Shown piece after piece: positions 1 through 30,507 of a DNA stretch of 30,507 nucleotides. Position numbers and translations under genes: made by a program. Source of the DNA: a virus (Duplodnaviria > Caudoviricetes); IMG/VR virus record IMGVR_UViG_3300003969_000002, positions 1 through 30,507 of that record, one strand, 5' to 3'. Within the stretch, counting starts at the first letter, position 1, and every line of letters starts with the position of its first letter. The notes under the pieces were generated by a model. The model ran no database searches, was not told the origin of the DNA, and worked only from the letters and a program-made list of their open reading frames with translations.

Positions 1-634
1 GCGGAATCTCGCGGTTCTCTTTGGGGCTCAGGCCCTTGAGCCACGCGTTGCGCGCGTGGGCAATGAACACGGTGCAACCGGCATCGGCCACGGTGCCCAC
101 AAAGTCGCGCACAAAACCATAGCTTTCTTCCTTGTCGATCCCGATGCGGTGCTTCACCGTCACCGGCACATCCACCGCATCCACCATGGCCTTCACGCAG
201 TCCGCCACCAGCGAAGCTTCGTTCATCAGGCAGGCGCCAAACGCACCGCGCTGTACCCGCTCGGACGGGCAGCCGCAGTTGATGTTGATCTCGTCATAGC
301 CCCACTCTTGCCCCAAGCAGGCTGCACGCGCCAGATCGGCAGGCTCACTCCCGCCCAGCTGCAAGGCCACGGGATGCTCTTCGGCGTTAAAGCGCAAATG
401 GCGCGGCACATCACCATGGATGAGCGCCCCCGTGGTCACCATCTCGGTGTACAGCAGTGCCTGGCGCGAGAGCAAGCGGTGGAAATAGCGGCAGTGGCGG
501 TCCGTCCAATCCATCATCGGCGCCACACTTAATTTCCAGTCACTCGGAGAAGTCGTTTTCCCAATGGTGGACGGGGTTGCGGCGTCTGTCTGATTCACGC
601 TGATTTGGTCGCTTTTTGGCTCATTTAGGGCCAT
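1..634 (-). CDS. dusA: tRNA-dihydrouridine synthase DusA, 5' part (runs off the left edge)
   Basis: Not in the ORF track because no stop lies in the window. Manual translation gives ...[21 protein letters not shown]...LYTEMV...QLGGSEP...[23 protein letters not shown]...[10 protein letters not shown]...[19 protein letters not shown], all DusA motifs. In-frame ATG at 634; GTG at 598 is an alternative start. Confidence 0.95.
500..535. other. Approximate prophage attachment junction inside the 5' end of dusA
   Basis: dusA-associated integrases recombine near the APMxDWTD-coding segment. DusA-like sequence ends just upstream of SVAPMM. The partner att is outside the window, so the exact core cannot be defined. 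Confidence 0.55.
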
Positions 635-635
635 G

Positions 636-676
636 GGTGTAACATTCGGTGCAACAAAATTATCAATGTTGCACCG
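636..676. promoter_or_regulatory. Repeat array between divergent dusA and int (putative integrase arm sites or operator)
   Basis: GGTGTAACA 636-644, GGTGCAACA 648-656 and inverted TGTTGCACC 667-675. Perfect 10-bp inverted repeat CGGTGCAACA-N10-TGTTGCACCG at 647-676. Confidence 0.6.
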
Positions 677-678
677 CC

Positions 679-1773
679 ATGGGTACCATTCTCTCACGCA
701 AGCGCAAAGACGGCTCTGTGGGCTACACGGCTGTCATCCGGATCAAGCGTGACGGCAAGCTGGTGCATTCCGAGACGGAGACGTTTGAGCGCAAGCAAGC
801 TGCAGACGCCTGGCTGAAAAAACGGGAGACCGAACTGGCCCAGCCAGGCGCGCTATCCAAACCCAAAGACCCGCTGCTTAAAGACGTGATCGATGAGTAC
901 TTGCTGGACAAGACCAAGTCACACGGCAAAACCAAAGACCAGGTGCTGGCCACGATCAAGAAGTCTGCCTTTGGCAGCCTGAGCTGCTCCGAGGTCACCA
1001 GCCAGGAGATCGTCAGCTACATCAAGTCGATCGGGGCCCAGCCCGCCACCCGTGGCAATTACCTTGCTCACCTTGCAGCCGTGGTGTCCATCGCCAAGCC
1101 GGCCTACGGTTATCCGCTGGAGAAGCAAGCACTGGACGACGCTCGCGTGGTGCTGGACAAGATGGGCATCATTGGCAGATCAAAGCAACGCACCAGGCGC
1201 CCCACCATGGACGAAATGGAGCGGTTGATGGCCTACTTTGACCAGCTGCTGAAACGGCGCCCCTCATCGATACCCATGGTGCGGGTAACTTTGTTTGCCC
1301 TGTTTTCCACGCGCCGGCAGGAGGAGATCACCCGGATTACGTGGGAGGATTTGCTCCTTGAGCACGCCGAGGTGGTTGTGCGGGACATGAAGAATCCCGG
1401 CGAGAAGATCGGCAACGACGTGCGCACCACCCTACCGCCCGAGGCTCTGCAGCTCATTGAAGCGCAGGGCAAGGCCACTGGCAGCAAGACCGGGACGATC
1501 TGGCCATACAACTCGGAGTCGATCAGCACAGCGTTCACCAGGGCGTGCAAGTTCCTGGGCATCAAGGATCTGCATTTTCATGACATGCGGCATGAAGGGA
1601 TCAGTCGCCTGTTTGAAATGGAATGGAGCATCCCCCGCGTGGCCACGGTGTCCGGCCACCGGTCGTGGCAGAGCCTGCAGCGATACACCCAATACAAAGC
1701 TGCCGGCGACAAATACAAGGACTGGAAGTGGTTGGTCAAGGCTCTGGAGGTGGAGCCGTGCGAGAAGAATTAA
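679..1773 (+). CDS. int: Tyrosine recombinase/integrase, dusA-associated integrase family
   Basis: Catalytic motifs FSTRRQEEI (R), DMKNP (K), HFHDMRHEG (HxxR) and [12 protein letters not shown] (H, Y). Divergent from dusA. ATG 679 ([13 protein letters not shown]) is preferred over GTG 649. Confidence 0.93.
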
Positions 1774-1973
1774 CCTACCGCTGGCGCATTCAATGGGCGG
1801 GCAAGTGGACCACCACGAAGTACCACTGCACTGAGGATCAGATCCGCAGGGAGCACCCTGAAGCAATCTGCCTGGTCGAGTCCAAACGCGTGGACATGGT
1901 GCCCGAGACAGATGCCGAGATCCGCGAACTGCAGCGGGCCAGCTCCACCAGCGGTTTTCAGCGCCCCAAATAA
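1758..1973 (+). CDS. Small hypothetical protein (71 aa) overlapping the end of int
   Basis: GTG 1758 preceded by GGAGGTGGAG; [17 protein letters not shown]...GFQRPK; ends at the terminator. It is the 3' part of track ORF 1623..1973. Confidence 0.6.
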   Translation: MREELTYRWRIQWAGKWTTTKYHCTEDQIRREHPEAICLVESKRVDMVPETDAEIRELQRASSTSGFQRPK

Positions 1974-2023
1974 AAAAAGCCCGCCGAGCCGCGCATCGTT
2001 GGATGGCGGCCCGGCGGGCTTTT
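1972..2023. terminator. Bidirectional intrinsic terminator between convergent units
   Basis: AAAAAAAGCCCGCCG...CGGCGGGCTTTT: long GC stem with A and T tracts on either side. Confidence 0.85.
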
Positions 2024-2037
2024 GAGAGGGTCACAAA

Positions 2038-2277
2038 TCAGGCAGGTGTGAAGTCCACATAGAACTTGTCGCCTACATTGAACTGACCGACAAGCGCTGG
2101 ATTGTTGATCGTCATTGTGAGGTCTGCAGAGGGTGTGTACATGGCGAAGGTGTTGTCTTCGTCAGCCCCACCTTCAGGGTAAGCACCGTCCTTGTAAACA
2201 GCGGCCAGCGTCAAACGCTCGCCTGTTTCGCCCTTTTGGACGTTGGTTACTTTCAGTTTTGCGCGCATTTTTGGCAT
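2038..2277 (-). CDS. Small phage hypothetical protein (79 aa)
   Basis: MRAKLKV...EDNTFAMYTPSADLTMTINNPAL...FYVDFTPA resembles a recurring small beta-rich phage protein; clean ORF ending at the terminator. Confidence 0.8.
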   Translation of the reverse strand: MPKMRAKLKVTNVQKGETGERLTLAAVYKDGAYPEGGADEDNTFAMYTPSADLTMTINNPALVGQFNVGDKFYVDFTPA

Positions 2278-2337
2278 AGGGATCTTTCAATACGTGTTTC
2301 AGCTGCTTGATCGCGATGAGCTGAAAAAACCGGAAAC

Positions 2338-3123
2338 TCAAAACAACCCCATGGGCTCCGCGTCCACGTCCCAGCTGCTGATGATCAGCTCCATGCGATC
2401 AACACCCTGCCCGCCTCCCACCGTGTACTTGATGGGCAGCGCCTCAATGTGGAAGCCCTCAAAGCAGCGCCGGATGTCTGGGTGGTCGTTGATGCTGAGC
2501 ATGGCCTTGCCCTTGATCTCGCGCATGAGCTTGGCCATGGCTTCGTATTCCTCCCATGGGAACGGCACGCCGTAGCCTTCCGTCTCCCAATAGGGCGGGT
2601 CCATGTAGAAAAAGGTGTGCGGCCGGTCGTACCGACGTATGCACTCTTTCCAGTCCAAGCGCTCGATGTACACGCCCTGCAGGCGCAACCAGGCGGTGCT
2701 CAGGTCCTGCTCGATGCGCATCATGTTGGGTGCTGGCGCCGTGGTGGCCGTACCCCAGCTCTGCCCCTGTACGCGGCCACCAAAGGCTTGGTGCTGCAGG
2801 TAGTAGAACCGGGCGGCCCGCTGGATATCGGTCAGCGTCTCACTGGGTGTGATCTGCGTCCACTTGAAGATCTCGCGACTGCTGAGCGCCCACTTGAACT
2901 GGCGCACGAACTCCTCCAAGTGGTTCTGCACCACCCGGTAGAGCGTGACCACGTCGCCGTTGATATCGTTGATGACTTCCACCTCTGCAGGTTGCCGAAG
3001 GAAGTAAAGGGCAGCACCGCCGGCAAAAACCTCCACGTAGCAGGTGTGCTGCGGAAAGCGGGGCAGGATGGTGTCGGCCAGACGGCGTTTGCCGCCCAGC
3101 CAGGGGATGATGGGAGATGCCAT
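2338..3123 (-). CDS. DNA N6-adenine methyltransferase (Dam/D12 class), orphan
   Basis: PWLGGK, motif I YVEVFAGGAA, VINDIN and catalytic DPPY; no cognate restriction enzyme nearby. Confidence 0.93.
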   Translation of the reverse strand: MASPIIPWLGGKRRLADTILPRFPQHTCYVEVFAGGAALYFLRQPAEVEVINDINGDVVTLYRVVQNHLEEFVRQFKWALSSREIFKWTQITPSETLTDIQRAARFYYLQHQAFGGRVQGQSWGTATTAPAPNMMRIEQDLSTAWLRLQGVYIERLDWKECIRRYDRPHTFFYMDPPYWETEGYGVPFPWEEYEAMAKLMREIKGKAMLSINDHPDIRRCFEGFHIEALPIKYTVGGGQGVDRMELIISSWDVDAEPMGLF

Positions 3124-3158
3124 GGTGAGGGCCTTTGGGTTGTGGTTAAACTTGGCCC

Positions 3159-3261
3159 GCCTCCCGGGAGGTGGCAGGGCCTTGGCTGGCTCACGGCGCT
3201 ATCGTGGATCGGCGGCTGGTCGGGGGTGTTAGTAGCACCACCGGTCGGTCGCCCTGTCTTT
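3159..3261 (+). ncRNA. Putative structured antisense RNA (three-way junction) in the methyltransferase leader
   Basis: P1 3173-3180/3251-3258, P2 3185-3213 and P3 3214-3250, with many G-U pairs that form only on the + strand. -10-like TAAACT at 3147-3152; short T run after P1. Confidence 0.6.
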
Positions 3262-3280
3262 ACACCAGGTGCAAAGACAG
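3254..3280 (-). promoter_or_regulatory. 27-bp near-perfect palindrome just downstream of the spanin stop
   Basis: CTGTCTTTACACC-A-GGTGCAAAGACAG; the single mismatch becomes a G-U pair on the minus strand. Confidence 0.55.
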
Positions 3281-3285
3281 ACTGG

Positions 3286-3822
3286 TCAGGGCTGCAGCTC
3301 CCTTACTTGGAGGGTGTCGGCTCTGCAGCTGGCGTAGGCGGTGTTGATGGCATCAGCTTCACTGGCCAGGCGCTGAAGTAGTCCAGTAAGCTCTGCTGAA
3401 AGTAACCCACCGGCTTCGGCTCCGTCTCCTGGACGATCTGGGGCGGGGGTGGCAGCTTCACCTTGGGCGCCACTACCACTGCCCCCACATCCTTGTGCGT
3501 TGGGGTCCCGCAGCCGGCCAGCAGGGCCAGCGAGCTGGCGCACACGGCCAGACAGAGCAGCAATCGTGTTTTGTGCTTGAGCATCTTTGTTGTCCTGGTT
3601 GAGTTTGAAGGTGCGCAGCGACTCCTCGGCTGCGCGGGTTTTAGCGATCTCGGTGGCCAGCACTTCGCTGGCTTCGCGCTTCTGAGCTTCCAGTGCGGCA
3701 GTGGCTTCAGCCTTGGCGCGGTCGTAGCCCCGCTGGTCGATGGCTTTGACACCGAAAAACAGACAGGCCAGCATGGCTATGAGTAGCGCCAGCACTACAC
3801 CGACTTTGACTAGCGGGCTCAT
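3286..3822 (-). CDS. Rz-like i-spanin
   Basis: One N-terminal TM segment, Ala/Glu/Lys-rich coiled coil, C-terminal Cys; directly follows the endolysin. Confidence 0.85.
   Translation of the reverse strand: MSPLVKVGVVLALLIAMLACLFFGVKAIDQRGYDRAKAEATAALEAQKREASEVLATEIAKTRAAEESLRTFKLNQDNKDAQAQNTIAALSGRVRQLAGPAGRLRDPNAQGCGGSGSGAQGEAATPAPDRPGDGAEAGGLLSAELTGLLQRLASEADAINTAYASCRADTLQVRELQP
3303..3584 (-). CDS. Rz1-like o-spanin lipoprotein embedded in the i-spanin gene
   Basis: ATG 3584 gives MLKHKTRLLLCLAVCASSLALLAGC (lipobox LAGC) and a Pro-rich mature part, in a different frame fully inside the Rz-like gene. Confidence 0.8.
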   Translation of the reverse strand: MLKHKTRLLLCLAVCASSLALLAGCGTPTHKDVGAVVVAPKVKLPPPPQIVQETEPKPVGYFQQSLLDYFSAWPVKLMPSTPPTPAAEPTPSK

Positions 3823-4433
3823 GCGATCGCCTCCCCTGCCAGCTCGGTCAAGTACTCCCGATCGGCAAGGCCGATCAAGCCGCCGTTCACTCGCTTGGTG
3901 ACTTTTTCAGGGTCGCCAAGCATGCTGTCGGGGATACGGTCTTCCCACCACAGGATGCAGGCCTCCAGTGCGAAACGGGGCTGCTCCAGCAGCTCAGGCA
4001 TGACGGTGAGGTCTTGCCCCATCAGATCGCCCACAAAGGCATAGTTGGCACGCCCTGTGATCTGGATCGGGGCGCGGCCTCGGAACCGCCAGCCGTCGCC
4101 CGGCTCCACGTTACCCATGCGGCCACCGTAGACCTTGTTGGCCAAGGCCTCAGGGTTGCGGGCGTAGGGCCGTGCATCGGCCAAAGTGGGGAAACGCGAG
4201 GACCAGACTTGGCACAAGCGCTCAGGGCTGTAGTTCAGGTTTTCACAAAACTGGCTAAGGCCATGGCTCTCATGCAGGATCTGGCCAAGGAAGTCATCAA
4301 GCTCGGCATCGCCCTGGCTAAAGCTGTCAGCTTTGATGACATCGGCAAAGACAACGGACCAGACAGCCGCGATCGTAGGCTTCACTTTGCAACGGATCAG
4401 GATCTGATTCCACTCTTGAGGTGTTCGATTCAT
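3819..4433 (-). CDS. Endolysin, glycoside hydrolase family 19
   Basis: FLGQILHES, ENLNYS, GDGWRFRGRAPIQITGRANY and VTKRVNGG motifs; ATG at 4433. Confidence 0.92.
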   Translation of the reverse strand: MNRTPQEWNQILIRCKVKPTIAAVWSVVFADVIKADSFSQGDAELDDFLGQILHESHGLSQFCENLNYSPERLCQVWSSRFPTLADARPYARNPEALANKVYGGRMGNVEPGDGWRFRGRAPIQITGRANYAFVGDLMGQDLTVMPELLEQPRFALEACILWWEDRIPDSMLGDPEKVTKRVNGGLIGLADREYLTELAGEAIA

Positions 4434-4435
4434 GG

Positions 4436-4756
4436 TCAACCTTCTTTCACTCGGGTGCGAACAATGAGGACTGCAAAGCCCAGCAGGACTGCCGTTTCAG
4501 CCAGTGATGGCTGGGTGTGGGACCACCAGCGCGCTGGCGTTTCTTGCAGACCCAGGGGATGCAGGAATGGACCAATGAGCCCGCCACCTGCGCCCATGGC
4601 AAGCAGCAGCCAAGCCAGCGCCTTGAGGCCGTCCACCAGGCGCTTGCGGGGGGTAAGGCCGGGGGCAAATGGAGCGGTACGCTCCAGCTTGTTCAAAGCC
4701 TCGGCCATAACCACAAAGGCCGCCAGCCAGTGCAGGATGAGCATCGCCGCGCTCAT
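4436..4756 (-). CDS. Holin/antiholin-like membrane protein (about 3 TM)
   Basis: ATG 4756 overlaps the upstream stop (ATGA); three hydrophobic stretches and a basic C-terminus; adjacent to the endolysin. Confidence 0.7.
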   Translation of the reverse strand: MSAAMLILHWLAAFVVMAEALNKLERTAPFAPGLTPRKRLVDGLKALAWLLLAMGAGGGLIGPFLHPLGLQETPARWWSHTQPSLAETAVLLGFAVLIVRTRVKEG

Positions 4757-5157
4757 GGCTGGCCCCCTTGCTGAGCCGCGCTGGGTGCCAGCCGGCGTAT
4801 GACAAAGTTGAGCACCTGCTGCGCACCACCACCCACTGCACAAGCGACACTGAGCAGTAGCGCATCGGGCACGTTGGCCAGCAGCAGCATGATGGGCGTG
4901 AGGTAGCCCGCCGTTAGGGCACTGGCCACGGCAAACATCATTCGGCGCAAGGTGGTGCGCACCAGGTTGGGCCAGGTGTCGGTACTACCGGGCACCGTGT
5001 TGAGCAGGATGATGCCGATCAGCGCGCCCAGCAGGCCCGCAATGAGCACGTCGGTACGCAATCCAAGGCTGACGCCAAAGATAGTGACCATGGGAATGCT
5101 GGTACTGACGGCGGCAAGCGTGGCTGCAGCTACTGTGGACGATGTGGGTTCGGGCAT
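4753..5157 (-). CDS. Putative holin
   Basis: MPEPTSS N-terminus, several TM segments, first gene of the lysis cassette, GAGG RBS. Confidence 0.75.
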   Translation of the reverse strand: MPEPTSSTVAAATLAAVSTSIPMVTIFGVSLGLRTDVLIAGLLGALIGIILLNTVPGSTDTWPNLVRTTLRRMMFAVASALTAGYLTPIMLLLANVPDALLLSVACAVGGGAQQVLNFVIRRLAPSAAQQGGQP

Positions 5158-5180
5158 GAGTTCCTCTGATTCATGGGCGT

Positions 5181-5206
5181 AAAAAAAGCCGCTCTAGGGC
5201 GGCTTT
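5181..5206 (-). terminator. Intrinsic terminator between tail-fibre and lysis genes
   Basis: Minus strand reads GCCGCCCTAGAGCGGC followed by T7. Confidence 0.8.
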
Positions 5207-5225
5207 CGTGGAGTGGTGCGTGCGA

Positions 5226-5615
5226 TCAGGCCTTGGGGTACCGGGCCTTGATGGCTTCTATCGAGGCCAGCCACTCTTCCTTTGTGGCCTCGCCACGCTG
5301 GTACTTGAAGAAAAGCGGATCGGCTTCTTCACGGTAGGCCGTCGCACGAAGCGCGTCCGCGATCGTGTTTTGTTCGTCCACGGTCAAAGGAGTTGGTTTG
5401 GTCAGGACCAACATCTCCTCTTGCGTAATCTCAACCACCGTGGGATGCGTCAATGCGCGGGCAACGTCAACCGGATCAATGTTGGGATAGACAATCTCAC
5501 CCTCCTTTTCACCTGGCACTGCCTGGGCTTGACGGATGCGTTCCACCTCGGCATTGAGCTGGCCTACCTCTATGGTGAAAACTGCACCATTGGCGTCTTT
5601 GAAATGTCGAAACAT
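5226..5615 (-). CDS. Tail fibre assembly chaperone-like protein
   Basis: Follows the fibre gene; C-terminus R..AY..EADPLFF...W...IEAIKARYPK resembles fibre chaperones. Confidence 0.7.
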   Translation of the reverse strand: MFRHFKDANGAVFTIEVGQLNAEVERIRQAQAVPGEKEGEIVYPNIDPVDVARALTHPTVVEITQEEMLVLTKPTPLTVDEQNTIADALRATAYREEADPLFFKYQRGEATKEEWLASIEAIKARYPKA

Positions 5616-5628
5616 GATTGCTATCTCC

Positions 5629-7152
5629 TTATAGGGTCATTTCTGCCCAAGTGGTAGCGCCTGCGACTTGATAAGTCGCGCCCACTGGAACGATCGTGAA
5701 AGATGCAACTCGGCCAGACACACCGGAGCCAGACTGTCCGAGTTGGAAAGATGGAAGGGCCAATCCACCGATGGTGAAGGTGACGCCAAAAACAGAGGCA
5801 GTGATATCAGAGGTAGCGCACAGCAGCGCGATGGGGCGGCCTGTGAGGTTTACATGATTGGTGCCGTTAAACCGGTTAGTGCCGACTGTGAACGACTGCC
5901 ATGTTTGACGGTAGCCCAGACCAACCATTCCAACAAGGTTTGCGCCACCAAAAGGCTGCACCAACGATGCCGCTGTAACGTAGGTACCAGCGGTTGCTTG
6001 TGTACTAACCACGATGCCAACGATGCGGTACGGTACGTTGGCGCGCGCCACTGCAGAGTAGATTCCAAAGCCTGCAGCACCGTTCATTGCTGTGCTAGCT
6101 ACCACCACATAGCAGTTGGTGTTGTATGTTCCAGCGCCTCCCGTACCAGTGCCAAGCGATGTAATGCGAGTACCAGCCGGTACTCCAGCACCAGTAATGG
6201 CCTGGCCTACTGCCAGAGTGCCAGAAGACACAGCGGTGACGGTCATCACGCCGGTGGTCGCGATGGACGCTGTGAAAGCTGATGTTTCGGTGATGGCTCT
6301 GGTACTGATCACACCTTGTTCATCCAGAATTTGAGCTGCACGCTCACCCATCACAGCTGTCTCCACACCACCGCCGAGGCTGGTTGCATCAATTACCAGC
6401 TGATACAGCAGGTTGGCCACACCGTTGATGGAACCGAGCGCAGCCCCTTGCGGGATCGTCAAGCTGTTAGTGCCGGACAGCTTTCGAGTAATGACACCGC
6501 CTGTAGCCAGGCTTGGACTACGGAAGTCGAATGAGCCTGCATTGGTAATCAGGGTCATCGCGTTAGCAGCCAGTGTTGGCGTTGCGATAGACATCAGTTG
6601 CGGAGCGCTGGCGCTGGCAGCTTGCGAAGTGGTAACCCACTTATTGGCTGAGTCACCCATCACAGAGCGGAAGTCGTTCTGCGAGGACAGGGTGAAGCTG
6701 GTACCACCACCAACAAAAGTATCTGCACCAGCACGGCTTACGGTCACAGCGTTGGCCGTCACTGAGTCAATGCGGACAAACTCAAACAACAGCGGCACTG
6801 CTGTGATGGCATTGACCGCAGGCAAAGTAATGGCCACAGGATTTGCAGTGGCGTCAATCAGAACTAGGCCAGTGTCATCCACCGTCAGTACGGTGGGCCC
6901 AGCCTCAGTGATCACTCGGACATTACCTCCGTAAAGGCGCTTGATCCCTTTTATCACCTGATTGCGAACTGCTTCTGAGCCAACTTGGCCAGAGCCCTCA
7001 ATGATGGCCATCATCTCTTCTTGGAAGTTGTTACACCAAGCGGCATCGAAATCGGTCGGCAAGATGCCGGAAGCTAGGTTGCCATCCTTGAAGCCGTGCT
7101 TGCCTGGACCAAAAAGGTCCAGGGCTTTTGTTGAAGTACTGATGCGGTCCAT
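5629..7152 (-). CDS. Tail fibre protein
   Basis: Mu/SfV-like anchor ([14 protein letters not shown]...[10 protein letters not shown]), Gly/Thr/Ala-rich body, C-terminal GYRQTWQ...TGRPI...IVPVGATY tip. Confidence 0.88.
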
Positions 7153-7164
7153 TCCTGGAACTCC

Positions 7165-7758
7165 TTATGGGACGTAGGTAAACAAAACTTGGGTGTGAGC
7201 CGGTTTGCGCTCCTTGATGGGGCACTCAGCCAGCGAGGGCGTGTAGACCTGCAGCGCACTGTTGCAGTTGTCGTTGCAGTTCATGGGACGCAGGTTGGCT
7301 GGCGCGTGAGGGAAATTCACACGCCAAAAGAAGCGGTCACCGGCACTGCCCAGGGCACTGTTACAGTTGTCGTTGCAGTTCATGGGCCGGAACTCGCTGA
7401 CGGTGACGCCGGGCTCGCCAAGGGTTGCCGCCATTGCGATGTAGTAAGCCGCGGACTGCCCGCCCAGCTCAGTGAGTCGTTGCGCGGCCAGCAGGCGGCG
7501 CTCCGGAATCGTCAACTCGGCAAACCTGTTGCAATCGTCGGGCAGGCCCAGCACGCGCTCCCAGTCTGGCAAAAGCTCGGTGGCGGTACGTGGATCGGCT
7601 TCCTCCAGCAGATCATTGATGCGACCGTCAACACGCGCAGCCTCTTGAGCCAGACCAGTCAGCAGCCGGGTAAGTGGAGAGTCCTCACGCGGCCAAGCAG
7701 GACCAGACGGGAGCAAGGCCTGCAGCTGCAGCAGGTAGTCATCAGCGGTCAAAGCCAT
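7165..7758 (-). CDS. Baseplate wedge protein, Mu gp48/YmfQ (DUF2313)-like
   Basis: LQALLPSGPAW, ELLPDWERVLGLPD and KPAHT motifs; follows baseplate J. Confidence 0.9.
   Translation of the reverse strand: MALTADDYLLQLQALLPSGPAWPREDSPLTRLLTGLAQEAARVDGRINDLLEEADPRTATELLPDWERVLGLPDDCNRFAELTIPERRLLAAQRLTELGGQSAAYYIAMAATLGEPGVTVSEFRPMNCNDNCNSALGSAGDRFFWRVNFPHAPANLRPMNCNDNCNSALQVYTPSLAECPIKERKPAHTQVLFTYVP
7256..7386. repeat. 32-bp direct repeat (31/32 identical) encoding PMNCNDNCNSA twice
   Basis: Copies at 7256-7287 and 7355-7386, offset by 99 bp. Confidence 0.9.
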
Positions 7759-8801
7759 GTGATGCTCCCCATGGTGCTCATGTTGCCCGTTGTGTTGACG
7801 ACATTGGCCGTGGGCGAAGTCAACACATAGTCGTTCTCCCCCGCTGCCGCACTGATAGCAGCGCGAATATGGCTCAACAGCAATGTCCCCCCAGGCTCAG
7901 CCTCACGCAGCAGCAGATCCTGTAACTCGGCCTGGACGGCGGCTTGCACTTCTGCAGTGGCCGGCACCAGCCCACTGATGATGAAATTCAGCGGCACCGC
8001 AGTGGGCGCGAGCACATAGGTGGCAGCCGTCACAGGCCGAACCGAGTCGATGTAAGCCTGCACGGCCGCCACCTCTGGCGCGTCGGGAATGATGGCTGCG
8101 CCAGCGCCATCGTTATCACGCACAAACCGCACGGTGACTGTGCCGAGGCCCAGTTCCTGCGGGTAGACCCATGCACGCGTTACTCCAGCGATCTGCAACG
8201 CCCAAGCAACATAGTCGGGGGCAGCACCTCCCTGTGGAGGTGTCTGTATGCGTGCAAGAAAACGCGCTCGCAACGCCTCATCTTGCTCAACGTCTGCACC
8301 ACCACTGAGCAGACCTGCGGTGGCCAAAGTTTGCACGCCAGCCACTGGGCTCACGAGGTTTAGCGTTTGCCCCGCAGCACGGTTGCCAGTGGCGGCGGGC
8401 TCCACTGCTTGTACCGGAGCCACTGCACTTGTGCCGCCGGCAGTCACCTCTACGGTGGTCGCGTATTGCACCCCGTCCAGAGCCTGCAGAAGCGTACCGA
8501 CGGGAATAACGGCGCCTACCTGCACCGTAAAGGTCACATCGCCGGTGGCGGCTGCCGCAGCCTTGCGATTTACCTTCCACATGGAGGCCCAGCGAACAAG
8601 CATCTCTTGCTCTGCAGTGTCGTAGGCGATCTGCCTGACCACCCACTCGATATAGCCATACAGACCGTGCACAGCACCTGCCAAGGCGCGGGAGTAGACC
8701 TCTGCCTCAGTGCGGCGCAGGGCATCGTCGTTCACTAGGCGCGAGAGCACATCGGTGCGGATGCGCTCCACCAGGGCGGCAAGCGTGGGGCGGCTAAACA
8801 T
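7749..8801 (-). CDS. Baseplate J-like protein (Mu gp47)
   Basis: True start MFSRPTL at 8801; GGADVEQDEALRAR, PPQGGAAPDYVAWA and GVTRAWV motifs. Confidence 0.92.
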   Translation of the reverse strand: MFSRPTLAALVERIRTDVLSRLVNDDALRRTEAEVYSRALAGAVHGLYGYIEWVVRQIAYDTAEQEMLVRWASMWKVNRKAAAAATGDVTFTVQVGAVIPVGTLLQALDGVQYATTVEVTAGGTSAVAPVQAVEPAATGNRAAGQTLNLVSPVAGVQTLATAGLLSGGADVEQDEALRARFLARIQTPPQGGAAPDYVAWALQIAGVTRAWVYPQELGLGTVTVRFVRDNDGAGAAIIPDAPEVAAVQAYIDSVRPVTAATYVLAPTAVPLNFIISGLVPATAEVQAAVQAELQDLLLREAEPGGTLLLSHIRAAISAAAGENDYVLTSPTANVVNTTGNMSTMGSITWL

Positions 8802-9237
8802 GGAGGAACTCCCAGACGTTGGTGAATCGAATGTCCAGAGGCACGCTGGCCCCGGTCTTGTAGATGACGACACGCAGGGCCAGCGTCTCCAGGCCTTGGC
8901 GCTCGGCCTGCACGTCCACCTTGGCGGCCACGCCGTCATCGAGCAGCCACTGCAGCGCCTCTTCGGCGTACTCTTTGGCCTTGGCCGGGGTGTCTGCCAG
9001 CAGCTTGGCGCGGGCCAGCAGCCACAGGCGTGAGCCAATGCGGTCCCCCTCCACCGGCGCAAAGCTGTCGCCCCACCAGCCCATGCGCTCGGTGCCGGGC
9101 AAGTCGTCGTCGGGCTGTGCGCGGCGCCAGGTGAACAGGCTGATGAACACGGCCCGCACCAGTGGCTCGGCAGACTGCAGGGCGAGCTGCGCCTCCCGGC
9201 CATCGATGAGGATGGTCAGTGGTTGGTCGGTGATCAT
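8794..9237 (-). CDS. Baseplate protein, Mu gp46-like
   Basis: ISLFTWRRA, GWWGDS, IGSRLWLL and YAEEALQWL motifs. Confidence 0.92.
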   Translation of the reverse strand: MITDQPLTILIDGREAQLALQSAEPLVRAVFISLFTWRRAQPDDDLPGTERMGWWGDSFAPVEGDRIGSRLWLLARAKLLADTPAKAKEYAEEALQWLLDDGVAAKVDVQAERQGLETLALRVVIYKTGASVPLDIRFTNVWEFLHV

Positions 9238-9242
9238 GGGTT

Positions 9243-9761
9243 CTAGTTAGGTGTGCCCGTGTTGGGCGTGCCGTTGGGGTGGGTGTGGGTAGACAGGCTC
9301 TTGCCGCCGCCCATTACGTTTACGTCGGCGGTGACGGTGCCTGCCACGTGCATGTTTTGCGACACCTTGACCAATGGGGTGCTTAGGCGAATCTCTGTGT
9401 CGTGAACCAGCTCCATGTAGTCCGCGCCCAGCACAACTTTGTGTCCATGCGCGTTGTATAGAGCGACCTCGCCATCCTGCAGGCCTTGCAGCCGGTACCG
9501 GCGATCGGCCACAACAATAGTCACGCCGTGACTGCGATCGCCGTCCAGGAACAAGGTGACATGCTCAGCACCTGACAGCGGCTTGGCAGTAAAACCAAAA
9601 GGCTCCAAGTGCTCCACCCGGTCTTTGGTTTCGCCAGCCAGCAAGCCCAGCTGCAGGATCTGCAGCTTGCCCAAGCTGTTGGCGGCCAGCACTTTGCCCC
9701 GCGCCACCATGTTGCCCAGCCGGCGGGCCATGGGGCCCAGCAGCTTGTTCAAGTCGGTCAT
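9243..9761 (-). CDS. Baseplate spike (Mu gp45/gpV)
   Basis: Start MTDLNK at 9761; EHLEPFGFTA, DRRYR, GEVALY and a C-terminal HTH (His-x-His) metal-binding tip. Confidence 0.9.
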   Translation of the reverse strand: MTDLNKLLGPMARRLGNMVARGKVLAANSLGKLQILQLGLLAGETKDRVEHLEPFGFTAKPLSGAEHVTLFLDGDRSHGVTIVVADRRYRLQGLQDGEVALYNAHGHKVVLGADYMELVHDTEIRLSTPLVKVSQNMHVAGTVTADVNVMGGGKSLSTHTHPNGTPNTGTPN

Positions 9762-10942
9762 TTCACATCGCTCCAGGCTTCGCCACCGCCCTTTTGGCGC
9801 TTGGCTGCTTTGAGTTGGCCTACCTTGTTCACATACCCGTCTGGCGGGCCCACGCGCACTTCGGTGCGCAGGCCTTTGTCGTCCAGCACCCACGCCACTT
9901 CGGCCACCAGCATGTCGGCATCGAAACCGATGATCGGGTCGCGCACACGCACCAGCTGGTTGGGCTGCCACAGCGTGCCGTCCTGCTGCCGCCATCCCAC
10001 TACGGTGTAGCTGGTCTGCAGGGCCTTGGCGGCACGGTGGGAGCGTTCGTAATTGGCGCGCTCTTGACAGGTGCCTTCATCAGCCTGCCCGCTTTGCTTG
10101 ATGACCAGCACACGCCGGCGCTTGGACCGGCTATCGGCTGCCACGCTGGTGCCCTCGCCTTCGGCAACGTCGCCGGCGAAGGATTCGTCATCGCCAGCCC
10201 GCTGGCCCTTGACGATGTAATCACTGAACACGCCCTTGTAGTCCAGCTCGGCTGCGCCGGTCTTGATGTTGACGCCCAGCTCCAGCGCCGTGGTGGCGCG
10301 GCCGCCGCTGGCCACGGTGATGAGCACCAGGTCGCCATGGCCGTTGTCGGTGCTGAGCACTTGTCGCAGGCGCATCATGCGGTCGATGCTTTCAAACACG
10401 CTCTCGCCTTGCTGCACCTGGTGGTCTGCAATGGCTTTTCCGGTGTCGACTTCCGCCACCACGCGCACACCATAGGGTGCAGCCAAGGCTGCGGCAATTT
10501 GCTCCAGCTTCTGGCTGCGCCATTGCACGGCGCTCTTGGGTGGTGGCTTGGCCACACCGGACATCTGCTCGGTGCGCCACTGGGCCACCACCGCGCTCAG
10601 GCTCTCGCCGGCGGGCACGGGGCAGCAGTCCACCAGGTCTGCAGTCTTGCTGCGGCCCTTGACGCCCACGCTGATTCTGTTGGGGTCGTAGTTGACGGGG
10701 GTGCCGTCCACGTAGCCAGTGAGCACCAGATCAGCGCCGATGAACACTTGGCATGCATCACCCGGCACGATGCGCCGGGGTATGTCGGTCTGGCCGGGCC
10801 ACCTGTCGGTCACCGACAGCTCAAAGCTGCGGCACTGCCGCTCGATGCCGGCCTCTATGCGCACCGACTTCCAGCCGCCGTACTCTTGCCCGTTGACCAC
10901 CAGGCGCACGGTGTTGCGGGGGTCGTTGGGCTCAAGCGTCAT
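9758..10942 (-). CDS. Baseplate hub (Mu gpP/gp44)
   Basis: YGGWKSVRI, GRSKTADLVDC and GWRQQDGTLWQPN motifs. Confidence 0.92.
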   Translation of the reverse strand: MTLEPNDPRNTVRLVVNGQEYGGWKSVRIEAGIERQCRSFELSVTDRWPGQTDIPRRIVPGDACQVFIGADLVLTGYVDGTPVNYDPNRISVGVKGRSKTADLVDCCPVPAGESLSAVVAQWRTEQMSGVAKPPPKSAVQWRSQKLEQIAAALAAPYGVRVVAEVDTGKAIADHQVQQGESVFESIDRMMRLRQVLSTDNGHGDLVLITVASGGRATTALELGVNIKTGAAELDYKGVFSDYIVKGQRAGDDESFAGDVAEGEGTSVAADSRSKRRRVLVIKQSGQADEGTCQERANYERSHRAAKALQTSYTVVGWRQQDGTLWQPNQLVRVRDPIIGFDADMLVAEVAWVLDDKGLRTEVRVGPPDGYVNKVGQLKAAKRQKGGGEAWSDVK

Positions 10943-12129
10943 CGGGTTAATACCTTCAGGGGAGTGGGCGGCACAAAGCCGGGGTGGCGCACTGCGTTGC
11001 GGGTGCAGATCTCGCCTTCGCGAGCTGCGTTCTCATAAATGTCATACGCCAGCACGAGGGCGGGTGTGGTGTCCAGCGGTGTGCGGGTGGTCAGGCGGGC
11101 ACCATCGCGGCCGCGCTCAGTCAAATCCCGCCACACCTTGCCACGGGCGCTCTGCAGCGCCTCGTAGCTGTTGTCGCTGGCATTCAGCGACTCAGCGTCC
11201 AGCGCGCCAGCGAGGGAATCGCGCAGCTGCACGGTGTCGTCATACACGGTGGCAGTCACCAGGCTGCTGGCGCCCACAGCCTGAGCCAGCAGCACCTGCC
11301 GCATGAGGGCGTTGGTGGCGCGAGTGTTCAGGTACGACTGGTAGCGTGCAGGCGTGTAGACAGCCGGCGCCGCTGGCATTGCAAAGCTGGCGTGCTGAGC
11401 CAAGCGTATGAGCGACTGCGCTAGCGCCCCCCACTGCAAGCTGCTGGTGGCATAGCCGGACACCCCCAGAAAGGCCACCACGGTTTGCGCCAGTGCAGCC
11501 GGGCTGCGCAGCAGGGCCAGAGCGGTCTGCAGGTAGCTGCCGGCGGTATTGGCATAGTCCAAGGTGCCCAAGCCGGGCACAGTGCCACCCGATACGCGCC
11601 CGAAAGACTGAGTGAGGCCGCTGGTGGCGCCCTCTTCCACAAAGTCGGGGAAGCCGTCTACCGTGAACACCTGGGCAAATTCATCGGCTGCAGCCTCCTC
11701 GAGTGCGGTGGCGGCAATGCGGCTCTGGGCCGGTGTGCTGCTGACAGCGCTGGGGAAGCTGAGCTCGCCGGCTTCAATGAAGCTGAGCGAGAACGTAGCC
11801 ACGCCCAGCTCGCTGTTGAAGCTGTAGCTGGCAGGGTTGTCCACCGCCACGTTGAGTGTGCCCAGCCAAGGGTGCACCAGTGCGCCGGGGCCCGGTGCCT
11901 CCAGCGCGGCCAGCAGGGCGTTGGCCTTGGCCACGTAGTCCACACCCACCACAAAGCCCTCAAAGCGCATGGGACGTGTGGCGCGGCCGTTGTCCTCCAC
12001 ATAGGGCTTGTCGCGCTTGGGGTACTCGTGCGTCTCGGTACGGCGTCCAGCGGTGCCGCTGGATTCCTTGACCTCAAACGGCACACCCCGGAAGCTGGCA
12101 GGGCGCAGGGCTTTGGAGAGTTCGGACAT
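10939..12129 (-). CDS. Mu gpN-like DNA circularisation/tail protein
   Basis: LRPASFRGVPF, HEYPKRDKPYVED, LVHPWLG and a C-terminal RNAVRHPGFVP. Confidence 0.92.
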   Translation of the reverse strand: MSELSKALRPASFRGVPFEVKESSGTAGRRTETHEYPKRDKPYVEDNGRATRPMRFEGFVVGVDYVAKANALLAALEAPGPGALVHPWLGTLNVAVDNPASYSFNSELGVATFSLSFIEAGELSFPSAVSSTPAQSRIAATALEEAAADEFAQVFTVDGFPDFVEEGATSGLTQSFGRVSGGTVPGLGTLDYANTAGSYLQTALALLRSPAALAQTVVAFLGVSGYATSSLQWGALAQSLIRLAQHASFAMPAAPAVYTPARYQSYLNTRATNALMRQVLLAQAVGASSLVTATVYDDTVQLRDSLAGALDAESLNASDNSYEALQSARGKVWRDLTERGRDGARLTTRTPLDTTPALVLAYDIYENAAREGEICTRNAVRHPGFVPPTPLKVLTR

Positions 12130-12185
12130 AGTTTTGCGTTTTCAACTTTGGATTACGATGCGGCCGAACAACCACAGGGAGGAAC

Positions 12186-12563
12186 ATGAAAAAGCTATTT
12201 GCAACTTTGGCCGCTGTTGTGGCCTTGGCAGCGTGTGACAGCAATACCGGCACAGCACTTACCAATGCCGCCAAACTGACCGTAGGCGCTGAGTCTGATT
12301 TCGTGATCAAGGTCAGCGGCACACCAGGCGCAAAAACCACCGGCAGCGTGATGATCGTCAAGCCAGACGGCACCAGCTCGCAAAAGTCCATTGAAGGCCC
12401 ACTGCCGTTTGAGGTCACAGCACGCGGCTTCATGGTGTCTGCGTCCTTTCAGAAGGGGCAGGGAAAGGGCGAACTCACTGCCGTCGTGTTCAAGGACGGC
12501 AAGGAAGTCAACCGCTCTGACACCAATGCAGAGTTCGGCGTCATTACGCTAGCCAGTCAGTAG
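12186..12563 (+). CDS. Lipoprotein moron, counter-oriented within the tail operon
   Basis: GGGAGG RBS, signal peptide MKKLFATLAAVVALAA-C with lipobox, beta-rich mature domain; fills the gap between tape measure and gpN. Confidence 0.88.
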   Translation: MKKLFATLAAVVALAACDSNTGTALTNAAKLTVGAESDFVIKVSGTPGAKTTGSVMIVKPDGTSSQKSIEGPLPFEVTARGFMVSASFQKGQGKGELTAVVFKDGKEVNRSDTNAEFGVITLASQ

Positions 12564-12564
12564 C

Positions 12565-14070
12565 TCAAGGCATACCGGTCGCAAATGACCGGTAACCCAC
12601 ACTGGTGTTGATCGGGATATCCGATCGGGCGATCTCTTGCTCAAAGCGCATTCCGGGTGGTGCGTTTTCAAACTTCACATTGATGGCGCCACTGGCCTTG
12701 ACCTGACCAGCACTGCGCATCAGGTTGGGCTTATTCATGTCGGCCAGGGGATCATCGATCAACTTATCACCAAGCCAAGTACCTAAGCTAGCGTCCTTTT
12801 CACCGGTGAGTGCTTGCACTGCGCGGTTAACAACGTTGTCGTTAAGCCAAGATCCGGCCGCATAGGCAGCGGCAAAAGCTGCAGTGAGTACTGCCAATTT
12901 TGCGGCCATGAGACCGATGGTGCCCAGGAGCGTGACGCCACCAGCATTGGCGCTGATCATGGCCATGGTCATCGTGCCAATGCCGCTGATTGCAGCCGGC
13001 ACAGCACCAGCAGCCAAGCCGTACAGGCTGATGGCTAGTTTTCCAACAGAGCCCACCATGCTCATAAGCGCAACGATGCTGGATAGGTTCATGAACACCA
13101 CCAGCGCAATGAGCGCGTTGCGGGTACCTCCCAGCCACTCAACCAGGCTTTGCAGCCCGTTGACGAAGCCAGCGGCGCCCGCCATCACCTTGTTCCAATC
13201 CACCCGCTCCATGGCGTTGGCAAAGTTGGTCACAAAGTCGGTGATCCGCGTGGTGATGACAGCGCGGTTAGCCACAGCCCACTCGATCGTGCGCTCCAGC
13301 ATGGGGCTGAGCACCGGCAGCAGCTTGGATGCGATGGTGTTGGCGTATGACTTGGTGACCAGGTTCAAGTCATCCAGCTGGTCGCCAAAGGCTTCACCCG
13401 CTTTGATGGCGCCATCTTCCACCTCGAGGCCGAGTTCTTTATAGCGCTGGGTGAGCTGGTTGATGCCCTCACTACCGCCCGACAGCAGAGGAGCAAGGTC
13501 CTGCCAGCTTTTGCCAAAAATGGCATTGCCCATGCGGGCGCGGGTGGCTTCGTTGGTGTTGCGGGCGAACAGGTCTGCAATCTCTGGCATGAGGTCGGCA
13601 CTGGTGCGCAGCGCACCGTTTGCACCACGCACGCTGATGCCTGCCTTCGTGAACAAGGCAGCCAAGTCTTTGTTTTTGCCAGCAGCGGTCTCGGCAATTT
13701 GCTTGTTCAATCGGCCCATGGTGCTGGTGAGCGAGGCCACATCCACACCGGACTGGCCTGCCACGTAGCTCCAGCGCTGGAACTCGCCAATGCCCACCCC
13801 GGCTTTCTGGCTGCCTTTGGCCACCTCATCACCCAGGATCGCAAAGTTTTTGGCAGCCTGCACTACACCTGCCACGCTGAAGCCTGCAGCCAAGCCACCC
13901 AGCAGGCCCACAGGCAGCGCGAGGTTCTCGGCCAGCTTGAGGGAGCCACTGCCGATATCAGCTATGTGCTTGCGGGTGCTGCGAGTGGCTTTGTTGACGC
14001 TGTCCAGCGTCTTGAGCAGGCCCGCTGCACTCGCTGACAGCACTGCCTTGAGTTGCCAGTTTTCAGCCAT
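12565..14070 (-). CDS. Tail tape measure protein
   Basis: Ala/Gly-rich helical protein with hydrophobic segments, following the chaperone genes. Confidence 0.85.
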   Translation of the reverse strand: MAENWQLKAVLSASAAGLLKTLDSVNKATRSTRKHIADIGSGSLKLAENLALPVGLLGGLAAGFSVAGVVQAAKNFAILGDEVAKGSQKAGVGIGEFQRWSYVAGQSGVDVASLTSTMGRLNKQIAETAAGKNKDLAALFTKAGISVRGANGALRTSADLMPEIADLFARNTNEATRARMGNAIFGKSWQDLAPLLSGGSEGINQLTQRYKELGLEVEDGAIKAGEAFGDQLDDLNLVTKSYANTIASKLLPVLSPMLERTIEWAVANRAVITTRITDFVTNFANAMERVDWNKVMAGAAGFVNGLQSLVEWLGGTRNALIALVVFMNLSSIVALMSMVGSVGKLAISLYGLAAGAVPAAISGIGTMTMAMISANAGGVTLLGTIGLMAAKLAVLTAAFAAAYAAGSWLNDNVVNRAVQALTGEKDASLGTWLGDKLIDDPLADMNKPNLMRSAGQVKASGAINVKFENAPPGMRFEQEIARSDIPINTSVGYRSFATGMP

Positions 14071-14075
14071 GGCGT

Positions 14076-14243
14076 TCAGTCCTCATTGATTTTGGGCGCC
14101 AAGCGTTCTGCCTGGCGGGCGTACAGGTCGTACCGGCTGAGCGGCATGGCGAGGAGGACGGCAGGATCTAGCCGCCAGAAGTAGGCCACCTCAAAGAGGC
14201 GGTCTACAAACTGGTTTATGTCCCCTCGCCCTGCAACAAAGGG
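14076..14243 (-). CDS. Frameshift extension (T part) of the tail assembly chaperone
   Basis: -1 frame after CCCTTTG reads PFVAGRGDINQFVDRLFEVAYFWRLDP...; no convincing independent start. Confidence 0.75.
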   Translation of the reverse strand, partial: PFVAGRGDINQFVDRLFEVAYFWRLDPAVLLAMPLSRYDLYARQAERLAPKINED

Positions 14244-14512
14244 AGAAGCAGCTCCTGGCACTTCATGAAGTCGGCCAGGTGCAGATCCTTGACGCTGCTG
14301 GGTGGAATGCCCCCAAGCTTGGAGATGTACGCGCCGATGACTTTGGCGCGGATCTCCATGCCCGAATCGCCTGTGGCGCTGGGGATGATGAGAATGGGCG
14401 AGCCAATCTGCATCAGATCCTCAGGCACAGGCTCGCGCAGGGTCAGAGTGGTGATCTCTTGGCCATGCGCTTTGATGGGCTTTTTCAGCTCAATGGTGAG
14501 CGCGTCAGCCAT
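14216..14512 (-). CDS. Tail assembly chaperone (Mu gp41/lambda G-like)
   Basis: IELKKPIKAHGQEITTLTLREP; ATG 14512 overlaps the tube stop (TAATG). Confidence 0.88.
   Translation of the reverse strand: MADALTIELKKPIKAHGQEITTLTLREPVPEDLMQIGSPILIIPSATGDSGMEIRAKVIGAYISKLGGIPPSSVKDLHLADFMKCQELLLPLLQGEGT
14237..14243 (-). promoter_or_regulatory. -1 ribosomal frameshift heptamer C CCT TTG
   Basis: X XXY YYZ pattern in the correct phase, near the 3' end of the chaperone gene, joining it to the downstream ORF. Confidence 0.75.
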
Positions 14513-14874
14513 TACTTCCACTCCCCATCGGTGCCACCGAACTCCAGCTCTGCAGTGCCGTCGTCGCCCTTGTGGGCCGACTCACCACCGAACCAGGCGC
14601 CGGACAAGGTGTACACATCGCCGTTTGCGAACTCGGCAGTGACCGTCATGTCAGTGGCTGTTTCCAGCTTGGCTTTGGGGAAGCCGGGCACCAAGATGGC
14701 GGTGACCTTGACGTAGGGTGCGATGGGCGTCTCTTTGTAGCCCACGGTGCGTGCAGCGCTTTGCACGGCCTCTTTTTTGTTCTTGGCCAAGGGGGCCTCA
14801 AGGCCGCCCGAGACTTCGATCTGCTCGCCGTCCACTTTGATGTAGCAGACGCCTGCCAGTCGTTTACTTGCCAT
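14512..14874 (-). CDS. Tail tube protein (Mu gpM-like)
   Basis: RLAGVCYIKVDG, GYKETP and TAEFANGDVYTLSGAW; follows the sheath gene. Confidence 0.9.
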   Translation of the reverse strand: MASKRLAGVCYIKVDGEQIEVSGGLEAPLAKNKKEAVQSAARTVGYKETPIAPYVKVTAILVPGFPKAKLETATDMTVTAEFANGDVYTLSGAWFGGESAHKGDDGTAELEFGGTDGEWK

Positions 14875-14914
14875 GGTGTTGAGTTCCTTTCAATGAACCG
14901 GGGTTGTGCCTGGC

Positions 14915-16423
14915 TTAGGCGTTGGCTGCGTACTGCAGGCGGAACTGGTTGAGCACCGCAAAGATGCGCAAACCGTTGATGAGGTCAGGCGGCAGCAGCA
15001 CGTCCAAGCGGTTGGGGTTGGTGCCGTTGCGCTCCACGATCAAGTACTTCTTGAACAGGGCAACGTTCTCCACCAGGCCATCGCGCTCCATGTCCAAGTA
15101 CTCGGCCACCAGCTCGCCACGGATGACGTTGGGCGTGACGATGGCTTGGCCGGGGCCGAAGTTGGTGCCATCGTCCGCCAGCTTGTGGCGTGGGTACTTG
15201 TTGGTGATGCGGCTGCGCAGGCGGCGGGTGACCTCGGTGAGGGTGTGCAGGGTCTCGCTGTCCAGGTAGCTCGGGTCGGCCTGGTTAAAGGCGTTCTTTT
15301 GGTACGTGGTGATGGCGCGCTCCACACGCACCACGCCGGGGCCGTAGCTGCTGGTGGCGATGCCGTAGCTGAGCAGGCTCTGGCGCTCGGTGAGCAGGAA
15401 GCGCTTGCCGGGGCGTGGCGCCAGGATGCCGTTGAGCACGGTGGTCTGGGTGGGGCGGGCGGCGTCTGCGTTCAGGCAGACGGCGTTGGCACCACCGTAG
15501 GCGGCCGAGTACTCCCAAGCGGGGTTCGGGCAGTCCACATCGATCGCGGCCAGGCAATGGTGCGAGCCGTTGCGCAGAGCACCAGCTGTGGTGAGTACCG
15601 CAAGCGAGCCGCGCAACGCAGAGTAGGCGTGACCGTAGACCTGGCGGGCCCAGCTCCAGCGGCCGGTGCTTTCATTGAGCTCAGCATCGATGGCGTCCAG
15701 GCTGGCGCTGTCGGTGTAGGGGTGGATGATGTAGTCGTACTCTTCATCGCCCAGTGCGGTGATCGGTGCGCCGGTGAGCGTGGGGTTGAGCGTGCCGTTT
15801 GCCAGCTGGCCAGTGCCGCTGTAGGCAAGTGCCACGCCAGTGGGCAGTGCCTCGCCACCGCTGGCGCCACGGAAGCTGTCCAGCATGGTGATGTCGTTGC
15901 CGGTTAGGCCCTTCCAGCGGCAGGTCAGGGTGACAACGTTGGTGGTCACGCTGCTGGTGACCGGCAGGTTGGTGGCCGCGTTGATGGCTGCGTTGATGCT
16001 GGTGGCGATGGCGTTGGCGGTGTCGCCGGATGCCACAGGCACGCTGACCAGCTGACCCGCGATATACAGAGGGATGGTGCCGGCTGCAGTAGCAGGGCCG
16101 CTGACGGTGATGGTGCCGTTGGAAGCAACACCTGCGCCGGCATCAGCTACTGCCAGGCACCAGACCTCGCCAAACGGGTCTTGTGCGCGGAAGAGCTCGT
16201 GCATGCGGGCGAGCATGGAGCCCACGCCAAACAGGGCCTTGGCCTGATCGGTGGTGGACACCAGCACGGGCACGTTCACGGCTTGGCTGCCGGCGGCCAG
16301 CTTTTGGCCGATGAGCATGGCGCGCTTGTTTTGCGTGAAGTAGCCTGCCTGGCTGTTGTCCATCTCCGCGTAGAAGAGGGGCACCCGCACGCCGGCAGGG
16401 ATCTTGTTGAACGAAACAGTCAT
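14915..16423 (-). CDS. Tail sheath protein (Mu gpL-like)
   Basis: RVPLFYAEMDNSQA, FGVGSMLARM, YPRHKLADDG and PDLINGLRIFA motifs. Confidence 0.95.
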   Translation of the reverse strand: MTVSFNKIPAGVRVPLFYAEMDNSQAGYFTQNKRAMLIGQKLAAGSQAVNVPVLVSTTDQAKALFGVGSMLARMHELFRAQDPFGEVWCLAVADAGAGVASNGTITVSGPATAAGTIPLYIAGQLVSVPVASGDTANAIATSINAAINAATNLPVTSSVTTNVVTLTCRWKGLTGNDITMLDSFRGASGGEALPTGVALAYSGTGQLANGTLNPTLTGAPITALGDEEYDYIIHPYTDSASLDAIDAELNESTGRWSWARQVYGHAYSALRGSLAVLTTAGALRNGSHHCLAAIDVDCPNPAWEYSAAYGGANAVCLNADAARPTQTTVLNGILAPRPGKRFLLTERQSLLSYGIATSSYGPGVVRVERAITTYQKNAFNQADPSYLDSETLHTLTEVTRRLRSRITNKYPRHKLADDGTNFGPGQAIVTPNVIRGELVAEYLDMERDGLVENVALFKKYLIVERNGTNPNRLDVLLPPDLINGLRIFAVLNQFRLQYAANA

Positions 16424-16448
16424 GGGAGTGGACTCCTAGGTAGGGACG

Positions 16449-16473
16449 AAAAAAAGCCCGCTGGTAGGCGGGC
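16449..16473 (-). terminator. Terminator-like hairpin upstream of the sheath gene
   Basis: Minus strand reads GCCCGC-CTACCA-GCGGGC-T7. Confidence 0.75.
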
Positions 16474-16495
16474 ATGCGGTAACGGGTGGCTACCT

Positions 16496-17080
16496 CTATG
16501 CGAGGTTGCCGGTGCGGGGCCAGGCCCCGCCGGTTTCATTGCGGCCATCAGGGCCGGTGGCCCCACGGTTGGGGTCGAAAGGCTCAATGGCATCGACCTG
16601 CACATTCAGACCATCAAAGTGCGGCAGGCCGTTGAGCTCGGTACCGCGCCAGCCATCGGCATCGCTGATCTGGGTGGTGGCGGAAAACTCGTACTGGAAC
16701 CACATCTCAGCGCGGTCCAGCTTCATGAGCTGGCCGCCCTCGTAGACGATGGGGTCGTACTCTTCACTCGGGCACCAGCCCAGCAGTGCAGCCCACAGCA
16801 GGGTGCGCATGTTGTGGGCGTTGAGTGCGCTGGCCTGCCCTTTTTCGTCGGGCAGGTTGCTCATCACCACCACGACGGCGAAGCTGTCGGTGATGTCCTG
16901 CCGGGCGGTGTTGCCTGCCAGGCGCTCGCTGGCGTTGTCATCGAGCGGGATCACGTAGGCGCACGGTGTGGGCAGTGCGGACTTTTCGCTCAGCGCCTTG
17001 AACTGGGCAGCGCCGCCCACGCGGCCGCTGAAGATAGGCAGGCGCGTGCGCAGGGCTTGGATGATGGGTTCTAGTTCCAT
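16496..17080 (-). CDS. Tail terminator/completion protein
   Basis: GRVGGAA, AYVIP, LWAALLGW and YQF-like (FQYEF) motifs; located before the sheath. Confidence 0.75.
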   Translation of the reverse strand: MELEPIIQALRTRLPIFSGRVGGAAQFKALSEKSALPTPCAYVIPLDDNASERLAGNTARQDITDSFAVVVVMSNLPDEKGQASALNAHNMRTLLWAALLGWCPSEEYDPIVYEGGQLMKLDRAEMWFQYEFSATTQISDADGWRGTELNGLPHFDGLNVQVDAIEPFDPNRGATGPDGRNETGGAWPRTGNLA

Positions 17081-17083
17081 GCC

Positions 17084-17539
17084 TTACCTCGGGACCAGTG
17101 AGTCTTTGAGTGCGTTGCGCACTTCGTTGCGCACCAGCTCGCTTTTGTTTTGCAAGGCGATCTCCATAAAGTTGGCCCGTGCTGCCAGCCCTGTCTTGGG
17201 GCTACCGTAGAACAGGAATGCGGGGTAGAACACGCTGCCCTTGATGGTGCGCGGGCCTACCTTCACCCAGCCGCCTTTGGTGCCTCGGGTGATGGTGCCG
17301 ATGGATCGCACCAAGCGGCCGGTGCTTTGGCCGGGGATCTCACCGGCCTTGGACACCACACCACGGCGGGCCAGCAGCCGGCGCGCTTCTTTGCGCACAT
17401 GGTTTGCACCCTGGTTAAGGGCGCGCCGCATTTTCTTGCGGTCGTAGTCAATGACCTTGTGGAACTGCAGGCCCACATCCATACGCAGGCCGCTGATGTC
17501 GTTGCCGGTCACAAAGCGGTCTTTGCTGAGTTTGCTCAT
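17084..17539 (-). CDS. Neck protein, HK97 gp10-like
   Basis: Basic protein with STGRLVRSI, FYPAFLFYG and ARANFM motifs; synteny. Confidence 0.78.
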   Translation of the reverse strand: MSKLSKDRFVTGNDISGLRMDVGLQFHKVIDYDRKKMRRALNQGANHVRKEARRLLARRGVVSKAGEIPGQSTGRLVRSIGTITRGTKGGWVKVGPRTIKGSVFYPAFLFYGSPKTGLAARANFMEIALQNKSELVRNEVRNALKDSLVPR

Positions 17540-17889
17540 GCGATGGGCCCCAAGTCTTTGGCGGTGATGCGGGTGAAGCGGTGCTGGTCATCGACATCGA
17601 TGCTGTCCAGCAGCCTGTACCGGCGGCCGGCGAAGTCGATCACGTGCGAGCTGGTGAGGTCGGTGGGCTTGGTGCCGGTGCCCCAGCGCACCCAGAAGAG
17701 GTCGGTGGGCTCCTCGCCAGTGTTCTGCCCTGCCCGGATCGCCAGGCTGTGGATGGGCTCTTTTTTGGCCCAGCGGGGGATGCCTGCGTCATAGGTTTCA
17801 TCAACGCCGAAGGAAGCGTTGGGCACGTCGCTTCGCAAGCGGATCTGGATGCGGCGGTTGAGCTCGCCGTCTTGTGGCATGGTGGCCAT
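17536..17889 (-). CDS. Head closure/head-tail adaptor (SPP1 gp16-like)
   Basis: GELNRRIQI...WA motif, size and synteny. Confidence 0.8.
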   Translation of the reverse strand: MATMPQDGELNRRIQIRLRSDVPNASFGVDETYDAGIPRWAKKEPIHSLAIRAGQNTGEEPTDLFWVRWGTGTKPTDLTSSHVIDFAGRRYRLLDSIDVDDQHRFTRITAKDLGPIA

Positions 17890-17903
17890 GGCTGCCTCCC
17901 GCG

Positions 17904-18467
17904 TTAACCGTAAACGATGTAGTAATCCAGCAGGCTGGCGGCAAAGTCGTGCGGGATGGCTTTGGTGTCACCCGTGAGGCCACCGTGGCGATACAGCTCG
18001 CTGACTGCCAAGAGCACCCAGCTGCGGATGGGCATGGGGATGGCTGCAGCTGCAGCGCCATACCCGGCGGTGTAGTCCACCACCACCGCGTTGATCCGGT
18101 CGAGGGTGGCGGGCCAGGCTTTGCCGTAGGCCGGCACCACGTAGCCGGGTTCGCTCACATCGTCCAGCAGGTAGTCAGTCGGGCTGAGGGTGCGCTCTAC
18201 ACCCGCTTCATCCAAGTACTTCACGCTGGCCACAGCAAGGGCGCGCGGGTTAGGCAGGCGCAGGGCTGGCGAAAAAGCATCTACCGTGAGGCGCCAGCTG
18301 GTGGTGCACAGGGTGCGGCCGGTGCGATCTTCGGCAGCGGTGCGGGCGGTCTCCAGATAGCCGGTGATGAGCGCGTCCTGGTCATTGTGGTCCACACGCA
18401 GGTGGGCTTTGACTTCGGCAAGCGACCAAGGCTCAGCACTGGGGGCACTGGTGCGAATGGCGGGCAT
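17904..18467 (-). CDS. Head-tail connector (HK97 gp6/SPP1 gp15-like)
   Basis: EPWSLAEVKAHLRVDHNDQDALI and YTAGYG motifs. Confidence 0.9.
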   Translation of the reverse strand: MPAIRTSAPSAEPWSLAEVKAHLRVDHNDQDALITGYLETARTAAEDRTGRTLCTTSWRLTVDAFSPALRLPNPRALAVASVKYLDEAGVERTLSPTDYLLDDVSEPGYVVPAYGKAWPATLDRINAVVVDYTAGYGAAAAAIPMPIRSWVLLAVSELYRHGGLTGDTKAIPHDFAASLLDYYIVYG

Positions 18468-18473
18468 GGGTGG

Positions 18474-18677
18474 TTACCTTCTACGGGTAGTGGTCTGGGT
18501 GGGGCGGGTGCTGCCTGCCTGCATGGGGCGTGCACTGATGGCGGTGGCGGCACGGTGGGTTTCGCCCTGCCCTGCCCGCTGGGTAGCGAGCTGGGTGCGG
18601 TGAAAGCCCGGACCGGCCGGTGCAAACGTATAGACAGGGCCTTGCGGGCCCCGCCTGAGCAGCAGTAACAGCAGCAC
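18474..18677 (-). CDS. Small basic protein with a poly-Leu N-terminus (67 aa)
   Basis: GTG start with AGGAG RBS; tightly packed between its neighbours. Confidence 0.6.
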   Translation of the reverse strand: MLLLLLLRRGPQGPVYTFAPAGPGFHRTQLATQRAGQGETHRAATAISARPMQAGSTRPTQTTTRRR

Positions 18678-18681
18678 TGGC

Positions 18682-18819
18682 TTACTCCTGCACCGGCTCG
18701 GCAGGCTGCTCGGTTGGGCACTCGTGGTGCTTCACCGTGCCATCGGGCTCGGTGATGTGCGCTTCAGTGTTCGTGTTCACTGGCCGGTTGCAAAGTGGGC
18801 AGATAGGTAGTTCGGTCAT
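18682..18819 (-). CDS. 45-aa putative zinc-finger microprotein (not in the ORF track)
   Basis: MTELPICPLCNRPVNTNTEAHITEPDGTVKHHECPTEQPAEPVQE with CxxC...HxxC; starts 2 nt after the upstream stop. Confidence 0.65.
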   Translation of the reverse strand: MTELPICPLCNRPVNTNTEAHITEPDGTVKHHECPTEQPAEPVQE

Positions 18820-18821
18820 AG

Positions 18822-20264
18822 TCAGTTTGCGATCAGGAATGTGCTGATGGAAAAACGAGCCTGCGGCGCTGCGCCGTTCGTAAAGCCCGCACGCATATAG
18901 CGCCAGCTGGGACGATGGATGATCTCCGCGTATTGACCCCCGCCAGCCACCGCTGCCGTTGGTACGGCTTTGATGCGTCGCCAGTTACTAGTGCCGTTCA
19001 GGCTGACTTCTAGCCATAGCGTTCCTGCCTGATCGCTTTCGGCGGATATGCGAACCTCTTTGGGGAATGTGCTGGCATTGTTGAAGCCAGTTCCACTTGC
19101 TGTGACTGTTATGTCTCGTGCTGTACCGGTAAAGGTTGCATTTGCAGCCAGTACGGTGGAACTATCGTCGTAACCAACCCCTGCAGAGGTGATAAATCCA
19201 ATACGCGCGGTGCTTGCGGCCAAACCTCCGGCATGGGTGATTGGCTGGTTACCGGTGACCTGCACGATTGGCACCGGCTCTGTAGCGTAGGTGCCCTGTT
19301 TAATGATGTAGGTTGCCGAGCCCGATGTATGGGCGGTGGCCCGAACGCGTATCCATTTGTACGCGTTAACAGACGCCTCCCAACCATAAGCAGGTGTCGC
19401 AGCCAATACGCCTGTGGCTGCGTCTGCTGTGTTGGCGTTGGAACGGGCGGCCTGAAAGTTGTACCAAGTCCCATCGCTGCCGTTTGTCGAGTTGTTGCTG
19501 TACTCGAAAATGGAGTTGTGCCCGACCAGAGAGGCGCCAACCATCGAAATAGTGACGTTGCTGGCACGGTCTACGTTGGCAAATACAGTCTGCCCGCTGG
19601 CTGAAATGACTCCAGTTGTGTCGGGGTAACTGGCGGGCTGACTGGATACCTTGAGTCGCGCATTCTCATCGAAGTTGAACCCTGCGTAGTCACCATCTGC
19701 AACGATGGTGGTGTCGCTGTCGCGTCGCTTTCCAAGAATGAAGATGCCCTTATCACCATCGCTGAAGGGGCTATTGGATGCGCGCACTGCGCTTGCCAGC
19801 GATGACCACTGCGACAAGCCGCGCTTGATCAAGGCGATGAGGCTGAAGGTGCCGCTGTCGTCAGTGGCCGGGGCGTTGTCGGGTTCGCCTAGGCTGGCTG
19901 CATTCACCGGCACAGGATTGGCACGGAGCTGCTGATCGGTAAGGCCGGGGGCCACCATGTTGGAGACGGTGACGTTCTCCAGCGCTGCCAGGCTGGGCGC
20001 GTCCAGCGCAACTGTGCCTGCAATCGCACCGGTGTTGACTGCGGTGGTTTTGGCGTTCAGTGCCTCGGCAGCTGCCTGGATGGCTTGCGCGGCGGTGAGC
20101 AGCGCGGTAACGGTTGCCTCGGTTGCCAGATCCAACGGCTGGCCGCTTGCAGGATCGACCACAGCGACAGCCTGAGTCTCCACCACATCCGGACCCTCGG
20201 TACGCGTGAACACGTCCACCTTGCGGGTGTTGTCTTCGGCGTCTTTAATTGGTACGTTGGACAT
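18822..20264 (-). CDS. Putative head fibre/decoration protein (480 aa)
   Basis: Located between capsid and connector genes; Ala-rich stalk followed by two related beta-rich modules. Confidence 0.65.
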   Translation of the reverse strand: MSNVPIKDAEDNTRKVDVFTRTEGPDVVETQAVAVVDPASGQPLDLATEATVTALLTAAQAIQAAAEALNAKTTAVNTGAIAGTVALDAPSLAALENVTVSNMVAPGLTDQQLRANPVPVNAASLGEPDNAPATDDSGTFSLIALIKRGLSQWSSLASAVRASNSPFSDGDKGIFILGKRRDSDTTIVADGDYAGFNFDENARLKVSSQPASYPDTTGVISASGQTVFANVDRASNVTISMVGASLVGHNSIFEYSNNSTNGSDGTWYNFQAARSNANTADAATGVLAATPAYGWEASVNAYKWIRVRATAHTSGSATYIIKQGTYATEPVPIVQVTGNQPITHAGGLAASTARIGFITSAGVGYDDSSTVLAANATFTGTARDITVTASGTGFNNASTFPKEVRISAESDQAGTLWLEVSLNGTSNWRRIKAVPTAAVAGGGQYAEIIHRPSWRYMRAGFTNGAAPQARFSISTFLIAN

Positions 20265-20322
20265 GGTGGGCTTGAGTGAGTTTTGAGCGGGTTGAAACTG
20301 GTGTCGGCGGGTTTGCTCTGCA

Positions 20323-20347
20323 ATGCACTCCAGCGGGTGGAGTGCAT
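20323..20347. promoter_or_regulatory. Intergenic hairpin
   Basis: ATGCACTCCA-GCGGG-TGGAGTGCAT, a perfect 10-bp stem without a U tract. Confidence 0.55.
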
Positions 20348-20366
20348 CACGCAGCAGTGCGCGGGG

Positions 20367-20696
20367 TTAGCCTTCGGACTTGAGGGACGAGGCGTAGGCG
20401 ACAGCGGCTTTGCTGCTGTCAATCTGGCCTTCGCTTTCAAGGCCCTTGACCAGGTCGGCGGCAACGTCGATCACGTCATTGGCTTTGCCCAAGCTGCCAT
20501 CCAGAAGCACGCGGGCTTTGACGGTCTTGGTCTTGGACACAACCGCTGCAGCTTCTTCTTTGGCGCTACCTTCAGCGATCAGCTTGTCGGCCAAGTCGTC
20601 AGGTGCTTCGAAGGGTTGGCCAACAGCGATCTCTTTGGAGTCAGCTGCAAGGATGCCGGCCGCAATGACAGCCAGCGCGATGAGTTTCTTTGTCAT
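20367..20696 (-). CDS. Capsid-adjacent small protein (lambda gpFI-like position; two repeats)
   Basis: Directly after the capsid gene; GQPFEAPDDLADKLIAEG and NDVIDVAADLVKGLESEG repeats. Confidence 0.7.
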   Translation of the reverse strand: MTKKLIALAVIAAGILAADSKEIAVGQPFEAPDDLADKLIAEGSAKEEAAAVVSKTKTVKARVLLDGSLGKANDVIDVAADLVKGLESEGQIDSSKAAVAYASSLKSEG

Positions 20697-20726
20697 GTAA
20701 ATGATTCCGAAAAAACGGGTTGAGGG

Positions 20727-20749
20727 CCGGGCACGGCGTGCGTGCCCGG
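20727..20749. promoter_or_regulatory. Hairpin after the capsid gene (possible mRNA stabiliser)
   Basis: CCGGGCACG-N5-CGTGCCCGG. Confidence 0.55.
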
Positions 20750-20767
20750 ATCTGCCTAAGAGTGCGC

Positions 20768-21970
20768 TTAGGTGGCGCTGTTCTGGTAGAACTTGACGGC
20801 GGCTGTGTCCAGCAAGTTGCCGCCGGTGCGCTGCCAGCCGCAGAAGCCCACTTGGCCGTTGAGGGCGAAAGCGGAGTCATCAAAGCGGCGGATGGCGGTG
20901 GAGCCGGCCACATCGCGGATGGTGTACTGCTTGTGGTCACCAAACAGGATGGACTTGGCGTTAGCAGCCATGGCTGGCACGTCATCGTTGATCACGATCG
21001 GCTTGCCCATCAACAAGTCGGGCGCGTCTTGCGTGATGCCTGCTTCGTAGCCAGGGGTGAAGATCGGACGGCCTGCGGTGTCCTTGATCTTGCGGATGTT
21101 GCGCAAGGATGTATCTGCCATGCTGAAGGCCGCACCGCGGCGGTAGGCGCGGTTGACGCTGTAGAACAGGTCTGCCAGGTCGTCGTAAATGACGCTCAGG
21201 GTTTGACCTGTGGTGCCCACCTTGCCTGCGGATGCGCGGTTCACAATGCCCCATGGCTGGCCGGTACCGGTGCCGATGGTGTAGTGCTTGTTGGTGATGC
21301 GACCCAGGCGTGTGGCCAAGCGGTTCACCACAAAGGCAACAACATCAATGGCGGAGTCTTGGATCAGCTCAACCGGCAAAGCGATTTTCTTGGAGCTGTA
21401 CCTGAACGGGTTGAGCGGCACGTTGCTGAAGGTGATTTCACCAGTGGTGGCCGGCGCGTTTTCGCCAACGATTTCGCCTTCTTCCGCTGTGCCATCACTT
21501 GCGGGGTAGGTCAAGGCGTTGCCGGACTCAGTTGGCAGGATTGTTGCCACGTCGCGCATACCGCCATATGCCTTGAGGGCATCGATAACCATCTTGGAGA
21601 CTTCGGAGGGAACGGTGAAACCACCCTCAGCGCCAGTGGTGGTGCTCATCGCGTTGCGGATGGCCACCGCTTGCTCGGGAGTCACGTTGTTGCCGTGACG
21701 CATGTACAAGGCCACAGCAGCGAGGCTGCTGACATCGCCCTCCACCACCTTAGTGCCGGGTTTTTGTGTGAAGACATTGTCGGCCTCGGCGTCCAGCAGG
21801 CGCTGGTGGGCGTTGATCTGGGCGGCAACGCGCTCCATCTCATCCATCAGACCGTCGTACTTGGTCTGGTCTTCCTTTGTCCAGGTCTGCTCGCCTTTTT
21901 CAGCGAGGATTTGGTTGGCTTGGCGGGCGAGTTCGATTTTGCGCTCGCGCAGTGCTTGAATGCTCTTCAT
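20768..21970 (-). CDS. Major capsid protein, HK97 fold
   Basis: Coiled-coil delta domain, EGGFTVP, ELIQDS, GTGTGQPWGI, KDTAGRPI and ILFGD motifs. Confidence 0.96.
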   Translation of the reverse strand: MKSIQALRERKIELARQANQILAEKGEQTWTKEDQTKYDGLMDEMERVAAQINAHQRLLDAEADNVFTQKPGTKVVEGDVSSLAAVALYMRHGNNVTPEQAVAIRNAMSTTTGAEGGFTVPSEVSKMVIDALKAYGGMRDVATILPTESGNALTYPASDGTAEEGEIVGENAPATTGEITFSNVPLNPFRYSSKKIALPVELIQDSAIDVVAFVVNRLATRLGRITNKHYTIGTGTGQPWGIVNRASAGKVGTTGQTLSVIYDDLADLFYSVNRAYRRGAAFSMADTSLRNIRKIKDTAGRPIFTPGYEAGITQDAPDLLMGKPIVINDDVPAMAANAKSILFGDHKQYTIRDVAGSTAIRRFDDSAFALNGQVGFCGWQRTGGNLLDTAAVKFYQNSAT

Positions 21971-21999
21971 GGGGTTTCCTTAAAAAGTGAGCAACAAAT

Positions 22000-22021
22000 A
22001 AAAAAGCCGCCCGAAGGCGGC
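22000..22021 (-). terminator. Terminator-like hairpin upstream of the capsid gene
   Basis: Minus strand reads GCCGCC-TTCG-GGCGGC-T6, with a C(UUCG)G tetraloop. Confidence 0.8.
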
Positions 22022-22046
22022 AGGGTTCGCTGATGCGGCGAGCGCT

Positions 22047-22787
22047 TCAGGCGTTCTGCAGAAGACGCAGGCGGCGCTCGTTGCGAGCGCGCTGTGCTTC
22101 AAAGTCGGGGGCGGTGTCTGGCTGCTTGGCCTCCAGCAAAGCCTTGGGGGCTTTGTCGTAGGCTGTGAGGTTCCAAGTCTTTGCCTGGGCGCGGTTTTCA
22201 GTCTTGTCCGGCAGCGCGGCCAAGCGGGTGGCAAAGCCGTTGGCCACCGCTTCGTCAGCGCTGAACCACGTTTCGGCATCCATCCATGCGGCGATCTCGA
22301 CCGACGTTTTGCCGGTGCGGGCTGCGTAGTCGGCAATGATTGCGGCATCGACCTTAGCCAGCAGCTCCACGGTTCTTGCCAGCTCGGACTTGTCGCCCAT
22401 GGCGTAGGTCCAGCCGTTGTGGATCATGTAAAAGCCGCCCTGGGTGATCTCGATCTCATCGGCGGCATCGGCAATGCTGGTGGCTGCGCTGGCTGCCAGC
22501 CCATCAATGTGAGCAATGGTCTTGCCCTTGAACTGCTGGATGGCTGTGCGGATGGCGCGGCCTTCAAACACATCACCGCCCGGAGAGTTGATGCGCAGGT
22601 GCAACGTGGTGCTGGGGTCCAGCGCGGCGATGGTGGGAGCGATCTGCGATGCGGAGACACCCCACCAGGCATCGATCACGTCGTACACGTAGAGCGTGGC
22701 CTCGCTGCCTGATTCGTTGCGTATCAGGTTGAGTGGCTTGCGCTCTGTAGCTGCGTTGTCGCGCAGGAATTGCAATAGTTTTTTCAT
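22047..22787 (-). CDS. Head maturation protease, ClpP-like
   Basis: RINSPGGDVFEG, DGLAASAAT, MIHN and ETWFSADEA motifs. Confidence 0.95.
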   Translation of the reverse strand: MKKLLQFLRDNAATERKPLNLIRNESGSEATLYVYDVIDAWWGVSASQIAPTIAALDPSTTLHLRINSPGGDVFEGRAIRTAIQQFKGKTIAHIDGLAASAATSIADAADEIEITQGGFYMIHNGWTYAMGDKSELARTVELLAKVDAAIIADYAARTGKTSVEIAAWMDAETWFSADEAVANGFATRLAALPDKTENRAQAKTWNLTAYDKAPKALLEAKQPDTAPDFEAQRARNERRLRLLQNA

Positions 22788-24112
22788 GGCTTGGGTTCTC
22801 CAGTGCCGGTCGGTTTGGTGTTGGTTGTGGGTATGAACAGCTTGGCGGCTTCACCACCCAACGGGGGCAAGTGGCGAGTCTTGCGAACTTCGTCGACTGT
22901 CATCCAGCCGGGTCCGCTGCCGGGGCCACCGATGGCCGCGCGGTTGTATTCGCTCTGGGCTTTGCTGTTGCCTTCCATCAAGGCATCTCGGAAGAACTCC
23001 ATGTAAAAGCGCCGCGATCGCGGGTAGATCTTTCGATTGAGCTCTTGCTCCATCCGGCGGAGGTGCTGGTTGACGGTGAACGCTACAAAGGCACGACTCA
23101 TTTCTTCAAGACCGCTGCCCCAGCTGGTGCTAGCGCTGGTCTCACCGATCAGGTGAGGCGGCACGCCAAACGCACGGGCAATGTCCACCACCTGATACTT
23201 GCGGCTCTCCAGAAGCTGAGCGTCTTCGGCGCTCATGCTGAGGTTGCTGGCCTTGAGGCCTTCGGTCAGCACCAACGGAAGCCGGTGGGCGTTATCCATT
23301 CCCGAGTACTTGGCAATGAAAGCCATCTGCAGGCTGGTGATCTGATCAGGCTTCATGCCTTTATCAGAGCTAAGCACGATACTGGGGTGCGCACCGCCAC
23401 CAAAGAACTTGCCGCTGTACTCATCCATGGCCATGGCATTGCCTGTGGCATTGCGGGCGGCATATGAGATGACGCTCTTGGCACGAATGCCATCAAATCC
23501 GAATCCAGGGAAGTGGAGGATGTCGTCCTGGTCGGCACCGTAAGTCGAGATGTCGTTGACGTAGTACTTGAGCCGGCCGGAGCCCTTGTATCTCTCAACC
23601 AGAATTGCGCTCCATGGAATGGGCACAAGCTCCTTGATTGCACCACTGTTGCTGCGCCCGATGAAGGCAAAGCCGCTTTCCTTGAGCAACATGTCGGAGA
23701 TCACTTGCTCCCACATACTGGCGGACGTCCACGCGGCAGTGGGCGACTCATTGAACAAGTACCACTTGTCCTCATCCTCTACAGGCCTACGCCCTTTTTC
23801 CGTGCGCTCGTAGATGTTGATCGGCATGCTGGTGACAGCACCAGTGATCCGTTGCACGCAGGCTGCGACAGCCGACACGCGCATGGCGGAGTCAGGTGTC
23901 ACATGCATGCCTGAAGCACCAGGCCGCACGCCGAAGAAGTCCAAGATATCGGCAGAGCTGTTGGCGGTGCTGACGGTTGCAGCGTTTTCCACCTGAGGCA
24001 CTGCCTGAGACTGCTCCGCTTCACGCGTGGGGCGCAATGCATTCATGATTGCACCGCCTAAATCGGCGGCACGATCACGAACGGCGCTCCATGTAGTGGG
24101 TTGAGTTTTCAC
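22784..24112 (-). CDS. Portal protein, HK97 family
   Basis: AMRVSAVAACV, DILHF, DAQLLESRK and IARAFGVPPHLIG motifs. Start is uncertain (GTG 24112 overlaps the terminase stop). Confidence 0.95.
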   Translation of the reverse strand: MKTQPTTWSAVRDRAADLGGAIMNALRPTREAEQSQAVPQVENAATVSTANSSADILDFFGVRPGASGMHVTPDSAMRVSAVAACVQRITGAVTSMPINIYERTEKGRRPVEDEDKWYLFNESPTAAWTSASMWEQVISDMLLKESGFAFIGRSNSGAIKELVPIPWSAILVERYKGSGRLKYYVNDISTYGADQDDILHFPGFGFDGIRAKSVISYAARNATGNAMAMDEYSGKFFGGGAHPSIVLSSDKGMKPDQITSLQMAFIAKYSGMDNAHRLPLVLTEGLKASNLSMSAEDAQLLESRKYQVVDIARAFGVPPHLIGETSASTSWGSGLEEMSRAFVAFTVNQHLRRMEQELNRKIYPRSRRFYMEFFRDALMEGNSKAQSEYNRAAIGGPGSGPGWMTVDEVRKTRHLPPLGGEAAKLFIPTTNTKPTGTGEPKP

Positions 24113-25830
24113 AGTATTACAAAGCCTTGTTGGATTTCATTGCTCTCTACAGTCGCCAGTGCGCGGCCCAGCGACATCAGCATGGCCATGGGGCCGTCGA
24201 TCTTGTTTTCGGGTCGCTCTTTGGTCGGCGCCATCAGCTCGTTGAACTTGGACTGCTTTACCACCAGGTTGCTCACCATCCAGGCCATCACAGGGTTGCC
24301 TTCGTGCTGCAGTGTCCCCTCGCGCACCATGTTCTCCACCTGGATCAACACCGGGGTGAAGAAGACTGAGCGCTGCGAGATCTCAACCAGTGGCAGGCCT
24401 TCCTCGATCAACTTGCCCGCGAAGTACATAGACAACGCCGGGTCAAAGGCGATCTCCTGCACATCAAAGCGCCGGCAGTACTTGCGCATGTCGTCTGCCA
24501 CGACATCGAAGTCGGTCAGATCGCCATCAGTCACGACCACATAGCCCTGCCGGGCCCAGCCGGCCAGGTGGGCGTTGCCGCTCTCCTGGATCGCCAGCTC
24601 ATTCAAGTACAGACGTGTGCACACGCGCCACATGCGTTTGCGCTCAGGTGCGTAAACACCGTCTGCGCCTGACACCAGCACGTCCTCTTCCCAGGACAAC
24701 GTCAACGCAGCAAAGTCTTTTTTCTGCGCTAGATCCAGGCCCATGTAAAGCTTGACGCCGTCGGGGATGGTTTCGATGCTGACCTCTTTGCTTCCGCAGC
24801 GGTCCCAGGCGCGCATGTCCATCCATGGGCTCTCACCAGATACCCAGACATTCAAGCGCTTTGTCAGGAAGTTGCTCAGCGCACTGGGCATCGCCTGGGC
24901 CTTGCTGGCCTGCGCCTTCAGCTCATCGAGCTGCACTGACTTGTTTAAGTTTGGATTGGCCTTGATCCACACAGCCGGGTCAAAGTGGTCATCACCTTCG
25001 TCCAGCGTGTAGATGATCCCGAAGACACGGTCATCACTGATTACGCCATCCAAGATCTTTGTCACATGGGTGCGGCGCTCGTAGCAAATTCCACTGCGGT
25101 CGGTACCGGCTGTAGTAATTGTCCACAGCAACGATTGCTCACGGGCACCACGGGCACTATCGATCACGTCGTACACCGCCCGCGTCTTGTGCGCGTGCAG
25201 CTCATCCAGGAGCGCGAAGTGGACATTGAGACCGTCCAGCGTACTGCCCTCAGCCGCCAGCGGTGCCGCCTTGCTACTGGTGGCTGCAACCGTGAGGCTG
25301 TGCTGCATGATGGCCACACCTAAGTGGGTGCGCAAGCCAGGCGAACGCTCAGCCATCGCCTTGGCATCATCGAACACGATCCGAGCCTGATCACGAGTTG
25401 TAGCAGCTGTGTAGCACTCGGCACCGTGCTCACCATCGGCTGCCAACATGTAGAGCAGCAGACCAGATCCCTTGGCACTCTTGCCGTTCTTGCGGGCCTC
25501 TTCCTCGTAAGCTTCGAGGAACCTGCGCAGGCGCGTAATGTGATGCACCCAACCAAACACCGTGGTTAGGATGAAGCACTGCCAGGGCTCCAGCTCCAGC
25601 AAACGACCCTCGCGCGCCCACTTTCCCTTGATGTGGGGCAGCAGCTCAATAAAGGCGCAAGGGCGCGATGCCATGTCGGCATCGAACACCCAAGGCCAGT
25701 CCTCACTGGGCTCACGCAGCCGATCCTTTGCTTGGCGTTCGACCGCCAGCCGGGTCCACTTGCAAGTCGGGATAGTGCCGTCGAGGACATCGCGCATGTA
25801 TTGCTGCGCGCGTTCGACGTATAGGGTCAT
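24109..25830 (-). CDS. Terminase large subunit
   Basis: LEPWQ, ARKNGKS (Walker A), LLDELH (Walker B), ITTAG, GLDLA and KIDG motifs. Confidence 0.97.
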   Translation of the reverse strand: MTLYVERAQQYMRDVLDGTIPTCKWTRLAVERQAKDRLREPSEDWPWVFDADMASRPCAFIELLPHIKGKWAREGRLLELEPWQCFILTTVFGWVHHITRLRRFLEAYEEEARKNGKSAKGSGLLLYMLAADGEHGAECYTAATTRDQARIVFDDAKAMAERSPGLRTHLGVAIMQHSLTVAATSSKAAPLAAEGSTLDGLNVHFALLDELHAHKTRAVYDVIDSARGAREQSLLWTITTAGTDRSGICYERRTHVTKILDGVISDDRVFGIIYTLDEGDDHFDPAVWIKANPNLNKSVQLDELKAQASKAQAMPSALSNFLTKRLNVWVSGESPWMDMRAWDRCGSKEVSIETIPDGVKLYMGLDLAQKKDFAALTLSWEEDVLVSGADGVYAPERKRMWRVCTRLYLNELAIQESGNAHLAGWARQGYVVVTDGDLTDFDVVADDMRKYCRRFDVQEIAFDPALSMYFAGKLIEEGLPLVEISQRSVFFTPVLIQVENMVREGTLQHEGNPVMAWMVSNLVVKQSKFNELMAPTKERPENKIDGPMAMLMSLGRALATVESNEIQQGFVIL

Positions 25831-26393
25831 CGGTTCGGGTTTGTAAACATCGCGAAGCCAGTCGGCTGCGCTGCGGGCTTCGGATCAATACCGGGCAGCG
25901 TAGGCTGCACGTAGTTACTTGCCTGGACGCGGCCGCGTGCTGCAGGGCTCAGACCGAAGTGCATCAGGTAGCGGTTGACTTGATCGCGGTGTTTGCCAAT
26001 CAGTTGAACGATCACGCTCTGCTGTGCGTAGCCGGAAGGAGTCACCGAATAGCTGGCCTTGTAGACCGCATCGGCATAGGGCAGTTTGTCGTCGGACACC
26101 AGACGGTCAACCTGTCCATTGAAAGCTGTCTCCAGCTCGGAAAGCCTGCCGACAGCTTGGCAGTAAAGCGCGAGCGCCGCCCGATCAAGGCCACTGACCA
26201 ATCCAAGCTCCACCAGGATCGGTGTGATTCGTTTCCACTCCTTGCGAGCTTCCTGCCCCAAGTGCTTAGGCGCACTGGGCACTTCGATCTTTGGGTTTAC
26301 TCCAGCAGATAAGTCGAGTGCCCGCTTGCCCGCATTTCCTTCAAGCAGCCGGAGCGCGGTGGGCTTCGGCAGCGGTCCGCGTGTTCCAGTCAT
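25827..26393 (-). CDS. Terminase small subunit, P27 family
   Basis: RGPLPKPTALRLLEGN, APKHL...EWKRI and FGLSPAAR motifs; ATG 26393 with GAAGGA RBS. Confidence 0.93.
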   Translation of the reverse strand: MTGTRGPLPKPTALRLLEGNAGKRALDLSAGVNPKIEVPSAPKHLGQEARKEWKRITPILVELGLVSGLDRAALALYCQAVGRLSELETAFNGQVDRLVSDDKLPYADAVYKASYSVTPSGYAQQSVIVQLIGKHRDQVNRYLMHFGLSPAARGRVQASNYVQPTLPGIDPKPAAQPTGFAMFTNPNR

Positions 26394-26419
26394 GGTCTTT
26401 TCCTTCGGGGATAGGCATC

Positions 26420-26515
26420 GTGGGGGTACCCCCCCCTCCAAAACCTGCGCATGTAAAAATTTGACTAAGCGGCCGGTTTCCGGTCTGTGGGTTCCAGACT
26501 TTTGACCACCCCCTA
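26420..26515. other. Putative cos/packaging-initiation region
   Basis: Lies between HNH and terS, where HK97/P27-type phages carry cos. Minus strand reads GGGGGTGGTCAAAAGTCT...ACCGGCCGC...AAATTTTT; palindrome GGGGGTACCCCC at 26422-26433. Confidence 0.6.
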
Positions 26516-26872
26516 CCCGGCTGCACGACGGCGACCGCGCAGGGCTTCGTCAAGGCTTTTCTCTTCGTGACAGTCATGACAAAGGCCCTGCTCGTTCGAC
26601 TCATCGTCTGGGCCGCCCTCAGCCAGCGGGACGATGTGATCGCGCTGGGTTGCCAAGGTCACACGACCATGGCGCTTGCATTCAGCACACAGCGGATCAC
26701 GAGCAAACAGGTCAGCACGCATGCGCTGCAGCTTGCGTCCGGTGATGCGCTTGGTTGCCTTAGGGTTCTTTCCCCATGCTGGCTTCGGATGTTTGGCACA
26801 GCGTGAGGTGCCATCACGTACCAGCACCCCGCAGCCGGGATGACTGCAGGGCTTGGGTGCGCTTGATGGCAT
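26513..26872 (-). CDS. HNH endonuclease (terminase-associated, HK97 gp74-like)
   Basis: PLCAEC, DHIVPL..GG, N.QGLCHDCH..K motifs; directly upstream of terS. Confidence 0.92.
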   Translation of the reverse strand: MPSSAPKPCSHPGCGVLVRDGTSRCAKHPKPAWGKNPKATKRITGRKLQRMRADLFARDPLCAECKRHGRVTLATQRDHIVPLAEGGPDDESNEQGLCHDCHEEKSLDEALRGRRRAAG

Positions 26873-26873
26873 A

Positions 26874-27085
26874 AGGGCAGGGTCAGTTCGAAATGGTCAG
26901 GAGGCCGAGGCCAACATAAGTAAGTGTTGAACTGCCCTGCGAAATGGTGTGAGGCTTTCACTCACTGCGCTGGCTCACCGCTTGCTCTTCAACCATCCGC
27001 ACCAGGACAGGCAGGGCCATCAAGGTGCGTCAGCTGCTTCTATAAGTACTGGGGAGGATTTCCCTACTCATCATCCAGCACTGAA
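26874..27085 (-). ncRNA. Structured late-leader RNA region with a tRNA-like module
   Basis: Several consecutive stems, including a 5-bp stem with a 7-nt UGAAAGC loop stacked on a 7-bp stem; no credible ORF. Confidence 0.4.
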
Positions 27086-27091
27086 CTGATC

Positions 27092-27128
27092 AAAGAAAAA
27101 CCCCTGCAAGTAGTGGCCTGCAGGGGTT
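27092..27128 (-). terminator. tR'-like late leader terminator
   Basis: Minus strand reads CCCCTGCAGG-CCACTA-CTTGCAGGGG-TTTTTCTTT. Confidence 0.85.
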
Positions 27129-27179
27129 GATCGGGTTGTGCTGCTCGGGGTAGTGACACGAACTGCACAGCTTGCCTGA

Positions 27180-27222
27180 AATGTACCGATTTGTTCTATG
27201 ACGTAAAACTCCTTTTTGGCAA
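27180..27222 (-). promoter_or_regulatory. Putative pR'-like late promoter
   Basis: Immediately after the Q-like gene; TTTACG-N16-TACATT, with TTGCCA-N18-TAGAAC as an alternative. Confidence 0.45.
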
Positions 27223-27225
27223 TCA

Positions 27226-27627
27226 CTACGTGCCGGTGCGCCTGCTATCAGCTGCAGCTTTCTTGACCGCTGCCTTGTCTTCCAGCCAGCGAGCGAGGGC
27301 TCGGTCAGCCGCTTCGAGGTTGGCACTGATAGTGGACTCACCTTTGGACATGCGCCGCGCTACCTGGTCGCGGGGCAGACCCTTTGCATAAGTAAGCGTC
27401 ACCACCATATAGAGGTGCGACTGGCAGAGCTGCAGGGACTTCACCGCATCATCCATCTCGCTGGCGTTCAGGCTGTTGGTCGGTACCGTGGATTCACGCA
27501 AGCCGGTGGATGGGCCCATGCGTGCAAACGGTGAAGCGGAGGGAAATCCCAGGGCGCCGGACTCGGACTGCTGTGACCAGCGGCCCCACTCCTCCAATCG
27601 GTGACGGACCCATTCAATGCGTGCCAT
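27226..27627 (-). CDS. Antitermination protein Q-like
   Basis: RLEEWGRW N-terminus and a C-terminal HTH (RDQVARRM...STISANL); precedes the promoter-terminator and late genes. Confidence 0.8.
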   Translation of the reverse strand: MARIEWVRHRLEEWGRWSQQSESGALGFPSASPFARMGPSTGLRESTVPTNSLNASEMDDAVKSLQLCQSHLYMVVTLTYAKGLPRDQVARRMSKGESTISANLEAADRALARWLEDKAAVKKAAADSRRTGT

Positions 27628-27647
27628 GTGATTCCTTGTGCAAACGT

Positions 27648-27917
27648 TTAGACGGTGGGCTGCGCGATGAAGCCGGCGAACTGGACGCCGACCATCACCG
27701 CGTATTGCTGGGTGTCGTGCAGCGGGTGCGTGGCGGGGAATGGCGTGCCCAGCACGTGGCCGGCTTCCAGCGCGTAGAACAGGCCGGGTTCACCCTTTTG
27801 GGCGCGGCGGATGCAATCGTTCACCCAGTCCTTACCCAGGGCGGCACGCTGGGTGTCTACCCACTCTGAGGTCCGGGGCATCTTGTCTCGCAGGCTTGGC
27901 ACTTTGGTTTGACTCAT
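27648..27917 (-). CDS. Hypothetical phage protein (89 aa)
   Basis: GAGG RBS, coding-like codon use, KGEPGLFYALEAGHVLGTPF. Confidence 0.75.
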   Translation of the reverse strand: MSQTKVPSLRDKMPRTSEWVDTQRAALGKDWVNDCIRRAQKGEPGLFYALEAGHVLGTPFPATHPLHDTQQYAVMVGVQFAGFIAQPTV

Positions 27918-27948
27918 TGCTGCTTCCTCGAATGAAAACCGACCGGGG

Positions 27949-28195
27949 CCGGACTAGGGTGGACGGGGGGTGGACGGCGCAAACCCGCATGGATACTCAA
28001 TCCGTCCACCGGTCCAACCCGACCATAGGTGTGTAGGTATGTTGTGCCCGTGCGTGCGCGCAGACACGCGCCCGCTCGTGTCTGCGTGTGTGTACGTATG
28101 AGACCGGAGGGCGGAGGGGTGGACGGGTGGACGGATGCCAAAAACCCGTTTAAAAACAAACGCTTACGGCGTCCACCCCCCATGGGCCCGGACGG
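27949..28195. repeat. Iteron array, putative phage replication origin
   Basis: GGGTGGACGG at 27957, 27968, 28117 and 28125; inverted copies at 28002-28010 and 28170-28178; central hairpin 28059-28086; directly downstream of the primase-helicase. Confidence 0.7.
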
Positions 28196-28311
28196 CGGTG
28201 GCGACAGGACCGGCAGCGCAAACGTCAAGACGTTCGCACCGACGGGGCGTGACCAGCCAGCTTGGCATCAGGGAGCCACCGCGCACGCGATTGCTGCGGG
28301 TGTTTGGTGGG

Positions 28312-30507
28312 TTACAGCGGGAGGTCATAGTCCTCGCTCGCTGGATAGGTTTCGTAGGCCACAGGGGCTTCTACGGGGCTCACTGGCGCGGCCTGAGGCG
28401 TTGCCGGTGGGGGTGGTGGGGGACGGCGCATAAAGCCCCGTCGCCGCTTGCCTGAAGTCTCACGGTGCTTATCAAAGCCCAGCTGCTTCATGGCGTTGCC
28501 AATGCGGGTATCCATGTTGCCGGAGCCATCGATGCGGTCTGCCTTGATCAGCAGAGCCCGCTCATAAATCTCCGATCGGGGGAAGAAGTCCCGCTTCGCA
28601 TTCACCGGTGCATTCGGGTCATCGTGCCGGTCAGGTGTGTCCCGATTCACATAGGCATCGATGATGTCTTCCCATGTGTCCGTGCGTTTGAACGGCGCCT
28701 GCTCAGGGAACACCAGATCGCGCTCCTCTTCCTTGGTGGGCCAGTAGCGCTCACCCTTTTCAAGCAAGTGCAGGGCTTCAGCGAACAGCTGCAGCCGCAT
28801 GCCCGACAAGGTGTCTTCATTGACCTGATGCACCTCCAGTGGCCAGAAGCGCCGGTCACCGGTGGCATCTTTCAGAAACTCATCGGCGTTGGTAGTGCCC
28901 ACGTTGACCGAGTGGCGCTTGGCCCGAATGAGCTGGCTGCCATAAGGCGGGCGGAACATATCCTCTTGCGCCGACAGAAACTGCTTGATCTGGGTGGTCT
29001 CGGACTTGTTGAGCGACTCCAACTCAGCCGACTCCGCGATCCACACCAGCTGCATGGCCATAAGCGAATCCTTGTCACCCATGCGGATCGCGTTATCGGT
29101 GAAGAAGGGATAGGCCAAGGCCCGGAAGGCGGTGGACTTTTTCAAGCCCTGCTCACCCTTGATGATCAGCATGTAATCGAACTTGCAGCCCGGCTGCAGG
29201 GCCCGCTTGACCAAGCCCATGATGAAGCACTTGCCGATCAGGCGGGTGTAGGGGCGCTCCTCGACCTCGTACACATCACTGATCCAATGCTCCAGGCGGG
29301 GAATGCCGTCCCACTTCTCAGCGTGGATGAGATCCAGCACCGGGTTGTATTTGGCCGATCGCGCTGCCATGAGCACGCCATTGCGCAGAGTGCTGGTCGC
29401 CTTGATGCCGAGGCCATGCTTACGGAGCATGAACTCGCCCAGCATCAGGTCATCTTCCTCATTCCACTCGCCGGGCTCATGACCCCAAGGCGTGGTGCGG
29501 CTGCGTTCAAGCAGATGAGTGAAGTCGTTTTGCTTTACCAAGCCCTTCAGGTCTGGATCGAGCTGCAGGCAATACATGACGTTTTCACGGCAGTCCAACG
29601 GCCTGCCCCGGTTTTTGACCAGGTGGGAATACACATCCACCTCATCGTCATCACCGGCCGAGGTCGGCACATCGCCGCCACCGGGAGGAGGCGCGTTATC
29701 CCCTCCCCCAGCGGGAGCCTGCCCGTTCGCGTTTTTTGGTTTCGCTCGCTGTGGTGGTGGGCTCAGTTCAATGCCGACCCGCTGGGCAAGCCACTTCATG
29801 GCCTCCACGGGCTTGGCCGTGGGTAGCCACTCCATCACCAAATCAATCGGGGTGCGCCGCCCATCCTTGGGGTCGCCAGTGCCCTCAAGACCCCAGTCCA
29901 CAATGCCATCCGGCTGCATGCTCAGGTCTTCCTGATTGCTGCGGTTGAGCTGCTTGCTGGTAATGCGATAGCCGCTGCGATATGGAGTTGCTGCCGGGAA
30001 AAGAGAAGGCACCCAAGCTTGAAGGGCCGCAAGTGCGACCTCATTCACCCGCTTGAAATCATCACCGCTCGAAGGCTCTGGCTGCGCGGCAGAAGTCGGT
30101 CGCGTAGGGCTAGGTGCCTTGGGTGCAGGTTGCGCAGGGGCTTGAGCCTCTTTGCGTGCAGCCTTGGTGGCTTCCTTGGCATCGTCGATCGTCTTGTGCA
30201 GGCGGCTCAACACCCCTGCATCAATGGGCATCACATCAGCCGGCGTGTCGGGATAGCGGTTGGCAGTGAAGGTGAAAAACTGCCGCTCGCAAAACACCTC
30301 CAAGCCGATATCGTTGCTCTTGTTGGTGGTGGTGTGCCCTTCGACAATGATGTGCACACCCTTGCCACTGGGCGAGTACTCGGTGAAGCTGCTGCAGGCT
30401 TTGATGATGTTGGCACAGCGATCTGTCACCACACCCGTGGCCGGATCAATAGCGCCGTCGATATCTATACCGATCAGCCCATCACCAGGCAGGAAGGCAA
30501 AGCCCAC
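28312..30507 (-). CDS. Primase-polymerase/VapE helicase fusion (5' end beyond the window)
   Basis: AEP-type motifs IGIDID, EYSPSGKGVH and EVF...FFTFT; VapE-type KFDYMLIIKGEQGLKKST, WIAESAEL and GTTN..FLKDATGDRRFWP. Confidence 0.9.
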   Translation of the reverse strand: MGFAFLPGDGLIGIDIDGAIDPATGVVTDRCANIIKACSSFTEYSPSGKGVHIIVEGHTTTNKSNDIGLEVFCERQFFTFTANRYPDTPADVMPIDAGVLSRLHKTIDDAKEATKAARKEAQAPAQPAPKAPSPTRPTSAAQPEPSSGDDFKRVNEVALAALQAWVPSLFPAATPYRSGYRITSKQLNRSNQEDLSMQPDGIVDWGLEGTGDPKDGRRTPIDLVMEWLPTAKPVEAMKWLAQRVGIELSPPPQRAKPKNANGQAPAGGGDNAPPPGGGDVPTSAGDDDEVDVYSHLVKNRGRPLDCRENVMYCLQLDPDLKGLVKQNDFTHLLERSRTTPWGHEPGEWNEEDDLMLGEFMLRKHGLGIKATSTLRNGVLMAARSAKYNPVLDLIHAEKWDGIPRLEHWISDVYEVEERPYTRLIGKCFIMGLVKRALQPGCKFDYMLIIKGEQGLKKSTAFRALAYPFFTDNAIRMGDKDSLMAMQLVWIAESAELESLNKSETTQIKQFLSAQEDMFRPPYGSQLIRAKRHSVNVGTTNADEFLKDATGDRRFWPLEVHQVNEDTLSGMRLQLFAEALHLLEKGERYWPTKEEERDLVFPEQAPFKRTDTWEDIIDAYVNRDTPDRHDDPNAPVNAKRDFFPRSEIYERALLIKADRIDGSGNMDTRIGNAMKQLGFDKHRETSGKRRRGFMRRPPPPPPATPQAAPVSPVEAPVAYETYPASEDYDLPL

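What the first reader, a model, noticed from the sequence alone, without database searches (positions are those of the whole stretch)
3128..3261. Candidate antisense three-way-junction RNA controlling the phage DNA methyltransferase
Seen: the + strand folds almost completely. P1 is GGCAGGGC/GCCCUGUC (3173-3180/3251-3258), the junction is CUUG (3181-3184), P2 is GCUGGCUCACGG/UCGUGGAUCGGC (3185-3213), and P3 is GGCUGGUCGG/CCGGUCGGUC capped by GGUGUU-AGU-AGCACC (3214-3250). A small 5' hairpin lies at 3159-3172 and TAAACT at 3147-3152. About ten pairs are G-U, which would be A-C mismatches on the mRNA strand, so the folded strand is antisense to the late operon. AGGGCCTT occurs both at the junction (3176-3183) and 4 nt before the methyltransferase ATG (3128-3135), so the RNA is complementary to the ribosome-binding region as well as to its own template. 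Inference: an RNA repressor that silences or times methylation, conceptually like P1 C4 or P4 CI RNAs, in the position where Mu uses the Com protein to control mom. I cannot assign it to a known family.
Basis: partly seen in the sequence, partly recalled or inferred. Interest (0 to 1): 0.8.

Follow-up and report, generated by a model that had tools for sequence, protein, structure and literature searches.

The report
Two-strand RNA switch gating phage methylase
Just before this phage's DNA-methylase gene sits a conserved, uncatalogued control cassette found in many phages: one strand likely makes a small folded RNA, the other strand is predicted to fold back over the gene's start signal, and together they probably keep DNA-modifying enzymes off until late infection.

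Summary
The fold is real and far more than chance: 49 homologous leaders covary in all five helices (0/500 shuffles), G-U pairs outnumber A-C about 10:1 on the + strand, and a TAnnnT box precedes it in 163 of 168 variants. It defines an ~105-nt antisense RNA family with no Rfam match, found before 146 of 160 homologous methylase loci and in phiE125, B3, VP882, JD024, KS5 and 556 E. coli genomes. It also fronts com plus Mom-like or N6/N4 methylase genes, but not Mu itself. The conserved link is different: the P2 5' arm is recopied just before the next start codon (0/5000 permutations; 2/10000 in 15 held-out phages), so the mRNA's own leader can lock its start site. Folding predicts an open hairpin first, then the lock. 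Best reading: the antisense RNA represses the open form; activation is a live rival. Not a C4/CI member. No transcript evidence was obtainable. This scan found the element before on other DNA.

The parts
2338..3123 (-). D12-class DNA adenine methyltransferase, 261 aa, near the end of the late operon
   Evidence: PF02086 E 8e-22, phrog_56; 70% identical to phiE125 gp27 and B3 ORF48
3125..3136 (-). Translation start region: weak SD AAAGG (3136-3132) and spacer CUCAC (3129-3125), a copy of the P2 5' arm core
   Evidence: sequence; covariation with the P2 arm across loci
3147..3152 (+). Predicted -10 box TAAACT of the antisense promoter; no conserved -35
   Evidence: TAnnnT at this place in 163 of 168 variants against 3% background; missed by the consensus scan
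3159..3262 (+). Predicted antisense RNA, about 105 nt: 5' hairpin, three-way junction, short U tail; ends inferred
3159..3172 (.). P0 hairpin; 3160-3171 is a perfect 12-bp palindrome, loop included
   Evidence: perfect central palindrome of 6 bp or more in 99 of 102 representatives, 18 different central hexamers
3173..3258 (+). Three-way junction: P1 3173-3180/3251-3258, CUUG 3181-3184, P2 3185-3213, P3 3214-3250 with tip GUG-YU-NNN-R-CAC at 3226-3238
   Evidence: covariation in every helix; CUUG in 73 of 102
3184..3194 (-). Anti-start element of the mRNA: GUGAG (3194-3190) pairs with CUCAC (3125-3129) and GCC (3186-3184) with the SD (3131-3133); alternatively GUG pairs in the mirror hairpin with 3203-3206
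   Evidence: predicted: mirror 0.96 before the start region is made, lock 0.62-0.88 after; only about 1 bp with shorter segment ends
3154..3181 (-). mRNA hairpin M1 (GGCCC 3181-3177 with GGGCC 3158-3154 around P0) that would bring the lock strands together
   Evidence: fold; own pairing 4.06 bp against 3.73 permuted, 0/2000 for Watson-Crick pairs, 90/2000 with mRNA-side wobble
3255..3281 (-). Clade-specific hairpin just past the Rz stop, perfect on the mRNA strand, overlapping the RNA's 3' end
   Evidence: -12.6 against -8.6 kcal/mol; seen by eye in 6 of 7 close relatives printed
3286..3822 (-). Rz-like spanin, the gene upstream on the late transcript
   Evidence: phrog_2466 E 1.4e-5

Best explanation
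This is a portable two-strand control cassette in front of phage DNA-modification genes: the + strand likely makes a ~105-nt antisense RNA from its own promoter, the late mRNA's leader is predicted to be briefly open and then fold back over its own start site, and the antisense RNA most likely represses by catching the open form. Shown by comparison: the fold, its strand, the -10 box, the link to methylase/com/Mom-like genes, and the covariation of the P2 5' arm with the start region. Predicted by folding: the mirror P2 hairpin forms first and leaves the start free; once the start region is transcribed the lock wins by about 2-3 kcal/mol. Inferred: the RNA's two variable loops kiss their mirror loops, unzip the mirror hairpin so the lock closes early, and the long duplex is cut by RNase III. 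Leaky transcripts in the lysogen would thus be silenced, and enzyme would appear only when late transcription outruns the RNA pool.
For: Fold and strand. Promoter box. Association: RNA at 76 of 80 viral and 70 of 80 genome methylase loci; 37 of 38 RNA-first viral hits have the methylase behind them and the 38th ends in a com start; 7 of 8 RNA-first genome hits likewise, the eighth fronts an unrelated N6/N4 methylase; also before com plus Mom-like genes in JD024 and PAN70 and com plus N6/N4 methylase in KS5. Lock: shared word 5.48 nt against 4.44 permuted, 0/5000, 109 representatives, other RNA segments at background; 15 held-out named phages 2/10000 by word length and 0/10000 by energy; where P2 is mismatched the start region follows the 5' arm in 32 cells and the 3' arm in 9. 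Order of folding: mirror of 3 bp or more in 80 of 102 before the start region exists, lock in 62 of 102 after; blocking the upstream leader gives the lock in 74 of 102 against 31 with foreign start regions. Upper P2 and the P3 tip are 97% Watson-Crick, so their mirrors can fold, while lower P2 is 38% G-U. The EC958 copy (M.EcoMIV by elimination) is poorly transcribed and leaves no motif in the lysogen (PMC4659465, passages). Mom is harmful and strictly late (PMC3299994, passages). A cis lock plus a two-loop antisense RNA plus RNase III is the aapA1/IsoA1 design (PMC8167048, passages).
Against: No transcript, start site or strand was shown: only assembled contigs were served. A complete RNA-mRNA duplex removes the lock and raises start-region accessibility (0.50 against 0.43; window 0.48-0.61 against 0.42), so the thermodynamic end point is unlocking unless the duplex is cut. 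The lock core was found in only 60 of 90 loci, against 41% with foreign start regions. At G-U positions 19 cells fit only the RNA's 3' arm. The window's lock probability depends on segment ends (against 129). Permutation tests do not remove shared ancestry. Com genes without the RNA exist (RsoM1USA, Smp131, Mu). EC958 silence is already explained by the late operon being off. Toxicity of this methylase family is untested.
Confidence: 0.5

Rival explanations
2. The RNA pairs directly with the start region, using the P2 3' arm after strand exchange or the 8-mer the first reader noted.
For: 3' arm to start region -7.4 kcal/mol own against -6.0 foreign, own better in 79 of 102; one Comamonadaceae-type subgroup fits the 3' arm better by eye.
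Against: The mRNA's own anti-start strand pairs better (-9.7; stronger in 70 of 102) and wins at mismatch positions 32 to 9. The 8-mer is unique to the window. Whole-RNA duplex with own leader beats foreign in only 58 of 109. Loops show no complementarity to the start region.
Confidence: 0.1
3. The RNA works through a protein or as a dimer (for example binding the methylase, Com or a host factor via the invariant P3 tip and the palindromic 5' end), and the mRNA lock is a separate layer.
For: Invariant G and C at the P3 tip, U-G/C-A closing pair and CUUG junction exceed what antisense pairing needs. P0 is a perfect palindrome in 99 of 102, with homodimer -25.6 against hairpin -3.6 kcal/mol.
Against: The RNA accompanies three unrelated enzyme families and occurs with and without com, so no single phage partner is constant.
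Confidence: 0.12
4. Only the promoter matters (collision with late transcription at the start region), or the element acts only as an mRNA leader or as DNA.
For: The promoter overlaps the start region (12-46 nt from the first codon in 131 direct loci); no expression data.
Against: Two-sided covariation over 86 nt with G-U bias on the + strand and a U tail means the + strand product is selected.
Confidence: 0.05

Closest known systems
Type I toxin-antitoxin control, notably Helicobacter aapA1/IsoA1 and aapA3/IsoA3 (PMC8167048, passages)
   Same: Two layers on a harmful gene: the mRNA hides its own SD, and a cis antisense RNA with two loops meets one conformer; this is what it most likely works like.
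   Different: The cargo is a 250-aa DNA-modifying enzyme or Com inside a phage late operon, not a small toxin; the lock is about 60 nt upstream, not a 5'-3' end pairing; the RNA is a three-way junction and does not overlap the start codon.
Phage Mu com-mom, and com plus methylase operons of B3, FluMu, Pnm1 (PMC3299994, passages)
   Same: Same genomic role: late, tightly held DNA modification; com follows the RNA in 30 of 161 placed variants and in B3, JD024, PAN70, KS5.
   Different: Mu has no copy of the RNA and uses a dedicated late promoter; the window has neither com nor Mom. The lock covers the first gene's start, com where present.
P1/P7 C4 and P4 CI RNAs (Rfam RF01695)
   Same: Small phage RNA with a three-way junction and two variable loops.
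   Different: No model match either way; opposite strand to its target with its own -10; loops have no second target boxes nearby; target is a modification gene, not ant/icd/kil.
Plasmid countertranscripts such as CopA/CopT, ColIb-P9 Inc, pT181 RNAI (recalled, not tested by reading)
   Same: Antisense to a leader, not to the start site; acts by changing the leader's fold; 6-7 nt loops above an interrupted stem.
   Different: No Rfam match; phage late operon; strict YUNR in only 50 of 102 P3 loops (hand count).
Fremin 2023 candidate viral RNAs upstream of D12 methylases (PMC10690425, supplement tables)
   Same: Seven candidates list a D12 methylase downstream; DNAVirus_549 is 85 nt, about the size of the junction.
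   Different: Of the five whose rows I read, hosts are Ruminococcus, Novosphingobium, Desulfuromonadales or unassigned marine, none Burkholderiales; alignments were unreadable, so overlap is not excluded.

Membership tests
C4/CI antisense RNA (RF01695) | Match to the Rfam model | tested here: not met
   No hit in the window or in 8 other loci; the same library finds P4 CI at 74.9 bits; model R1 does not hit P4
C4/CI antisense RNA (RF01695) | Three-way junction with two exposed loops | tested here: met
C4/CI antisense RNA (RF01695) | Loops complementary to separate target boxes flanking the RNA gene | tested here: not met
   Loop matches in own 900-nt flanks, either strand, no better than in foreign flanks
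C4/CI antisense RNA (RF01695) | Cut from the same transcript as its target (recalled feature) | tested here: not met
   G-U bias and own -10 put it on the strand opposite the target
C4/CI antisense RNA (RF01695) | RNase P maturation (recalled feature) | not testable with these tools
   no end-mapping data; the RNA ends in a U-rich tail
Type I toxin-antitoxin | Antisense RNA overlapping the mRNA leader | tested here: met
   layout and covariation; transcript itself not shown
Type I toxin-antitoxin | mRNA hides its own ribosome-binding site | tested here: met
   covariation and folding; computational only
Type I toxin-antitoxin | Small toxic peptide in a two-part locus | tested here: not met
   cargo is a 261-aa PF02086 enzyme in a late operon
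Type I toxin-antitoxin | Growth arrest on loss of the RNA; RNase III cleavage | not testable with these tools
   needs bench work
Mu com-mom | Com zinc-finger gene before the modification gene | tested here: not met
   no such ORF between 3123 and 3286; present in 30 of 161 placed variants
Mu com-mom | Mom-family enzyme | tested here: not met
   window enzyme is phrog_56, Mu Mom is phrog_1384
Plasmid countertranscripts | Rfam match and a replication-initiator target | tested here: not met
   target is a methylase
Plasmid countertranscripts | YUNR U-turn in the recognition loop (recalled feature) | tested here: inconclusive
   YU start is general, strict YUNR in 50 of 102 P3 loops (hand count); mRNA-side loops not scored
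Leader peptide / small ORF | Conserved reading frame in the element | tested here: not met
   ORF lengths scatter and junction-to-tip distance falls in all three frames, 39/35/28

The most novel reading that the evidence does not exclude
A new, widespread class of phage RNA timer: one 150-bp module encodes a bistable mRNA leader and a structured antisense partner whose arm is a copy of the start site, so it can be dropped in front of any DNA-modification gene (D12 methylase, N6/N4 methylase, Mom-like, Com) and decide when the phage epigenetically armours its DNA, possibly as an RNA key that replaces or gates Com, with the palindromic 5' end adding dimer- or protein-based sensing.
Probability: 0.35. 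Interest if true: 0.82.

Novelty: new variant of a known kind. Interest (0 to 1): 0.66.

Why it matters
Prophage methylases are usually silent in lysogens and how phages without Mu's promoter circuit time them is open; PMC3299994 could only presume Com-type control. This cassette gives a concrete, testable answer that spans named model phages (B3, VP882, KS5, phiHAP-1, JD024) and 556 of 5426 complete E. coli genomes. It adds an uncatalogued RNA family with unusually clean two-strand covariation, a natural test bed for how one sequence encodes a switch on one strand and its regulator on the other.

Tried and rejected
8-mer target: chance. Loop-loop pseudoknot between P2 and P3: 607/2000 and 1605/2000 permutations as good. 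Loops, junction or P0 pairing with the start region: background. Remote loop targets within 900 nt: background. Small ORF in the element: not conserved. Rfam: none at gathering score in the window or 8 other loci, only unrelated weak hits by E-value. Weinberg's Burkholderiales-1 motif: different sequence, and no D12/COG0338 mention in that paper's 8 searched supplements. Expression: 20 RNA runs hold a Burkholderia-type copy (L255) but only as assembled contigs, which show no strand, ends or level. B. cenocepacia J2315 start-site tables: BcepMu was not among the phage hits to the phiE255 region and I could not place a copy in that strain, so the tables were not used. Promoter/terminator consensus scan found nothing. 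The forced-pair folds were off by one base and are disregarded; one search repeats them correctly. Loci without a hit: L004, L025, L064, L072 (L072 looks degenerate by eye) and 10 genome loci, 2 of which have under 90 nt of upstream DNA. Class-wide genome sample: 7 of 151 genomes, one being the seed genome, with limited candidate scoring.

Full report
Context. The window is a 30.5-kb virus record with terminase, capsid, contractile tail and lysis genes all on the minus strand and an integrase on the plus strand. The late operon runs through a GH19 endolysin (3819-4439) and an Rz-like spanin (3286-3822) into a 162-nt gap and then a D12-class adenine methyltransferase (2338-3123). No com gene lies in the gap.

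Observation. The + strand fold has 40 pairs, 11 of them G-U. Alone it is unremarkable for this GC content (z -1.40). The 8-mer AGGGCCTT does occur twice.

Comparative test of the RNA. A sequence-only alignment of 49 leaders (the window plus 48 of the 80 viral loci, near-duplicates and the four without a hit left out) gave the same structure by RNAalifold and, for 38 named pairs, 89.7% paired cells against 76.8% shuffled with 0/500 shuffles reaching any measure. A model built from it hit 76 of 80 viral loci, 28 of the 32 not in training, and 70 of 80 genome loci, where pairing was 93.8% (fitted alignment, about 8 rows repeat training sequences). G-U cells outnumber A-C cells 529 to 53 and 372 to 47, fixing the folded strand as antisense to the late mRNA. 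A TAnnnT box precedes the 5' hairpin in 163 of 168 distinct variants (background 3%), often with G two bases upstream; no -35 is conserved. A U-rich tail follows P1. No reading frame is conserved.

What it travels with. Searching from the RNA side, 37 of 38 viral hits have the D12 methylase behind the RNA and the last ends in a com start; of 8 genome hits 7 do, and one fronts an unrelated N6/N4 methylase. Among 161 variants with both box and methylase placed, 131 are direct (12-46 nt from the first codon) and 30 have a longer gap, all 30 holding a Com zinc finger. All 10 more distant named phages that I fetched carry it, VP882, phiHAP-1, MuM16-1, AM106 and S1 among them (27-80 bits). Of 6 further com-bearing phage records, phiE255, KS5, JD024, PAN70 and Mcat6-type loci hit, in front of an ABC ATPase, an N6/N4 methylase, two Mom-like genes and a phrog_56 methylase; RsoM1USA, Smp131, Mu and P4 did not. 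One variant matches 556 of 5426 complete E. coli genomes. The EC958 chromosome has two PF02086 genes, dam and this prophage gene, so the latter is M.EcoMIV by elimination, reported as poorly transcribed and without a motif (PMC4659465, passages).

The junction word recurs in the own leader in 1 of 156 loci, the window; own and foreign leaders share similar word lengths (5.84 against 5.62) and duplex energies (own better in 58 of 109); 12.7% of shuffled window leaders give such a repeat. Five of the eight bases are buried in P1. It is chance.

The conserved link. The P2 5' arm reappears, same sense, in the mRNA just before the first downstream start codon, whether methylase or com: CUCAC, UUCAC, UUGCA, UUCGC, GACAC and AUGCC types match their own start regions (5.48 nt against 4.44 permuted, 0/5000, 109 representatives; other segments at background). 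Fifteen named phages not used before confirm it (2/10000 and 0/10000). Two pairings could explain this: the mRNA's copy of the arm's complement, or the RNA's P2 3' arm. At positions where P2 is mismatched the start region follows the first in 32 cells and the second in 9; at G-U positions 92 fit both and 19 only the second; energies are -9.7 and -7.4 kcal/mol (core placed in 60 of 90 loci, 41% for foreign pairs). So pairing within the mRNA is favoured, not exclusive. Upper P2, the P3 tip and P0 are 96-97% Watson-Crick, while lower P2 is 38% G-U and 14% mismatched: the mirror loops can form on the mRNA while the lower arm is left free for the lock. In the window the mirror hairpin has probability 0.96 until the start region is made, then the lock takes over at 0.62-0.88, 2-3 kcal/mol ahead; with shorter segment ends the lock was weak. 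Across 102 representatives the mirror holds in 80 before and the lock in 62 after. These permutation tests do not remove shared ancestry.

How it most likely works. Shown: fold, strand, promoter box, gene link, arm-to-start covariation. Predicted: a leader that is briefly open and then locks. Inferred: the antisense RNA, made in the lysogen, kisses the two mirror loops of the open form, hastens locking and marks the mRNA for RNase III, so enzyme appears only when late transcription saturates it (0.5). The analogy is the two-layer control of type I toxin mRNAs, in particular aapA1/IsoA1 (PMC8167048, passages), and the need is that of mom, which is harmful and late (PMC3299994, passages). Against it, a complete duplex removes the lock in folding, which keeps activation alive (0.23). 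Direct pairing (0.10), protein or dimer function suggested by the invariant tip and the palindrome (0.12) and promoter interference alone (0.05) are the other readings. Expression could not be checked: runs were served only as contigs.

Known families. No Rfam family matches, while the library finds P4 CI as a control. It fails C4/CI membership on model, strand and target boxes, fails type I toxin-antitoxin membership on cargo, and is not Mu com-mom. I found no description in ten full-text searches (listings seen), nor in term searches of PMC5737381 (main text only; supplement too large), PMC2864571 (passages and 8 supplements), PMC11109978, PMC8632094, PMC3091744, PMC4603805 and PMC12197685 (passages; section 9 read whole). 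PMC10690425 lists seven candidates near D12 methylases; its alignments and coordinates were unreadable, so DNAVirus_549 or another candidate may overlap this family. Most subscription papers are not searchable. Details of CopA, ColIb-P9, pT181, YUNR and RNase P processing of C4/CI are recalled. The scan's own notes show eight earlier reports of what appears to be this element on other genomes (a look-up by sequence found none); I saw them after deriving the lock, and they prompted the check on Mu and Mom-like genes.

Verdict. A real, widespread, apparently undescribed RNA cassette; new variant of a known kind of control; direction of action untested. Interest 0.66.

Noticed in passing
window 3160-3171 and family: The 5' hairpin is a perfect palindrome through its loop in 99 of 102 representatives, with 10 different central 4-mers and none of the all-A/T ones; a hairpin alone would not need this. 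Unexplained.
   Followed up: partly
window 3255-3281: A hairpin perfect on the mRNA strand overlaps the RNA's 3' end in the window's clade and replaces the long U tract; it competes with P1 on the + strand.
   Followed up: partly
L257:808-1322 (phiE255): The cassette fronts an unannotated com followed by a 54-aa ORF and an ABC-type ATPase gene instead of a methylase.
   Followed up: partly
L173:97-1629: The RNA lies about 150 nt from a 419-aa N6/N4 methylase and just after an ORF that looks like a Q antiterminator (by eye; no Pfam hit).
   Followed up: partly
L171:52-578: Eight evenly spaced CRISPR-like repeats lie about 100 nt past the end of the methylase gene in a bacterial genome.
   Followed up: no
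L082:2073-2298 (phage B3): Annotated tiny ORFs B3ORF45 and B3ORF46 overlap the RNA and may be annotation artefacts.
   Followed up: no
L172, L175: One genome carries two copies of the cassette with a frameshifted methylase, each near a transposase-like ORF.
   Followed up: no
L222:1-955 (phage Bise): The cassette follows a reverse transcriptase gene directly.
   Followed up: no
window 2038-2277: A 79-aa ORF after the methylase matches only the C-terminal end of phrog_6978 (unknown function).
   Followed up: no
window 18822-20264: A 480-aa ORF with no Pfam hit sits between capsid and head-tail connector genes.
   Followed up: no
window 3303-3752: A lipoprotein-like ORF in another frame is nested in Rz, as expected for Rz1.
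   Followed up: no
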